From assembly GCA_964438995.1 (NCBI GenBank), contig CAYTMQ010000003.1, positions 249,600 to 313,599 on the forward strand: DNA of 64,000 nt. Reading direction: 5' to 3'. Within the stretch, counting starts at the first letter, position 1, and every line of letters starts with the position of its first letter. The notes under the pieces are model-generated. The model had not been told where the DNA came from. It was given only the letters and a program-made list of their open reading frames with translations, and ran no database searches. The position numbers and the translations under genes are program-made. Positions 1 to 64,000 of this stretch are shown piece by piece. The stretch is from an uncultured Chitinophaga sp. Lineage in GTDB: Bacteria > Bacteroidota > Bacteroidia > NS11-12g > UBA955.

Positions 1-1
1 A

Positions 2-1275
2 TTAAGTTTTCAATTTTTTCTTTTTCGCACTTGGAAATAGAATGTTGTTTAATATCAATCTGTAACCAGGACTGTTAGGGAACAATGCCAGATTGGTTGG
101 TGGTTCATCAATCATGTGCTGATAATCTTCTGGGTCGTGACCGCTATAAAAAGTCCAAGTGCCTTTACCCATACTTCCATGAATGTATCTCGCTTCTTGG
201 AGTGCTTTGTTTTCTCCCATCACCAACACTTCACTTTTAATATATTGTTTTCTAAATGCGGTTGTTTGTCCCATGAATCCTTTGATGGTTTGGGTATGAT
301 TTTGACAAAGCATGGTCGGCACTATATCCCATTTTGCACTGAAGTCGAACAAGGTAAACACGTCTGTGTTTTCTTGAACAAATTGATGAGACATGGTATT
401 GTCTATTGAAGCGTGCTCGTAAGCATATGGACTTTTTTCAATCAGAAAATCTTTGAATGCGAAACAATTGTTGTAATTCAATTTTTCTTGTGCGTCTGGA
501 TCCATACCATCGTAATCAAACATGCTCTCGCAAATATCCGTTCCATCTGCCGCCAATGCGATATCATAGGTATCTGTGGCACTGCACATAGCAAACAAGA
601 AGCCTCCACCCAATACAAAATCTCTAATTTTTTTTGTCACGGCCAACTTCATTTGAGACACCTTTGCATATCCATGTTTGGCTGCACTGGCTTCACTTTC
701 TTTAACCTCCTCTATATACCAAGGAGCATTTCTATGACTGTACCAAAACTTTCCATACTGACCAGTGAAATCTTCGTGGTGCAAATGCAACCAATCGTAC
801 AATAGCAACTTATCTTCTAGAACTTCATCGTCAAAAACTTTGTCATACGGTATCTCTGCATATTCTAATACCATAGTCACTGCATCGTCCCAAGGTTGTT
901 TATTTTTCGGAGTGTATACAGCAATTTTTGGAGCCTTTAGTAGTTTAACACTTTCCATATTGGCCTCAGGATTTGCTATTTCAGTTAGTATAGAATTTGC
1001 CTTACTTTCTGTAATGACTTCGTATCCAACGCCTCTTATTTTTAGCTCATTTTCGTATGTAACATCAAAATTAAAGAGAAAACTTCCGCCTTCATAATTC
1101 AATAACCATTCAACTTCGCCACCTTTATTGAGAACCCAATAGGCAATACCATAAGCTTTCAGATGGTTCTTCTGAGTTTCATTCATGGTAATTATAATTT
1201 GCAAAGCTGATGCTTGTTTTGCGAGCACCAACAATACAAAAAGTAGTAATCCATGTAATTTCTTTGTTTTCATTT
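2..1275 (-). CDS. Secreted hypothetical protein, C-terminally truncated by the window edge. May belong to a Bacteroidetes family that databases often label 'asparagine synthetase B'.
   Basis: Long ORF with an N-terminal signal peptide (MKTKKLHGLLLFVLLVLAKQASA). The ORF runs to the window edge. No catalytic motif recognised. Confidence 0.35.
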
Positions 1276-1632
1276 TATAAGTAAATAAGCCAAAACACAT
1301 AATCCAATTCCTATCACATTGCTTAATCCCACATAAGTAAACGCTATTCCTTGATGATTATTTTTCATCAATTGAAAAAACTCTAGTGAAAAGGATGAGA
1401 AGGTTGTAAATCCCCCTAAAAATCCTGTAAACACAAGCAATACCAGAGTTTCCGACCAGCGATATTTAACCGATAAAGCTGCCAATAATCCTATCAAAAG
1501 ACATCCCAAACAATTCACTAAAAAAGTTGACATAGGAAAACTTTGCCCATCGCTTTTTCCGATACCTTCTTGAATAAGGAATCTACTTAAAGCGCCCAAA
1601 CCTCCTCCTATTGCAACAAGTAAATAGTTCAT
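1270..1632 (-). CDS. crcB: Fluoride ion channel CrcB/FluC
   Basis: 120-aa four-TM protein with GGxGAxxR and GFxGGFTTFS(S)F motifs typical of CrcB. Confidence 0.85.
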   Translation of the reverse strand: MNYLLVAIGGGLGALSRFLIQEGIGKSDGQSFPMSTFLVNCLGCLLIGLLAALSVKYRWSETLVLLVFTGFLGGFTTFSSFSLEFFQLMKNNHQGIAFTYVGLSNVIGIGLCVLAYLLIK

Positions 1633-2537
1633 CTATATTGTTCTAATTGTTGTTTCACCAAAGCAAGACCTTCTTCAAAACTGTGAGGCTCATATCCAAA
1701 ATCTTTTCTTGCTTTATCAATTACAAAACCAGTGATTGGCGGACGTTTAGCTGGTTGATTCAATACGTCTGAAGAAGTTGTGCTGACACAAGCCTTATCA
1801 TAGCCAAAAAAATCAGCCACTTTAAACACCAATTCATCAATTCTAAAAAAGTCTTTTCCCGATATGTTGTAAATACCATTGGCAGTCTTAGATTCAGCCA
1901 AATAGCAACCCATAGCTAAATCTTCGGCTAGAGTAGGAGTTCTAAATTGATCATTTACGACTTTCATAGGTTGTTGCTTTTCCAATGCCCCTTTTGCCCA
2001 TAAAACGATGTTACTTCTGCTCATGTCTGCAACAACACCATATACTAATACTGTTCTAAGAATTGCATAGCTATTGCTTTTAGATGTCACTGCTAATTCA
2101 CCTTTATACTTCGACCAACCATAATAACTCAATGGTTTAGGTTCTTCAAGTTCTGTTAACGGACCATGGGTACCATCAAAAATAAAATCTGTAGAAATAT
2201 GAATCAAATGGGAATTGTGTTTATTACAAGCATCAACTAAATAACTGACAGCATGAACATTCAATTTATCGCACCCTTCTTTATCTGTTTCACAAGCGTC
2301 TACATTGGTCATAGCCGCTGTGTTGATGACTGCATCTGGTTTAACAACATCAAAAACTTCATGCACTTGAGCTTCATTTGTGATGTCTAATTCGTGGTAT
2401 TCGAATAATCCTTTTTGTGGATGTCTGCATGCACCAACGCCTGTGCCTATAACAATTCTATCCGTTTTTGTTAAATATAAATCTATAAGTTTCTGTCCTA
2501 ATAATCCGTTTGCACCTGTAATAAGTATTTTCTTCAT
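1629..2537 (-). CDS. NAD(P)-dependent sugar-nucleotide reductase, RmlD-like (dTDP-4-dehydrorhamnose reductase family / SDR)
   Basis: N-terminal Rossmann motif MKKILITGANGLLG. YxxxK catalytic motif (YYGWSKYKGE). ~300 aa, typical RmlD length. Start overlaps the crcB stop. Confidence 0.6.
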   Translation of the reverse strand: MKKILITGANGLLGQKLIDLYLTKTDRIVIGTGVGACRHPQKGLFEYHELDITNEAQVHEVFDVVKPDAVINTAAMTNVDACETDKEGCDKLNVHAVSYLVDACNKHNSHLIHISTDFIFDGTHGPLTELEEPKPLSYYGWSKYKGELAVTSKSNSYAILRTVLVYGVVADMSRSNIVLWAKGALEKQQPMKVVNDQFRTPTLAEDLAMGCYLAESKTANGIYNISGKDFFRIDELVFKVADFFGYDKACVSTTSSDVLNQPAKRPPITGFVIDKARKDFGYEPHSFEEGLALVKQQLEQYR

Positions 2538-2551
2538 TTATGACTTTTTAT

Positions 2552-3022
2552 CTATTTGGTTTTCTTTTTTTTCTTTGATTTTTTACCGCCCTTTGTAGCT
2601 TCTTGTTGTTTTTGATATTCATCTAATTCCTTCTTAAATGCGCCATTGACAACTTTTACTTTAAATCTTGCATACCTTTCAGGACCAGTATTAATGATGA
2701 TGACTTCTTTTACCAATGATTCTCCGCCAAAGCCTTTGCTGTGAAACACAACATGCACTTTACCTCTTTCACCTGGAGCTATTTTACCTTTGGTATATGT
2801 CGGATAAGTGCACCCGCAAGCAGGGTATGCCTGATTGATTTTAACTGAATCCTTTCCAACATTTGTAAACCAAAAATCAAATTGGACTGAATCTCCATCT
2901 AAAACTTTACCAAAATCAGCAGTATCAAGGTCAAACTTGATTTCACCCTGAGCAGATACTTGATTAAAAGTACAAGTAGAAATAAGAATTAAAAGCAGAA
3001 AAAATATTCGTTTGTCGAACAT
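2552..3022 (-). CDS. DUF1573 domain-containing secreted protein
   Basis: Signal peptide. Conserved CGCT motif in an Ig-like fold, characteristic of DUF1573. Lys-rich C-terminus. Confidence 0.6.
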   Translation of the reverse strand: MFDKRIFFLLLILISTCTFNQVSAQGEIKFDLDTADFGKVLDGDSVQFDFWFTNVGKDSVKINQAYPACGCTYPTYTKGKIAPGERGKVHVVFHSKGFGGESLVKEVIIINTGPERYARFKVKVVNGAFKKELDEYQKQQEATKGGKKSKKKKKTK

Positions 3023-3061
3023 AAGTTACGAAATTACTGAAAAATTATTATTCTTGCCACC

Positions 3062-5134
3062 ATGAAACGACTAATTACCAGATTTTTTGTATTAGCCTCT
3101 CCTATTGTTTTTCTAGGCAGTTGCTCAAACAATGCAAAGTCAAATGACAAATCAAATTCTAAAGACAGTATGGCAAAAGTAATACCAGCTTTCGATACCA
3201 GTTCTATCGATTCAAGGTATCGCCCTCAAGACGACTTCGACAGTTTTGCAAATGGTGGGTGGAAACTAAAGAACCCTATCCCTTCAACTGAAGGTACTTG
3301 GGGTGCATTCGGTATTCTTGATAAAGAGAATAGTGAAGTAAAATTAAAAGGCATTATCGAAGCCGCAACTAAAAACAAAGAAAATGCAGCAGGAAGCGAT
3401 GAGCAAAAAATCGCTGATATGTACAAATCTTTTATGGATACGGTTACCATAGAAAAGCTTGGTTTAGCACCGTTGAAACCATACATTGATCAAATTGAAT
3501 CAATAACTGATTTAAACCAATGGACTGCAACAAGTGGCGAACTCCAAAAGATTGGCGTGTCTTCTGTTGTAGGCATTTACGTTGATGCCGATGATAGAAA
3601 CAGCAAAATGAATGCAGTAAAATGGACTCAGTCAGGTTTGAGTTTAGGTGAAAAAAGCTACTACTCTGGCAAAGACGAACGCATGAAAATGATTCGCGAT
3701 GAGTTTGTTAAACACGTTGACAACATGATGTCATTGAGTGGTAAAAATTTTCCTAATGCAGGTAAAACTCTTTTGAATTTTGAAACGGCTTTAGCTGCAA
3801 TTCAATTAAGCAATGTTGAATTAAGAGACCCAATTAAAACTTACAATAAAATTCCTAGCGAAGAATTGAAAAAATTGTCAAAAAATGTGGACTGGAATCT
3901 ATTTGCTTCTAAACAAGGTATTGTAACAAATGAAGTAATTGTACAAAATACTAAGTACTTTACTTCCTTAAACAATTTGTTGAGCAAAACACCTATAGAA
4001 ACCTTAAAATTATATACTTACTACAAATTAATTTCAGGATTCTCAACCTATTTACCAAAAGCCATTAAAGATGAAAAATTCAATTTCTATGGCACAATTA
4101 AAAGCGGTATCAAAGAACAAAAGAAAAGAGATATTCAAGCTATTGATATTACTGAAGGTTTAGGCGAAGGCAACATCTTGGGTAGATTGTATGTAAAACA
4201 ATATTTCCCAGAATCTTCAAAGAAAAAAGTTGCTGAAATGATTGAAAATGTAAGAGCAGTATACGGCGAACGCATTGATAAACTGACTTGGATGAGCGAC
4301 AGCACAAAAATGATGGCGAAGAAAAAACTATCGACTTTCACTTATAAAATTGGATATCCTGACAAATGGGACGATTATTCATCGATCACCGTTAAATCAA
4401 ATGCTCTTCTAGAAAATGTGATCAGTAACACATTATGGAGTCATAACAAAATGTTAAAAGATGTTGGCGCACCAGTAGATAAATCAAGATGGTATATGGC
4501 ACCACAAATGGTAAATGCATATTACAATCCATTGAACAACGAAGTGGTATTCCCAGCTGGTATTTTACAAGCGCCATTTTTCAATCCAAATGCTGATGAT
4601 GCCATCAATTATGGCGGAATCATCGCTGTAATTGGTCACGAATTTACCCACGGCTTTGACGACCAAGGAGCTCAATACGACGAAATTGGCAATTTGAAAA
4701 ATTGGTGGACCAAGCAAGATGCTGAAAACTTCAGTGCATTAAGTAAAAAATATATTGCTTACTTTGATGCATTCGAAGCTTTACCTGGTGTGCATGTTAA
4801 CGGCAGTTTAACCATTGGTGAAAACATTGCAGATTTAGGTGGTTTGACATTGGCTTATTACGCTTTAGAACGTTCGTTAAAAGGCAAACCAGAACCAGCT
4901 AAAATTGATGGTTACACTTGGCAACAACGCTTCTTCTTAAGTTGGGCTCAAGTATGGCACAACAACATCAAAGACGAAGAATTGAGAAACAGATTGCAAA
5001 CCGACCCTCACTCACCTGCAAGATATAGAATCAACGGTCCTTTAAAACACTTACAAGAATTCTACAATGCTTGGGGTGTTAAAGAAGGCGACAAAATGTG
5101 GATTCCTGCAGAGATGAGAGTTAGTATTTGGTAA
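3062..5134 (+). CDS. pepO: M13 family zinc metallopeptidase (neprilysin/PepO-like), lipoprotein
   Basis: HEFTHGFD zinc-binding HExxH motif. GENIADLGG (ENxADxGG) motif. ~690 aa. Lipobox-like LGSC near the N-terminus. Confidence 0.85.
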   Translation: MKRLITRFFVLASPIVFLGSCSNNAKSNDKSNSKDSMAKVIPAFDTSSIDSRYRPQDDFDSFANGGWKLKNPIPSTEGTWGAFGILDKENSEVKLKGIIEAATKNKENAAGSDEQKIADMYKSFMDTVTIEKLGLAPLKPYIDQIESITDLNQWTATSGELQKIGVSSVVGIYVDADDRNSKMNAVKWTQSGLSLGEKSYYSGKDERMKMIRDEFVKHVDNMMSLSGKNFPNAGKTLLNFETALAAIQLSNVELRDPIKTYNKIPSEELKKLSKNVDWNLFASKQGIVTNEVIVQNTKYFTSLNNLLSKTPIETLKLYTYYKLISGFSTYLPKAIKDEKFNFYGTIKSGIKEQKKRDIQAIDITEGLGEGNILGRLYVKQYFPESSKKKVAEMIENVRAVYGERIDKLTWMSDSTKMMAKKKLSTFTYKIGYPDKWDDYSSITVKSNALLENVISNTLWSHNKMLKDVGAPVDKSRWYMAPQMVNAYYNPLNNEVVFPAGILQAPFFNPNADDAINYGGIIAVIGHEFTHGFDDQGAQYDEIGNLKNWWTKQDAENFSALSKKYIAYFDAFEALPGVHVNGSLTIGENIADLGGLTLAYYALERSLKGKPEPAKIDGYTWQQRFFLSWAQVWHNNIKDEELRNRLQTDPHSPARYRINGPLKHLQEFYNAWGVKEGDKMWIPAEMRVSIW

Positions 5135-5155
5135 TACATGACATTATTAAACGAA

Positions 5156-5186
5156 AAAGCCCACTTAATTTGGTGGGCTTTTTTTA
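5156..5186 (+). terminator. Rho-independent terminator after the M13 peptidase gene
   Basis: GC stem AAAGCCCAC / GTGGGCTTT followed by a T7 run (aaaagcccacttaatttggtgggcttttttt). Confidence 0.7.
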
Positions 5187-5271
5187 TGTCCAATTGCATT
5201 CTGATAGCTTAAAAACTTATTCACGCATGATGGAAATTCAATGAGTTTAATGCACCTTTGTGCGTCAATAG

Positions 5272-6633
5272 ATGTCAAAGGCGGTCGTAAAATATTTTTG
5301 TAAAAACTGTGGGCACTCAGCCTCTAAATGGCTTGGCAAATGCCCTTCTTGTGATGCTTGGAACAGTTTTACAGAAGAGGTAGTACACAAAACTACAGGG
5401 GCAAAAAAAATTTGGGGCAAAGGTCAGCAACAACACACTGAGCCCATTAAAATTATTGATATAGTTGAAGGCAATGAACAACGATTTCTGTTAACTGACA
5501 ACGAGCTCAATAGGGTTTTAGGTGGCGGATTGGTTACTGGCTCAATTACATTGATTGGTGGTGAACCTGGTATTGGTAAATCAACTCTTTTGTTACAACT
5601 TGCATTAAATCTACAAAAAAAAGTACTTTACATCAGCGGAGAAGAAAGTGAATCACAGCTTAAAATGAGAGCTGAACGTATTGGCATCAAAAACGACAAT
5701 TGCTATGTGCTTTGTGAAACATCCCTTGATAGTTTATTAAAATATTTAGAAAAAGATGTCCCTGAGGTTTTAATTGTTGACTCGGTTCAAACTTTGTCTA
5801 GTGAAAGCATAGATTCTCCTCCAGGTAGTATCAGTCAAATTAAAGAATGTACTGCAGAATTGTTGCGTTTTGCAAAAACCACTAATGTGCCAGTGTTCTT
5901 AATTGGTCACATCAACAAAGATGGCAATATTGCTGGTCCAAAAGTGTTAGAGCATATGGTTGATACGGTGCTTCAATTTGAAGGCGATAGACATTACAAT
6001 TATAGAATTCTTAGAACACTTAAAAACCGTTTTGGCTCTGCTTCAGAAATTGGTATTTATGAAATGAAAGGCAACGGTTTGAGAGAAATTGAAAACCCTT
6101 CAGAAATACTTATCAGTGAAAGAGAAGACCATCTAAGTGGCAGTAGTATCAGTTGTGCTGTAGAAGGCATACGACCAATTTTACTTGAGACACAGGCATT
6201 GGTAAGCTCTGCAGTTTATGGTACTCCTCAACGGACCAGCAATGGTTTTGATTTGAGAAGATTGAGCATGTTATTGGCTGTATTAGAAAAAAGATGTGGT
6301 TTTCAACTGGGTGTAAAAGACGTGTTCATCAACATTGCTGGAGGAATGAAATTAGAAGACCCTGGATTGGATTTGGGCATCGTTGCATCCATCTTATCAT
6401 CCTACCAAAATATCGCCATCAGTAAAGACATTGCATTTGCTGGAGAAATAGGATTGAGTGGAGAAGTTAGAGCAGTATCAAGAATTGAACAACGCATCTC
6501 AGAAGCAGAAAAACTAGGCTTTAAAGAGATGATGGTTTCAAAATACAACAAAGGAATAGAACAACACGCTTCTAAAATTAAGCTGGTAAAAATCGGCAAA
6601 GTAGAAGAAGCTTTTGAATGGTTATTTGGATAA
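5272..6633 (+). CDS. radA: DNA repair protein RadA (Sms)
   Basis: N-terminal C4 zinc finger (CKNCGHS...CPSCDAW). Walker A GEPGIGKST. KNRFG motif. Lon-like C-terminal domain. Confidence 0.9.
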   Translation: MSKAVVKYFCKNCGHSASKWLGKCPSCDAWNSFTEEVVHKTTGAKKIWGKGQQQHTEPIKIIDIVEGNEQRFLLTDNELNRVLGGGLVTGSITLIGGEPGIGKSTLLLQLALNLQKKVLYISGEESESQLKMRAERIGIKNDNCYVLCETSLDSLLKYLEKDVPEVLIVDSVQTLSSESIDSPPGSISQIKECTAELLRFAKTTNVPVFLIGHINKDGNIAGPKVLEHMVDTVLQFEGDRHYNYRILRTLKNRFGSASEIGIYEMKGNGLREIENPSEILISEREDHLSGSSISCAVEGIRPILLETQALVSSAVYGTPQRTSNGFDLRRLSMLLAVLEKRCGFQLGVKDVFINIAGGMKLEDPGLDLGIVASILSSYQNIAISKDIAFAGEIGLSGEVRAVSRIEQRISEAEKLGFKEMMVSKYNKGIEQHASKIKLVKIGKVEEAFEWLFG

Positions 6634-6636
6634 TAA

Positions 6637-7872
6637 TTGATGAAAAACAAATTAGCATATTGGATTTTAGGCGGACTGGTGTTAGGCATACTAGCGGGAC
6701 ATCTAGCGCATACATTTTTTGAAAGCGACAAAGAAGCATTGGATACGTTTATCAAGTACACATCTCTTGGTAACTATATCTTTTTGAAATTGATTAAATT
6801 GATCATTTCTCCACTTGTACTTAGTACGCTTGTGGTTGGAGTTGCTGGAATTGGCGATGCTAAAACCATTGGTAGAATGGGTGCTAAAACCATCGGTTGG
6901 TTTGTGTTTGCAAGTTTAATGTCGTTAACATTAGGTTTGATTTTGGTGAACATTCTTCAACCTGGATTAGCCTTTGTAGATCAAGTAGGTAATTTACCAG
7001 ATACTGGTTTAAAGAGCGATGATTTTACCCTTTTGCACTTTATTGATCAATTGTTCCCTGAGAACATTATTCTGGCTTTATCAAGTCATAAAACTGTACT
7101 ACAAATTGTCATTTTCTCTATCTTTTTCGGATTAGCATTGGCTGGTATTGGAGAAAAAGGTGAGCCAATGATCAAACTAATGGATTCATTGGCGCATGCC
7201 ATGTTAAAACTTACAAACATGATTATGTGGTTGGCACCATTAGCTGTATTTAGTTCCATTTCAGTGGTTATTGCTAAACAAGGATTGCATGTACTAGCAG
7301 ATTACAGCAAATTGATTTTGATGTTTTATGGTGGTTTATTGATATTATGGGTCATCTTATTAGGATTTGGATTTGCATTTATAAGAAAAAAAATCTGGTC
7401 CCTATTAAGTCATATTAAAGAACCTTTGATGTTAGCATTTGCAACAGCAAGCAGCGAGTCGGCATATCCTAAATTATTGAATCAATTAGAACGATTTGGC
7501 ATCAAAGAAAAAGTAACAAGCTTTGTACTTCCACTAGGCTATTCGTTCAACTTAGATGGTAGTATGATGTATATGACCTTTGGATCATTATTGCTAGCAC
7601 AAGCCTATGGCATTCATTTAGAATTAAGTCAACAAATTACCATGTTATTGGTGTTGATGATAACTAGTAAAGGAATTGCAGGAGTACCGAGAGCATCTTT
7701 GGTTGTAATAGCTGCAACGGTTGCAGGCTTTGGAATTCCAGAAGCTGGATTGGCGTTATTACTACCTATAGACCAATTCTTAGACATGGGTAGAACAGCC
7801 ACAAATGTTGTTGGAAATGCAGTTGCTACAGTAGCAGTAAGTAAGATGGAAGGTGAAGAGATCCATCATTAG
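6637..7872 (+). CDS. Dicarboxylate/amino acid:cation symporter (DAACS family, GltP/DctA-like)
   Basis: ~410-aa polytopic membrane protein with a typical DAACS sequence pattern. Confidence 0.75.
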   Translation: MMKNKLAYWILGGLVLGILAGHLAHTFFESDKEALDTFIKYTSLGNYIFLKLIKLIISPLVLSTLVVGVAGIGDAKTIGRMGAKTIGWFVFASLMSLTLGLILVNILQPGLAFVDQVGNLPDTGLKSDDFTLLHFIDQLFPENIILALSSHKTVLQIVIFSIFFGLALAGIGEKGEPMIKLMDSLAHAMLKLTNMIMWLAPLAVFSSISVVIAKQGLHVLADYSKLILMFYGGLLILWVILLGFGFAFIRKKIWSLLSHIKEPLMLAFATASSESAYPKLLNQLERFGIKEKVTSFVLPLGYSFNLDGSMMYMTFGSLLLAQAYGIHLELSQQITMLLVLMITSKGIAGVPRASLVVIAATVAGFGIPEAGLALLLPIDQFLDMGRTATNVVGNAVATVAVSKMEGEEIHH

Positions 7873-7943
7873 ATGAAATAGACAATTCACAATTAATGGT
7901 GATAAATTGCTATTTATTGATTGAAAACACAAAAATTAAATCA

Positions 7944-7951
7944 TACTTTTG
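7944..7951 (+). promoter_or_regulatory. Candidate Bacteroidetes sigma-A -7 element (TAnnTTTG) upstream of metK
   Basis: tacttttg lies 19 nt upstream of the metK ATG. Matches the Bacteroidetes -7 consensus TAnnTTTG. Confidence 0.3.
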
Positions 7952-7969
7952 CAACACATTTTATAAAAC

Positions 7970-9223
7970 ATGCCTTATTTATTTACATCAGAGTCCGTAT
8001 CAGAAGGACATCCGGACAAAGTTGCTGACCAAATCAGTGACGCTTTGATAGATAATTTCTTAGCATTCGATCCACAAAGTAAAGTGGCTTGCGAAACTTT
8101 GGTAACCACAGGTCAGGTAGTATTAGCTGGTGAAGTAAAATCATCTGCATACCTTGATGTGCAAACCATTGCTAGAGATGTTATCAAAAAAATCGGTTAC
8201 ACAAAAAGCGAATACATGTTCGAAGCCAATTCTTGCGGTGTATTCTCTGCAATCCACGAACAAAGTTCTGATATCAACCAAGGTGTTGACAAGAAAAAGA
8301 AAGAAGAACAAGGTGCTGGTGACCAAGGCATGATGTTCGGTTATGCAACAATTGAAACTGAAAACTACATGCCACTAGCGCTTGATTTATCTCATAAAAT
8401 CTTAATCGAGCTTGCTGCTTTAAGAAGAGAAAACAAAGCCATCAAATACTTAAGACCAGATGCTAAAAGTCAGGTGACACTTGAGTACAATGATAAAAAT
8501 GAGCCAGTAAGAATTGATACCATTGTTGTATCAACACAGCACGACGACTTCGATTCAGAAGCTAAGATGTTGGCTAAAATCAAGAAAGACATCATCGACA
8601 TTTTGATTCCAAGAGTTAAAGCCAAATATCCTAAATACAAAAAATTATTCAACGATAAAATCACTTACCACATCAATCCAACTGGTAAATTCGTAATTGG
8701 TGGTCCACATGGTGATACTGGTTTAACAGGTAGAAAAATCATCGTAGATACTTACGGTGGTAAAGGTGCACATGGTGGTGGAGCTTTCAGTGGTAAAGAT
8801 CCAAGTAAAGTTGACAGAAGTGCCGCTTATGCAACCAGACACATTGCTAAAAACTTAGTAGCTGCTGGCTTATGTAAAGAAGCGCTAGTACAAGTATCGT
8901 ACGCTATTGGTGTTGCAAAACCTACCAGTATCAACGTTAACACATACGGTACTGCTAAAGTTAAAATGACAGATGGTGAAATCTCTAAAATAGTAGAGCA
9001 AATCTTCGATATGCGTCCTTACTTCATCGAACAAAGATTCAAATTGAGATCTCCTATCTATAGCGAAACCGCAGCATACGGTCACATGGGTAGAGAAAAC
9101 CAAGTAGTATCAAAAACTTTCACAACGCCAGATGGCAAGAAAAAAACCATGAAAGTTGAATTGTTTACCTGGGAAAAATTAGACTACGTTGAAAAAGTCA
9201 AAAAAGCATTCAAACTTAAATAA
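7970..9223 (+). CDS. metK: S-adenosylmethionine synthetase
   Basis: N-terminal [13 protein letters not shown] signature. Glycine-rich GGGAFSGKD loop. ~417 aa. Confidence 0.95.
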
Positions 9224-9226
9224 TAT

Positions 9227-9249
9227 AAGGGGCCTCGAGCCCCTTTTTT
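9227..9249 (+). terminator. Rho-independent terminator after metK
   Basis: aaggggcctcgagcccctttttt: GGGGC/GCCCC stem followed by a T-run. Confidence 0.7.
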
Positions 9250-9259
9250 AATATAGTAG

Positions 9260-10936
9260 ATGACCAATCAAAATGTCATAAATAAACTCACAACAACAAT
9301 AGGAACATGGCAACTGTTCTTGGTTTGTGCTTTATTTATTACAGGATTATGGCTGCCAAGAAACTGGGATTTTTATGGTAGTGGCGATTGGGATTTAACC
9401 TACACAACCTTTGAAGTAGCCAGAAAATCAATTGTCGAGTTCCATCAATGGCCTCACTACAATCCATTTTTAGCATTTGGAAGCGATTTAGACGCCAATC
9501 CTCAAGGCAACTGGATGAGTGTGTTTTTTATTCCTGTTCTTTTGTTTGGGAGCTTCTATGGCTACAAAATCTCCATACTTATGGCCATTTTAATTGGTCT
9601 ATTTGGCATGAAGAAATTGCTTATGTCTATAGGCAATGATGCTTTTCAATCTACCCAACTTTCTATCTTCTTTTGCACCGCATCTTTTTTCTCAAGCCAC
9701 ATTATAGATGCTGGTCATAGCAACTTTTTATACTTCTACTTCTTTCCATATCTCTTGTATTTTCTGAACAAATTCAGACTTCAACACAACAAGCACTTGC
9801 TGATTTGGCCACTCATCATTCTGTTTCAAATGTTGAGTGGAGGTGCACCATTTGTTTTTATTGTAGCTTGTGTAATGGTATTCGCTTGGCTAATTGGATT
9901 GTTGATACACAAACAAATTTCAATCAAAAACACTCTGCTAATTTTGAGTCCAATAGTTTTTGCGATTGGTTTGAGTTTATGGAAAATATTACCAGCCATA
10001 CAGTCGTGGAAGGAATTTCCAAGATTGGTAACAGATGATAGTCAAATCAATATTTTGGTATGGTTGCATGCATTAAATGACAGTAAAACAGATACAAGCA
10101 CACCACACGAATGGCATGAAATTACCATAGGAGTTGGACTAATTCTTCCAATTTTAATTTTAGCATACCGACAACACATAACACATTTTAAAACATGGTT
10201 CATTATAAGTTGTGTCATCATTTGGATGAGTTTAGGTAATCAACCTAATATCATTAATCCGTGGTACATCGTTCACCATTTCTTGCCCATTTTTGATGGT
10301 TTAAGAGCGCCGTTTAGATTTGGATTTATAACGTTGTTTATTGTGGTTCTTGGAAGTGGAATTATTCTTAAAAATTTAAATGATAACAAATTGGTTTTTT
10401 GGATTTTGATTGGTATTTCATTAAGTAATACTTTATCATTTAATAGCGTCTCTAGGAATATGGTATTTTCTAAAAGACTACATGATATACATTTAGAAAA
10501 CACTAAAGCGTTTGCGATTGTAAATAAAGGCATTCATTATCAAAACCATTATGAAAGTGTCAAGCACAATCAATTTCTAATTTCCGCTTATGAACCACAA
10601 CATATATCAGAGGTAAAAGACACATTAAGTGATTTTGTAAAAGGAGCAACGATGGTGAATTTTTCTCCAAACAAACTGACATTAAAAGCCAAGGATTCAA
10701 TGGTGACAGTTGCTCTGAGGTATTCCAAATATTGGACAATCAATGAAAATGCTTCTATTATCAATTCAAATGGGTTGATACATTTTAAATCAAAAGATGG
10801 AAAGGTTTACGAGTTGGAATATTCAAATCCGAATTTCGAAACTGGTCTAAAACTTTCTTTATTGGTACTGATTTTAAGTTTACTATTATTACTACCTATT
10901 AATAAGCTATTCCTTAAAAAGACTATTGCCCTATAG
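9260..10936 (+). CDS. Polytopic integral membrane protein of unknown function
   Basis: Many predicted TM helices and no recognisable catalytic motif. The true start may lie downstream of the annotated ATG. Confidence 0.5.
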   Translation: MTNQNVINKLTTTIGTWQLFLVCALFITGLWLPRNWDFYGSGDWDLTYTTFEVARKSIVEFHQWPHYNPFLAFGSDLDANPQGNWMSVFFIPVLLFGSFYGYKISILMAILIGLFGMKKLLMSIGNDAFQSTQLSIFFCTASFFSSHIIDAGHSNFLYFYFFPYLLYFLNKFRLQHNKHLLIWPLIILFQMLSGGAPFVFIVACVMVFAWLIGLLIHKQISIKNTLLILSPIVFAIGLSLWKILPAIQSWKEFPRLVTDDSQINILVWLHALNDSKTDTSTPHEWHEITIGVGLILPILILAYRQHITHFKTWFIISCVIIWMSLGNQPNIINPWYIVHHFLPIFDGLRAPFRFGFITLFIVVLGSGIILKNLNDNKLVFWILIGISLSNTLSFNSVSRNMVFSKRLHDIHLENTKAFAIVNKGIHYQNHYESVKHNQFLISAYEPQHISEVKDTLSDFVKGATMVNFSPNKLTLKAKDSMVTVALRYSKYWTINENASIINSNGLIHFKSKDGKVYELEYSNPNFETGLKLSLLVLILSLLLLLPINKLFLKKTIAL

Positions 10937-11633
10937 CAAAGATGCAAGGCACTTTCCCCAGAATCATTGGGTTCTTGCGCCACCAAGCAATAGTTTTACT
11001 AACAATCAATTCATCAGCACCAGTAATATCTTTTGCTACCATCAAACGGGTATGCGCGTTTAGAGTTTTAATTAAATCGTCCAACATTTTCTCATTTCTA
11101 TAAGGCGCTTCAATAAACAACTGCGTAACTTCTTTGCAAGATTTTTCTAGGTGTTGAATGGCCTTTTTTCTTTCTTCTGGCTTACTAGAGAGATAACCAT
11201 TGAATTTAAAATTCTGTCCATTCATGCCACTTGCAATTAATGCTAGCACTATAGAAGACGGACCGGTAAGGGGTTTAACAGTGATATCAAATTCATGAGC
11301 AGCTTTTACAACTAAATTTCCTGGATCTGCAATACAAGGCAATCCTGCTTCAGACATCAAACCCACGGTAGAATTGTGTCTCAAAAAATCTTTAATTTCC
11401 CCAATTTGTGTTGATATTGCATGTTTATCCAACTCCAAAATCTCTATTGTTGACCAATCTATTTGGGGATTTACAGCTTTCAAAAAATGCCTTGCGGTCT
11501 TTGCATTTTCAACTATAAATTTTTGAATTTTAGCGATTTCATTCAAAACATTTAAAGGAATACTCCAGTTTAATTCCATTTCAGAAATTGGCACCGGAAT
11601 CAAATACAGTACAGCTTTGGCTTGATTTTGCAT
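10923..11633 (-). CDS. SAM-dependent methyltransferase of the tetrapyrrole-methylase superfamily (RsmI/YraL-like)
   Basis: Tetrapyrrole methylase-like GLPCIADPG and TGPSS motifs. Likely true start at MQNQAKAVLYLIPVPI. Divergent from the C25 protein gene. Confidence 0.65.
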   Translation of the reverse strand: MQNQAKAVLYLIPVPISEMELNWSIPLNVLNEIAKIQKFIVENAKTARHFLKAVNPQIDWSTIEILELDKHAISTQIGEIKDFLRHNSTVGLMSEAGLPCIADPGNLVVKAAHEFDITVKPLTGPSSIVLALIASGMNGQNFKFNGYLSSKPEERKKAIQHLEKSCKEVTQLFIEAPYRNEKMLDDLIKTLNAHTRLMVAKDITGADELIVSKTIAWWRKNPMILGKVPCIFAIGQ

Positions 11634-11693
11634 AATTTTTGTGGAGAATTTGTAGCAAAAATGCATATATTTGTAGAATATACACTATTACAC

Positions 11694-14600
11694 ATGAGAA
11701 AATTCCTATTGTTCTTCTCTTTTTTATTTATTGTTTCTCTTAATGCTCAAAATTACGGTAATGAATGGATTAAGAGCGACCAAAAGTATTTTAAAATAAA
11801 AATTGGCAGAAATGGCATTTACAGGATTGATTACACCTCTCTAATTCCAGCTGCTACTGACATGAAATTGGATTTATCGACAGTAAATCCAAAAAAATGG
11901 CAAATGTTTTACAAAGGAAAAGAGATTCCAATCTATGTAGCCGGCGAGAACGACAACATTTTCAACAGCAATGATTTCATTGAATTCTATGCTCAAATCA
12001 ATGATGGTGAGCTAGACAAAGAACTGTATAAAAATCCTAACTTTCTTCCAAATGACAAATTCAGTGTTATAACTGATACTTCAAATTACTATTTGACTTT
12101 CTTACCAAGTTCTTCTTCTACTATACCTAGGCATATGAAGAACTATTCGAACACCAATTATTCATCATATACAGAAGTTCCATACTTCATGCACAATGCT
12201 TTCACGCAATTTGTAGATAGATACAATTTTGGTAAAGCCGAAGATGTTGGCGGTTCATCTTCAAGCAATCCTGAATATACCGAAACCGAAGGGTATGGCA
12301 GTGTTCCATTTGGAAGTGGTACTGGTTATAACAGCTATCTTGCTTCGGTAGAAACAAGATTTATGAACAGTAGCGGACCAAATCCTATTTTTAGCTATGT
12401 TACTTCAGGCGCTAACGATTTCTTGTCTAAAACTGTTCCACAAGACCATAGATTTTTACTCAATGTAAGTAAAGACAATAACACATTTACTCAATTAGTT
12501 GACACATCATTTGATGGTTACAAGGTTATAAGAGGCTCAATGTCTTTAAATCAATCGCTAATTGGAGCAAATGCCACCTATTTTAGATTTGACCCTCAGT
12601 TTATTCCAGGTGTAGCGTATCAAGCTCACATGCTTAACAGTGTTAGTGTTTTATTTCCTCGTAATTTTGACTTAGATGGCAATTCTTCTTTCAAATACTC
12701 GATTCAAGGCGATAACAATCCCAAACTAGTTGTTTGGCAAAACTATGCTGCAACCAAGAATGAACCAATATTTTACGACTTAACGAATGATTACAGAATC
12801 AGAGGTCAGAAGAACACCGGAACTTCTGCAAGAGCAATAATGCCAGGTTCTTCTAAATTGAGTGAGTATTATCTTCACGATAGTTTACAAACTAATTTCT
12901 TAGTAGCAAATGATATTGCAGCGGCTATTAGTTTCGAGACCGTTTCAAGTGAAATAGATTTCATCAAATTCGACCCAACCAAAGAAATCAATAAGAATAG
13001 ATTGGTTCTGCTAACTGCTCCAAGATTCATGGGCGATTATGCATCAGATTATTTATTGCTTAGACAATCAACAACTGCCACAAGTCCGAATTCGATGGTG
13101 AGCATTAATCAGCTGTATGAACATTTTTCTTATGGTATCCCTCATCCAATTGCTATTAGAAGATATTTAAGATATCTGAAAGACAATGGCGACACTTCAC
13201 TTAAATTTTTATTCTTAGTTGGTAGAGGTTATCAAACCAACATGGTTAGGAGCAATTACAATGGCAATATTTTACCATCCATTGGTGTGCCTGCATCAGA
13301 TAACATGTTTGGTACAGAGATAGCAGGTTCGGGCTTGGCTCCTTGTGTTGCAATAGGAAGATTAACCATCGACAGAGCTGCTGATTTCGGCACTTATTTA
13401 AACAAGTTGCTAGAATATGAGGCCTCAACCAATGAGTTCTGGAGAAAAAACATCTTGCATCTAGCAGGAGGTGATAATGGCAATCAAGCTGCTTACATCA
13501 AATACAAATTAGAAGTAGCAGGGGAATTTGTTAAAGGTTGTCCATTTGGAGGAACAACAAGTTCTTACACAAAATCATCTGTTGGTATATCAGAGCCATT
13601 TATCAAGCAAAAAGCCATAGAAAATGTGAACAATGGCATTCAAATGATAACCTTTTTAGGTCATGGTAGTGCCGCCGTTACCGACATTGACATCGGAGAC
13701 ACGTTCGAATACAACAACAGAGGAAAATACCCAATATTTTATTTCAATGGATGTAGTATTGGTAATCCATGTTTAGGGCCGCCAGATAAGAACATTAAAT
13801 TATCTGGAGAGAACTTCATGAAGGCCAGAAACAAAGGCGCTATAGCATTTTTAGCTCAATCATCATTATCGGAATTAGGTCACGTAGATGCCCAAATTCA
13901 AGAGTTTTACAAGCTAGCATTTAAAGATAATTTTACTGGTAATTTAAGTATTGGAGAAACGGTGCAACAAATGCTTAAAAATATTGGAAATTTCGCTGAT
14001 ACTTTGAACATCATTCAATCTAGAATATTGTTTTTACAAGGCGATCCTTCATTGCAATGGTTTCAACCTCAGTTACCAGATTATCAGATTGACGAAAAAA
14101 CACTTTTCACATATCCGAATAATATTTCAGCAGTTAGCGATTCTTTTGCAATTGCGGTGCCTATTGAAAACAGAGGAAGTTGTTCGAACAACGATTCTAT
14201 CAATATCAGTGTTGAAAGAATTTACCCTAACAATTTCTTAGTCAACAAATACAACTTTAGAGTTCCTGGAATTTCTTATAAAGATACGGTTTATTTGTAC
14301 ATCAAATCAAAAGATGCGGCAACAGCAGGTATCAATAAAATTACAGTTGATGTCAATTATGACCACATTCCAACAGAAGTAACCTATTCAAACAACATTG
14401 CAACATTCTATCCAGATTTGGCGGGCAATGGAGTCAATCTTGTGTCTCCAAAACGATATGACATTGTTTCAAGATTGAACAACGACACTGTTGAACTGGT
14501 TGCGCAATCTTTAAATTTGTTTAGTACAACCAATCAGTTTGTATTTGAAATTGATACTTCATATAAATTTGATAGTCCGTGGAAACAGAGAGATAGCTCG

Positions 14601-16799
14601 TCATCGATTACTGGACAGTTAAGAAAATGGAAAGTTAAGTTACTAGGCAATAAAGATAGTATAGTATACTACTGGAGAGCTAAAGTTAATTTGGGTATGA
14701 CAGAAGGTGGTAAATTCGTTGACCGCAGTTTCATCCATATTTTAGACAATGAACCAGGTTGGTCTCAATCACATTTTCCTCAATTCTATCCAAGTAGTGT
14801 TTTAAGTGGCATCGAATTGGATAAAAATGCTAGACAATTTAAGTTTACAAGCACAGCAGAAAAAGTATTCATCAATTGCTGGTTACCTAAAAAAGCCAAT
14901 TTTGGTATCAAAAAGGGCGGTTATGGTGCATTATCTCTCAACCCTGGTACATCTGATGGTATTATTGCAATTCTATTCGATAAAAACAGCTTAGAACAAA
15001 TAAAACTTCCTGGCATATTCAAGCCAGATAAATTTTATGGTCCAAGTTATTACGAAGATGCTTTAAAAGCATACAACTTTGCCATTGTACCAGCATGGGA
15101 AAATCAATTTTTAAGATGGGTAGATTCAATTCCAGATAGCACTTATGTGGCCATCTGTAATGTAGGTATCATGAACAGAACCAGTGTTTCGCCAGCTGTA
15201 ATTGATGCTTTTGAGCGTTTAGGTTCGAAAATGTTTAGAGAAATTAAAACAGACTTAACATCCTTTGCAATGATTGGTAAAAAAGGTACCGCTCCGGGTT
15301 GGGCAGCCGAAGATACTGGTCACTATTACGACGGTACTGATGGTTATATTGAAATTGAAAAAGAGATGATTGGAAGTCGTTCTGATGGCAGTGTTAAAAC
15401 AGAGCTTATCGGACCAACTACACATTGGGATAGATTATACTTCTATAACAAGTCATTAGATAGCAAAACTGGAGATAACTTCTTCATCAACATACACGGT
15501 ATTACCAATACAGGAAAAGACTCAATGGTGTATCAATATGTGACCCAAAATGATGTAGATTTATCATTTATTGATGCTAAGAGGTTCCCGAATTTGTATA
15601 TGGAAGGATTCTTTAGTGATGTTGACAATTATACAGCACCACAGTTGAAACACTGGAGAATAACCAATGGACCAGTTCCAGAAGGCACCTTGAATCCAAA
15701 TATCACCAATACACTTTGGAGAGATACTTTAAGACAAGGTGAAGATTTCAATTTTGAAATTGCATTCCAAAATATTTCTAAACTGGCGTTTGCTAAGCGC
15801 TTAAAGTACCAAGTACAAATCTTTAATTTGGACACAAAAGACACCGTTCTCAATGAAGTTTTGAACCATCCAGATAGTTTGCGACCAGACAAATATTTCT
15901 TGATCAAAACCATACTATCGACTAAAAAATTAAGAGGTAGGTATGCTTATTCTGTGCGTGTAAACTTTGATGAGAACAATAAATCTCTTATTCCAGAGTT
16001 AGCTTTAATTAACAACTCTGCTTTGCGTTATTTCTTTGTTGATGAAGACAAAATTAACCCATTGCTAGACGTTACGTTTGATGGTAAACACATCAACAAC
16101 GGTGAAATAGTTTCATCGAATCCAACCATTGTAATTTCAAGTAAAGACGAAAACAAATTGAACTGGCAAACGGATACAAATGGCATCAAAATATGGTGGA
16201 AGAAACCAAATTCTACCGTATTTGAAAGAATCAATTTTGACTCTTTGGGTGTGAAATTTTATCCAGCTACTTCATCATACAACCTTGCTAAAGCTGAATT
16301 CTCACCAAAGAATTTGCCTGATGGTTTGTATTCATTAAAGGTTCAGTCGTATGATGCAAATGGCACACAAGCTGGTTCTACTGAATACACCATCAATTTT
16401 GTGGTCATCAACGAAGCTTCAACTACCAATTTCTATCCATATCCAAATCCTTTCACCACCTCTATGAGGTTTGTATTTACATTGACAGGCAATAAAGTAC
16501 CTGATTACATCAATGTGAAAATTATGACCATTCAAGGTAAAGTTGTTAAGGAGATTAACAAAGAAGATTTGGGCGATATTCACATAGGTAATAACATCAC
16601 CGACGTTGTTTGGGATGGCACTGATGAATATGGAGATAGATTGGCCAATGGCGTTTATTTGTACACAGTAACCATTAAATCTGATGGTGAAGAAGTAACT
16701 CAAATTAAAAACGACAGCATCAGCAACGATTTGAATGCTGACAAAGCTAACAATGATTTATTTAAACGTTCTGTTGGAAAAATTGTCTTATTGAGGTAA
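11694..16799 (+). CDS. Very large secreted protein with a gingipain-like C25 cysteine peptidase domain and a T9SS C-terminal sorting domain (possibly PorU-like)
   Basis: Signal peptide MRKFLLFFSFLFIVSLNAQ. Candidate catalytic dyad in FLGHGS ... FNGCSIG. C-terminal YPYPNPF...VWDGTDEYGDRLANGVYLYTV segment resembles a T9SS C-terminal domain. 1702 aa from the chosen ATG. Confidence 0.6.
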   Translation: MRKFLLFFSFLFIVSLNAQNYGNEWIKSDQKYFKIKIGRNGIYRIDYTSLIPAATDMKLDLSTVNPKKWQMFYKGKEIPIYVAGENDNIFNSNDFIEFYAQINDGELDKELYKNPNFLPNDKFSVITDTSNYYLTFLPSSSSTIPRHMKNYSNTNYSSYTEVPYFMHNAFTQFVDRYNFGKAEDVGGSSSSNPEYTETEGYGSVPFGSGTGYNSYLASVETRFMNSSGPNPIFSYVTSGANDFLSKTVPQDHRFLLNVSKDNNTFTQLVDTSFDGYKVIRGSMSLNQSLIGANATYFRFDPQFIPGVAYQAHMLNSVSVLFPRNFDLDGNSSFKYSIQGDNNPKLVVWQNYAATKNEPIFYDLTNDYRIRGQKNTGTSARAIMPGSSKLSEYYLHDSLQTNFLVANDIAAAISFETVSSEIDFIKFDPTKEINKNRLVLLTAPRFMGDYASDYLLLRQSTTATSPNSMVSINQLYEHFSYGIPHPIAIRRYLRYLKDNGDTSLKFLFLVGRGYQTNMVRSNYNGNILPSIGVPASDNMFGTEIAGSGLAPCVAIGRLTIDRAADFGTYLNKLLEYEASTNEFWRKNILHLAGGDNGNQAAYIKYKLEVAGEFVKGCPFGGTTSSYTKSSVGISEPFIKQKAIENVNNGIQMITFLGHGSAAVTDIDIGDTFEYNNRGKYPIFYFNGCSIGNPCLGPPDKNIKLSGENFMKARNKGAIAFLAQSSLSELGHVDAQIQEFYKLAFKDNFTGNLSIGETVQQMLKNIGNFADTLNIIQSRILFLQGDPSLQWFQPQLPDYQIDEKTLFTYPNNISAVSDSFAIAVPIENRGSCSNNDSINISVERIYPNNFLVNKYNFRVPGISYKDTVYLYIKSKDAATAGINKITVDVNYDHIPTEVTYSNNIATFYPDLAGNGVNLVSPKRYDIVSRLNNDTVELVAQSLNLFSTTNQFVFEIDTSYKFDSPWKQRDSSSSITGQLRKWKVKLLGNKDSIVYYWRAKVNLGMTEGGKFVDRSFIHILDNEPGWSQSHFPQFYPSSVLSGIELDKNARQFKFTSTAEKVFINCWLPKKANFGIKKGGYGALSLNPGTSDGIIAILFDKNSLEQIKLPGIFKPDKFYGPSYYEDALKAYNFAIVPAWENQFLRWVDSIPDSTYVAICNVGIMNRTSVSPAVIDAFERLGSKMFREIKTDLTSFAMIGKKGTAPGWAAEDTGHYYDGTDGYIEIEKEMIGSRSDGSVKTELIGPTTHWDRLYFYNKSLDSKTGDNFFINIHGITNTGKDSMVYQYVTQNDVDLSFIDAKRFPNLYMEGFFSDVDNYTAPQLKHWRITNGPVPEGTLNPNITNTLWRDTLRQGEDFNFEIAFQNISKLAFAKRLKYQVQIFNLDTKDTVLNEVLNHPDSLRPDKYFLIKTILSTKKLRGRYAYSVRVNFDENNKSLIPELALINNSALRYFFVDEDKINPLLDVTFDGKHINNGEIVSSNPTIVISSKDENKLNWQTDTNGIKIWWKKPNSTVFERINFDSLGVKFYPATSSYNLAKAEFSPKNLPDGLYSLKVQSYDANGTQAGSTEYTINFVVINEASTTNFYPYPNPFTTSMRFVFTLTGNKVPDYINVKIMTIQGKVVKEINKEDLGDIHIGNNITDVVWDGTDEYGDRLANGVYLYTVTIKSDGEEVTQIKNDSISNDLNADKANNDLFKRSVGKIVLLR

Positions 16800-17701
16800 T
16801 GAAAAAAATGAAATGGCTTTCTATATTGATTGTTTGTCTGACAGCAATGGCTTTTGTTGAACCTGAGCCAAAGATTGCTGAAACAAATAATACAGCTTCT
16901 GCTAAGGAGATTCACGATCTTGGACTTGCACAAATTCCACAAGTGGTATTTTGGAGAAAAATCATGAATCTGCACAAGGACAGTTGTTTGGTGAATGTGC
17001 ATGTCAACAGAACCATTCTTGCTACATGGCATGGTCAAACTTGGTATGGATACGACCAAGCTGTTAAAGGTAAAATACTTGATTCATTTAAAAAGATCAA
17101 CAACATTGCTGACTCACCAAGAATTGTGGGCACAATGGGAAAGAGTTTCTTTTATGATTTTGAAAATATTGCTCCGAAAATACCACTGGGCATGAAAGCT
17201 TTCGAAGACAATGGTGTTGATGGATGGTATGCAAAAGCGATACTTTTGATTGAAAGTCCTAACCAATTGCAAAAATCTACAGCAGGAGCATACGGACCAT
17301 TTCAGTTGATGAAAGGTGTTGCAAGAAATTACGGCCTTTTAATCAATAAAAAAGTAGATGAGAGAGCCAATTTCGACCGTTCTGCTTATGCTGCTAGTCA
17401 GTTAATTAAGACCATTTGTATTCCATATACCAAGCAAATGTTAGATGCTAAAGGCATCACATATAACGAAAAAGATTTGTGGTTTAGATTGCTTGTTATG
17501 CATGTGTATAATGCTGGAGCAGGAAATGTAAAACCAGCTTTAGATGCGATTCCTAATCCAACTCCAGGCATAGGATTGATTCAACAGTTATGGATTACTT
17601 CTGTTGGCAGATTCCAAACAGCTTCTCAAAATTACTCTCAATTGATACTTGCCGCATTCTTAGAATACGAGCAAAGGATTGAAAAGAAAACGAAAGGGTA
17701 A
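16799..17701 (+). CDS. Lytic transglycosylase (SLT) domain protein, secreted
   Basis: Signal peptide. ES...GAYGPFQLM motif resembling the SLT catalytic Glu and GLMQ region. Start ATG overlaps the upstream stop (TAATG). Confidence 0.55.
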   Translation: MKKMKWLSILIVCLTAMAFVEPEPKIAETNNTASAKEIHDLGLAQIPQVVFWRKIMNLHKDSCLVNVHVNRTILATWHGQTWYGYDQAVKGKILDSFKKINNIADSPRIVGTMGKSFFYDFENIAPKIPLGMKAFEDNGVDGWYAKAILLIESPNQLQKSTAGAYGPFQLMKGVARNYGLLINKKVDERANFDRSAYAASQLIKTICIPYTKQMLDAKGITYNEKDLWFRLLVMHVYNAGAGNVKPALDAIPNPTPGIGLIQQLWITSVGRFQTASQNYSQLILAAFLEYEQRIEKKTKG

Positions 17702-17702
17702 A

Positions 17703-19142
17703 TTACTCTTTTATCAAACCTTTTTTCTTAAAATAGAAATACAATGGCAACCCTAAACTTAATAGGATGAGTCCTACTATTGCATTTCCAGGCGATGAAG
17801 AGATAGAATAATACACCAAAAATGCGCTAAAAAGCGTAAACACAATTGGAATTACTGGATACAAAGGCACTTTAAATGGTCGAGGTGCATCTGGCATCTT
17901 CTTTCTCAATACTATCACACCGAAAGCGCCACAGCCGTAAAAAATAAAGGCCACGAATACCAGCATTTCGGTTAACATATCGAAACTACCGCTGATGATC
18001 AAACAGGCACACCAAAACATTTGATAAATAATAGAACGATGTGGTGTTAAATATTTAGGATGAGTCTTTCCGGCACTTTTAACAAACAAACCATCGTTGG
18101 CCATGGTGTAATAAATTCTAGGCGCTGTCATCAAAGAATTATTGGTGCTGTTAAACGTGCTAACCAATATCAATATCAAGATGAATAAGCCTCCTTGCGA
18201 CCAGGCATTTTTCATGGCTTCAACTGCTGCTATGGTATTTTCTTTCTCGACTAATTCTTCAAAAAAAGTGACATTTCCCAATTGTAAAAATGCGGCATTC
18301 GACAGCAAATACAAGCTCATTACTATGAAGGTTCCAAGACTTAATGCAATGGGAATATTGCGTTTAGGATTCTTGATTTCACCTCCTAAAAACCCAACAT
18401 TGTTCCATCCTTCGAATGCCCAAAATGCTGCCATCATAGCTGCGAAAAAAGATGCCACGTTAAAATCAACACTTCCAGCACTTACAGGTGCTTCGACAGG
18501 AGTAGTTGGTCCCTTTACAAAAGCAATTATAATGATGGTTACTATTCCAATAACTACTGCACCACCCAATATATTACCTATCCTTTCGCCGTAATCGATA
18601 CCAAAATAATTGATGGTAGATAGCAATACCACCAAAGCTATTGCCAAACCCTTTACACCAAAATTATGAAAAGGTTGAAAATGAAAATCAGAAATACTGA
18701 ATAGGGTAAAATTTGATAGGCTTTCTGAAAATTGAGGTAAAGGCCAAAGGTTGTTAACCGACTCGGCAAAAACGTATGCAACAGAAGCCGCTGTAGCAGT
18801 TTGTATGACAGAAAAAGAAGCCCAACCAAATAGAAATGCAAACAGTTTGCCGTACATATTTTGAAAATACACATACTGTCCTCCTGGTTTAGCAATTAAA
18901 CCAGCCACTTCTGCATTGCTTATAGAACCCATTAGGGTGATCAAACCTGCGGCTGCCCATGCTAGTAAAACATAAGTACCGCTGTGCAATTCGGCACTCA
19001 TGACCGATATTTTTTTAAACACTCCACTACCAATCATGGCACTAATAACCACCATGATGGCTGAGAACATTCCCAGTTTTTCTTTCAGTTGATTAGACAT
19101 AGAAGCAAGCGAACCTAAACAAAAATCTTGAGAAGACATCAA
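17703..19142 (-). CDS. Amino acid permease (APC superfamily)
   Basis: 12-TM protein. The N-terminal SAIMVVISAMIGSGVF region is typical of APC-family amino acid transporters. Confidence 0.75.
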   Translation of the reverse strand: MMSSQDFCLGSLASMSNQLKEKLGMFSAIMVVISAMIGSGVFKKISVMSAELHSGTYVLLAWAAAGLITLMGSISNAEVAGLIAKPGGQYVYFQNMYGKLFAFLFGWASFSVIQTATAASVAYVFAESVNNLWPLPQFSESLSNFTLFSISDFHFQPFHNFGVKGLAIALVVLLSTINYFGIDYGERIGNILGGAVVIGIVTIIIIAFVKGPTTPVEAPVSAGSVDFNVASFFAAMMAAFWAFEGWNNVGFLGGEIKNPKRNIPIALSLGTFIVMSLYLLSNAAFLQLGNVTFFEELVEKENTIAAVEAMKNAWSQGGLFILILILVSTFNSTNNSLMTAPRIYYTMANDGLFVKSAGKTHPKYLTPHRSIIYQMFWCACLIISGSFDMLTEMLVFVAFIFYGCGAFGVIVLRKKMPDAPRPFKVPLYPVIPIVFTLFSAFLVYYSISSSPGNAIVGLILLSLGLPLYFYFKKKGLIKE

Positions 19143-19177
19143 TTACTAATAAAAAACTTTATAAGTTTGCAGTAGAA

Positions 19178-21604
19178 TTGTATACCCTAAAAGATATATC
19201 ACAAGCGATACGTGCTGAACTTCATGGCAATGGTTTATTAAGCGATAATTGGCGTCTTTTGATTGACAGTAGAACGCTCACCCATCCTGAAACAAGCATC
19301 TTTTTCGCCATACATTCCAAATTCAATGATGGTCATAATTACATCGACGAACTGATTACGAAGGGTGTAAAAACTTTTGTTGTAGAGCATTCGTATGCTA
19401 TAAAACACTCTGATGTTAACTTTCTAAAAGTTGATAATGTGATTATGGCACTACAAGAACTGGCTAAATTTCACAGAAATCAGTTTGATATTCCTGTAAT
19501 AGGGATTACAGGCAGCAATGGTAAAACCATTGTTAAAGAATGGCTAAATTACTTAATGGGTGAAGACGAAACCATTTGTGCTAGTCCAAAGAGTTTTAAC
19601 AGTCAGATTGGTGTGCCTCTTAGTGTTTGGCAATTACAACCCGAACACACTTTGGCCATTTTTGAAGCTGGTATCTCTGCAAAAGGCGAGATGCAAAACT
19701 TAGCCGAAATCATTCAGCCGAGGTATGGCATAATTACACATCTCGGACCAGCGCACAACCAAGGATTCGATACACCTGAAGAAAAAATTAGAGAAAAATT
19801 GCTATTGTTTGAACATTCTGAACTGGTGTTTACCCAATATCAGCCTGCAGTTACAGACAAATTAACTCAGAAAGTCATCTGTTTTGGATACAATCAACCA
19901 AAAGCAGATTTAAACATTATAACGAGGAAGATAGTCAACAAAGTTACCCAAATTACAGGCATTTACAATGAACAGAACATAGCGTTTAGTATCCCATTTA
20001 CTGACGAAGCTTCAATAGAGAACTCATGCCTATGTGCATTGGTATGCCTACATTTCGGGCACTTTAATGCTGACAAAATGATGCATTTAAGTCCGGTTGG
20101 TATGCGATTGGAATTGAAAAAAGGCATCAACAATTGTTTGTTGATCAACGATAGTTACAGCAACGACCTACATGCATTAGGAACAGCTTTATCATTTTTA
20201 GAGCAACAGGCCATACACTCAAAAACAACCGTTATAATATCTGATATTGAAGAAAGCGGATTACCCGCAGAGATACTGTATGTAAGGGTAAAACAGATGT
20301 TGAACGAGAAAAAAGTAAACCGACTAATAGCGATTGGACCAGAATTCAAAAGGAGCTTTAAAGATGCCAATGCTGAGACAGAATTTTACGATTCTACAGA
20401 AGACTTTTTGAAACAATTCAGCGTTACAAATTTTAGGGATGAGAGTATTTTAGTGAAAGGAGCTCGTAAATTCAAATTTGAATTGATTGCCAAAAAGCTA
20501 GAACAAACTTCGCATGGCACCATATTAGAAATCAATCTGAATGCGGCTTTACACAATTTAAACGCCATCAAATCACATCTAGGCAAAGACATGAAAATAA
20601 TGGCCATGGTAAAAGCATTTGCGTATGGAAGCGGGACTTATGAGATGGCCAAATTGATTAGAAACAAAGTAGATTATTTAGCTGTTGCATATGCAGATGA
20701 GGGTGTAGCTTTAAGAAACAATGGCATTCAAACACCAATTATGGTAATGAATCCAGAGTTTGAGACCTTCGATTTCATCGTCAATTATCAGTTGGAACCA
20801 GTAGTTTTTAGCTTGCATCAACTCAACGAGTTAATAGTATTTCTAAAAAGCAAAGACTTGCAATTACCGGTACATATTGAATTGGATACAGGTATGCACA
20901 GGTTGGGCTTTGCCGAGTCTGACATAGAAGAATTGAAACAGATAGTTACCAAATGCAAAGAAATTACAATAGCATCAGTGTTTTCGCATTTGTCGGCAAG
21001 CGATGAGCAACAATACGATGAATTTACAAAGCAGCAATTTCAGTTGTTTCACAGCCTTTCAAAACAAATAGAATCGGCGCTTGACTATCCAATTTTAAAA
21101 CACATCAGCAATACTGCTGCAGCATTGCGATTTTCGCAATCAGGACTCGATATGGTGCGTTTGGGCATTGGTTTGTATGGCATAGACCCAACTGGCGAAT
21201 TTAAAAGCTTATTAGAGCCTGTTTTCACACTTAAAACAGTTATATCACAAATCAAAACCATATCAGCCAATGAGAGTGTAGGATATTCTCGCAAATCTAT
21301 TTCTAATCACAGCAGACGCATTGCTGTTATGGCCTTAGGTTATGCCGATGGATTGAACAGAGCTCTTAGCAATGGAGTTGGCGGACTATTAATTCGCGGT
21401 AAATGGGCACCAATAGCGGGCAATATCTGTATGGACATGTGTATGGTTGATGTAACAGACATTGAGTGCGAGGAAGGTGACGAGGCGATTGTTTTTGGCC
21501 GAGAATTGTCTATTGAACAATTGGCTGAAAAACTCAACACCATACCTTACGAAATTTTAACATCGATTTCTCAAAGGGTAAAGAGGGTGTATGTGAGTGA
21601 GTGA
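19178..21604 (+). CDS. murF: Bifunctional UDP-N-acetylmuramoyl-tripeptide--D-alanyl-D-alanine ligase / alanine racemase (MurF-Alr fusion)
   Basis: N-terminal Mur ligase domain (GITGSNGKT). C-terminal alanine racemase with PLP-lysine motif MAMVKAFAYGSG. The 808-aa length matches fused proteins common in Bacteroidetes. Confidence 0.85.
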   Translation: MYTLKDISQAIRAELHGNGLLSDNWRLLIDSRTLTHPETSIFFAIHSKFNDGHNYIDELITKGVKTFVVEHSYAIKHSDVNFLKVDNVIMALQELAKFHRNQFDIPVIGITGSNGKTIVKEWLNYLMGEDETICASPKSFNSQIGVPLSVWQLQPEHTLAIFEAGISAKGEMQNLAEIIQPRYGIITHLGPAHNQGFDTPEEKIREKLLLFEHSELVFTQYQPAVTDKLTQKVICFGYNQPKADLNIITRKIVNKVTQITGIYNEQNIAFSIPFTDEASIENSCLCALVCLHFGHFNADKMMHLSPVGMRLELKKGINNCLLINDSYSNDLHALGTALSFLEQQAIHSKTTVIISDIEESGLPAEILYVRVKQMLNEKKVNRLIAIGPEFKRSFKDANAETEFYDSTEDFLKQFSVTNFRDESILVKGARKFKFELIAKKLEQTSHGTILEINLNAALHNLNAIKSHLGKDMKIMAMVKAFAYGSGTYEMAKLIRNKVDYLAVAYADEGVALRNNGIQTPIMVMNPEFETFDFIVNYQLEPVVFSLHQLNELIVFLKSKDLQLPVHIELDTGMHRLGFAESDIEELKQIVTKCKEITIASVFSHLSASDEQQYDEFTKQQFQLFHSLSKQIESALDYPILKHISNTAAALRFSQSGLDMVRLGIGLYGIDPTGEFKSLLEPVFTLKTVISQIKTISANESVGYSRKSISNHSRRIAVMALGYADGLNRALSNGVGGLLIRGKWAPIAGNICMDMCMVDVTDIECEEGDEAIVFGRELSIEQLAEKLNTIPYEILTSISQRVKRVYVSE

Positions 21605-21746
21605 GATTGAAAATTACACTTTTATCAAATCAAAACATTTTAATTTATCACTTTAGATTTTACATTTAGAAATCCTGTCGATTTTTTTTTAGATTTGATA
21701 ATGTAAAAGCTAATTTGCCTTTAATTTTAAAACATTACTAACCCAA

Positions 21747-22376
21747 ATGGGCAATTATCGAAAATACTTTATTCAATTCATAAAAGATGATTATCCCAAT
21801 GATTTTGATCAAATCATTAAGAGAACTGACCATCATTACGCTCAAATTTCGCTTGATACTGCCTTTTCAAAAACGTCAAAAAATCCAGTTGACAGAAGGC
21901 TTGATTTTAGTGCGTACTTTTTAGCTTTAATTGTAACATTGGATGAGAGGGCTGAAACATTTGAAAACATTCGGAATATTTGTCTTAAAATCACAATTCA
22001 ATATGTACAGCCCAAAAATGCAATTCACCAATATTTCAAAAGACTTTTACCAAGAATGATTGACACATGGTTAGGGAAAATCCTCGTTAAGTCATTTCAT
22101 AAAAGAGTGAGTGTGAATACACATCCAGATGGGTTTATTGCCAACATAATAACAGATAAAAAAGAAACGTATGGATTAGGATATGGTGTAGACATAATAG
22201 AATGTGGGATTTGCAAACTGTTTAAAAAATACAATTACTTAAAATATGCGTCTATACTTTGTGAAGTTGACGAAATAACCTCAGGTATTGCTGGACTGAA
22301 GCTAATAAGAAGTGGCACTATAGCCAATGGCGCCAAAAAGTGCGACTTTAGATTTAAGCTAGAAGAATTGAATTGA
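21747..22376 (+). CDS. Hypothetical cytoplasmic protein with a Cys-rich C-terminus (possibly L-2-amino-thiazoline-4-carboxylic acid hydrolase-like family)
   Basis: 209 aa, no signal peptide. Conserved-looking CGIC...C...KCDF cysteine cluster. Confidence 0.3.
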   Translation: MGNYRKYFIQFIKDDYPNDFDQIIKRTDHHYAQISLDTAFSKTSKNPVDRRLDFSAYFLALIVTLDERAETFENIRNICLKITIQYVQPKNAIHQYFKRLLPRMIDTWLGKILVKSFHKRVSVNTHPDGFIANIITDKKETYGLGYGVDIIECGICKLFKKYNYLKYASILCEVDEITSGIAGLKLIRSGTIANGAKKCDFRFKLEELN

Positions 22377-22984
22377 CTAAAGTAACCAATCCAACCGAGG
22401 TTTGTTTTGATAATATTACAATCGGAAACGATATGGAACAGCAAATTGGCATAAGGGCTATTTGGAATAACGAAGCATGTTTTCCAGTTGACTCTCCATT
22501 ATTTGTTTATGCGTTACAACAAGAAAATATGGAATCAAGTCCTTCTTATGATGGAAGTGATGTTATTTATATGTTTCCTGCTTTTGGACCAGCATGTGAA
22601 AATTTAGAAATGAGCAGTTCAAATAAAGATTATACTTATAAAAAGTCAATGGATGTTGAACCTGAAATTAGTGATAATAGAAGAAGCAACAACATTAAAT
22701 CAACCAATGTCACTTCTGAAATTAATTCTAATATAATTATTTATCCGAATCCTGCTAAAAATCAAACTATTATAACAGTTGACAATATTTCCTCTAATTC
22801 AAATATCCAATTAGAAATATTTGATATGACAGGCAAAAAAATACATGTAGAATTTTCATACTTAGAGTCAAATGGAATAGCTTCATATAAAATAAATACC
22901 AGTAATTTAATAGAAGGCATTTATTCAATTAAAATTTCTCAAAACACAAAAACTTCCGTCCACAAACTAATTATTCAAAAATAA
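22373..22984 (+). CDS. Orphan T9SS type-A C-terminal sorting domain ORF lacking a signal peptide (possible gene remnant)
   Basis: C-terminal IIIYPNPAKNQTIITV...GIYSIKISQNTKTSVHKLII is a canonical T9SS C-terminal domain. The ORF begins at TTG overlapping the upstream stop and has no signal peptide. A low-complexity linker precedes the C-terminal domain. Confidence 0.4.
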   Translation: MTKVTNPTEVCFDNITIGNDMEQQIGIRAIWNNEACFPVDSPLFVYALQQENMESSPSYDGSDVIYMFPAFGPACENLEMSSSNKDYTYKKSMDVEPEISDNRRSNNIKSTNVTSEINSNIIIYPNPAKNQTIITVDNISSNSNIQLEIFDMTGKKIHVEFSYLESNGIASYKINTSNLIEGIYSIKISQNTKTSVHKLIIQK

Positions 22985-23037
22985 TGTATCTTTGAAGTAC
23001 CGTGTTCAAATTGAACACGGTACTTTTTATAAAACTA

Positions 23038-24767
23038 TGAAAAGGTATACTTTTCTGCTTCTCTTAACTTTTCTTTTTCTTAGGGCCAATGCTCAGCCTA
23101 AAGAATTGATATTTAATGGTGGGTTTGAAGATGTAAGAAAACCTTTGATTGGAAATACTCTTTACAGACTTCGCTATGATTCATTTAATAATCGTGTTGC
23201 AAACTGGGTGACACCCAACACTGGCACTCCAGATATCTATAGCTTAAATTACAACGATAACAAAGGAGCATTTAAGCTTCCATATATCAATTTATTAAAT
23301 GCCTTTTTTGATGTAAATGTTTGTTCATTAGATGGCATTGAATATTTAGATACAATTTATCCATTTAAAGGAAACAATATTGTTGCAATGGGCGTTGACA
23401 CCTATAATCAACTTCCAAATTCACATTACTTTAAAGAGTATCTTCAAACAAAACTTATTTCTGGAATTAAACCTGGAAAAAAATACAAAATTTCTTTTTA
23501 TTATAAATACTATAAGTACAATGAAAGTAAAATTGATTTTTTAGAATTTTACTTTTCAAAAGATGCAATCAACTACTATGCGACTTTTCATTGGGACCCC
23601 TATATTAACCAACTAGATAAAAAATACTCAGCACAATTGACAATTAATGGGTTGAGTAAAGATTCATTAGTCTGGCGAAAAAAAGAGGCAATATTTAAAT
23701 TGAAAGATACTTTTGACTATTTAACCATAGGTATATTTAAGGATGTATATTTCAATTTAATTAAAGATAAAGACAAAAAATACAAGTGTTTTTCAAATGG
23801 CTTTTACATATTTCTTGATGAAATTTCTTTACTAGAAATGCCTTGTATTACTGGTCCGGATAGTGTTTGCTACAATAGCACTGTTACACTAAATTCTAAT
23901 TTAGGAATGCCCTATCAGTGGAGCTTAACTAGAAATGGTATAGATACTTTAAGCAAGGACAGTATTTTTCATTTTAAAGCTGTAAAAAGTCAGTGGATAT
24001 ATGGTTTTGGAAAATATGGCATGGATAGTATATTTGTTTATGTAACTCCTCCAATTAAAAATGAATTTGAAGCCGATTCTTTGATTGTTTGTGCACCAAA
24101 GATAATGGAGTTGAATGCAGAACCAAATTCTACTTATGAATATTTATGGAATACGGGTTCAACAGCAAATTCAATAAAGTTACAAGCTACTGGCAATTAT
24201 TATGTTAAAGTATCAAATAGCTTTGGATGTAAAGATAGTTTTAGCATTTATATCAATATTGTTCCTTTGCCTAAATTTTATTTAGATTCGAAGTTCTACA
24301 ATTGTTTTTATACCAATTCTACTATAACCATTAAACAATCAGAGGGGTATTATTGTAAGTGGATTCCTAGTATGACTAATAGTTGTGAATTAACTTTAGA
24401 TACACCGCAGAAAGTACAACTTCAAATAAAAGATATAAACTTTAACTGTTATAACACTCTGGATATAGAAATAATAGATAGGTGTGATCCAATAGTATTT
24501 ATACCAAGTGCATTCAATCCAAAATCTACAATAGATAAAAATAGTGTTTTTTCTCCGAGAGTATCTTACTCAAATAATTATGAAATTACCATCTATAATA
24601 GCTGGGGTGAAATAGTTTATAAGGGAGACAATGAAACTGCAGAATGGGATGGTACTTATAAAAATGAATTATGCCCACAAGGAATATATTTGTGTATAAT
24701 AAATTTAAAAAGTGCAACTGATAATACTTCAAAACAATACAAACAGTTGGTGCATTTACTTAGATAA
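23038..24767 (+). CDS. Secreted protein with a T9SS type-B (gliding-motility-associated) C-terminal domain
   Basis: Signal peptide MKRYTFLLLLTFLFLRANA. C-terminal IPSAFNPKS...YEITIYNSWGEIVYKGDN..AEWDGTY...GIYLCIINL matches the type-B sorting domain pattern (PxAFxPN...IxNRWGxxVF...WDG...GxYxY). Confidence 0.7.
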
Positions 24768-24774
24768 ATTTCAA

Positions 24775-27096
24775 TCAATTTACCACTTCAAAATTCACAC
24801 TTTGAGATACCCCATTCTCGTCCATCACCAACAGAATGTGTTTACCAATTCTTGGACTTATCTTCAATTGATGGATGCCTGTTGTGATGCCAATAAAATC
24901 GTTGTCTATATGCCAAAATAATTTCATGTTTTGAGTGCGGTGTGCTACTTCAAAAACAGCACTCCCCTTTTCTCCATTGATTTCAATTGGTATATTGATT
25001 TTAGTGTTTTGGCGTGGGTACAAAACGTTTAACGACCTATCTTGAACCTTTTCCATGCAATCTTTTCTCACAGGTGGTAATGCTACATATTCTGGATGTG
25101 CCACTGAATAGTACTTCTCGATACCTGGTGGAATAACAAACCAATTGACTTTTTGAATTTCAAAAGCCGATTCACAATCACAATTTACTCTTTGTTTACC
25201 AGTCTTGTCAGTAAAAATTGGTTTGTGAAAATGACAGGATACTACATCTAAACACGATGAAGGCACTAGTCTTTCAAGCCTAACTGTACAATTAACAGAA
25301 GCCCTCAAACCACTTGTTTGACATATCTCAATTTTGGCCATATCTGATAAGGGTTTGGTGAACCAGGGACTTTTTTCAGGCAACTGTCTGAAGACATCAA
25401 ACATAATAGGCGCAGCTGCTTTTACTCCAGTTAAACCTGGTCTGCCTTCGCCATCGGCATTGCCTACCCAAACGCTAACCACATAATCTGCTGTAATACC
25501 TATAGCCCACGCATCTCTAAAACCAAAACTAGTCCCAGTTTTCCATGCTATTTTCTTTTTTTCATCAAACAACTGCCAATTGCCATTTTCATCTGGTCTG
25601 TTCAAATTGGTCATGGCTTCAAAAGTTGAATACAAACAGGCTTTGCTAAATTGTTGCTGATGCTTTTTACTTGATGTTTGCTCATCCAAACAAATAAACT
25701 TATCGTTAATTCCCAACAATTCTTGTCCCATAGTTGTGTAAGCCTTATTTAAATCCCATAGCTTAGCTTCAGCGCCACCAAGTATCAAAGACAGTCCGTA
25801 ATGTGAAGCTGTTTGATTCAAATCACTTAAACCTAACCTTTTTAAATCATTGTAAAATTTTACATTGCCATAATCGCTCAACAATCTTACAAATGGAATG
25901 TTAAGACTTCTTGATAATGCTTCATCAGCATGGACCAAACCATCATACTGATAATTGAAATTCTTTGGTGCGAATCCATTGAAATACGAAGGCACATCAT
26001 ACAACAAAGCACTTGGTGTAATGATACCGTTCTCTAACGCTTTAGCATATAAAATAGGTTTTAAAATACTACCTGTACTTCTAGGGGCCATAATACAATC
26101 TACTTTTTCTGCATGGCCAGCATCCTTGTCAAGTGTTGCGTTTCCAATGTATGCGATAACTTTTCCAGTTTTGGTTTCGGTAATCATCAATGCAGAATTA
26201 TAAATTTTGTTATCGGCCAGCCAACGCATTCTGTTGCTCAAAATGTCATCCATTTTTAATTGCAAATCTGCTTTGATAGTACTTTTAATTGTTTGTCCTC
26301 TTCTACCTTCTACAATCAATCTCTCTAGAAGATGAGGGGTTATGTTTGGCAGTTTTAAAGGTTTCCCTGGGATTTCTTCTAACAGTGCTAGCTTGTATGT
26401 TGATTGATCGAGAATGTGTCTTTGATATAGTCTCTTTAACAATCTATTTCTTTTAGATAACAAAGCATTAGGGTTTTTTCCAGGATAAATCAAACCTGGT
26501 GCATTAGGAAGCACCGCCAAAGTTGCAGATTCTGCCCAACTTAATTGGTGTGATGGTCGACCGAAATACCGCCAAGATGCCGCTTCTAAGCCAACCACAT
26601 TATTTCCAAATGGTGCATTCGAAACATACATAATGAGTATTTCCTTTTTGCTGAACTTAAGCTCCATTCGCAATGCCATATTAATTTCGATGAACTTATT
26701 AAAGACATTTCTAGAACGATTGCCTCTCATCAATCTAGCAACCTGCATGGTAATGGTGCTACCACCACTTACTACTCTCTTGTTGATTACATTTTGTTTG
26801 ATGGCTCTGCCAATGCCTCTAGGACTTACACCAAAATGACCATAAAATGATTTGTCTTCAAACTCTAACAAACATTGTTCGAATCTAAATGGAATACTGT
26901 CTGGCGAAGAAAAACGCCATTGTCCATCATTTGCAATTCTTGCTCCAAGCAGTTGGCCATCTTGACTTAATAAAACTGTTGAAGTGCTATTGATGAATGG
27001 TTTTTTAGGCAAACAATTCCAAAACCAAATGAACCACACAAGCCCAGTAATAGCTATGATTTGTTTTGTGCGTTTTTTGATTAAAGACTTATTCAT
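24775..27096 (-). CDS. pbpC: Penicillin-binding protein 1C (monofunctional-like transglycosylase/transpeptidase)
   Basis: GT51 glycosyltransferase motifs EDKSFYGHFGV and GGSTITMQ after an N-terminal TM helix. ~770 aa. C-terminal PBP1C-type domain. Likely start at MNKSLIKKRTKQ. Confidence 0.85.
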   Translation of the reverse strand: MNKSLIKKRTKQIIAITGLVWFIWFWNCLPKKPFINSTSTVLLSQDGQLLGARIANDGQWRFSSPDSIPFRFEQCLLEFEDKSFYGHFGVSPRGIGRAIKQNVINKRVVSGGSTITMQVARLMRGNRSRNVFNKFIEINMALRMELKFSKKEILIMYVSNAPFGNNVVGLEAASWRYFGRPSHQLSWAESATLAVLPNAPGLIYPGKNPNALLSKRNRLLKRLYQRHILDQSTYKLALLEEIPGKPLKLPNITPHLLERLIVEGRRGQTIKSTIKADLQLKMDDILSNRMRWLADNKIYNSALMITETKTGKVIAYIGNATLDKDAGHAEKVDCIMAPRSTGSILKPILYAKALENGIITPSALLYDVPSYFNGFAPKNFNYQYDGLVHADEALSRSLNIPFVRLLSDYGNVKFYNDLKRLGLSDLNQTASHYGLSLILGGAEAKLWDLNKAYTTMGQELLGINDKFICLDEQTSSKKHQQQFSKACLYSTFEAMTNLNRPDENGNWQLFDEKKKIAWKTGTSFGFRDAWAIGITADYVVSVWVGNADGEGRPGLTGVKAAAPIMFDVFRQLPEKSPWFTKPLSDMAKIEICQTSGLRASVNCTVRLERLVPSSCLDVVSCHFHKPIFTDKTGKQRVNCDCESAFEIQKVNWFVIPPGIEKYYSVAHPEYVALPPVRKDCMEKVQDRSLNVLYPRQNTKINIPIEINGEKGSAVFEVAHRTQNMKLFWHIDNDFIGITTGIHQLKISPRIGKHILLVMDENGVSQSVNFEVVN

Positions 27097-27207
27097 TCTG
27101 ATTTTCCAAATCAAAAATTCAACTTTTATATGGATAATCACTCGGACTTTATTATTCGCCGAATTTTTATTCATATTTGCATTGTATATTTGATCATTCG
27201 AAAAACA

Positions 27208-30200
27208 TTGAAAGCACTATACCGTCTCATATCAGTGATGTTAATTTTGGATTGTCATTGGGCAATGGCTCAACAATTCAATTTTAGAAACTTCTCTGTA
27301 AAAGAGGGTATCGCACAATCTCAGGTTTATAGTGTTTTACAAGATTCAAGGGGATATTTATGGATGGGTACAAGAGGCGGTGGTATTACACGCTTCGATG
27401 GTTTCAAATTTGTTTCATTTACCAAAAAAGACCAATTAAGCAGTAATTATATTTATGTCATAAAAGAAGGAAAAGACGGCAAACTTCTGATTGGAACAAA
27501 CAATGGATTCTGCACATACAATGGCTTAAAGATTGAGTCTTACGGCGTCAGAACGGGCGATACAAGTCAGTTTTCGGTTTTAGACATAGCAGTTGGCAAC
27601 AATCATGATATTTGGTTAGCCACCAATCAAGGTGTATACAAATTTGAAGACAAAAAATTAACCAATATTTCAAATTTAATTGGTGAAAAACCAATTATGG
27701 TAAATACTATTTTGGTAGACAAGTTTGGCCGAATTTTATATGGCACTGTCAACGGTTTGAATGTCTTGGATTATGCCAATAACGCCTATAAAGTAAAACG
27801 ATTTTATAAGCAACCACATTTTCAAACTGGGTCTATCAACACCCTTAAATCAGATAAAAATGGCAACATTTGGATAGGTACTTATAAAAATGGTTTGTTT
27901 AGTTTGGGTAAAGATTCGGCGATTCAAATTCGTCAGAATGCATTACCTACACAATCAATTTTTGATATTTATTTTGATGATGAAGACAATGTATGGCTTG
28001 CCACATTAAACAATGGAGTTTGTATCTATAATGTGGTTTCAAAATCGGTGAAATGGATTAGTGAATATGAAGGTTTAAGCAACAACCATGTTAGAAGTAT
28101 TTGCCGTGATAAAAATGGCAACTATTGGTTTGGCACATCAGGTGGTGGTATTTGCAACTATTTCGGTAACCAATTTACAACCTTTGACAAAAGTTCAGGC
28201 TTGCCAGGGAATTTCATTTATAGCGTGTTTAAAGACTCTAGAAACCGTTTGTTTATAGGCAATTCAGACAAAGGATTTACGATACTTGACAGCGGAAAAT
28301 TCAACTCTTTTAACAGTAAAAACAGATTTGGTGATTATAAAATAAAAGCCATTTGTGAAGATGATTTTGGCAGGATTTATTTAGGCACAGAAGCCAATGG
28401 CGTATTTATTTACACTCAAGACACCATTCTATCAGTTCCTGGACTTGAAAAAAAGTACATAAAATCTATCGTTAAAGATTTAGAAGGTAACATGGTGATT
28501 GGCACTTCCGGAACTGGTATTTTTATTTATACAAAAGAGAGTCAGTATCAGAATTTCGTTCAATTACAAACCTCAAATGGGTTGACGGGTAATAGAATTT
28601 CTTGTTTACTTGTAGATAAGGCAGGGAAAATTTGGTATGGAACAGAAAACAATGGTATTTCATGGATCAATCATTCATTGCCCTCAAAATCTGGGTTCAC
28701 TATTAGCGATGGATTACCCTCCAATTCTATACGTTGTTTAACTGAAGACAATAAAGGCAATTTATGGATAGGCAGTGCTGGAAGTGGTATTTCAAAAATG
28801 TCTATTTATAAAGGTCAAACAAATATCATCAATTATGATTATAAAGATGGCTTAAGTTCGTCTAACATTTATCTATTAATGTTTGATGACAAACAAAGAT
28901 TATTTGCCGGCAGTGAAACTGGTCTCGACTTATTAGAATTCGATCAGAATTTAAAAATCACTCAAGTCAAACATTACAGCAAAGGCGAAGGATTTACAGG
29001 GATTGAGACTTGTCAAAACTCGGTTGCAAAAGAGGCCAATGGCACTATTTGGTTTGGGACCATCAATGGGTTAATACGATATATTTCTTCACAAAATTAT
29101 AAAAATTTAAGTGCTCCTGTTTTAAGCATCACCAATGTAAAATTGTTTTATGAACCATTATTTTCTACACCTTATAAATCGTTCATAGGCGAGTGGAATA
29201 TTGTTAAAAAAATTGAGTTACCGCACAATAAAAACCATTTGACATTCGACTTTATGGGCATCAATTTTAACAACCCTGAAGCAGTTGTTTACAAATGGAA
29301 ACTAGAAGGATTTGATCAAGATTGGTCGCCACCCTCCAAACAAAACACAGTTACTTATTCTAATTTACCATTTGGTGATTTTACCTTCAAAGTGTTATCC
29401 TGCAATGAAGAAGGCGTTTGGAATTCCAAACCTCAAATCATCCATATCAGCATTCAAGCACCTTTCTGGCGTCAAACATGGGTAATAGTTTGTAGTATTA
29501 TTGTTGTACTAACCTTAATTACATTATTGTTCAGATTGCGCATCAATACAGTTAAGCGCAAGGCTGCTGAAAGAGAAGAAAAACTGAGATTAGAAAAAGA
29601 GTTGATAGAATTGGAACAAAAAGCTTTGAGATTACAAATGAATCCGCATTTTATTTTCAATGCACTCAATTCAATTCAATCACAAATAGGCACCAATCAA
29701 GACCAATCAGCGAGATATTACCTAGCAAAATTTTCTAGATTGATGAGACAGATACTTGATAATTCAAGAAGTGCCATGATTACTTTAGAAGAAGAAATCA
29801 ATACACTTGAAAATTATCTACTAATTGAAAAATTTTGCAATGGAGATAGATTTGATTACACTATATCTGTCAGTCAAAATCTAGATAAAGATTTTATTCA
29901 GATGCCTCCAATGCTTCTACAACCTTTCATTGAAAATGCCATCAAACATGGGTTAAAAAATTTAAACAACAGAAGAGGTCATATTTCCATAATTATTGGT
30001 GAAGAAAATAATTGTTTGTTGTGCGCTGTTGAAGACAATGGAGTTGGTAGAGAAGCTTCAGCGGCCAGCAAAGAGCAAAGCAAGGAAACTTATCACAAGT
30101 CGACCGCTCTAAAAGTGACAGAAGAGAGGCTTGAAATTTACAAAGAGCACATCAAAGAACAGCCATTAAAAATCATTGATCTGAAAGACAAAGATGGCCA

Positions 30201-30240
30201 TGCAATGGGTACCAGAATAGAAATTAGAATTCCAATATAA
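27208..30240 (+). CDS. Sensor histidine kinase with periplasmic two-component-regulator beta-propeller/Y_Y_Y domains and a LytS/YehU-type (His_kinase, pfam06580-like) transmitter
   Basis: Repeated GTxxGGxxxFDG propeller repeats. TM helix VIVCSIIVVLTLITLLF. H-box MNPHFIFNALNSIQ typical of LytS-family kinases. C-terminal HATPase. Start uncertain: TTG at 27208 gives a signal peptide, with ATG alternatives at 27130 or 27238. Confidence 0.75.
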   Translation: MKALYRLISVMLILDCHWAMAQQFNFRNFSVKEGIAQSQVYSVLQDSRGYLWMGTRGGGITRFDGFKFVSFTKKDQLSSNYIYVIKEGKDGKLLIGTNNGFCTYNGLKIESYGVRTGDTSQFSVLDIAVGNNHDIWLATNQGVYKFEDKKLTNISNLIGEKPIMVNTILVDKFGRILYGTVNGLNVLDYANNAYKVKRFYKQPHFQTGSINTLKSDKNGNIWIGTYKNGLFSLGKDSAIQIRQNALPTQSIFDIYFDDEDNVWLATLNNGVCIYNVVSKSVKWISEYEGLSNNHVRSICRDKNGNYWFGTSGGGICNYFGNQFTTFDKSSGLPGNFIYSVFKDSRNRLFIGNSDKGFTILDSGKFNSFNSKNRFGDYKIKAICEDDFGRIYLGTEANGVFIYTQDTILSVPGLEKKYIKSIVKDLEGNMVIGTSGTGIFIYTKESQYQNFVQLQTSNGLTGNRISCLLVDKAGKIWYGTENNGISWINHSLPSKSGFTISDGLPSNSIRCLTEDNKGNLWIGSAGSGISKMSIYKGQTNIINYDYKDGLSSSNIYLLMFDDKQRLFAGSETGLDLLEFDQNLKITQVKHYSKGEGFTGIETCQNSVAKEANGTIWFGTINGLIRYISSQNYKNLSAPVLSITNVKLFYEPLFSTPYKSFIGEWNIVKKIELPHNKNHLTFDFMGINFNNPEAVVYKWKLEGFDQDWSPPSKQNTVTYSNLPFGDFTFKVLSCNEEGVWNSKPQIIHISIQAPFWRQTWVIVCSIIVVLTLITLLFRLRINTVKRKAAEREEKLRLEKELIELEQKALRLQMNPHFIFNALNSIQSQIGTNQDQSARYYLAKFSRLMRQILDNSRSAMITLEEEINTLENYLLIEKFCNGDRFDYTISVSQNLDKDFIQMPPMLLQPFIENAIKHGLKNLNNRRGHISIIIGEENNCLLCAVEDNGVGREASAASKEQSKETYHKSTALKVTEERLEIYKEHIKEQPLKIIDLKDKDGHAMGTRIEIRIPI

Positions 30241-30242
30241 AC

Positions 30243-30986
30243 ATGTTGAAAGCTGTAATCATAGACGATATAGAACAAGCTAGAATCACACTAAAGAAAG
30301 ACATTGAGGTATATGCCCCAGATGTGCAAGTGATAGGTGAAGCCTCGGGCGTAATTGAAGGTGTAAAATTGCTTAGAACCCTTCAACCTGATGTGGTATT
30401 TCTTGACATTCAGATGCAAGATGGAAGTGGATTTGATTTATTGGATTTGATGCAAGACATTCAATTTAGAATCATCTTTATCACTGCTTCAGACGCGCAT
30501 GCTATCAAAGCTTTCAGGTATGCCGCAATTGATTATTTGCTAAAGCCTGTAGATCCTGATGAACTTAAATTGGCCATTGAAAAGTTAAAAGAAAAATCCA
30601 TCAGCGAAAATGAAAAATACAAGCTTTTAAATGAATCCTTAAAAGCTGGACAAAAACACCAATCTAAGTTGGCTTTGCACACACAAGAAAAAATCCATGT
30701 TGTAAATATTTCTGACATTGTGAGATGCGAAAGCAATGTCAACTATACAGAGTTTCATTTTGTAGATGGCAAAAAACTTATTGTTACTAAAACATTGAAA
30801 GAATTTGAGGACCTACTGGTAGACCATGGATTTTTTAGAGTACATCAATCACATTTGATTAACACAAAATTTATCAAAGAATTTATCAAAGCGGATGGCG
30901 GCTCTATTCGTATGGAAAACAACCATATTGTGCCTGTTTCAACGCGCAAAAGAAACCAAGTTCTTGAGATGATAGAAAAGCTATAA
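30243..30986 (+). CDS. LytTR-family response regulator
   Basis: REC domain (DDIE...VVFLDIQMQDGSGFDL). C-terminal LytTR DNA-binding domain. Separated by 2 bp from the upstream kinase gene. Confidence 0.9.
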   Translation: MLKAVIIDDIEQARITLKKDIEVYAPDVQVIGEASGVIEGVKLLRTLQPDVVFLDIQMQDGSGFDLLDLMQDIQFRIIFITASDAHAIKAFRYAAIDYLLKPVDPDELKLAIEKLKEKSISENEKYKLLNESLKAGQKHQSKLALHTQEKIHVVNISDIVRCESNVNYTEFHFVDGKKLIVTKTLKEFEDLLVDHGFFRVHQSHLINTKFIKEFIKADGGSIRMENNHIVPVSTRKRNQVLEMIEKL

Positions 30987-31013
30987 GGGAATTGAAAACG
31001 CCATCCAATTCCC
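30987..31013. terminator. Bidirectional hairpin terminator between the response regulator and alpha-2-macroglobulin genes
   Basis: gggaattgaaaacgccatccaattccc: perfect 8-bp stem GGGAATTG/CAATTCCC between convergent genes. Confidence 0.55.
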
Positions 31014-31036
31014 TATATAACTCTTGCTATTATAGC

Positions 31037-34000
31037 TTATTTTAATGTCAAACTAGAATTCTGTGGAACCACTTCAACCCATCTGCCAGCAGCACTGGCA
31101 TTGATAGATTTATCATACATAGCCTCTGTATACACTGTTGGCAAATAGAATTTCCCTAAATACGTAGCATTCAATTTCGTTTTAATCACTATGGTTGCTC
31201 CTGTTTTAAACTCATAATAACTGTTTACTCTGTCATCTCTATAGTCTTTATATCTCGCACCATCATTGCTTTCGCCTAGTAAAAATCTTTCGTTACTAAT
31301 TTCCCATCCACTAGGAAATATTTGAGTAAGTGCCATTTCACTTAAGTAACCTTTTTTTCCAGAATTCGTGATGCTAACCTGAGCTATAAAATCAGTTCCT
31401 TGAGCGATTTTCGAAATATCAATTGATTTTCCATCTAAAGATAGATATGTCACAACCATATTGATATGATTATTAAAATTTACTTTTTCAGTTTCAAGAG
31501 GAATGCCTTCTGAAAGAATTTTTACATACAATTGTCCTACACTTTTATTTGTAACTTCAAAGTGGTTTAGGGCTTTCAAATCCTTTTCAGGTATTTCTAA
31601 AATATCCATCTTTTGTTTAGATGACAATGTGAATGATTTTTCATTACATCTTACCGAATACGACAATTCTGTTGCATTTGATTTTGTGTTAGTATAACTT
31701 GAAATAGCCATCAAACCGTAAGCAGTTTCTTGAGTGCTTAACCATTTTTCTGACCCTAGAGTTGTACTAAGTTGTTCAGCAACTGTTTGTGCTTTGTCGT
31801 ATTGGCCCATTAAACTCATTGCTTCTACAATTACTGCAACATCTCTGAAATCTGAGCCATAAGTATAAGAGTATTCTCTGTATGCTTTTACATCGGTAGA
31901 TAAATTCTTCGATATCTTTAAAGCTGTTTCGTGCTGACCAATCAACTCGTATGTGGCTGCTAATCTCCATGCATTGACACCAGTTAGATTTTTCTCTTCC
32001 CTTAATCTGTTCATTGCTCCTAACTCTGGACTTCCTGCAAGTGCCAATAGGTATAATCTGTAAGACTGCATGTGAACCACAGATTCGTTGTAATAAGATG
32101 CGCCAGAATGTTCATTGAATGTCCATGATTTGGCCAAACTTGATTGGTATTTCAACCATTTATCTTTCATATTTTTTGGCACATTATAACCCATTTTTTC
32201 TGCCTCAATTAAAAAATGTCCAGCATAGTTACTTCCCCATTCGCTTGGGTCTGATTCGCCTGGCCAATAAGCAAAACCGCCTGAACTAGTTTGGAATTTT
32301 TGTAATCTAATAATTCCTGCTTTGATATTTTTTTCAATACTTGCTTTCTTGTCTTTTTTCAAATCCATTAAATTTTGTACAAATAGTTGAGGAAACACAG
32401 AAGATGTAGTTTGTTCGACACAACCATGCGGATAATGGATGATATAATCCAATCTCTTTTCGAGATTGATAGACGGAACTCTAGATACTTCAACAAAAAC
32501 TTTATTAGTTCCTTTTAAACCTTTTATAGAAACATCATGGGATATTAATTTACCAGATTTAAGCAACAAATCTTTAGATTCAACTATTTTAGGATTTGCA
32601 ATTCTAACATCCAGTTCAATTTCTTGACTTGCTTTCTCTTTACCTGATTCGGCAATCACTTTCACTTTAGCAATACCAATGGCTTGATTTACTTTTACTG
32701 TGAACTGTACTATCTGATCGCCATTTTTTTCAAATTGAATTTTAGAATTTGAAGTCCCTTCTATTTGAAGTAAATCATTGGTTTCAATTCTTACATTAAC
32801 ATGTTTAATATGATTTTCCATTGCAAATACATCTACTGGCAATTTGATGGATTCATTAGGTGATAACACTCTTGGTAAAGTCGCTAATACCATCAATGGC
32901 TTTTTAATTTGTACAGTTTTTTCGGCATTTCCATAGGCGCCATTTTGATTGCCTGCAACCACCATAACTCTAACAGATCCAACATAGCTTGGAATATTGA
33001 TTTTATGCATGGCTACTTTACCTTGAGACACATTAAACGGACCAATAAATCTAACCATGGGTTTAAATCTGTTTGCTTTGGCTCCTTCTGGATTTAGGGC
33101 TGAGCCGTCACCACCAATGCTGATGAGATGATCAAGCTTACCGGCATAAGCACCAATAACTTGATCATACATATCCCATGTCTGAACGCCTAAGGCTTCT
33201 TTAGCATAGAATACCATCCATGGCTGAGGTGTTTTAAATCTAGTCAAATCAAGCAAACCATCGTCAACAACAGCTAGAGTGTAGGTCATAGGTCGACCAT
33301 TTGATTCTTTCACATTAATAATTGCAGTGCTTTCTGGACTCCAAATTGAATTACAAGATATGACAGGTTCAAGATGTGTTGCTTTAACATCAACCGTAAA
33401 TGGCATAACACCATACATTCTAATTGGTAGTTTGTTTTTTGTATGAATATGTGCTTGAACAAAATGAGCATGTATATAGGCATTTGGTGTCATTTGTTCA
33501 GTAACTTTCACATCGATTCTTGTTTCTTTTTCGGCCGTTGAATACCATTGCTTAAACAACACTCTTTTGCCATTTTCTATGGTAATAAGTACTTTACCTC
33601 CTGAAGTAGAAGGAACAGACACTTTGATATTATCACCAGGATGATACGTTTCTTTATCTATTGCAAAATTCAGCATTTGAGCATTCTCATTGTTTTGATT
33701 GTTGTCTCTGTTCCATCCATTCCAGTCAACATTAATAACCATACCAGTTTGATGACCTCCTGACATATCTGATGCTATTACCAAATATCTTCCATACTCT
33801 TGATTGGCAAAATATAATTTGTACTGTGATGATTTGCCTTTAACACTCATAACAGTATCTGTAAAAATCAAAGCACTTGATCTAGACACAAAATCTGATA
33901 AATCTTCGTCATTGGTTTCGTACCACCATCTCCATTCCAATTTGTAAACTTTAATTTCAACTTGCTTGATTTCAGAAGATTTACCAGTTTCATCTACTGC

Positions 34001-36622
34001 AACCACATTTAAAGGATACGCTTTACCTGTATTGATCCAACCATTGTTATCATCGATGTGCATACCTAGATATTGCTTATATGGTGAATAGGATACAGAA
34101 TATCTATCAGTACTAAAATCTCCACCAGATTCAAAGATTCTGGTGATATAAGTAGCTTTTAACATGCCTGGAGCTTGCGTTGATTCACTGTATGTTTTTC
34201 TAATATGAGCAATGCCATTATTATCGAGTTTTGAATCAAATACTGTTACTACATTACTTGAATTTTTCTCTCTCAAAGGAGAATCAAAAACAAAATCTTG
34301 ATAGCCTTTAAACTCTGTTTTAATAGCACTAAAACTCACTTCAACTCTAGCATTTAAATTTGGCGCATCTGCTCCGTGAAGCCATTTAGCAGATAATTTA
34401 CCAATAGTATCTCCAAACTTTTTATAGGTGATTTTTTGAGGGATGTCCAATTCAATTTTCAACCTATTAGGTTTTATAGTTTCTACCATAATGGTTTTAT
34501 AAAAACTTTGATTTCCAACTGTAGCACTAGCTGAGTAATTTCCAGTAATGGCGTCGGCACTTGTGAAAGTATGGAAAGAATAAAAACCATTTAAAGGATT
34601 TACGTCTACTACTTGCGAAACAGTAGTTCCATTTGGGTCTTTTAATTCAAATTTTACAGGATAATTTGATGGCAGTTTGTGGAATTTATCTTCAAGAATA
34701 AAGTTCAAATAGATAGAATCGCCTGGGCGCCAAACGCCTCTTTCGCCATAAAAGAAACCCTTCACACCATTTTGAACAATCTCGCCATCAACGTCAAACT
34801 TACTCATCGAATTGGCCATAGCATCAGACAATTTTAAATACCCTTTTTGCTGATCTTTAGATGCTATCATTAAAAAAGGTTTCGATTTTAGTGGGACATC
34901 AACCATACCTTGCTGATTGGTCACACCTTTCGCAATTAGATGCTTTGTATAATCATAATATTCAACCGTTGCACCAGCAATAGGTTCTGTAGTTACCAAA
35001 TTACTGATAAAAGCATGCGACATTTTATCTTCATCTAGTTTATAAATCATTCCAATGTTAGATGCAAGGATGTTTCTACCAACAGCTTTACCATAGTAAT
35101 AATCATTGCTGCAAGGAGATTCATCATCATAATAGTCGTACCAAGATTCGTATCCATCATCAAAACCCCATGAATTCCAATTATTCTCGCTCCAATTGTT
35201 ATCCACTTGACTTTCTGATTGGCTGCTTTGATTTTCTTCTTCATCACAATCACAGATAGCATATTCTTTTTTAAACTTGATGGATACTCTATAAATTGCA
35301 CCTGGTTCAGGGGTCATAATCTTTGATAAATCGAGCACAAACGGATTCCACTTGCCCAAGTCATTTTTTGTTTCCTTTGATAAATCTATGGTTGTTTCAG
35401 CAACTTTCTTTGCAACTCTGCTAAGTTCATCTCTTCCATCTAGGTCGTTAACTTGTAGAAATTGGTGAACATTGGTTGAAAGTATCTTCACGACTCTAAC
35501 ATCAACTTTTTTGAGACTGACAGCCTCAAATGGAAAAATCAATCCTTGTGAATTGGGCAATATGCTTCCTTTTCCGAACAATTTAACTTTTGGTTTTGAT
35601 GGTTGGAACTCCACATTACCAGAATATGATTCATTCATTTTATGACCAGCATAATTTTTAATACCTGTACTTACTCTAATTTCCTTATTGCCTTGAATAC
35701 GGTTATTAAAATATACCGTAACAACATTCCCTTCTATGCTGAAGCTTGTATTTTCAATACCTTCAACTGTAACAATTCCATTTAAATTCTGTCTAATATT
35801 AAGTCTTTCACTGAACCACAATTCAACTTTTTGAATATCGTCTTCTATCAATTTAACATCCTCCACGGTGAAATCACCTAAAGAAGGTACTTCAACCTTT
35901 TGTTCACCCCTGCTCATGACATCAATAACATTTCCATTCCATGTAACATCCACATACGACTTGGTTTCACCTTTTCGAATGCTATCAACATAAAAATAAA
36001 ACTGTCTATTATCGCTATAAAAATTCCATTTGATATCAAGATTCTTACCTTTAAAATTGACTTTAACAACTTGTTTGATTTTGGCAGTATCTTCGTAATC
36101 GGCAGTAGTAATCAAACCTGTTAATTGCATCCACTCAGAGCCATAAGAATTATAGGATTTCAAACCAACAAGAGACATGTCAATGGTTTGCGGATAAGAC
36201 ACGATTTGAAACTCGAATGACTCGTAACCTTTCTTTACTTTAGCAACTCTTTCAAGGTCGAATTTCACCTCATAAAATTGATTTGATGGAAGTATTTGGT
36301 CGGGTATAAATTCAATTTCCCTTCTATTCAACCATACAGCTTTGCCTTTGATATTTGGCGAAAACTCAAAAATTCCTTCCAAAACTTTATCATCTGGTTT
36401 TTCAAAAATAAACTTTGTGGAATCAGCACCACCAGGATTACCGTATTGATCTGCCAATTCTATTTTGATGCTTTTTTGCCTCCCAATGGCGCCAGAAGTA
36501 TAACCCGTTACATAGCGCGCATATTCTGGGTCAATTTTTTTGATGGCTTGCCTTTGTTTGTGACAAGAGATAAGTGAAATCGCCAAAACAGCTAATAAGC
36601 TTGTGAATGATTTTGTTGACAT
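31037..36622 (-). CDS. Alpha-2-macroglobulin family lipoprotein with an intact thioester (YfhM-type)
   Basis: Lipoprotein signal with lipobox LISC. 1861 aa. Thioester motif GCVEQ encoded at 32411-32425. Overall MG-domain architecture. Known functional partner of PBP1C. Confidence 0.85.
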   Translation of the reverse strand: MSTKSFTSLLAVLAISLISCHKQRQAIKKIDPEYARYVTGYTSGAIGRQKSIKIELADQYGNPGGADSTKFIFEKPDDKVLEGIFEFSPNIKGKAVWLNRREIEFIPDQILPSNQFYEVKFDLERVAKVKKGYESFEFQIVSYPQTIDMSLVGLKSYNSYGSEWMQLTGLITTADYEDTAKIKQVVKVNFKGKNLDIKWNFYSDNRQFYFYVDSIRKGETKSYVDVTWNGNVIDVMSRGEQKVEVPSLGDFTVEDVKLIEDDIQKVELWFSERLNIRQNLNGIVTVEGIENTSFSIEGNVVTVYFNNRIQGNKEIRVSTGIKNYAGHKMNESYSGNVEFQPSKPKVKLFGKGSILPNSQGLIFPFEAVSLKKVDVRVVKILSTNVHQFLQVNDLDGRDELSRVAKKVAETTIDLSKETKNDLGKWNPFVLDLSKIMTPEPGAIYRVSIKFKKEYAICDCDEEENQSSQSESQVDNNWSENNWNSWGFDDGYESWYDYYDDESPCSNDYYYGKAVGRNILASNIGMIYKLDEDKMSHAFISNLVTTEPIAGATVEYYDYTKHLIAKGVTNQQGMVDVPLKSKPFLMIASKDQQKGYLKLSDAMANSMSKFDVDGEIVQNGVKGFFYGERGVWRPGDSIYLNFILEDKFHKLPSNYPVKFELKDPNGTTVSQVVDVNPLNGFYSFHTFTSADAITGNYSASATVGNQSFYKTIMVETIKPNRLKIELDIPQKITYKKFGDTIGKLSAKWLHGADAPNLNARVEVSFSAIKTEFKGYQDFVFDSPLREKNSSNVVTVFDSKLDNNGIAHIRKTYSESTQAPGMLKATYITRIFESGGDFSTDRYSVSYSPYKQYLGMHIDDNNGWINTGKAYPLNVVAVDETGKSSEIKQVEIKVYKLEWRWWYETNDEDLSDFVSRSSALIFTDTVMSVKGKSSQYKLYFANQEYGRYLVIASDMSGGHQTGMVINVDWNGWNRDNNQNNENAQMLNFAIDKETYHPGDNIKVSVPSTSGGKVLITIENGKRVLFKQWYSTAEKETRIDVKVTEQMTPNAYIHAHFVQAHIHTKNKLPIRMYGVMPFTVDVKATHLEPVISCNSIWSPESTAIINVKESNGRPMTYTLAVVDDGLLDLTRFKTPQPWMVFYAKEALGVQTWDMYDQVIGAYAGKLDHLISIGGDGSALNPEGAKANRFKPMVRFIGPFNVSQGKVAMHKINIPSYVGSVRVMVVAGNQNGAYGNAEKTVQIKKPLMVLATLPRVLSPNESIKLPVDVFAMENHIKHVNVRIETNDLLQIEGTSNSKIQFEKNGDQIVQFTVKVNQAIGIAKVKVIAESGKEKASQEIELDVRIANPKIVESKDLLLKSGKLISHDVSIKGLKGTNKVFVEVSRVPSINLEKRLDYIIHYPHGCVEQTTSSVFPQLFVQNLMDLKKDKKASIEKNIKAGIIRLQKFQTSSGGFAYWPGESDPSEWGSNYAGHFLIEAEKMGYNVPKNMKDKWLKYQSSLAKSWTFNEHSGASYYNESVVHMQSYRLYLLALAGSPELGAMNRLREEKNLTGVNAWRLAATYELIGQHETALKISKNLSTDVKAYREYSYTYGSDFRDVAVIVEAMSLMGQYDKAQTVAEQLSTTLGSEKWLSTQETAYGLMAISSYTNTKSNATELSYSVRCNEKSFTLSSKQKMDILEIPEKDLKALNHFEVTNKSVGQLYVKILSEGIPLETEKVNFNNHINMVVTYLSLDGKSIDISKIAQGTDFIAQVSITNSGKKGYLSEMALTQIFPSGWEISNERFLLGESNDGARYKDYRDDRVNSYYEFKTGATIVIKTKLNATYLGKFYLPTVYTEAMYDKSINASAAGRWVEVVPQNSSLTLK

Positions 36623-36695
36623 GATTTTCTAAATTTGTACAACAAGATTAGCATCCATTTACACGCTTATTAGTTAACTTTTATCGTTTGTATAG

Positions 36696-36703
36696 TAAAT
36701 TTG
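36696..36703 (+). promoter_or_regulatory. Candidate Bacteroidetes -7 promoter element (TAAATTTG)
   Basis: Matches TAnnTTTG. Lies 48 nt upstream of the preferred ATG (36751) of the downstream T9SS cargo gene. Confidence 0.3.
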
Positions 36704-36750
36704 ATTATCTGCATATGAAATGCTATTATTCGTTTTTATTATCTTTGAAT

Positions 36751-38148
36751 ATGAAACTAAAGCAATTATTCCCATTCCTCTTTATTTTTTTTGCGTCAAA
36801 TAGCTATGCTTCACATATACTTAATGGAAGTATGAATGCATCCTTAGTTAAAGTCACAAATGACAGTTTAACTTATACTATTGATTTAAAATTAACTGCT
36901 ACTTGTGAACAAAATTCCATATCATTACCAAATGAATTGAACTTATGTGCGTATGATATTACTTCTGGTATTTTAATAAAATCTGGAATCCTCATATTTA
37001 ACAATGAAAAAAAGGAATCAAATTGTGTAGGCATCTGCATTAGACAATATGAATATTCTTCTACAATGAAATTACCTAGAAAATCCATGATTGTATTTAA
37101 AACTGACATTTGTTGCAGAAGAGATATAAAAAATTTGAGAAATGATGTCCAAAATATGCCTTATCTTGGCCATACATTTTATTGTAAAATTTCAGGAAAT
37201 AGTAACGCATCCAAACCATCTATTGATTTTCCATCGCATTTCAACATCAATCCAAACATTTTAGATTCAATTTCATATTCTGTTTCTGATAACTACGCTG
37301 ACTCAATAAAAATTACACCAATAGTCCCGCTCTCAGGAGCTACTTTGGCAAATAATTACCCTAATTGTAGCAACAATTTATCATTCAATTCTATTGCTCC
37401 TGCTGACTTTAATTCTGGTTATTCTGCAAATTTTCCTTTGGGAAATACTTCAACTTGGGTAATAAACAGATTACATTCTAACATTAAACTTCAATGCTCT
37501 CAAATTGGTGAGTATGTAACTGCATACAAATTGAGCTTTTATAAAAATGATTCCATTTACTATGAAGTGAACAGAGAATTAGAAGTTTTTGTTTCAAATT
37601 ATGTGCTCAACAACACCAATCAAAGTACTTTAACAGCAAAAGCATTTCCATCTCCAACAGCTGAATTAAAATGGAGCATTTGCCCACTTCATGTTAAAAA
37701 TGTCATTCTAGAAAGAAGCGATTCAATTACTACCAATTTCATTTCTATTGGTAAATTTGATGTAGCCCAAAACAGCTATTTAGACAACAATGTCAATTTT
37801 AGTAAAATCTATTACTACAGATTAAAAGTTATAAAAACCACCGACTCATTTTACAGCGACACTGTAAAAGTAACCTTTTTCAATAAATCCATTCACGATG
37901 TTGTTTTAAATGACTTCAAGATTGCTCCTAACCCTAGTCATCAATTCTTTGATATCAGCTGGCAAATGGCAGATGTCAATTCAATTGAAATACTATCAAG
38001 CAGCGGCCAAACCATTCATCAATATGTAACTCAACAAGAAAAATCTTATAGATTGGATGCATCAGAATGGACTTCTGGAGTATATGTGATTAGGTTTACT
38101 GACCAGAAAGGAAAAACCTATAACAAGAGAATTTTAAAAATAGATTAG
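36751..38148 (+). CDS. Secreted protein with a T9SS type-A C-terminal sorting domain
   Basis: Signal peptide MKLKQLFPFLFIFFASNSYA. C-terminal KIAPNPSHQFFDISW...GVYVIRFTDQKGKTYNKRILK matches the T9SS C-terminal domain. Confidence 0.65.
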   Translation: MKLKQLFPFLFIFFASNSYASHILNGSMNASLVKVTNDSLTYTIDLKLTATCEQNSISLPNELNLCAYDITSGILIKSGILIFNNEKKESNCVGICIRQYEYSSTMKLPRKSMIVFKTDICCRRDIKNLRNDVQNMPYLGHTFYCKISGNSNASKPSIDFPSHFNINPNILDSISYSVSDNYADSIKITPIVPLSGATLANNYPNCSNNLSFNSIAPADFNSGYSANFPLGNTSTWVINRLHSNIKLQCSQIGEYVTAYKLSFYKNDSIYYEVNRELEVFVSNYVLNNTNQSTLTAKAFPSPTAELKWSICPLHVKNVILERSDSITTNFISIGKFDVAQNSYLDNNVNFSKIYYYRLKVIKTTDSFYSDTVKVTFFNKSIHDVVLNDFKIAPNPSHQFFDISWQMADVNSIEILSSSGQTIHQYVTQQEKSYRLDASEWTSGVYVIRFTDQKGKTYNKRILKID

Positions 38149-38504
38149 TCTTTCGAGCTCATCATCGTAGTGCGGTGTTTACCACCCCAGTCTGCAATTT
38201 CAAACAAAACCTTGTCTAAGGTTCTGCCGTATTCTGTGATTTCATACTCAACCGTAACAGGTTTGGTATCATAAACTGTTCTTACTACCAATTGGTTAAT
38301 TTCTAAATCTCTTAGCTCTTTAGAAAGCATTTTTGCTGTAATGCCATCCAAATCTCTTTGCAATTCTTTGAAACGCTTCTTGCCAAATCTCAAAGAACCT
38401 ATGATAGGAATTTTCCATTTGCCATTCAAAATGTCCATGGTATCTCTAACTGACAGCAAGAACTTGCCGCATTCTGGTCCGTGATTTTTTGCTTTTGTTG
38501 CCAT
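38145..38504 (-). CDS. HxlR-family transcriptional regulator
   Basis: 119 aa. HxlR-type winged helix (CGKFLLSVRDTMDILNGKWKIPII..LRFGKKRFKEL). Confidence 0.85.
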   Translation of the reverse strand: MATKAKNHGPECGKFLLSVRDTMDILNGKWKIPIIGSLRFGKKRFKELQRDLDGITAKMLSKELRDLEINQLVVRTVYDTKPVTVEYEITEYGRTLDKVLFEIADWGGKHRTTMMSSKD

Positions 38505-38597
38505 TATGGTATCTTCTTGTAAACCGATATACTAAAGTAAAGTGATTACAAATATATACCATGTATCTTTAAGTTTGCAACATAATTTTATATATTT

Positions 38598-38972
38598 ATG
38601 AGAATAGTTATTTGGATACTACAAATTGCAATTGCTGGCATGTTTATAATGTCAGGATTTATGAAGGTTTCTACCCCAATAGAAGTTATGGCTGAAAAGA
38701 TGCCATGGGTAAAAGAAATGTCAGGGTTGGTAAGATTTATCGGCATATCTGAGATTCTAGGTGGATTAGGTTTGGTATTGCCTTCATTGTTAAAAATCAA
38801 ACCTTTCTTGACTACTTGGGCAGGTATTGGCTTAGCCCTAATCATGTTATTTGCTATGGTATTTCACATTGCCAGAAGCGAATATTCATCATTGCCAATC
38901 AATATTATTTTGGGTGGTATAGCACTTTATGTTGCGTATGCAAGAGTGAAAACACATCCTGTGCAACAATAA
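38598..38972 (+). CDS. DoxX-family membrane protein
   Basis: 124-aa, 4-TM protein. Divergently paired with the HxlR regulator, a common arrangement. Confidence 0.65.
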   Translation: MRIVIWILQIAIAGMFIMSGFMKVSTPIEVMAEKMPWVKEMSGLVRFIGISEILGGLGLVLPSLLKIKPFLTTWAGIGLALIMLFAMVFHIARSEYSSLPINIILGGIALYVAYARVKTHPVQQ

Positions 38973-39056
38973 AACGCATTTTCTGATATATTTCAATTTG
39001 ATTAAAAAGGGTATGATTCATCATATCCTTTTTTTATTTTAATAGGTCCATTATAT

Positions 39057-40064
39057 TTGAATTGGATGAAGACCTTTAAAGACAATCAAACATTTATTGC
39101 ACTTACTGCTCTTTGGGCTTTAGTAGAATCGGGATTTGGAGGCATGATGCATGCACTACACCTACCCTTTACCGGAATTTTTCTTGGAGGATTTTCTGTC
39201 ATCATCATCAGTCTAATAGCCCATTTTGAAACTTCTGCTTATAAGAAAATCATTCAAGCAACTTTCATTGTCATGGCCATAAAAGCTTCTGTCAATCCAT
39301 TGACTTCTCCCTTTGCCTATATAGCTGTTGCTTTTCAAGGTTTTTTAGGTGCCGGTCTGTATGCTCTAGGTAGCAGAAACCTTATAATTAATTTACTATT
39401 TGCCATTGTCGCTATGTTAGAATCAGCCATTCAAAAATTGTTGGTTGCTACTATTTGGTATGGCGATTCATGGCACATTGCATTGGACAAATTGATAGGT
39501 AGTATTTTAAAATCCATCAACATTTCTACTGAATCAAGATACGCTCTAATTGCTGTCATCATCTATCTTTCATTATATGCAATTTGGGGTATTGTATTGG
39601 GGATATGGATACATCGATTACCTCAAAAAATAGAATCTAGAATGAATGCATTTGACGATATCATGCCTGCAATAGAAGATCAGCACATAGAGAAAAAACG
39701 CAAAAAAAGATTGCCAATCATCTTATTGAGTATTGCTATGGTGTTATTGATAGGATTCTTAGTGCCTAGCAAAAATCCATGGATAGAATCGTTGACACTT
39801 TTGATTAGAACGGCCTCTATTATTCTGATATGGATGTTTGTCATAACACCTTTATGGAGAAAATTTGTTGTAAAACAGTTGGTCAACCGAGATGACGAAA
39901 GCACCCAACAAATAAAAGATAGAATTCCTTATTTAACCATGCGTGTTAAACCACTCTACAATAAGGTTTCAAAAGAATATAGAGGCATACATAAATACAA
40001 TGAATTTGTGCTTGGACTAATCGTAATAAGTTTAAAATTTGACCAAAATCCTAAGCAAGATTAA
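39057..40064 (+). CDS. Integral membrane protein of unknown function (first gene of the molybdoenzyme operon)
   Basis: 335 aa, multiple TM helices. Overlaps the downstream NTPase gene by 26 bp. Confidence 0.45.
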   Translation: MNWMKTFKDNQTFIALTALWALVESGFGGMMHALHLPFTGIFLGGFSVIIISLIAHFETSAYKKIIQATFIVMAIKASVNPLTSPFAYIAVAFQGFLGAGLYALGSRNLIINLLFAIVAMLESAIQKLLVATIWYGDSWHIALDKLIGSILKSINISTESRYALIAVIIYLSLYAIWGIVLGIWIHRLPQKIESRMNAFDDIMPAIEDQHIEKKRKKRLPIILLSIAMVLLIGFLVPSKNPWIESLTLLIRTASIILIWMFVITPLWRKFVVKQLVNRDDESTQQIKDRIPYLTMRVKPLYNKVSKEYRGIHKYNEFVLGLIVISLKFDQNPKQD

Positions 40065-40533
40065 CATATTGAGTGCACCAATTCACAGTGGAAAATCTAC
40101 TGCTTTAAAACATTTCATTTTACAAAATGGCAATTGTTGTGGTATTCTTTGTCCTGATATCAATAATTTTAGATGCCTCGAGAACATTGAAACTGGGAAT
40201 ATTATGCCATTTCAAAAACTAGTACATGATGGTGACAATGATATCTTAGTTGGTCATTATATCTTTTCACATCACGGATTTGAAACAGCTAAAAACATTC
40301 TTAAAAACATACCTATTGATACTCAAAAATGGATTATAATTGATGAAATAGGCAAGCTAGAACTCAATGGTGGCGGACTAGAACCAGCATTTGGCAAACT
40401 TCTTAAAGCCATCCAAGAATACCAACTCAATTGTATCATCGTCGTTCGTGATTATCTTCTAGAACAAGCCATCAAACATTACGACATTAAACAATACAAA
40501 CTACTAACGATAGATGACCTATATGCAAAATGA
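40039..40533 (+). CDS. Small P-loop NTPase, THEP1/COG1618-like (occupies the position usually taken by MobB)
   Basis: Walker A SAPIHSGKST. IIDEIGKLEL motif resembling the THEP1 NTPase DEIGKMEL. 164 aa. Confidence 0.5.
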   Translation: MTKILSKINILSAPIHSGKSTALKHFILQNGNCCGILCPDINNFRCLENIETGNIMPFQKLVHDGDNDILVGHYIFSHHGFETAKNILKNIPIDTQKWIIIDEIGKLELNGGGLEPAFGKLLKAIQEYQLNCIIVVRDYLLEQAIKHYDIKQYKLLTIDDLYAK

Positions 40534-41104
40534 TTTGATAGGAGTTGTTTTAGCTGGCGGTCAGTCTGAAAGAATGACTTGTGATAAAGCCTTTCTAAAA
40601 TATAGAGACATACCCCAATATCAGTTTTTATTTGAAATGCTCCAAAAGCACTGTCACAAAACAGTTATTTCTGCCAATCAACATCAGAAATTTGAGCAAA
40701 CATCTATTGTAGATGCAGAGGCTTATCAAGGCTTCGGACCACCAGCTGCTTGGTTGAGTGTTTTTGATTATTGCGCATCAGCAATCATCATATTAGGCGT
40801 CGATTACCCCTACTTTGACGAACATGAATTGCAACATTTATTGGCACATAGAGACAAAACATGTGTAGCAAGTGTTTGCTATAACGGGACAACTGGCTTT
40901 TACGAACCAATGCTTGGCATCTATGAACTCTCTTTTTTTAAACTACTCAAAGAAGCCAAATCAGATCAGCCAATTTCCATACAAAACATCTTGAGAAACA
41001 ATCAAACAAAAAAAGTGATACCTTTGAATTCGTCGTCCATTCAAAGTGTTGATACCATGGATGAATATGAAAAAGTAAAATCAATTTTACATGACAAACA
41101 TTGA
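40514..41104 (+). CDS. mobA: Molybdenum cofactor guanylyltransferase MobA
   Basis: LIGVVLAGGQSERMTCDKAFL matches the MobA N-terminal signature (LAGGxSxRMG..DK). ~190 aa. Confidence 0.8.
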   Translation: MTYMQNDLIGVVLAGGQSERMTCDKAFLKYRDIPQYQFLFEMLQKHCHKTVISANQHQKFEQTSIVDAEAYQGFGPPAAWLSVFDYCASAIIILGVDYPYFDEHELQHLLAHRDKTCVASVCYNGTTGFYEPMLGIYELSFFKLLKEAKSDQPISIQNILRNNQTKKVIPLNSSSIQSVDTMDEYEKVKSILHDKH

Positions 41105-41912
41105 GATTCAACAATTGAGTATTTTAAAATACAATGGCTCTGAAAGCACCAAAACAAACGATTCTGTTGCATTAGAAGAGCCTCTTGAAATCTCTATTGT
41201 TCAAAATGTATTGAACAATAGACAGGAAAAGCCAATTTCTATCACCATGCGAACTCCTGGTGCTGATAAAGAGTTGGCTGTTGGATTTCTATTTACCGAA
41301 GGCATTATTGAACAATACAATCAAATAGACAAAGTAGTACAAATTGAACCCAACAAAATAGCAATAGAAATAGCTGATGGAGTAAGTTTAAATACCGAAA
41401 AACTAGACAGACATTTTTATACGAACAGCAGCTGTGGTGTTTGCGGTAAATCAAGCATTGACAACCTCATAAGTGTGAGTGGAAAAAGCAGTATCCCAAT
41501 ACTTGAACACGTCAATACTGAAATTGTATATCTATTAAATGATACTGTGAAATCTGCACAGTCTGTCTTTAAATCGACTGGCGGTTTGCATGCTTCTGCA
41601 TTGTTTGACACGAATGGTATATTGAAAGGGTTATACGAAGATGTTGGAAGACACAACGCATTAGACAAATTGATAGGAAAAGCTTTGCTTGATGGAAAAA
41701 CACCATTGCACAATCATCTATTATTTTTAAGCGGTAGAGCTAGTTTCGAGTTGATACAAAAAGCCATTATGGGCAATATACCAATAGTGTGTGCATTAGG
41801 AGCACCATCATCTATGGCTATAGAGCTTGCTGGTCAATTCAACATCACTTTAATTGGTTTCTTAAAAAGCAATAGTTTTAATCTTTACACAGCCCCAGAA
41901 AGGGTTGTTTAA
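41091..41912 (+). CDS. fdhD: Formate dehydrogenase accessory sulfurtransferase FdhD
   Basis: 273 aa. Conserved SSCGVCGK cysteine motif of FdhD. Overlaps the mobA stop. Confidence 0.8.
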   Translation: MTNIEIQQLSILKYNGSESTKTNDSVALEEPLEISIVQNVLNNRQEKPISITMRTPGADKELAVGFLFTEGIIEQYNQIDKVVQIEPNKIAIEIADGVSLNTEKLDRHFYTNSSCGVCGKSSIDNLISVSGKSSIPILEHVNTEIVYLLNDTVKSAQSVFKSTGGLHASALFDTNGILKGLYEDVGRHNALDKLIGKALLDGKTPLHNHLLFLSGRASFELIQKAIMGNIPIVCALGAPSSMAIELAGQFNITLIGFLKSNSFNLYTAPERVV

Positions 41913-41948
41913 ATCAATAGATTTCATATATTTGTTTTAAAATTTGAT

Positions 41949-42317
41949 ATGAAAATCAGGATTAAAGGCAATTCTGTTAGATTTAGATTGACCCGTTCTG
42001 AAGTTGAAAAGTTCAGCAGAGAAGGGTATATAGAAGACATAACAGAATTTCCAGGCACTACTTTCAAATATGCTTTAAAAGCCTCTGCGTCTGTAGACAC
42101 TTTGGACGTTGATATGCTAGACAATACCATCACCATTCTATTTCCAGATGCTGAAAAACTAGATTGGTACAATTCTGATAGAGTGACGTATAAAGAACTT
42201 AAAAAACTAGACAATGGAAAAGCCATTGGTATATTGGTTGAAAAAGACTTCGCATGTTTGGACCATGTTGACGAAGACCAATCTGACAACTACCCAAACC
42301 CAAATAAAACTTGCTAA
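41949..42317 (+). CDS. Small conserved-looking hypothetical protein embedded in the molybdoenzyme operon
   Basis: 122 aa. Stop overlaps the start of the downstream oxidoreductase (TAATGG). No recognisable motif. Confidence 0.4.
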   Translation: MKIRIKGNSVRFRLTRSEVEKFSREGYIEDITEFPGTTFKYALKASASVDTLDVDMLDNTITILFPDAEKLDWYNSDRVTYKELKKLDNGKAIGILVEKDFACLDHVDEDQSDNYPNPNKTC

Positions 42318-44641
42318 TGGAAAACAAGTCACATGAGCACTTAGAACATTCAGAAAATCCAGAAAAATTTACTGGATTGAAATTGAAATTACCATCAGAA
42401 ACTGCGGCTGGTATACCGGGTGTTGTAAATGCAATGAAACATGTATTTGGTGAAATGGGTATAGGAAGAGGGTTGGTAGCATTATCTAAATTAAACCAAA
42501 AAGGCGGCACCGATTGTCCATCATGTGCATGGCCTGACCCAGATGACGAAAGAAGCGCCATTGCCGAGTATTGCGAAAACGGCGCCAAAGCAATAGCTGA
42601 AGAAGCCACATCTAAAAAACTAACACCAGAATTTTTTAAACAACATTCTGTATACGACCTATCATTACTTAACGATTACGAAATTGGCAGAATGGGTAGA
42701 ATAGCCCAGCCTATGGTGTTGAGAAAAGGTGATACACATTATTCTGAAATATCGTGGGAACAGGCTTTTGAAACCATAAGTGAAAATCTGAATGCTTTGG
42801 CTTCTCCAAATGAAGCTGTATTTTACACTTCAGGAAGAGCGAGTAACGAAGCGGCATTTCTATATCAATTGTTTATTAGAGAATACGGCACCAACAACTT
42901 ACCAGATTGTTCTAACATGTGTCACGAATCTAGTGGTGTTGCGCTAAGTGAAACATTGGGCATTGGCAAAGGCAGTGTTAAATTAGAAGATTTTTATATT
43001 GCTGATGTCATACTGATACTTGGTCAGAACCCCGGCACCAACCACCCTAGAATGCTTTCAGCTTTGCAAAAAGCCAAAGAAAATGGATGTACTATTATAT
43101 CCATCAATCCTTTGCTCGAAACTGGTTTATTAGGCTTTGCAAATCCTCAAAATTTAAAAGGCATTTTAGGCATTAGAACTTCCTTAAGCGATCATTATTT
43201 ACAGGTCAAACTAAACGGCGATATGGCTTTGCTTAAAGTCATTATGATTAAATTGTTTGAGAGAGAAGCAGCAGCACCTGGAACAGTGTTAGACCTTGAT
43301 TTCATTGCAGAAAAAACACATGGTTTTGATGCATTCAAAACAAATTTATTAAAATATTCGGTTGACGAATTGTTGCAAATATGTGGCATTTCAGAAGAAC
43401 AAGTCAACAAAGTTGTCGATGCGCTTGCAAACAAGAAAAAAATTATTGCTTGTTGGGCAATGGGACTTACACAGCACAAAAATGCTGTAGAAACCATTCA
43501 AGATGTTGTCAACTTGTTGTTGATGAAAGGCAGTATTGGCAAGCCTGGAGCAGGTACTTGTCCGGTAAGGGGGCATAGCAATGTTCAAGGCGACAGAACT
43601 ATGGGTATTTATGAAAAACCTTCTAAAGCCTTTTTAGACAACCTAGAACGCATCTTTAAATTCTCCCCACCACGCGAACATGGTTATGATACTGTCGAGT
43701 GTATTCACGCCATGCACGAAAAAAAAGCAAAGGTATTTATTGCTCTTGGAGGTAATTTCTTATCAGCAACTCCAGATACTTTATTCACCGCACAAGCTTT
43801 AAGAAATTGTCAATTAACGGTTCACATTTCTACAAAACTCAATAGAAGTCATCTTATTCATGGTGAAACCGCACTGATTTTACCGTGTTTGGGAAGAACC
43901 GATAAAGACATTATCAATGGAAAAGAACAGTTTGTATCGACTGAAAACTCAATGGGTGTCATACAATCCAGCAAAGGTAGCGTGCCTCCAATATCTGAAT
44001 ATTTGCTAAGTGAGCCAGTTATAGTTTCGAGAATGGCTAAAGCCACTTTAAAATCTAAATCTGTTGTCAATTGGGATGCATATCTTCAAGACTACGACCA
44101 TATAAGAGATAGCATCGAAGCTTGTATTCCAGGATTCAATCACTACAACGAGCGTGTAAGAATAAAAGGTGGATTTTATTTGCCAAATGGAGCAAGAGAC
44201 AATACCTATTACACCACTACAGGTAAAGCCAATTTTACAGTTTCCGATGTTGAAACAATCCCTTTAGCAGAAGATGAACTTTTAATGATGACTATAAGAA
44301 GTCATGATCAATTTAATACCACTATCTATGGTATGCACGACAGATACCGAGGCATATTCAATGAAAGAAGAGTGGTTTTAATGAATAGAGATGATATGGA
44401 ACAATTGGGATTCAAACAAAGCGATGTTGTTGATTTATATAATTACACTGGTGGCGTTGAACGTGTAGCAAGAAAATTTCTAGTTTTAGAATTCAATATT
44501 CCTCGACAATGCATTGCAACTTATTTTCCTGAAGCCAATGTGCTTGTACCCATTGATTCAACTGCTAAAAAAAGCAATACCCCTACTTCCAAATCTGTCG
44601 TAGTTAAAATACAATTACATCAAGAAACCATCCTCAGCTAA
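42311..44641 (+). CDS. FdhF/YdeP-family molybdopterin oxidoreductase
   Basis: 776 aa. N-terminal GGTDCPSCAWPDPD motif typical of the YdeP family. Molybdopterin oxidoreductase-like body. C-terminal molybdopterin dinucleotide-binding region. Confidence 0.75.
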   Translation: MLMENKSHEHLEHSENPEKFTGLKLKLPSETAAGIPGVVNAMKHVFGEMGIGRGLVALSKLNQKGGTDCPSCAWPDPDDERSAIAEYCENGAKAIAEEATSKKLTPEFFKQHSVYDLSLLNDYEIGRMGRIAQPMVLRKGDTHYSEISWEQAFETISENLNALASPNEAVFYTSGRASNEAAFLYQLFIREYGTNNLPDCSNMCHESSGVALSETLGIGKGSVKLEDFYIADVILILGQNPGTNHPRMLSALQKAKENGCTIISINPLLETGLLGFANPQNLKGILGIRTSLSDHYLQVKLNGDMALLKVIMIKLFEREAAAPGTVLDLDFIAEKTHGFDAFKTNLLKYSVDELLQICGISEEQVNKVVDALANKKKIIACWAMGLTQHKNAVETIQDVVNLLLMKGSIGKPGAGTCPVRGHSNVQGDRTMGIYEKPSKAFLDNLERIFKFSPPREHGYDTVECIHAMHEKKAKVFIALGGNFLSATPDTLFTAQALRNCQLTVHISTKLNRSHLIHGETALILPCLGRTDKDIINGKEQFVSTENSMGVIQSSKGSVPPISEYLLSEPVIVSRMAKATLKSKSVVNWDAYLQDYDHIRDSIEACIPGFNHYNERVRIKGGFYLPNGARDNTYYTTTGKANFTVSDVETIPLAEDELLMMTIRSHDQFNTTIYGMHDRYRGIFNERRVVLMNRDDMEQLGFKQSDVVDLYNYTGGVERVARKFLVLEFNIPRQCIATYFPEANVLVPIDSTAKKSNTPTSKSVVVKIQLHQETILS

Positions 44642-44642
44642 T

Positions 44643-46055
44643 ATGAAACAAATTAGATGGATAGGTATATCACTTTTTGCTGTACTAGGTATTTTATCGG
44701 TTGTGCTGTACAAAGAAAGGGTCTTATATGTAGACTCAGCTTACTATGCATTTAACCTATTTAACAAAGGATTTCCAAACGCAGAGCACAACCGATTTGC
44801 TTTGTATTTGTATCAGTTAATACCTTGGGGAATGTTTGAGTTAAATATGCCAATGTCATTGACTTTAAGGGTGTATTCGCTATGTCATATTTTATTACAT
44901 GCAATAGCTTTTTTATTGTTGCTAAAATGGAAACAACCAAAAATGGCAGGCCTTTTGGTCATTATGCAAATCATAGGTTATCGCGAATGTTTTTTCTTGG
45001 CAGTAAATGAGACAGCATTGGCTATTTCGGCTACTTCTTTATTGGCTGGATATTTAAACTATATACAGATAAAAGCCACACGAAAGCTACATGATATTCT
45101 TGTATTTTCAGCCTGTCTAATGATAGGCTTGTTTAGTCATCCTATGGCCATGATTATGATACCATTTGTAATAGGATATCACATCATCGAATTTAAATGG
45201 TCTAGAAAAATCAGATCAAATATATATGCCCTGATGGTTATAGCACTTTTAGTTTTCATACTAAAAAAGATGGTCAGCAATGGCAGTGGATATGAAGACG
45301 ATTTATTTGCGCAATTACATAATACTAAAAACATTTTATACAATCTAAGTGACGTATACAGCTTTAAATTCTTTACAGGAGAATTCAAATTAGAAGCTTA
45401 TTTCTTCAAGATATATTGGATTCCGTTATTGATTGTGGTTTTTAACCTTTTAATGCTTTACCGTCTAAATAAACCAGTATTATTGACCTATTATATATTG
45501 TCAACTGTTTCACTGTGGTTAATCATCATCATATTCTTTAACAGAGGTGATGGAAATATTTTCATGGAGAAGAACTACACGCCATGGATTTTTGTTGCAT
45601 TGTATCCATTGGTAACGGTTATTCAATTAAAAGGAGAACATTTACAGTTAAAGCACAGCATCGCTCATGTGGGAATATTACTATTCTCACTTTGGGGCAT
45701 CTATAACATTAAAGATATGTACAGCAAGCGCCTATACTTGATGGACCAATTAATTACGGTGAAAAACCCTGGTAAAAGCAAACTATTGATTAACGATAGC
45801 TTGGTGAACCATGAAGAATGGTTGGGTGTTTGGGCTTTGCCTTATGAAACTTTGTTGTTGTCAAAAGTTAAAGGTATTCCAGATGTAACTGCAAAAATTT
45901 ATAAAGGTGAGCCAAATATTGAAAAAGAAATTTACAGAAAAGATATATTTTTGGGAGCTGATTTTATTCCAGTATTACCAGCCAGCTTTTTGTTAAATCA
46001 GGAAGTTTACCATCTAAAAGATGAACCATATTATAAAATAGAGAAATTTAAATAG
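44643..46055 (+). CDS. Polytopic integral membrane protein of unknown function
   Basis: 470 aa with many TM helices. Starts 2 bp after the oxidoreductase stop. Confidence 0.45.
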   Translation: MKQIRWIGISLFAVLGILSVVLYKERVLYVDSAYYAFNLFNKGFPNAEHNRFALYLYQLIPWGMFELNMPMSLTLRVYSLCHILLHAIAFLLLLKWKQPKMAGLLVIMQIIGYRECFFLAVNETALAISATSLLAGYLNYIQIKATRKLHDILVFSACLMIGLFSHPMAMIMIPFVIGYHIIEFKWSRKIRSNIYALMVIALLVFILKKMVSNGSGYEDDLFAQLHNTKNILYNLSDVYSFKFFTGEFKLEAYFFKIYWIPLLIVVFNLLMLYRLNKPVLLTYYILSTVSLWLIIIIFFNRGDGNIFMEKNYTPWIFVALYPLVTVIQLKGEHLQLKHSIAHVGILLFSLWGIYNIKDMYSKRLYLMDQLITVKNPGKSKLLINDSLVNHEEWLGVWALPYETLLLSKVKGIPDVTAKIYKGEPNIEKEIYRKDIFLGADFIPVLPASFLLNQEVYHLKDEPYYKIEKFK

Positions 46056-46056
46056 G

Positions 46057-47349
46057 TTAGCTTTTAGTCTTAATTCTCGCCCCTAGCAAATTTAATATAC
46101 TGTACAAACCAAAACAGGTTCTATTGATGTATAAGGCATCTTGTGGACCTCTAGCGCCGTTCACTTTTTTCAATAATGGGTCAGAAGAAAATTGTTCTCC
46201 TAGTTCATAAATCTTTCTAAAGTAAGTATCATCACTAAAGTCGAATTCTTTATTGTGAAAGGGTTTGCCTAGCAATCCAAGCATTTCGTTGAAATTCTTT
46301 TTTAACAACACTACTGTGCTCGCATCGTCTTCTTTCAATAAGAAATCCAATTGATACAAAGCTTCTGTAAAAGCTTTATCATCGGCAATAAAATCTATAT
46401 TTAGTAGATTAAAATATGCCTTGTGAAAGGTCTCATCTATCTCTTTGACACAACCAAAATCGATAACACCTAATTTTAAATCTGGGGTTACGATAAAATT
46501 ACCAGGATGTGGATCAGCATGTACCATTTTCAATTCAAAGATTTGATACATGTAGAAATTCCATATGTACTGACCAATAGTATCTCTTTGTTTCTGACTG
46601 GGTTTAGTATTAATAAATTCAGTTAACGCTTGTCCATCGAGCCAATCCATAGTTAGAATTTTACCTGTACTTAACTCTGGATAATAATTCGGGAATACCA
46701 CACCCTCGATGTTAGAACATGCTTTAGAAATGGAAACAGATCGCTTTAATTCTAGAAAATAATCCGTTTCTTCTAATAGCTTTAATTCAACTTCTTTAAA
46801 ATATTTGTTGATGTCGGTGCCTTTTAAATTAAGTAATCTGACTGCTAACGGCTTAACCAATTTCAAATCCGAACTAACACTTTCTGCTATTCCAGGATAT
46901 TGAACTTTAACGGCATACTGCTTTTTTCCTTTGGTTGCTTTATGCACCTGACCAATGCTAGCGGCGTTAATGGCAGAACGACTAAAGCTATCGAACAGAT
47001 CTGAGGGCACTTTAGACAGTTCTTTTTGAAACGTTTTTAGCACCAATGGATAACTCAAAGGAGGCGCACTATATTGAGCCATTTGGAATTTATTTTGATA
47101 AGCAGCAGGAAGTATGTTTTTATCCATACTAAGCATCTGTGCAACCTTTAAAGCCGAACCTTTCAATTTGCTTAACGTATCATAGATATCGTCAGCATTA
47201 TCTTGATTTAATTCTTCTCTAGATAGGTCAGGATTAACTGCTTTTTTAAGATAATATTTTAGATAATTTCCCCCTATTTTAGCTCCAGTACCGGCAAAAC
47301 TTGCGGCTCGTTGAATCTTAGAGCTTGGAATTTTTACTTGTTCTTTCAT
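46057..47349 (-). CDS. ABC1/AarF/UbiB-family atypical protein kinase
   Basis: ASIGQVHKA...YAVKVQYPGI matches the ABC1 kinase signature (AxIAQVHxA..VAVKVQRPG). ~430 aa. Confidence 0.8.
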   Translation of the reverse strand: MKEQVKIPSSKIQRAASFAGTGAKIGGNYLKYYLKKAVNPDLSREELNQDNADDIYDTLSKLKGSALKVAQMLSMDKNILPAAYQNKFQMAQYSAPPLSYPLVLKTFQKELSKVPSDLFDSFSRSAINAASIGQVHKATKGKKQYAVKVQYPGIAESVSSDLKLVKPLAVRLLNLKGTDINKYFKEVELKLLEETDYFLELKRSVSISKACSNIEGVVFPNYYPELSTGKILTMDWLDGQALTEFINTKPSQKQRDTIGQYIWNFYMYQIFELKMVHADPHPGNFIVTPDLKLGVIDFGCVKEIDETFHKAYFNLLNIDFIADDKAFTEALYQLDFLLKEDDASTVVLLKKNFNEMLGLLGKPFHNKEFDFSDDTYFRKIYELGEQFSSDPLLKKVNGARGPQDALYINRTCFGLYSILNLLGARIKTKS

Positions 47350-47370
47350 ATCTTCCCCTCAGTTCCAGTT

Positions 47371-48033
47371 CTAGAATGAATGTTTGAGTTTATCTTGAAT
47401 TAAAAATTTCCATAAATCGATGATGTTGTCGATAGCGCTTTTGCCCATCAATTCCATCAAAAGATTGACTGATTTCTCAATAAGAGCATCGGTCTTTTCG
47501 AATCCTTTACTATCGTCTTTCATCCAATACCCAATAATAAATTGGATGTTTAACCACAAAGCATCTGGGTATCTGTCTGTCAATAATTTTCTGTCTTCAA
47601 TTTCCTTGTCTTGAATACCGCTTTGAATGACTTGTTTTGCAAACTCTTTAATGATTGGCTTTATTACTTCAGAGGCAGACAAAGGCAATTTTGTTTGTTT
47701 CAAACTGTATACAAAATAGCTTCGATTTTGGTTTAATACTTCAACGAGTGTGAAGAACAATCCCAACATTTTTTCTTTGGCAGAATAGTTAGCAAACTCT
47801 TTAGACTCGATTAAAGTTTGAATGGTTTGATTGGCAGCTTCAGTCCAGATATGTTTCTCAAGTGCTTCAAATCCGCTAAAAAATTGATAAAAATCAGATT
47901 CTTTAATATCAAGATTTTTAGCAAATGCATAGACTGAGCTAGGATGTTCATTTTCAGTTAGGACGTAATCGATAAATGCATCAATTAACGATTGTTGATC
48001 AATGGATTTTGTCTTTGTAGATTTTGAAGCCAT
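47371..48033 (-). CDS. TetR/AcrR-family transcriptional regulator (divergent form)
   Basis: N-terminal HTH-like region ending in FYQFFSGFEALEKHIW, resembling the TetR YxHFxSKEAL motif. ~220 aa. Co-oriented with the ABC1 kinase. Confidence 0.5.
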   Translation of the reverse strand: MASKSTKTKSIDQQSLIDAFIDYVLTENEHPSSVYAFAKNLDIKESDFYQFFSGFEALEKHIWTEAANQTIQTLIESKEFANYSAKEKMLGLFFTLVEVLNQNRSYFVYSLKQTKLPLSASEVIKPIIKEFAKQVIQSGIQDKEIEDRKLLTDRYPDALWLNIQFIIGYWMKDDSKGFEKTDALIEKSVNLLMELMGKSAIDNIIDLWKFLIQDKLKHSF

Positions 48034-48187
48034 AACCATTAAACAAATTAAAATTCATTTTGTTGGTTGTATCTAAAAATATTTTTTTGTCATGAAAGCA
48101 TCAGAAAAGCAGTTATTTATCATTAAATTGTAATATTTAGAATGTATAAATTGTATATTAAAAGTAACCTATTAGATTTGAAACATT

Positions 48188-50965
48188 ATGAATAAACTAT
48201 CTACTTTGAAAAATTTTGCATTCGCTTTAATTTTTATTACATTCAACCAAGTTTTTTCGCAAGTCCCAAGTGCTAAATTTGGTCCTAACAAATTAATTTA
48301 TGTTGAGCAATACGGATCAACTCAATTATTTGACTCATCCACAAACAACCCTACACAATGGGAATGGTATATTTTTGATTCTATCACATATAAAAGTCAA
48401 GGATTTTATCCAAACCTATCATCTGGAGAAATATATTCTGATCCATGGGGAAATGGGAATGATGAATTCTCTAAAAATCCAGAATTTGCATTTGATGTCC
48501 CAGGCACCTATTCTGTTAAAATGAGGTGCAAAAACTCAACTGGTTGGTCGAATTGGGTAATTAAAAAAAATTGCATTAAAGTACAACTGCCTACATTATA
48601 TAATTTAGGATATGGTACTTATGGTGCCAATAATGATAATATTGTTGATTCAGACACAGGAACAATCTCAGATGATGGAGGAATAAATCTAAACTATGGC
48701 AACAACCAAGGCATCAACACACGTTCATATCTCTATATTCAACCGTGCAAAGCCAAAAAAATCACTTTAATCATGCAGAAGTTAAAATTTGCAGATAATG
48801 GTGATATACTGAATGTTTATGATGGAGATTTCGTTGGTCAAAATAACTTACTTGCCTCTTGGACAAAGAACAACACCTCTAATAAAACCGTTGTTGCAAA
48901 CAGTGGTAAAATGCTTATAATTTTTACGTCAAACAGCAGTGGCGTAGATTCTGGATTTTATGGTACTTATAGTGTTATAAAGGATACCTCTATTGCATCT
49001 GCAAGCTATAATTTTGATGTAGATTCTCCTTATTACAATTCGACACCTGCAAGGTTTTATTCCAAAGTTGTCAATAAAATAGGTTCTCCAACATACGAGT
49101 GGACTGTCAATGGCAATCAAGTTAGCAATAATTCAAAATCAAATTTCAATTATACATTCACTTCTGATGGTAAATACAATGTTTGTATGTATGGAAAAGC
49201 ATGTGATGAAGTTAAGAAAATTTGTAAGGACATATACGTTGTGACTGCAAATTCTAAAACGACTATCAACTTTAAAAGTAAATCGTATGCAAGATATGCA
49301 TACGATTCTGTTTTTCTTATCCCAGAAACTAGCAATGCCAATCGATTTGAATGGTTCATCACACCCACTTCATATCAATTACTAAATCCTCCCGCTTCAC
49401 CTTCAAGTGTAAAGTCAGGTGAGATTAAAATTAACGCACTTCCGGGTGATACATTATATGTTCCGAGAATCTCTTTTTTAGATACTGTATGTTATACAAT
49501 CAAACTGAAAGCATATAACAGTTTAAATCCTAGTACAACTATAGATTCTTTAACAAAATCCAATTATATCTGTGCTACTGATTTTAGGCAGGTTTATGGT
49601 ATATTTGGAACCGTGTATAATGACATCAATAACAATTGTCAAATTTCAAGTTCAGAACCCTATTTAAACAACGTACCCATTAAACTGTATGACAGCAATA
49701 ACAAATTAATTGCTTATACACAAACATTTGGAAATGGTATTTATAGATTTGATAAAACAGTTGGAACTTATTCCATTAAAATAGATGTAGCAGGTAGTAA
49801 TATCTTAACCAAATGTCCAACAGGAGATGATTCTACAATTACCATAAGCAATCAGAATAAATCAAATGGTGTCAATTTTGGCGTGTCTTGCAGTCAATAT
49901 GAAGATATAGGAGTAGCCTCGATTCGAAGAAGCGGATGGGTGTTTCCTGGTCGTTCTCACGAACTAACTGTTGGAACAGGAGATCTTATTAATAAATTTA
50001 CTGGCATTAATTGCAGCAACGGAACTGGTCAGAGTGGTACAGTAAAGATAGAACTTGCAGGAAAAGCTAATATTATTAGCGCAAATGTAACTCCAAGTTC
50101 TACTAGTAATAAAGTTTATACTTTTAATGTTTCAAATTTCAACAATGTCAACCTATATGAGACTTTTAAATTAACCATTAAAGTAGATACAAATGCAAGT
50201 GCTAGTGATTCTCTTACAGTTCAGGTAAAAGTAACCAATAGTGGCTCAGATATTGACACTAATAACAATAAATTCACCTTTAAATACAGGGTAATAAATT
50301 CGTACGACCCGAATGAAAAAGATGTAAGTCCAATGAATGTATCGCCATTATTTAATGATTGGTTAACATATACCATTCACTTCCAAAATACTGGTTCAGC
50401 ACCCGCCTTCAATATTAGATTAGCTGATACCTTAGATCAAAATTTAGACCTTGAAACTTTCACAGTACTAAATGCTAGTCATGAAAAACGTGTAAGTCTT
50501 AAAGGGAGAGCACTAAACATCTACTTTGATGACATCATGTTACCTGATAGTTTCACAGACAAAGAAGGCTCTAAAGGATTCTTCCAATACAAAATCAAAC
50601 CTATTGATGGCTTAGGAAAAGGCATACAAATAAAAAATACTGCATATATTTATTTTGATTACAATGCGCCTGTGGTAACGAATACTACGATTAATGAATA
50701 TGTCGAAAAAGAAAACTCAATTATAAATATTTATAACAGTGATATAAGTATATATCCTAATCCTAGTGCAGGCATTTTTAAATTTGAAATGTCTAAAGGT
50801 GAAATTCAAAAAGTAGAAATTTTCAATTCTGTAGGCACAAAAATTATATCTAATCAAATCGACACAAACAAAGAAGTTAATTTGAGTCAATATCCCGAAG
50901 GTATTTATTTGGCTAAGATTTACACCAGCAAAGGTGTTTATTACACAAAATTGATCCGCATATAA
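48188..50965 (+). CDS. Large secreted protein with a T9SS type-A C-terminal sorting domain (PKD/Ig-like repeat body)
   Basis: Signal peptide. 925 aa, Thr/Ser/Asn-rich beta-rich repeats. C-terminal ISIYPNPSAGIFKFEM...GIYLAKIYTSKGVYYTKLIRI T9SS C-terminal domain. Confidence 0.7.
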   Translation: MNKLSTLKNFAFALIFITFNQVFSQVPSAKFGPNKLIYVEQYGSTQLFDSSTNNPTQWEWYIFDSITYKSQGFYPNLSSGEIYSDPWGNGNDEFSKNPEFAFDVPGTYSVKMRCKNSTGWSNWVIKKNCIKVQLPTLYNLGYGTYGANNDNIVDSDTGTISDDGGINLNYGNNQGINTRSYLYIQPCKAKKITLIMQKLKFADNGDILNVYDGDFVGQNNLLASWTKNNTSNKTVVANSGKMLIIFTSNSSGVDSGFYGTYSVIKDTSIASASYNFDVDSPYYNSTPARFYSKVVNKIGSPTYEWTVNGNQVSNNSKSNFNYTFTSDGKYNVCMYGKACDEVKKICKDIYVVTANSKTTINFKSKSYARYAYDSVFLIPETSNANRFEWFITPTSYQLLNPPASPSSVKSGEIKINALPGDTLYVPRISFLDTVCYTIKLKAYNSLNPSTTIDSLTKSNYICATDFRQVYGIFGTVYNDINNNCQISSSEPYLNNVPIKLYDSNNKLIAYTQTFGNGIYRFDKTVGTYSIKIDVAGSNILTKCPTGDDSTITISNQNKSNGVNFGVSCSQYEDIGVASIRRSGWVFPGRSHELTVGTGDLINKFTGINCSNGTGQSGTVKIELAGKANIISANVTPSSTSNKVYTFNVSNFNNVNLYETFKLTIKVDTNASASDSLTVQVKVTNSGSDIDTNNNKFTFKYRVINSYDPNEKDVSPMNVSPLFNDWLTYTIHFQNTGSAPAFNIRLADTLDQNLDLETFTVLNASHEKRVSLKGRALNIYFDDIMLPDSFTDKEGSKGFFQYKIKPIDGLGKGIQIKNTAYIYFDYNAPVVTNTTINEYVEKENSIINIYNSDISIYPNPSAGIFKFEMSKGEIQKVEIFNSVGTKIISNQIDTNKEVNLSQYPEGIYLAKIYTSKGVYYTKLIRI

Positions 50966-51004
50966 ATCATTGTTTGGTAATAAGTTTTTCATTTACTTTG
51001 AGAA

Positions 51005-51754
51005 ATGAAAAACTTATTACTATTAATCATTACTTTTTTGACCATCAATGTTTATGGTCAAACCAATTATCAAGACGTTATATACCTTAAAAATGGCTCC
51101 AAGATAAAAGGTATGATAACAGAATTTGTTCCAAATGTATCATATACTATAACCACAACCGATGGAAGTATTTTTGTTTGTAACATTGGAGATATCATTA
51201 AAATTGCAAAAGAGGCTGTTATTAGTCAAAGTGCCACTTCACCAACTGGTAACACTACAAATAAAACAGATTCTAATTCACAACTTTTTAAAAAAGGATA
51301 TAGAGGTATTGTAGAGTTGGGTTATGGTTTAAAATCTGGCAAATACGGTCTTGATGTTACCAATTTCAACTTTGTAAATGGTTATCAATTAAATGAAAAA
51401 ATGTTTGTAGGTATTGGAACTGGATTCAAATATTTTACAGAATCAGAATTCACTTTAATCCCTTTATATGCCGACTTTAAATACAGCTTTTTAAATCAAA
51501 AAGTAAGTCCAATTTTGGGCTTTAGTGCCGGATTTTCTTTTAACCCTAACGATGGGTTTCAAGGCGAAGGATTTCTTTTCAATCCTTCTATTGGGGCTCA
51601 AATTAAAGGCAATGGTAATATGCGATACAATATCTCATTAAACTATCAAACTCAGCAAATGAATTTTATTGTACTTGAACCTGGAGGTGCTTTCTTTACC
51701 AATGCCATAAGATTTTCTGAGTCAGCTGGACTAACATTAGGAGTAGTGTTCTAG
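51005..51754 (+). CDS. Putative outer-membrane beta-barrel protein
   Basis: Signal peptide. Alternating hydrophobic beta-strand pattern. C-terminal aromatic residue (…LTLGVVF), typical of outer-membrane beta-barrels. Confidence 0.45.
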   Translation: MKNLLLLIITFLTINVYGQTNYQDVIYLKNGSKIKGMITEFVPNVSYTITTTDGSIFVCNIGDIIKIAKEAVISQSATSPTGNTTNKTDSNSQLFKKGYRGIVELGYGLKSGKYGLDVTNFNFVNGYQLNEKMFVGIGTGFKYFTESEFTLIPLYADFKYSFLNQKVSPILGFSAGFSFNPNDGFQGEGFLFNPSIGAQIKGNGNMRYNISLNYQTQQMNFIVLEPGGAFFTNAIRFSESAGLTLGVVF

Positions 51755-51906
51755 CATTTTAGTCATTGAACTGTAAATTTTCACACCTTGAATCATATTT
51801 CTGCAATGTTTTCAAGACATTTAAACTGTGTGGTCAAAATCCATATTACATTTGAATAAAGATAGAGAAACTATAAGATTTTCTGATTTTGATTAATTGC
51901 TGCATA

Positions 51907-51938
51907 GAAAACCCTAAGTCGAAAGATTTGGGGTTTTC
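51907..51938. terminator. Candidate bidirectional terminator between convergent genes
   Basis: aaaaccc...ggggtttt: 7-bp stem with a T-rich 3' side. Confidence 0.35.
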
Positions 51939-52559
51939 TTATTCATTCCAACCCAAACCTTTTAAGACTTTTTCTTTGCTCTTTTCTATTCTTGAAATTC
52001 TTGTTGCACTCTGTTTTGCACCGCTGTAATGCAATACCCAACCCCTTTGTCTACCAGGCGTTAAAGCGTGAAATGCCATATTAAATGAAGTATCCTTTTC
52101 TAGCGCCTCTATTAGCTCCTCAGGCATCACAATATCATTAGGTTTTTTGAAATCAACTTTCTTACCATTTAACTCATTGTCTATTGCCTCTTGAATATAG
52201 TTGCGAATGTTGTTTTCTTGTTTTTGAATTTCCTTTAGACTTGTAAATTTAAAATATCTTCCAGATTGAGAATTGTCTCCTGGACTGCTCAATAGTTGTT
52301 TGGTATCTTTTAATAGCGACCCTTTGAAAAAACTTATGGCGCAAAAGTCTTTAAAAGCCGCAATTATGAAAATATTTTTGCCTTCTACCGTATAACATGG
52401 TACACTCCATTTAAGCTCTTCAGTAAGGCCCAAATCATTGGCTATAATCCTTAAGTATTCTAGTTCTTCAATCCAATTGTGCACTTTACACTGTGGAGTT
52501 TGATAATATTTACATCTACCACAGCCGTCTTTTAAATATAAATCTACATTTGGATTCAT
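51939..52559 (-). CDS. YdeI/OmpD-associated (DUF1801-like) family protein, paralog 1
   Basis: 206 aa. N-terminal MNPNVDLYLKDG...C..C and C-terminal ALTPGRQRGW motif. Paralogous to the adjacent gene. Confidence 0.5.
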   Translation of the reverse strand: MNPNVDLYLKDGCGRCKYYQTPQCKVHNWIEELEYLRIIANDLGLTEELKWSVPCYTVEGKNIFIIAAFKDFCAISFFKGSLLKDTKQLLSSPGDNSQSGRYFKFTSLKEIQKQENNIRNYIQEAIDNELNGKKVDFKKPNDIVMPEELIEALEKDTSFNMAFHALTPGRQRGWVLHYSGAKQSATRISRIEKSKEKVLKGLGWNE

Positions 52560-52562
52560 AGT

Positions 52563-53141
52563 TTAATCATTTAGTCCCTTTCCAGAAAGTATCAATGACT
52601 TACTTTTTTCAATTCTATCAATTCTTGTTTTGCTTTGCTTAGCAGATGAAAAATGCAATAGGTAATTGCGTTGTCTGCCAGGTGTTAAGTTGTAAAATGC
52701 TGTATTAAGTGCCTTGTCTTGTTTTAAATACTCCTTAAATTCTTCAGGTATTTCAAATTCATCAGTCTTTTTAAATTCTATTTTAGCTCCTGATTTTTCG
52801 AGCTCTATGGCGTCAATAATATAAGAGCGAATCATCTCCTCCTGTTCTTCAATCTGCTTTAGACTTGTAAATCTTAGTTGCTTTGTTGCTTGCACATTTT
52901 TGGTCTGTTGCACCAATAGATTAAAATGGTCTTTCAACAATGACCCTTTAAAAAACAGAAAAGCACAATAGTCTTTAAAAGTATGGATCAACACAATATT
53001 TTTACCATTATCCAAATAACATGGACTACCCCATTTTAACTCTTCAGTAAGTCTACAGTTGAGCACAATATTCCTTAAGACGACAATTTCCTTTTGCCAT
53101 CTTTTTTCCTTATCGAAATAGAAATTTACTTTAGGGTTCAT
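52563..53141 (-). CDS. YdeI/OmpD-associated (DUF1801-like) family protein, paralog 2
   Basis: 192 aa. Clear similarity to paralog 1 (MNPKVNFYFDKE..., FKGSLLKD..., NLTPGRQRNYLLHFSSAKQS.TRI.RIEKSK). Confidence 0.5.
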   Translation of the reverse strand: MNPKVNFYFDKEKRWQKEIVVLRNIVLNCRLTEELKWGSPCYLDNGKNIVLIHTFKDYCAFLFFKGSLLKDHFNLLVQQTKNVQATKQLRFTSLKQIEEQEEMIRSYIIDAIELEKSGAKIEFKKTDEFEIPEEFKEYLKQDKALNTAFYNLTPGRQRNYLLHFSSAKQSKTRIDRIEKSKSLILSGKGLND

Positions 53142-53518
53142 GGTACAATCTGAATTTTTCTATTGTCTGGACGCAATTTCCAAGATACAATAGTAAGCAA
53201 TAATAGCAACATACTAGGTAAAATTTCTGTTATATGACTTCCAGAAAAGGCATGGGATATAATAGCACCTGACATAGCGAAGAAAAATCCTGCATAAGCC
53301 CATTCTTTAAACAACTTAAAACTTGGTACTAATACTACAATTACACCTAGAATTTTCCATACTCCAATGATGTACAATAGATATTTGGGATAACCTAGAT
53401 GTTGCATTTTTATCAATTCATCAGGATGTTGCATCAACTGAACGATAGCAGTTGATACCATACCTAGACTTAGCCAAAGGGTTGACACCCAGTATGCGAT
53501 TTGTATTCTTTTATTCAT
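53138..53518 (-). CDS. DoxX-like membrane protein
   Basis: 126 aa, 4 TM helices, DoxX-like topology. Overlaps neighbouring genes in the operon. Confidence 0.5.
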   Translation of the reverse strand: MNKRIQIAYWVSTLWLSLGMVSTAIVQLMQHPDELIKMQHLGYPKYLLYIIGVWKILGVIVVLVPSFKLFKEWAYAGFFFAMSGAIISHAFSGSHITEILPSMLLLLLTIVSWKLRPDNRKIQIVP

Positions 53519-53520
53519 AA

Positions 53521-53988
53521 TTAATTGTTTGCTTTAAATAGCTTTTCCAATTTTGCATGAGCCATATTGATGCCTTGTAAGAAAGGTAGTTTCATGATAT
53601 TATCTCTATCTTCAACAGATTTATAAATCACTTGCATTTTAAGTCTGCTATGTTCGCTATCTATGGCTTCAAATTCATAAAACTCAAGTTGCACTGGAAA
53701 TGGTGTATTCATCATTTGAAAAGTTCTGATGATGCGTTGTTCATGCACAATTTCATGTATGACACCTTGAGTAGTTAAAACAATATGACCATTGGCATCT
53801 TTAGTTTCATTTTTCCAAGCGCCTAGAGTATGATTATCGAGTTTCAGAACAGTTGTTCCCATCCATTCTTCGATGCAATCTTTATCAGTATATGCCTTGA
53901 ACAAAAGTTCAATAGGCAAATCAAAATCTCTATAAATCCTTACAAATTGTTCATTTGGATTGGCTTCTACTTTGGTTTTAAGTTCCAT
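53521..53988 (-). CDS. SRPBCC-superfamily protein (Aha1/AHSA1-like)
   Basis: 155 aa. Pattern typical of activator-of-Hsp90-ATPase homolog-like bacterial proteins. Commonly found downstream of ArsR regulators. Confidence 0.6.
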   Translation of the reverse strand: MELKTKVEANPNEQFVRIYRDFDLPIELLFKAYTDKDCIEEWMGTTVLKLDNHTLGAWKNETKDANGHIVLTTQGVIHEIVHEQRIIRTFQMMNTPFPVQLEFYEFEAIDSEHSRLKMQVIYKSVEDRDNIMKLPFLQGINMAHAKLEKLFKANN

Positions 53989-53989
53989 A

Positions 53990-54310
53990 TTATTTTTTCT
54001 TGTGCTTTTTCATTACAGATTCTAGTTGATTGAATTTGTCGTCCCACATTTTAGCAAAAGGTTGAATGAAATCAGCCACATCCTTCAAACCATTTGGATT
54101 AAGATGGTAGTATATTTCTCTACCTATCTGTTCTTGTTGAAGCAAATCACATTCTGACAATATTTGTAAATGTTTGGATACTGTAGGCCTTGCAGTATTA
54201 AAATTAGCAGCTATGGCACCAGCAGTTAGTGCATTTGAAGCCAGAAGCAGGAGTATTCCTCTTCTCGTTGGATCGGCTATGGCTTGAAAAACATCACGTC
54301 TTAAATTCAT
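53990..54310 (-). CDS. ArsR/SmtB-family metalloregulatory transcriptional repressor
   Basis: [16 protein letters not shown]... winged-HTH signature of the ArsR family. 106 aa. First gene of the operon. Confidence 0.85.
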
Positions 54311-54312
54311 TA

Positions 54313-54356
54313 TGTAGTTATTTGGCTACAAATATATATGTAGTTATTTAGCTACG
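54313..54356. promoter_or_regulatory. Tandem operator-like sites upstream of the ArsR operon
   Basis: Two copies of TGTAGTTATTT(G/A)GCTAC(A/G) at 54313-54330 and 54339-54356. Each is an inverted repeat TGTAG-N8-CTACA. They lie 3-46 bp upstream of the arsR start. Confidence 0.4.
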
Positions 54357-54401
54357 CAAATTTATTTTATAAGTACTAATTGATTCTATAAAACCTACGC
54401 T

Positions 54402-55232
54402 TCAATGTTTAGATAATTGATTCAAAAAATAATCCATATACTTGGAGGCATCTTTACTTAATAAATGGACTCCATCGCCAGTGTTATAAGTTTCTGTAGG
54501 ATTGTTGTCAATCATAAAATACGCTTTTTCTTTAGCAAGTTTTGTAAAGAAATTTCTTTGAATTAGTGCTCTGGGCAATTGTTCTAAACTTGAGTCTATA
54601 GGCATCTCATATAACACAATTTCACAACCTTCTGACGCTATAAAATCTAATATATCAGCGGTGGTTTTAAGTTCATTTATTATCTTGATAGAATCTTGTG
54701 TTTTATTCCATTCTTTTTGTGCCTTGCTTATGAGCTCATCGTATAATTTTTGAGGTGGTCTATTGTCATTGGTTTGTTTACCAGAAGGTGTAATTACTCT
54801 ATCCACCAAATTATTTAGTGTTTTATTTTTAGACCTTAGAAATGGTAAAAACGTCCTCAATTCATACATAGGAAAACTGAACATTTTATTTAACGCCTGG
54901 CTATCAATTCCTCTATCCATATGATTGATCTCAACGAACAGTTTTTTTGGAATTCTTCCGCTTCGTTTTATGACTTCAAGTCCAGTTAAAGCGCCTGTAT
55001 GAGGCAAATACAAGTTAAAATACTTCACATTAAATAAAACTCTATCTTCAAAAGCTCCACTGAGTGAAGAGCCAACTAATACAATATCTCGAGTCTCGCC
55101 ATGTAAATACTCTTCAATGCGTTCTTCGTTGGTATAGAAAACCGACTTTTTAAGCGGAAATACAATTAAAAAGATATTGTAGGCAATCAATAAGAAGCCT
55201 GTTGTAATCAAAATTTTAGGAATTAACTTCAT
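54402..55232 (-). CDS. Membrane-anchored hypothetical protein, possible partner of the MBOAT acyltransferase
   Basis: N-terminal TM helix followed by a ~250-aa soluble domain. Lies 4 bp downstream of the MBOAT gene. No clear catalytic motif, so the role is inferred from position only. Confidence 0.35.
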   Translation of the reverse strand: MKLIPKILITTGFLLIAYNIFLIVFPLKKSVFYTNEERIEEYLHGETRDIVLVGSSLSGAFEDRVLFNVKYFNLYLPHTGALTGLEVIKRSGRIPKKLFVEINHMDRGIDSQALNKMFSFPMYELRTFLPFLRSKNKTLNNLVDRVITPSGKQTNDNRPPQKLYDELISKAQKEWNKTQDSIKIINELKTTADILDFIASEGCEIVLYEMPIDSSLEQLPRALIQRNFFTKLAKEKAYFMIDNNPTETYNTGDGVHLLSKDASKYMDYFLNQLSKH

Positions 55233-55235
55233 AGC

Positions 55236-56651
55236 TTAGAATTGAAAATAAATAAACTCACCTTGTGAACCGCTATTAGTAAATATAAAAAATGCCATTA
55301 AACCATACCAGATAAATTCACTTTTATCAAAGTACTTTCGAAAAACCGAATTCTCTTTCATCAAATAGCAGATATGGAAAGTAATGACTGCAATTGAGAA
55401 CAGAACCAATGTAAGCTCCTTCATACCAAACTTTAAAGGCATACTAAAATTCTGAACTACAGATTGCAAGAAATATATAACATGATTAAAGTCTGTCAAT
55501 TTAAATAAGAGCCATAAAAGTGTCACAATAAAGAAAACTATGATCATGCCAATATAGCTGCGCTTTTGACTGTTAACATGACTTTTAAATAAGAATCTTT
55601 CAGCTAGTAGGAAGAATCCATGAGCCGCCCCCCATACTGCATAACTCCATGCTGCACCATGCCAAAATCCGCCTAGCAACATCACAATAAATAAATTGAT
55701 ATATGTTCTAACTTCTCCCTTTCTATTTCCACCTAGTGGAATATATAAATAATCTCGCAACCATGTTGAAAGTGATATATGCCATCTTCTCCAAAATTCG
55801 GAAAACGAAGAAGCTATATATGGGAAATTAAAATTATCAGGTAAATGGTATCCAAATAGTTTTCCAAGTCCTATTGCTATTAATGAATAACCTGCAAAAT
55901 CAGCGAAAATTTGTATAGAGTATCCAAATAAAAGCAATATTAAATTTTTTCCAGACAACCCCTGAAAGTAAGGAAACATAATACTATTTGTAATATCATT
56001 TAAATTATCTGCTACAACCATCTTTAGAAAAAATCCGAGAATTAGTTGCTTTACAGCTTTTGTCCACTGAATATCATTAAAATCTTTATAGCCTATTTGA
56101 GGATAAAATTCTCTTGCTTTAAGAATCGGACCAGCTATGAGATGCGGGAAGAATGAAATAAAAAAAGCAGTGTTATAAAAATGTTCTGAAAACTTATTCG
56201 ATTTATTCTCAATGACAGCTTTACCTTTATACAAATCTAATAATAGACTAATTCCTTCGAATGTATAAAACGAGATACCTATTGGAAGAGGCACTGTAAT
56301 TAAAAAATCCAAGAAACCATTCTTTAAACTTAACTCATTGCTAAGGGTGGTTGCTATTAGTGGACTGTATTTAAAGAAAGCCAGTATGGCTAGGTTAAAA
56401 ATCACCCCTATAATTAAAATTCGTTTAGCTTTACTTGTATCAACCTTATAAATGCTATAACTGCAGTATGTATTGATTAATACAGAAAACAGTAATAGTG
56501 CCAATAAGATAGGTTTCTGATAAGCATAAAAGAAAAAACTTGCCAGTAAAAGTACTTGTAACTGATTATTTCTAAACCATTTTATCGGTAAATAATAACA
56601 AGTAAAAACTAGAAATAAAAAAAGTAAAAATTCGAAACTATTAAAAAGCAT
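55236..56651 (-). CDS. MBOAT-family membrane-bound O-acyltransferase (AlgI/DltB/PatA-like)
   Basis: 471 aa, polytopic. Conserved MBOAT histidine region FWRRWHISLSTWLRDYLYIPLGG. Confidence 0.85.
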   Translation of the reverse strand: MLFNSFEFLLFLFLVFTCYYLPIKWFRNNQLQVLLLASFFFYAYQKPILLALLLFSVLINTYCSYSIYKVDTSKAKRILIIGVIFNLAILAFFKYSPLIATTLSNELSLKNGFLDFLITVPLPIGISFYTFEGISLLLDLYKGKAVIENKSNKFSEHFYNTAFFISFFPHLIAGPILKAREFYPQIGYKDFNDIQWTKAVKQLILGFFLKMVVADNLNDITNSIMFPYFQGLSGKNLILLLFGYSIQIFADFAGYSLIAIGLGKLFGYHLPDNFNFPYIASSFSEFWRRWHISLSTWLRDYLYIPLGGNRKGEVRTYINLFIVMLLGGFWHGAAWSYAVWGAAHGFFLLAERFLFKSHVNSQKRSYIGMIIVFFIVTLLWLLFKLTDFNHVIYFLQSVVQNFSMPLKFGMKELTLVLFSIAVITFHICYLMKENSVFRKYFDKSEFIWYGLMAFFIFTNSGSQGEFIYFQF

Positions 56652-57077
56652 ATTTTAAATTATCACTGAGGCTATGATTAAATATTGGATGTTAAATTAT
56701 TTTGGAAATTAAAATAGGACATCTTTTTACTTAAATATATCAAAAGATAATAATCTAAGACTTTTTTAGTGACTGAAGTTGTGTGTACAAAGTTTAGCAT
56801 TTTTGTATTGTGTATTCAAGTGAAAGGTCATCGAATAGTCAACCTATTTTATCATGTTTCAAAACAAAATAACTTATTAATACTTGATTTACCAAATAAT
56901 TATCAAAACTACATTAACTATTTTAATTATTATACGCTGATTAACAGGCACATATAAATTTATTTTTACAGTTTTAGAAGTTGCTTTCTTCGATAATTCC
57001 TACTTTGATGACTTTAGTAGGACAGTCCGGCCTGAATGACACAGTCGGGCTAGGAACTAAGATTTAATTTATTTTTG

Positions 57078-57178
57078 TGGTCTCAGAAGGAATCGAACCT
57101 TCATTTAGCGTTTAGGAAACGCTCGTTCTATCCCCGCCCGACTGAACGTCGTTCGGGCAGGCATTGAACTACGAGACC
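57078..57178 (-). tRNA. tRNA-Arg(CCT) variant carrying a 29-nt hairpin insertion in the D-loop (101 nt; possibly a pseudogene)
   Basis: Manual fold: acceptor GGTCTCG/TGAGACC, D-stem GTTC/GAAC, anticodon stem AGCGT/ACGCT with loop TTCCTAA (anticodon CCT), T-arm GAAGG-TTCGATT-CCTTC. The D-loop AATG|GATA is interrupted by CCTGCCCGAACGACGTTCAGTCGGGCGGG. Confidence 0.6.
57133..57161 (-). repeat. 29-nt palindromic hairpin element (9-bp stem, 11-nt loop) inserted in the tRNA D-loop
   Basis: CCTGCCCGA-ACGACGTTCAG-TCGGGCGGG. A near-identical copy lies at 57537-57565 and a degenerate copy near 57030-57058. Confidence 0.6.
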
Positions 57179-57411
57179 ATTTTACTTTTTAAAAATCTTC
57201 TTCCTGCTGCAGTTTTAAAATATTTTTCTCTTTGTATGGCTTCTATTTCAGTTTCAAAAGTCTCAAAATATACTATCTCATATGGAATATAAGGCTTTAA
57301 AGATTTAGTTAAACCACTATTATATTGTCTTAATCTTACAGCCAAATCTTTACAATGACCCTTGTAGTAATAATCTCTTATTACACTTTTTAGCACATAA
57401 GCATAGAACAT
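57169..57411 (-). CDS. Small GIY-YIG nuclease family protein
   Basis: MFYAYVLKS...YYKGHCKDLAVRLRQYNSG...IVYFETFETEIEAIQREKYFK: canonical GIY...YIG, Arg and Glu positions of a minimal GIY-YIG domain (~80 aa). Lies between two tRNA-Arg copies on the same strand. Confidence 0.8.
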   Translation of the reverse strand: MFYAYVLKSVIRDYYYKGHCKDLAVRLRQYNSGLTKSLKPYIPYEIVYFETFETEIEAIQREKYFKTAAGRRFLKSKMVS

Positions 57412-57428
57412 AGTTTTAATTTTTTTTG

Positions 57429-57500
57429 TAGTCTCGGCGAGAATCGAACTCACATCAAATGTTTAGGAAACATCTATTCTATCCATTGAACTACGAGACC
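57429..57500 (-). tRNA. tRNA-Arg(CCT), canonical 72 nt
   Basis: Manual cloverleaf: GGTCTCG-TA-GTTC-AATGGATA-GAAT-A-GATGT-TTCCTAA-ACATT-TGAT-GTGAG-TTCGATT-CTCGC-CGAGACT-A. Anticodon CCT. CCA not encoded. Confidence 0.75.
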
Positions 57501-57520
57501 ATTTTGCAAATAGTTTTGGT

Positions 57521-57581
57521 AACATCTATTCTATCCCCGCCCGACTGAACATCGTTCGGGCTGGCATTGAACTACGAGACC
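57521..57581 (-). pseudogene. 5' fragment of tRNA-Arg(CCT) (acceptor to anticodon-stem 5' strand) carrying the same D-loop hairpin insertion, truncated
   Basis: GGTCTCGTAGTTCAATG-[CCAGCCCGAACGATGTTCAGTCGGGCGGG]-GATAGAATAGATGTT, then divergence. Lies 20 nt upstream (same strand) of the intact tRNA-Arg. Confidence 0.6.
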
Positions 57582-57664
57582 AATCAGGCTACAAAATTAA
57601 TGGTTTTTATACTTCTTCATCAATCAATTTTGTTGCATACCATTTTTTGCAATAAATTGCCCCA

Positions 57665-59176
57665 ATGTTTAGACAACTACTTCTAGCGTTTTCAGTATTC
57701 TTGTTTTGTAAATCCTCTTTTGCTCAAACAGGTATAATAACTTCTGCTGATAGCCTTATTTTTAAACAAGTCTTTGAACAATCGCTCACCAATGGCCATG
57801 CTTATGCCAGACTTGGAGAACTGTGTAAAAAAATTGGCGCTAGACTTAGTGGTAGTGATGCCGCTGAAAAAGGGGTTAACTGGGCTTATGATATGTTAAA
57901 ATCTTATGGATTTGACAAGGTGGATACGCAAGGTGTGATGGTGCCTCGCTGGGAACGAGGTAATATCGGGAATGTTCATTTCAACAGCCCATTGTTCATC
58001 AAACAATTCGGACAAGAAACAACCAAAAAAACACTTATAAAAAACATCCAAAAATCTGCCTATCCCAACTCACCTGCCCCTGAATTTGAGTGCGAGACAT
58101 TTTTGAATTCTTTAGTAAAAGCAACTAACAATATTAAAGTACCAGCCATTGCACTTGGTGGCTCTGTAGGTGGAAAAGCTAAAGCGGGTATTGTTTCAAT
58201 TACCACCAAAAATCAATTGGATAGTTTTGGTAAACTAGGTTTACTAAAAGGAAAAATAGTATTACTAAACCGCCCAATGAACGAATCATTAATAAACACC
58301 TTTCATGCTTACGGAGGTTGTGTGAATCAACGTGTTCAAGGTTCTAATTGGTGCTCACCATACGGTGCTTTAGCAGTGCTTGTAAGAAGTGTTTCCAATC
58401 GCTGTGATTTGCATCCACATACTGGCGTTACTGGATATGACAAAAACATCCAGCCTATTCCAATGATAGCAGTTGCGACAGCTGCAGCCGATGTGCTGCA
58501 TTACTTGAGTCTTAATGACCCTCAACTTACTGTTGATATTGAATTTAATTGCCAAATGCTACCTGATAGACAGAGTGCCAATGTAATGGCTCAGACCAAT
58601 GGTTCTAAATACCCAGAAAAAATCATCGTGTTTGGTGGTCATTTTGATAGTTGGGACCAAGGTGAAGGCGCACACGATGATGGTGCAGGCTGCATGCATG
58701 CCTTTGAAGCTTTGAGATTGTTAAAATCAATAGGCTATCAACCAAAACATACCTTGAGATGCATATTCTGGATCAATGAAGAAAATGGCGTTAGAGGGGG
58801 AAATGAGTATGCTAAAGTTGCTGCTGCTAAAAATGAAAACCATATTGTAGCGTTAGAAAGTGATAGAGGCGGATTCACTCCACGAGGCTTTGGAGTTGAT
58901 TCTGTCCTTCTTCAATTGATTCAAAAATATCAACCATTACTTGAAAAGTATGGAGTTGGAGAATTAGAACAAGGTGGAGGAGGTGTTGATATTGCTCCAT
59001 TGAAAAAACCATTTCCAAATGCACAATTTGTGGCTTTGCATCCGGATTCTCAAAGATACTTTGATGTCCACCATGCCGAAACAGACGTGTTCGAAAATGT
59101 CAATAAAAGAGAATTAGAATTGGGCGCAGCTGCTCTTGCTGTGATGATATACATCATCGACCAATCATTAGAATAA
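57665..59176 (+). CDS. M28-family zinc peptidase (aminopeptidase), secreted
   Basis: Signal peptide. GGHFDSWDQGEGAHDDGAGCMHAFEALRLL contains the M28 metal-binding His/Asp residues. 503 aa. Confidence 0.8.
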   Translation: MFRQLLLAFSVFLFCKSSFAQTGIITSADSLIFKQVFEQSLTNGHAYARLGELCKKIGARLSGSDAAEKGVNWAYDMLKSYGFDKVDTQGVMVPRWERGNIGNVHFNSPLFIKQFGQETTKKTLIKNIQKSAYPNSPAPEFECETFLNSLVKATNNIKVPAIALGGSVGGKAKAGIVSITTKNQLDSFGKLGLLKGKIVLLNRPMNESLINTFHAYGGCVNQRVQGSNWCSPYGALAVLVRSVSNRCDLHPHTGVTGYDKNIQPIPMIAVATAAADVLHYLSLNDPQLTVDIEFNCQMLPDRQSANVMAQTNGSKYPEKIIVFGGHFDSWDQGEGAHDDGAGCMHAFEALRLLKSIGYQPKHTLRCIFWINEENGVRGGNEYAKVAAAKNENHIVALESDRGGFTPRGFGVDSVLLQLIQKYQPLLEKYGVGELEQGGGGVDIAPLKKPFPNAQFVALHPDSQRYFDVHHAETDVFENVNKRELELGAAALAVMIYIIDQSLE

Positions 59177-59177
59177 A

Positions 59178-61301
59178 CTATCGTATACCTGCACCAGGTG
59201 CAGCAAAATCAGAAGGTGATACCAATCGCAAGCTACCATCAGAATGGTCGGCCATTAAAATCATCCCTTTAGATTCAATGCCTTTGATGGCTCTAGGTTC
59301 AAGATTTGCTAATACACATACCTGCTTTCCAATCAATGATTCAGGCTCAAAATGTAAAGCTATTCCTGATACGATGGTGCGTGTTTCAAAACCTAAATCA
59401 ACTTCTAATTTTAATAATTTATCAGCCTTTTTAACTTTTTCTGCTGCTATCACAGTTCCTACTCTGATGTCCATCTTAGTGAAATCATCGAAACTTATAG
59501 ATGGTTTTTGAGGCTCTGCAACCCACTCAGATGCTTTGGATGCTTCTACCGCTTCTGCCTGTTTTAATTTTGTAGCATTCAATTTTTGAATTTGCTCATC
59601 AATGATGGCATCTTCTATATTACTAAACAAATGTACAGCCTCTCCAATTGTATGACCTGGACTCAATTGAGTAAATGCAGACTTTTTGAAATCAGAAGCG
59701 TTAATGTTCAATATACCATTTAATTTTGATGCGGTAAAAGGAATGAATGGCTCCATCCACCAAGCAAGTTGTGCCGCTATCTGCAAAGCATGATTCATAA
59801 CAGTAGCAGTTCTTTCGGCATCCGTTTTTACAGTCTTCCAAGGCTCATTGTCTGCTAAATATTTATTTCCTGCTCTGGCAATGTTCATCACCTCAAACAG
59901 AGCTTCTCTGAATTTAAAATTTCTAATACATTCATCAATAGCCAATGAACATCTTTGTGTTTCATTGATCAATTGTTGTTCACTTTCAGTCACTGCTGCA
60001 ATTTCAGGTACATTTCCATTGTAAAACTTATGAGTCAATACAGCCACTCTGTTAATGAAATTTCCAAGAATTGCAACCAATTCACTGTTGTTTCTTGTTT
60101 GAAAATCTTTCCAACTAAAATCAGCATCTTTAGTCTCAGGGGCAATTGCAGTAAGCACATACCTCATCACATCTTCTTTGCCATCAAATGCTTTGAAATA
60201 GTCTTCCATTTCTACGCTCCATTGTCGGCTAGTGCTCATTTTATCCCCTTCAAGGTTTAAAAATTCGTTGGCTGGTACATTGTCTGGCAAAATAAAATCA
60301 CCAGCCGCATGCAACATAGCAGGGAAAATAATACAATGGAAAACGATGTTGTCTTTGCCTATAAAATGAATCAATCTTGTCTCATCATTTTGCCACCATA
60401 ATTTCCAATCATCTGCATTACCACTGGTTATTTTTGAATTTTCTGGATAAGAAAATTCTCTTTTTCCAGATTCTAATTCTTTAAAAAATGCTTTGGTTGC
60501 AGAAATGTAGCCAATAGGCGCATCGAACCAAACGTATAAAACTTTGCCATCAGCACCATTGATTGGCACTTTAACACCCCAATCCAAATCACGTGTCATT
60601 GCTCGAGGCGACAATCCACCATCGATCCAACTTTTGCTTTGACCATAGGTATTAGGTTTCCAATCTGCTTTATGACCTTCAAGCAACCATTCTTTTAACC
60701 ATGGTTCGTAATTTTGCAAAGGCAAATACCAGTGTTTCGTGGTTCTTAATACAGGTGCTTTAGAAGACAATGTAGAAATAGGGTTAATCAATTCGTTCGG
60801 ACTGAGTGCTTTTCCGCATTTTTCACATTGGTCGCCGTAAGCATTTTCAAAGCTACAATTGGGGCATGTTCCTTTGATGTATCTATCTGCCAGAAAGGTT
60901 TGATTTTCCTCATCAAAAAACTGTTCACTTTCCTCTTCAACAAACAAGCCTTTGTGGTACAATTTTAAGAAAAACTCTTGAGCTGTTTCATGGTGTATTT
61001 TATCACTTGTGCGGTGATAGATGTCAAACGAAATTCCTAATTTCTCAAAATTTTGTTTGAGTAAAGCGTGATAACGGTCGATGATGGCTTTAGCTGAAGT
61101 ACTTTCTTTCTGAGCCTGAATAGGGATAGCAGTTCCATGCTCATCACTACCACAAACGTACATAACATCTTCGCCGCAATTTCTTAAATATCTTGTGTAG
61201 ATATCTGCAGGAATATAGGCACCAGCGAGGTGTCCAATATGTTTCGGACCATTGGCATAAGGTAGGGCGGCAGTTACTAGAGTACGCTTAAACTTCGACA
61301 T
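59178..61301 (-). CDS. metG: Methionine--tRNA ligase with a C-terminal tRNA-binding (EMAP/Trbp111-like) domain
   Basis: HIGH motif (PYANGPKHIGHL). KMSTS (KMSKS-type) motif. Zinc knuckle CPNC...CEKC. 707 aa. Confidence 0.95.
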   Translation of the reverse strand: MSKFKRTLVTAALPYANGPKHIGHLAGAYIPADIYTRYLRNCGEDVMYVCGSDEHGTAIPIQAQKESTSAKAIIDRYHALLKQNFEKLGISFDIYHRTSDKIHHETAQEFFLKLYHKGLFVEEESEQFFDEENQTFLADRYIKGTCPNCSFENAYGDQCEKCGKALSPNELINPISTLSSKAPVLRTTKHWYLPLQNYEPWLKEWLLEGHKADWKPNTYGQSKSWIDGGLSPRAMTRDLDWGVKVPINGADGKVLYVWFDAPIGYISATKAFFKELESGKREFSYPENSKITSGNADDWKLWWQNDETRLIHFIGKDNIVFHCIIFPAMLHAAGDFILPDNVPANEFLNLEGDKMSTSRQWSVEMEDYFKAFDGKEDVMRYVLTAIAPETKDADFSWKDFQTRNNSELVAILGNFINRVAVLTHKFYNGNVPEIAAVTESEQQLINETQRCSLAIDECIRNFKFREALFEVMNIARAGNKYLADNEPWKTVKTDAERTATVMNHALQIAAQLAWWMEPFIPFTASKLNGILNINASDFKKSAFTQLSPGHTIGEAVHLFSNIEDAIIDEQIQKLNATKLKQAEAVEASKASEWVAEPQKPSISFDDFTKMDIRVGTVIAAEKVKKADKLLKLEVDLGFETRTIVSGIALHFEPESLIGKQVCVLANLEPRAIKGIESKGMILMADHSDGSLRLVSPSDFAAPGAGIR

Positions 61302-61429
61302 TGAATACTATAAATTTGAGGGCAAAGATACAGTGTAGTAAAAAGGTTTAAATGATTTTTTAAATAATATTTAAGAATTTTTTGGTAAAAAAGAAAACAA
61401 AAATTACTTTTGCAGTCCTTTTCAAAGAT

Positions 61430-61500
61430 TGCCCGATCGTCTAATGGCAGGACTAGTGTTTTTGGTGCACTGTATGTTGGTTCGAATCCAGCTCGGGCAA
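61430..61500 (+). tRNA. tRNA-Gln(TTG)
   Basis: Manual cloverleaf: TGCCCGA-TC-GTCT-AATGGCA-GGAC-T-AGTGT-TTTTGGT-GCACT-GTAT-GTTGG-TTCGAAT-CCAGC-TCGGGCA-A. The U1:A72 pair is typical of bacterial tRNA-Gln. Anticodon TTG. Confidence 0.7.
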
Positions 61501-61529
61501 CTCTCTTAAAAGTTTTAAATCTCATCGCA

Positions 61530-62495
61530 GTGTCAATTCTTAACAAAGTAAAGATTTTCAGCGGCTCAGCCTCAAATTCTTTGGCGATGAAAATTGCCGA
61601 GTACTATGGTACCAGTTTAGGTGATATGACCTTAAGCAAGTTTAGCGATGGCGAAATGCAGCCAAGCTATAACGAATCTGTAAGAGGTTGTGATTTATTT
61701 CTGGTTCAATCTACTACCCCTCCAGGCGACAATTTATTAGAATTATTACTAATGATTGATGCTGCAAAAAGAGCTTCGGCTAACTCTATCACTGTAGTAA
61801 TTCCTTATTACGGTTATGCGAGACAAGACAGAAAAGACAAACCAAGGGTTTCTATAGGCAGTAAAATGATTGCTGATGTACTTAGTGCCGCAGGTGCTAA
61901 CAGAGTCATCACAATGGATTTACATGCTCCTCAAATCCAAGGATTCTTCAATATGCCAGTTGATCACTTAGATTCATCTGTAATTTTTATTCCTTACATC
62001 AAATCTCTGAATTTAGAGAAATTGGTGATTGCTGCTCCAGATGTGGGAGCAAGTAATAGAAATAGAGAATACGCGAAAGTTCTAGGTGTGCCAATGGTTA
62101 TTTGTGATAAAGAAAGACGTAAAGCCAACGAAATTGCAAGCATGACCATCATTGGTGATGTTACAGATGCAGATGTTGTATTGGTTGATGACCTTTGTGA
62201 TACTGCTGGCACACTTTCTAAAGCTGCAAAATTGATTAAAGACAATGGCGCTCGTTCAGTTAGAGCCGTTTGTACCCACCCAGTTTTAAGTGGCAAAGCA
62301 TACGAAAATATTGAAAATAGTGTTTTAGAAGAATTAATCGTTTGCGATACAATTCCAATGAAACATACTAGCCCTAAAATTAAAGTGCTTTCTGTAGCGC
62401 CTTTAATTAGCAAAGCAATTCGAAATATCCACGAACATGGATCTATAAGTTCCTTGTTCAAGCTTGATAATAGTTTCCAACCCAATTTAATTTAA
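61530..62495 (+). CDS. prs: Ribose-phosphate pyrophosphokinase
   Basis: VKIFSGSASNSLAMKIAEYYGTSLG...FSDGE and the PRPP-binding loop VLVDDLCDTAGT. Probable GTG start at 61530. The ORF-caller's ATG at 61410 reads through the tRNA-Gln gene. Confidence 0.85.
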   Translation: MSILNKVKIFSGSASNSLAMKIAEYYGTSLGDMTLSKFSDGEMQPSYNESVRGCDLFLVQSTTPPGDNLLELLLMIDAAKRASANSITVVIPYYGYARQDRKDKPRVSIGSKMIADVLSAAGANRVITMDLHAPQIQGFFNMPVDHLDSSVIFIPYIKSLNLEKLVIAAPDVGASNRNREYAKVLGVPMVICDKERRKANEIASMTIIGDVTDADVVLVDDLCDTAGTLSKAAKLIKDNGARSVRAVCTHPVLSGKAYENIENSVLEELIVCDTIPMKHTSPKIKVLSVAPLISKAIRNIHEHGSISSLFKLDNSFQPNLI

Positions 62496-62507
62496 TTTCA
62501 AAGTAAA

Positions 62508-63086
62508 ATGAAAACAGTAGCATTAACTGGCGAGTTGAGAACCGAATTAGGTTCAAAAAGCTCTAGGACGTTGAGAAACGAAGGTAAAGTACCATGTGTT
62601 TTATATGGTGGAAGTGAGTTAGTACACTTCTTCATTTATTCACCTGACTTCAAAAACCTCGTTTACACGCCAAACACGTACAAAGTACAATTGACAATCG
62701 AAGGTAAGAAGTATCAGGCAATTCTGCAAGACATGCAGTTCCACCCTGTTAACGAAGCAATCATTCACGCTGACTTCTTGTTGGTTGACGACAACAAACA
62801 AGTAACAGTTTCTATCCCTGTAAAAGTTACTGGTAACTCTCCAGGTGTTAGATCAGGTGGTAAGTTGATTCAAAAAATCCAAAGATTGAAAGTAAGAGGT
62901 TTAATCACCAATATTCCTGACTTCGCTCAAGTGAATATCGATGCTTTAGATCTTGGTCAATCAATTAAAGTGAAACAGCTTGACATTCCAAACATCGAAA
63001 TTCTAGATTCTAAAGACAACGCTATCGTGTCTGTTAAAATGACTAGAAACGTTGTAAAAGAAGAAGCTGCTCCAGCTAAAAAATAA
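62508..63086 (+). CDS. rplY: 50S ribosomal protein L25 / general stress protein Ctc
   Basis: N-terminal LRTELGSKSSRTLRNEGKVPCVLYGG signature of the L25/Ctc family. 192 aa. Conserved prs-rplY synteny. Confidence 0.85.
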   Translation: MKTVALTGELRTELGSKSSRTLRNEGKVPCVLYGGSELVHFFIYSPDFKNLVYTPNTYKVQLTIEGKKYQAILQDMQFHPVNEAIIHADFLLVDDNKQVTVSIPVKVTGNSPGVRSGGKLIQKIQRLKVRGLITNIPDFAQVNIDALDLGQSIKVKQLDIPNIEILDSKDNAIVSVKMTRNVVKEEAAPAKK

Positions 63087-63104
63087 TCTGATTTTTAATT
63101 GTAT

Positions 63105-63137
63105 AAAAGCCAATCTCCTCGAGGTTGGCTTTTTTTA
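63105..63137. terminator. Bidirectional rho-independent terminator between rplY and hutI
   Basis: aaaagccaatctcctcgaggttggcttttttt: stem AGCCAA/TTGGCT around a CCTCGAGG palindrome, followed by a T-run. Confidence 0.7.
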
Positions 63138-63138
63138 T

Positions 63139-63999
63139 TTATAAAACCACTAAAGTGTGATTTTGAGTAAACCAATATGGCATTTCGTTGATGTGCTCAA
63201 ATGCTCTAGTGACAATAAATGCAGCAGTTTTACCTACAGTAATACTACCATGGGTTTGCTCTATTCCCAACGCCTTAGCAGCATTTATAGTCAACGCATT
63301 AAACCCCTCTTCTGGCAATAAGCCGTTATACAAACATGATAAACTCCATATAAACCATAAATTAGAACACGGACTGCTGCCAGGATTAAAATCTGAAGCA
63401 ATTGCTAAAGGTAAACCGGCATCTATGATTCTTCTTCCCGGTGTATATGGTATCTTCAAAAAGAACGAACTTCCTGGTAAAGCTACTGGCATCGTGTTGC
63501 TGTTCTTAAGACATTCGATCTCTTCCTCTCCTATATGCTCAAGGTGATCAACCGATAAAGACTGATTTGAAACTGCAACCTGAACGCCTCCAGTTAAACC
63601 CAATTCATTGCCGTGTATCTTTGGTCGTAACCCAAATTTAGCCGCAGCTTTTAATATTTGATCCGTCTCTTCAACACTATAAAATCCTTCATCACAAAAC
63701 ACATCTATAAAATCTGCCAACCCTTCTGCTGCAATAACTGGCAACATTTCATTAATAATTAAATCTATATATGTCTGGTGGTTTTGCTTATATTCTGTAG
63801 GATATGCATGTGCCCCTAAAAAAGTTGATTTAATGGTTATTGGCAAAGCAGATTTTAAACGTTTAATAACCCTCAACATTTTCAATTCTGCATCTACACT
63901 CAAACCATAACCACTTTTAATTTCTAGTGCCACAGTACCAGTTTTCATGGCATTTTGAGCATATTGATGTGTTCTATCAAACAACTCATCTTCACTCAT
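63139..63999 (-). CDS. hutI: Imidazolonepropionase (amidohydrolase family), N-terminus outside the window
   Basis: KSGYGL motif and C-terminal pattern typical of HutI. The ORF is open at the window's 3' edge. Confidence 0.6.
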   Translation of the reverse strand: MSEDELFDRTHQYAQNAMKTGTVALEIKSGYGLSVDAELKMLRVIKRLKSALPITIKSTFLGAHAYPTEYKQNHQTYIDLIINEMLPVIAAEGLADFIDVFCDEGFYSVEETDQILKAAAKFGLRPKIHGNELGLTGGVQVAVSNQSLSVDHLEHIGEEEIECLKNSNTMPVALPGSSFFLKIPYTPGRRIIDAGLPLAIASDFNPGSSPCSNLWFIWSLSCLYNGLLPEEGFNALTINAAKALGIEQTHGSITVGKTAAFIVTRAFEHINEMPYWFTQNHTLVVL

Positions 64000-64000
64000 A

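Follow-up and report, generated by a model that had tools for sequence, protein, structure and literature searches.

The tRNA-Arg locus described here lies on the minus strand of a 64-kb stretch of DNA from an uncultured Chitinophaga sp. (the window, meaning the whole stretch that was analyzed). It is somewhat probable that this locus belongs to a family of chromosomal cassettes in which a selfish Slx1/UPF0213-type GIY-YIG nuclease gene forms a unit with tRNA-Arg(CCU/CCG), homing and amplifying by break repair. The family is apparently large and undescribed and occurs in two bacterial phyla; no description of nuclease gene, hairpin and tRNA as a trio was found in the literature searched, which omits most subscription journals. 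The initial annotation of this DNA had spoken of a minimal tRNA-associated selfish module, which is a fair summary of what is a widespread family. The tRNA copies, hairpins and nuclease gene that it listed are all present on the minus strand, where it had placed them. Read 5’ to 3’ on that strand, the locus is made up of the following features.

57592..57627, minus strand: putative Bacteroidetes-type promoter, TTG followed after 21 nt by TAATTTTG, read from the sequence; it may serve the whole unit
57565..57581, minus strand: truncated upstream copy, tRNA-Arg nucleotides 1-17 (GGTCTCGTAGTTCAATG), by alignment
57536..57564, minus strand: hairpin copy 1 (CCAGCCCGAACGATGTTCAGTCGGGCGGG), in the D-loop between G18 and G19, by alignment
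57513..57535, minus strand: remainder of the truncated copy, tRNA nucleotides 18 to about 40, with a resident-type body (GATGT anticodon stem), by alignment
57501..57512, minus strand: 12-nt filler (TATTTGCAAAAT) between the fragment and the intact tRNA, with no counterpart in the empty site of a close relative (L211)
57429..57500, minus strand: intact tRNA-Arg(CCT) of resident type, presumably functional, by ARAGORN, Rfam and comparison with L211
57412..57428, minus strand: 17-nt A-rich spacer from the tRNA 3’ end to the ATG, from the sequence
57169..57411, minus strand: gene for an 80-aa GIY-YIG-only protein of the Slx1/UPF0213 clade, by Pfam, PDB profile matches and AlphaFold
57078..57178, minus strand: full-length tRNA-Arg(CCT) copy split by hairpin copy 2, by alignment, fold, Rfam, and ARAGORN after deletion
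57133..57161, minus strand: hairpin copy 2 (CCTGCCCGAACGACGTTCAGTCGGGCGGG), at the same G18|G19 site, by alignment
57055..57077, minus strand: second spacer (CAAAAATAAATTAAAT, homologous to 57428-57412), then CTTAGTT, a remnant of tRNA nucleotides 6-12; presumably the relic of a second unit that has lost its ORF
57027..57054, minus strand: degenerate third hairpin (CCTAGCCCGACTGTGTCATTCAGGCCGG), of a subfamily found in T loops elsewhere, from the sequence

The intact tRNA-Arg(CCT), 57500->57429, is called by ARAGORN and scores 63.2 bits against Rfam RF00005. The 101-nt copy (57178->57078), proposed earlier as a second full-length tRNA-Arg(CCT), is missed by ARAGORN as it stands and is called as such once the 29 nt are deleted in silico; RF00005 matches only its model positions 10-63, at 32.9 bits. 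All 21 stem pairs of this copy are intact. Against the resident tRNA it has 16 differences in 72 positions, five stem pairs among them being fully compensated. It is probably a foreign tRNA body that arrived with the cassette in this window. Insertion of the cassette into the D-loop of the resident tRNA was rejected, since the 101-nt body is not of the resident type and the intact copy shares 98.6% identity with the one tRNA at the empty L211 site. An Rfam search at E<=5 over 56700-57800 returned the two tRNA matches and noise, and nothing else.

The upstream fragment is part of a tRNA, as had been reported, but its end had been set at 57521, whereas the match continues to about nucleotide 40 (57513). 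It thus spans the anticodon loop, which is mutated to TACCAAA by two T->A changes, and is followed by the 12-nt filler. The first 17 nucleotides of the fragment are continuous with the native upstream flank, and the alignment with L211 ends exactly there. The hairpin, thought to be perfect, is imperfect: it has a 9-bp stem and an 11-nt loop, with one U.G pair in the 101-nt copy and an A.G mismatch in the upstream fragment, and 2 of the 29 positions distinguish the two copies. The third hairpin was likened to the CCTGCCCGACTG.GTCATTCAGGCGGG-type inserts of loci L027 and L081. Together with the homologous spacer it appears to be what is left of a second unit that collapsed; tblastn detected no remnant of a second ORF 3’ of the 101-nt copy.

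The putative promoter lies upstream of the 5’ fragment and not immediately before the intact tRNA. A scan for sigma-70 promoters and intrinsic terminators gave nothing above chance; the models of that tool exclude Bacteroidetes promoters, for which the consensus is TAnnTTTG, and the box was therefore read by eye. The -7 box is also kept before the single tRNA of L211.

The assignment of the 80-aa ORF (57411->57169) to the GIY-YIG nucleases was borne out by Pfam (PF01541, E=1e-10, 42.2 bits against a cut-off of 22.6) and by profile searches of PDB sequences, which matched only 1ywl (9e-7) and 1zg2 (7e-5). The Pfam match spans residues 1-69 of 80; there is no second domain, and no appended DNA-binding module (NUMOD, HTH or zinc finger) was found in the protein. 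The AlphaFold model (pLDDT 87.8) has strands at residues 2-9, 15-20 and 44-52 and helices at 23-32, 55-65 and 68-78, a predicted arrangement that agrees with the beta-beta-alpha-alpha-beta-alpha core of the GIY-YIG fold. The best fold matches are 1zg2 and Slx1 (4xlg, 7cq2 and 6seh; TM 0.63-0.69), with I-TevI lower at 0.48. Residues Y5, Y16, R26 and E62 are invariant among 28 relatives. At position 30 the window protein has Tyr, as UvrC does at the equivalent position, whereas at least 90% of the relatives have His. The protein has no Asn after E62, and a C-terminal Asn typifies the UvrC/homing-endonuclease lineage and is lacking from the minimal Slx1-type core (PMC1564403). By sequence and modeled fold, the nuclease is a member of the Slx1/UPF0213 clade rather than of I-TevI/UvrC. 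Between the nuclease genes of relatives dN/dS is 0.09-0.24, which places the protein under purifying selection. No match came from NCBIfam, PADLOC or PHROGs, so the protein is neither a named equivalog, a known defence component nor a phage family.

The ORF is interlocked with the tRNA copy that follows it. It ends with the codons ATG GTC TCG TAG, which double as the 5’ end of the 101-nt copy, so that the stop codon is U8-A9-G10 of the tRNA. The same arrangement recurs widely. The nuclease family comprises 1172 protein clusters, nearly all of 80 aa, and 535 loci with relatives of the nuclease were confirmed in representative genomes. Carriers in culture include Niastella yeongjuensis DSM 17621, Algoriphagus locisalis DSM 23445 and Segetibacter sp. 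3557_3. Among 80 inspected loci, all but one labelled Bacteroidota, a same-strand tRNA-Arg(CCT/CCG) abuts the gene in 74 and an intact copy is retained. Where a tRNA lies just upstream of the ORF, it is mostly 9-19 nt away (commonest 12-13 nt). D-arm sequence follows the stop codon immediately in 51 of 86 ORFs, and in 41 of these 51 a hairpin comes next. Since the gene starts after one tRNA copy and ends inside the next, it is flanked by direct repeats of the host tRNA.

Amplification of the unit is visible at several loci. Tandem arrays of gene and broken tRNA occur at L005/L009, L004/L011, L013, L032 and L049; the repeat unit is 320-400 nt, and identical units occur. What is duplicated is either the 5’ part of a tRNA or a whole one, with end points that vary (nucleotides 17-64). 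An intact tRNA copy is nearly always kept; at L022 both tRNA copies carry a hairpin and none is intact. Elsewhere, the majority of the interrupted copies are truncated, bear more than one insert or have mismatches in the acceptor stem. Patescibacteria have a second mini-GIY-YIG family (44% identity), in which the trio recurs on other tRNAs, namely tRNA-Lys, Asn, Ile and Leu. The first subfamily counts more than 1,100 protein clusters and the second more than 3,100. In 22 of 69 cases the nearest neighbor of the protein was discordant with tRNA type, which suggests exchange between CCT and CCG loci as far as the low resolution of an 80-aa protein allows. Carriage by phages or plasmids was rejected, as tblastn against phage and plasmid records gave no match at 1e-8 and a viral contig collection yielded a single matching contig, evidently patescibacterial.

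The contrast of occupied and empty tRNA-Arg sites, raised in the initial annotation, was found in three related lineages. L211 has a single clean tRNA-Arg(CCT) and no nuclease gene, beside an M28 peptidase that is 93% identical, and its upstream flank aligns up to tRNA nucleotide 17. L207 and L208-210 likewise have a single clean tRNA-Arg(CCT) without the gene, and all share the neighboring M28 peptidase, MetRS, tRNA-Gln and PRPP synthetase. This is the presence and absence at an otherwise conserved site that is expected of a SegB-like element. An independent assembly matches the window’s locus at 100% identity across the 4,000 nt that were compared, and two further assemblies have an identical protein in the same gene order. 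The module is also found at a syntenic locus across Cyclobacteriaceae, which would fit long vertical inheritance as well. Of the explanations offered initially, footprints of a tRNA-targeting element, with the GIY-YIG protein as its putative nuclease, are broadly supported by the trio in hundreds of genomes, the empty sites and the tandem arrays, but the footprints are not att sites of the integrase type.

The palindromes that interrupt the spare tRNA copies are GC-rich, 27-32 nt long and members of a single conserved family (CCCGCCCG...CGGGCGGG). Within the window, the 23-nt hairpin core occurs exactly twice in 64 kb, where shuffled sequences predict 0, and the 8-mer CCCGCCCG is absent from the rest. 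The 108 inserts counted in 61 loci lie mostly in or beside loops: the D-loop site, precisely at G18|G19, accounts for 63, the T loop for 20 and nucleotides 48-50 for 16. The G18|G19 phosphodiester is hit by different subtypes, in both orientations and by tandem multiples. Insertion into CAATG|GATAG adds exactly 27-29 nt without duplication.

The palindromes are not confined to tRNA genes. In an unbiased metagenome sample, 104 of 133 copies lay outside tRNA genes and the other 29 exactly at G18|G19 of tRNA-Arg genes. Dispersed copies sit at WG^GAT sites, in a REP-like manner, with tandem and inverted clusters; their oriented flank has G at -1 in 90% and GAT at +1 to +3. The T-loop site, read in the orientation of the element, is AATC^GAA and follows the same flank rule. 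Direct repeats of 7-8 nt flank only 6 of 93 non-tRNA copies and are attributable to tandem-repeat flanks. A MITE- or REP-like palindrome targeting this tRNA had been one of the initial suggestions. The conserved, dispersed family with 29 of 133 copies at G18|G19 upholds the REP-like part, but a classical MITE was rejected: the element has inverted-repeat termini without a target-site duplication.

Association of the palindrome with the nuclease gene is strong at the inspected loci, where 119 of 125 hairpins lie within 700 nt of the ORF. The 8-mer CCCGCC[CT]G has a density of 2.68/kb near the ORF versus 0.08/kb farther away, a 34-fold enrichment. Of the Bacteroidota loci, 73 of 76 have it no more than 250 nt from the ORF, as do 6 of 7 from Patescibacteria. 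Both phyla share the conserved hairpin termini, each beside its own GIY-YIG family. None of the 104 dispersed hairpins is within 2 kb of any GIY-YIG gene, and L120 and L139 have hairpin-bearing 5’ fragments beside tRNA-Arg with no GIY-YIG gene nearby; hairpins may therefore be mobilized by something else.

Among known systems, SegB of phages T4 and T6 also places a GIY-YIG nuclease gene among tRNA genes. SegB cleaves inside tRNA genes at the T-loop motif RAWTSGAAC and drives recombination-dependent amplification of segments holding tRNA and nuclease, with preferential inheritance of the region (PMC13096335; PMC2330249). The same motif fits GTTCGATTC in this locus, and by analogy the tandem arrays and variable-end repeats look like products of a SegB-like process. 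SegB, however, is a phage protein of the homing-endonuclease/UvrC lineage with a C-terminal region beyond its catalytic domain (truncated form: PMC13096335), whereas the nuclease described here has 80 aa, is a catalytic domain only, belongs to the Slx1/UPF0213 lineage and is chromosomal. The present module also differs in its single tRNA identity, in the stop codon that overlaps the tRNA and in the conserved palindrome family that accompanies it. The nearest sequence and fold matches are the Slx1/UPF0213 proteins (YhbQ and YazA; 1ywl and 1zg2). Slx1 works only with Slx4 and a RING domain, no function is known for bacterial UPF0213 proteins, and the literature searched held no link between UPF0213 and tRNA gene repeats or palindromes.

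With REPs and REPtrons the module shares short (20-40 nt), imperfect, GC-rich palindromes that are dispersed, mostly intergenic, and found in tandem or inverted clusters, as well as an enzyme gene flanked by palindrome copies (PMC3733652). It differs in that the foot of the hairpin has no unpaired GTAG or CGTC tag (the criterion of PMC3733652), the neighboring enzyme is a GIY-YIG nuclease and not an HUH/Y1 transposase, the flanking hairpins lie in direct orientation inside tRNA repeats, and one tRNA D-loop site holds about one fifth of the sampled copies. The GC clusters of yeast mitochondria are likewise GC-rich palindromic mini-elements of an AT-rich genome that insert into genes and RNA genes (PMC4478555); they are organellar and of other sequence, and are not known to have an associated GIY-YIG-only gene or tRNA duplication. 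In disrupted tRNA genes, including archaeal multi-intron and split tRNAs and bacterial group I introns, inserts at non-canonical positions hide the genes from tRNA finders, as happens here (PMC3728597; PMC3978253; PMC13011429). Those introns are removed by a splicing endonuclease that acts at bulge-helix-bulge motifs or by a self-splicing ribozyme, and the gene is the only functional copy, in contrast to a 29-nt palindrome that has no such motif and adjoins an intact copy.

The cassette reading can be put as a sequence of steps. Read-through from the tRNA promoter would transcribe the cassette, and the nuclease would break DNA in or beside tRNA-Arg, or at extruded palindromes. Homologous recombination between tRNA copies could then give segmental duplication, collapse, or copying of the cassette into naive tRNA-Arg genes, a SegB-like and homing-like spread by break repair. 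The palindromes would be cis-acting companions copied into the break sites. They might render surplus tRNA copies uncleavable, and might also cut the repeat homology into pieces of 16-22 nt, guarding the gene against deletion by repeat recombination; we infer both roles, as well as the target of the nuclease, from sequence patterns. The interrupted tRNAs would be pseudogenes rather than spliced precursors. Against the cassette reading, the intact tRNA beside the gene carries no protection. Slx1-type enzymes are structure-selective, and it is hard to see how an 80-aa domain that has no DNA-binding module would recognize a tRNA gene by its sequence.

The nuclease could alternatively be a domesticated, vertically inherited housekeeping factor of DNA repair or RNA metabolism, co-transcribed with tRNA-Arg by chance, and the hairpins an independent REP-like family, mobilized by another enzyme or by replication errors, that accumulates in dispensable tRNA duplicates because insertions there are neutral. 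The empty sites in three related lineages with otherwise conserved synteny make this unlikely, as do the 34-fold enrichment of the hairpin motif beside the gene, the tandem arrays of identical units, and the recurrence of the same hairpin termini with a 44%-identical family, on other tRNAs and in another phylum. Neutrality also leaves unexplained the repeated hits on G18|G19 by different subtypes, orientations and tandem multiples. Synteny across Cyclobacteriaceae genera and strong purifying selection on the protein would nevertheless be expected of such a factor, as would the lack of plasmid or phage copies; UPF0213/Slx1-type proteins are generally taken as cellular (PMC1564403), and the hairpins outside tRNA genes (104 of 133, none near the gene) and the L120 and L139 fragments agree with an independent family. 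A different division of roles, resembling a REPtron, would make the hairpin the primary mobile unit and the GIY-YIG protein its trans-acting nuclease, as RAYT is for REPs, with the D-loop AATG^GAT as the best target and the tRNA-Arg D-loop also the "home" of the enzyme gene. Hairpins do flank the gene here and at many loci, the dispersed copies have an oriented flank consensus that the T-loop AATC^GAA fits, the termini are conserved across phyla beside two GIY-YIG families, and Slx1-type enzymes, to whose Slx1-Slx4 structures the fold is matched, cut branched or hairpin DNA. This seems quite unlikely, however: strand transfer is not a known GIY-YIG reaction, this 64-kb window has no dispersed hairpin copy, and the duplicated tRNA segments run past the hairpins, which therefore do not mark the ends of the moved unit.

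A processed or permuted tRNA had also been considered at the outset, and the related view is that the interrupted tRNAs function "in pieces" as a bacterial counterpart of multi-intron archaeal tRNAs, the hairpin being tolerated as an extended D-arm or excised, possibly by the GIY-YIG protein acting on RNA. In its favor are the position of inserts mostly in or next to loops, the 101-nt copy with its 21 of 21 stem pairs and five compensated differences, which is a standard tRNA minus 29 nt, the L022 locus without an intact copy, and the fusion of Slx1-like GIY-YIG domains to a TrmH-type tRNA G18 methyltransferase (PMC1564403). No permutation was seen, though, and the predicted fold of the insert is a plain stem-loop stacked on the D-stem, with no ribozyme core and no bulge-helix-bulge. 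The insert parts G18 from G19, which make the elbow contacts, and adjoins A20, an ArgRS identity element. Of 80 loci, 74 keep an intact copy, and interrupted copies are for the most part truncated, broken in the acceptor stem or disrupted by two to four inserts, some of them inside stems. The hairpin is found in either orientation and at about 100 places that are not tRNA genes; function in pieces is thus very improbable. Barely credible is an origin as att-site footprints of an integrase-mediated genomic island, although integration into tRNA genes is classical, relatives show little conservation in the flank downstream of the module, and in L208 the same tRNA has a large serine recombinase as its neighbor. 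The four ORFs adjoining the module, drawn from the listed ORFs of at least 60 aa, gave GIY-YIG, M28 peptidase, MBOAT and one without a match in Pfam, so no integrase or recombinase lies in or beside it in the window. The repeats are 5’ segments or whole tRNAs with variable ends and not a fixed 3’ core, and the repeat unit is only 320-400 nt. The integrase model was rejected for want of a recombinase and a fixed core.

Returning to the cassette reading, a broader version of it is possible but doubtful: mini Slx1-type GIY-YIG genes and CCCGCCCG...CGGGCGGG palindromes may together form an unrecognized class of mobile element, with an autonomous cassette and non-autonomous hairpins, that in two or more phyla homes to tRNA genes in their 5’ half, restores an intact tRNA through target duplication and seeds hairpins at WG^GAT. 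If so, bacterial UPF0213 proteins would gain a function, and a REP-like palindrome family that has no RAYT would gain a candidate enzyme partner for its mobilization. UPF0213/Slx1-like GIY-YIG proteins are common in bacteria, and the repeated genomic signature points to tRNA genes and a DNA hairpin as substrates, which is directly testable with an 80-residue protein and 30-nt oligonucleotides. The cassette reading would likewise extend the SegB principle of nuclease-driven tRNA-gene amplification from phages to bacterial chromosomes. As a natural rule of site-specific insertion, the exact G18|G19 site may be worth attention, together with the oriented preference for WG^GAT. For annotation, the module accounts for tRNA-Arg copies that tRNA finders miss or mis-call, and for the N-terminally extended "proteins" of ORF callers in Bacteroidota and Patescibacteria genomes, which are translated tRNA.

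The tRNA fragment, intact tRNA, GIY-YIG ORF and 101-nt tRNA copy of the initial annotation were all found in place on the minus strand. Read 5' to 3', the array is composed as follows.

57599-57592, minus: Bacteroidetes-type -7 box TAATTTTG, upstream of the 5' fragment
57581-57565, minus: tRNA-Arg nucleotides 1-17 (upstream fragment)
57564-57536, minus: GC-rich hairpin of 29 nt (copy in the upstream fragment)
57535-57513, minus: tRNA nucleotides 18 to ~40, anticodon loop mutated
Between upstream fragment and intact tRNA, minus: 12-nt filler
57500-57429, minus: intact tRNA-Arg(CCT), by ARAGORN and Rfam
Between intact tRNA and ORF, minus: A-rich spacer of 17 nt
57411-57169, minus: 80-codon GIY-YIG ORF
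57178-57078, minus: full-length tRNA-Arg(CCT) with the same hairpin at the same place, overlapping the last 10 nt of the ORF
After the 101-nt copy, minus: spacer homologous to the first, then CTTAGTT (tRNA nucleotides 6-12)
57054-57027, minus: degenerate third hairpin

The stop codon of the ORF is U8-A9-G10 of the downstream tRNA copy. The -7 box, identified by the Bacteroidetes consensus, precedes the 5' fragment rather than the intact tRNA, so the array is probably transcribed as one unit. The second spacer, CTTAGTT and the degenerate hairpin are read as what remains of a second unit that has lost its ORF. Neighboring genes encode an M28 peptidase, MetRS and an MBOAT protein, and the GC content of the window is ~35%. 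The hairpin does occupy the D-loop of two tRNA copies, but it is not perfect as had been claimed: a 9-bp stem encloses an 11-nt loop, and the two copies differ at two positions. Its core occurs twice in the 64 kb, where no occurrence is expected, and the 8-mer CCCGCCCG was not found in the rest of the window.

At this locus ARAGORN called only the intact copy, which scored 63.2 bits with Rfam. The 101-nt copy scored 32.9 bits, with only model positions 10-63 aligned and part of the hairpin used as a false D-arm; when its 29 nt were removed in silico, ARAGORN called a normal tRNA-Arg(CCT). What the Rfam model takes as the D-stem is the 3' half of the hairpin, GTTCAGTCGG (57133-57147, minus), which resembles the 5' strand of the tRNA D-arm, GTTCAATGG, by coincidence or as a trace of the hairpin's origin. 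Between the intact and 101-nt copies, 16 of 72 positions differ. In the 101-nt copy each of the 21 stem pairs is still a standard pair, and in five of them both nucleotides differ from the intact copy: 28-42 and 29-41 (anticodon stem) and 49-63, 50-62 and 51-61 (T stem), numbered sequentially. L211, the closest relative found, has a single tRNA, to which the intact copy is 98.6% identical. Given these compensated stems and this match, the 101-nt copy seems to be a tRNA that was under selection elsewhere as it evolved and came in together with the cassette. The body of the upstream fragment is of the resident (intact-copy) type, so the hairpin also entered a resident-type copy.

Relatives of the locus were found through homologues of the neighboring M28 peptidase. 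For L211, whose peptidase is 93% identical, the alignment with the window covers the peptidase gene and the promoter and ends exactly at tRNA nucleotide 17. Beyond this point lies one uninterrupted tRNA-Arg(CCT), with neither hairpin nor fragment, nor the start of a GIY-YIG gene, in the 41 nt available past the tRNA. L207 (77%) and L208-L210 (71%) keep the synteny (MetRS, tRNA-Gln, PRPP synthetase) with a single clean tRNA and no GIY-YIG gene. The module is therefore an insertion polymorphism. It can also persist long, since Cyclobacteriaceae genera have it in common at a syntenic locus; its downstream flanks are rarely conserved. No plasmid or phage copy of the family was found in a viral contig collection or in phage and plasmid records, and the one viral-collection match, at 44% identity, pointed to the Patescibacteria family described below. 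In L208-L210 a large serine recombinase gene (1202-2527; Resolvase and Recombinase domains) lies ~270 nt beyond the empty-site tRNA-Arg(CCT), on its 3' side, so an unrelated integrative element may make use of this tRNA too.

A protein search returned 1172 clusters, nearly all of 80 aa and ~70% identical, and a scan of one genome per species gave 535 confirmed loci, the best 80 of which were used for locus statistics. Seventy-nine of these 80 were labeled Bacteroidota or its lineages: Chitinophagaceae, Sphingobacteriales and Cytophagales (among them Algoriphagus, Cecembia and Chryseolinea). The exception, L048, labeled an alphaproteobacterial Bosea thiooxidans MAG, is probably a mis-binned contig. 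Within the same 80 loci, a same-strand tRNA-Arg (CCT or CCG) was present at 74, usually 12-13 nt from the ATG; D-arm sequence directly followed the stop codon in 51 of 86 ORFs, with a hairpin next in 41 of the 51; and window-like upstream 5' fragments with a D-loop hairpin were common. Tandem arrays of ORF plus broken tRNA exist (three identical units in L005/L009, for example), duplications in L043, L052 and L080 take in the tRNA promoter, and the order in L048, L068 and L076 is 5' fragment with hairpin, ORF, then intact tRNA overlapping the stop. In L022 (2320-2860) an insert splits the T loop of one tRNA-Arg(CCT) copy and the D loop of the other; apart from the inserts the two are identical and complete. 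No intact copy was found within 2.5 kb: either L022 can dispense with this isoacceptor or its genome encodes an intact copy at another place.

Inserts were mapped by searching each locus with its own tRNA, and the extra copies were split at fixed points. Among the best 80 loci, 61 held 108 inserts: 63 after tRNA nucleotide 17 (between G18 and G19), 20 in the T loop (between TTC and GATT), 16 at nucleotides 48-50, six at 39/40 and three at other sites. All belong to one family with the consensus CCCGCCCGGCTGA(A)CGCC(A/G)(T)TCGGACGGG, including 32-nt symmetric and longer variants, and are often tandem (56, 84 or 114 nt). Compared by eye, the window hairpin agrees at 25 of 29 positions with the consensus in reverse complement, the minority orientation at the G18-G19 site. 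In GIY-YIG loci, 119 of 125 hairpins lay within 700 nt of the ORF, and the 8-mer CCCGCC(C/T)G occurred in Bacteroidota at 2.68/kb within 250 nt of the ORF versus 0.08/kb further out.

Metagenome contigs were also scanned for the hairpin only, unbiased by the gene, which gave at least 120 stretches with at least 133 copies. Among the 133 copies listed, 29 were in a tRNA-Arg D-loop, 19 of them with a GIY-YIG gene within 800 nt; the other 104 were elsewhere, and none of these had a GIY-YIG gene within 2 kb. The dispersed copies lie in AT-rich, often repetitive intergenic DNA, some in tandem runs of six or inverted pairs. Contig L118 carries head-to-tail runs of two to six hairpins at four intergenic places in 10 kb (~8800-9750, plus 391 and 3320). 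In some genomes the palindrome has clearly multiplied in the manner of a REP/BIME cluster. General target duplication was not found at dispersed hairpins. Their flanks are oriented and non-random, with G at -1 (90%), T/A at -2 and G-A-T at +1 to +3. The D-loop site (AATG^GATA) conforms to this rule, as does the T-loop site (AATC^GAA) when read in element orientation, which explains the mostly opposite orientation of T-loop inserts. In L120 and L139, hairpin-bearing 5' fragments adjoin tRNA-Arg genes with no GIY-YIG gene nearby.

A second family of GIY-YIG-only proteins (~78 aa, >3,100 clusters) belongs, where named, entirely to Patescibacteria lineages. At all seven independent loci (L206, L212, L213, L214/L219, L223, L224 and L225), a tRNA (Lys, Asn, Ile or Leu) follows within ~100 nt after the gene, and six of the seven have a hairpin with the same CCCGCC(C/T)G...CGGGCGGG termini. 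These adjoining hairpins are 40-48 nt long. In L212, L223 and L225 the hairpin lies within a truncated 5' tRNA copy that precedes the ORF, whereas in L206, L213, L214 and L224 it abuts the 5' end of the intact tRNA; L225 has another one a few nucleotides before its intact tRNA. The 8-mer density was 1.59/kb within 250 nt of the ORF versus 0 in 15 kb further out. Nothing argues more strongly for a functional link between gene and hairpin than this recurrence across phyla.

The window protein matched Pfam GIY-YIG (E=1e-10), and a profile of 28 relatives had no PDB match other than the UPF0213 structures 1ywl and 1zg2. The closest folds to its AlphaFold model (pLDDT 87.8) were 1zg2 and Slx1 (TM 0.63-0.69), ahead of I-TevI. 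Among relatives the catalytic residues (Tyr, Tyr, Arg, Glu) do not vary, and the window protein lacks the C-terminal Asn, an absence that marks the Slx1 lineage (PMC1564403). Together with dN/dS values of 0.09-0.24 between relatives, these features point to a minimal Slx1-type nuclease domain that is functional and lacks a DNA-binding module. TrmH-type methyltransferases modify tRNA G18, and COG4123 includes tRNA m6A37 enzymes. Bacterial Slx1-like GIY-YIG domains occur as fusions to TrmH-type methyltransferases and in operons with COG4123 methyltransferases (PMC1564403). This hints at a wider tie between the Slx1-like clade and tRNA, G18 adjoining the hairpin insertion site.

The findings fit a selfish cassette that draws on the tRNA promoter, is flanked by direct repeats of its host tRNA, can be gained or lost, multiplies in tandem and has a nuclease maintained by selection. 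The nearest documented mechanism is that of SegB, a GIY-YIG nuclease that cuts inside phage tRNA genes at a T-loop motif and, through homologous recombination, amplifies tRNA + segB segments and biases inheritance (PMC13096335, PMC2330249). On this likeness and the cassette's own features we propose that the nuclease would break tRNA-Arg DNA or the palindromes, and that repair of these breaks between tRNA copies would drive the cassette. The hairpins would accompany the cassette as cis-acting elements, copied in where WG^GAT-like sites are broken. They may make surplus tRNA copies uncleavable and, by splitting the 72-nt repeat into 16-22-nt pieces, reduce the repeat recombination that deletes the gene; pieces this short should suppress such recombination.

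An unlinked housekeeping GIY-YIG gene beside an independent REP family, to be set against the recurrence in two phyla, is unlikely. It is distinctly unlikely that the hairpin is the primary mobile unit of a REPtron-like system, for all its REP-like spread. Functional, processed interrupted tRNAs are very improbable: these copies mostly have mismatched acceptor stems, truncations or several inserts and, as a class, appear to be pseudogenes, among which the window's 101-nt copy is unusually well preserved. Integrase footprints are scarcely credible. Returning to the selfish cassette, GIY-YIG nucleases near tRNA genes, REP-like palindromes and UPF0213 proteins are known kinds, and no description of the gene-hairpin-tRNA arrangement was found in full-text literature searches. 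The combination, its precision (stop codon inside the tRNA; insertion between G18 and G19) and its recurrence in two phyla appear new. That cassette and hairpins form a distinct class of mobile element is a tentative possibility.

In N-terminally extended ORF calls of family members, the extension is the translated T-arm of a tRNA-Arg. In the window, the mechanically called PRPP synthetase ORF (61410-62495) starts at TTG and runs through tRNA-Gln(TTG) (61430-61501), so its true start must lie downstream of this tRNA. Such ORF-over-tRNA artefacts explain the N-extended GIY-YIG 'proteins' (MDSIRVSEAPDPGSIPGEAT...) in public databases.
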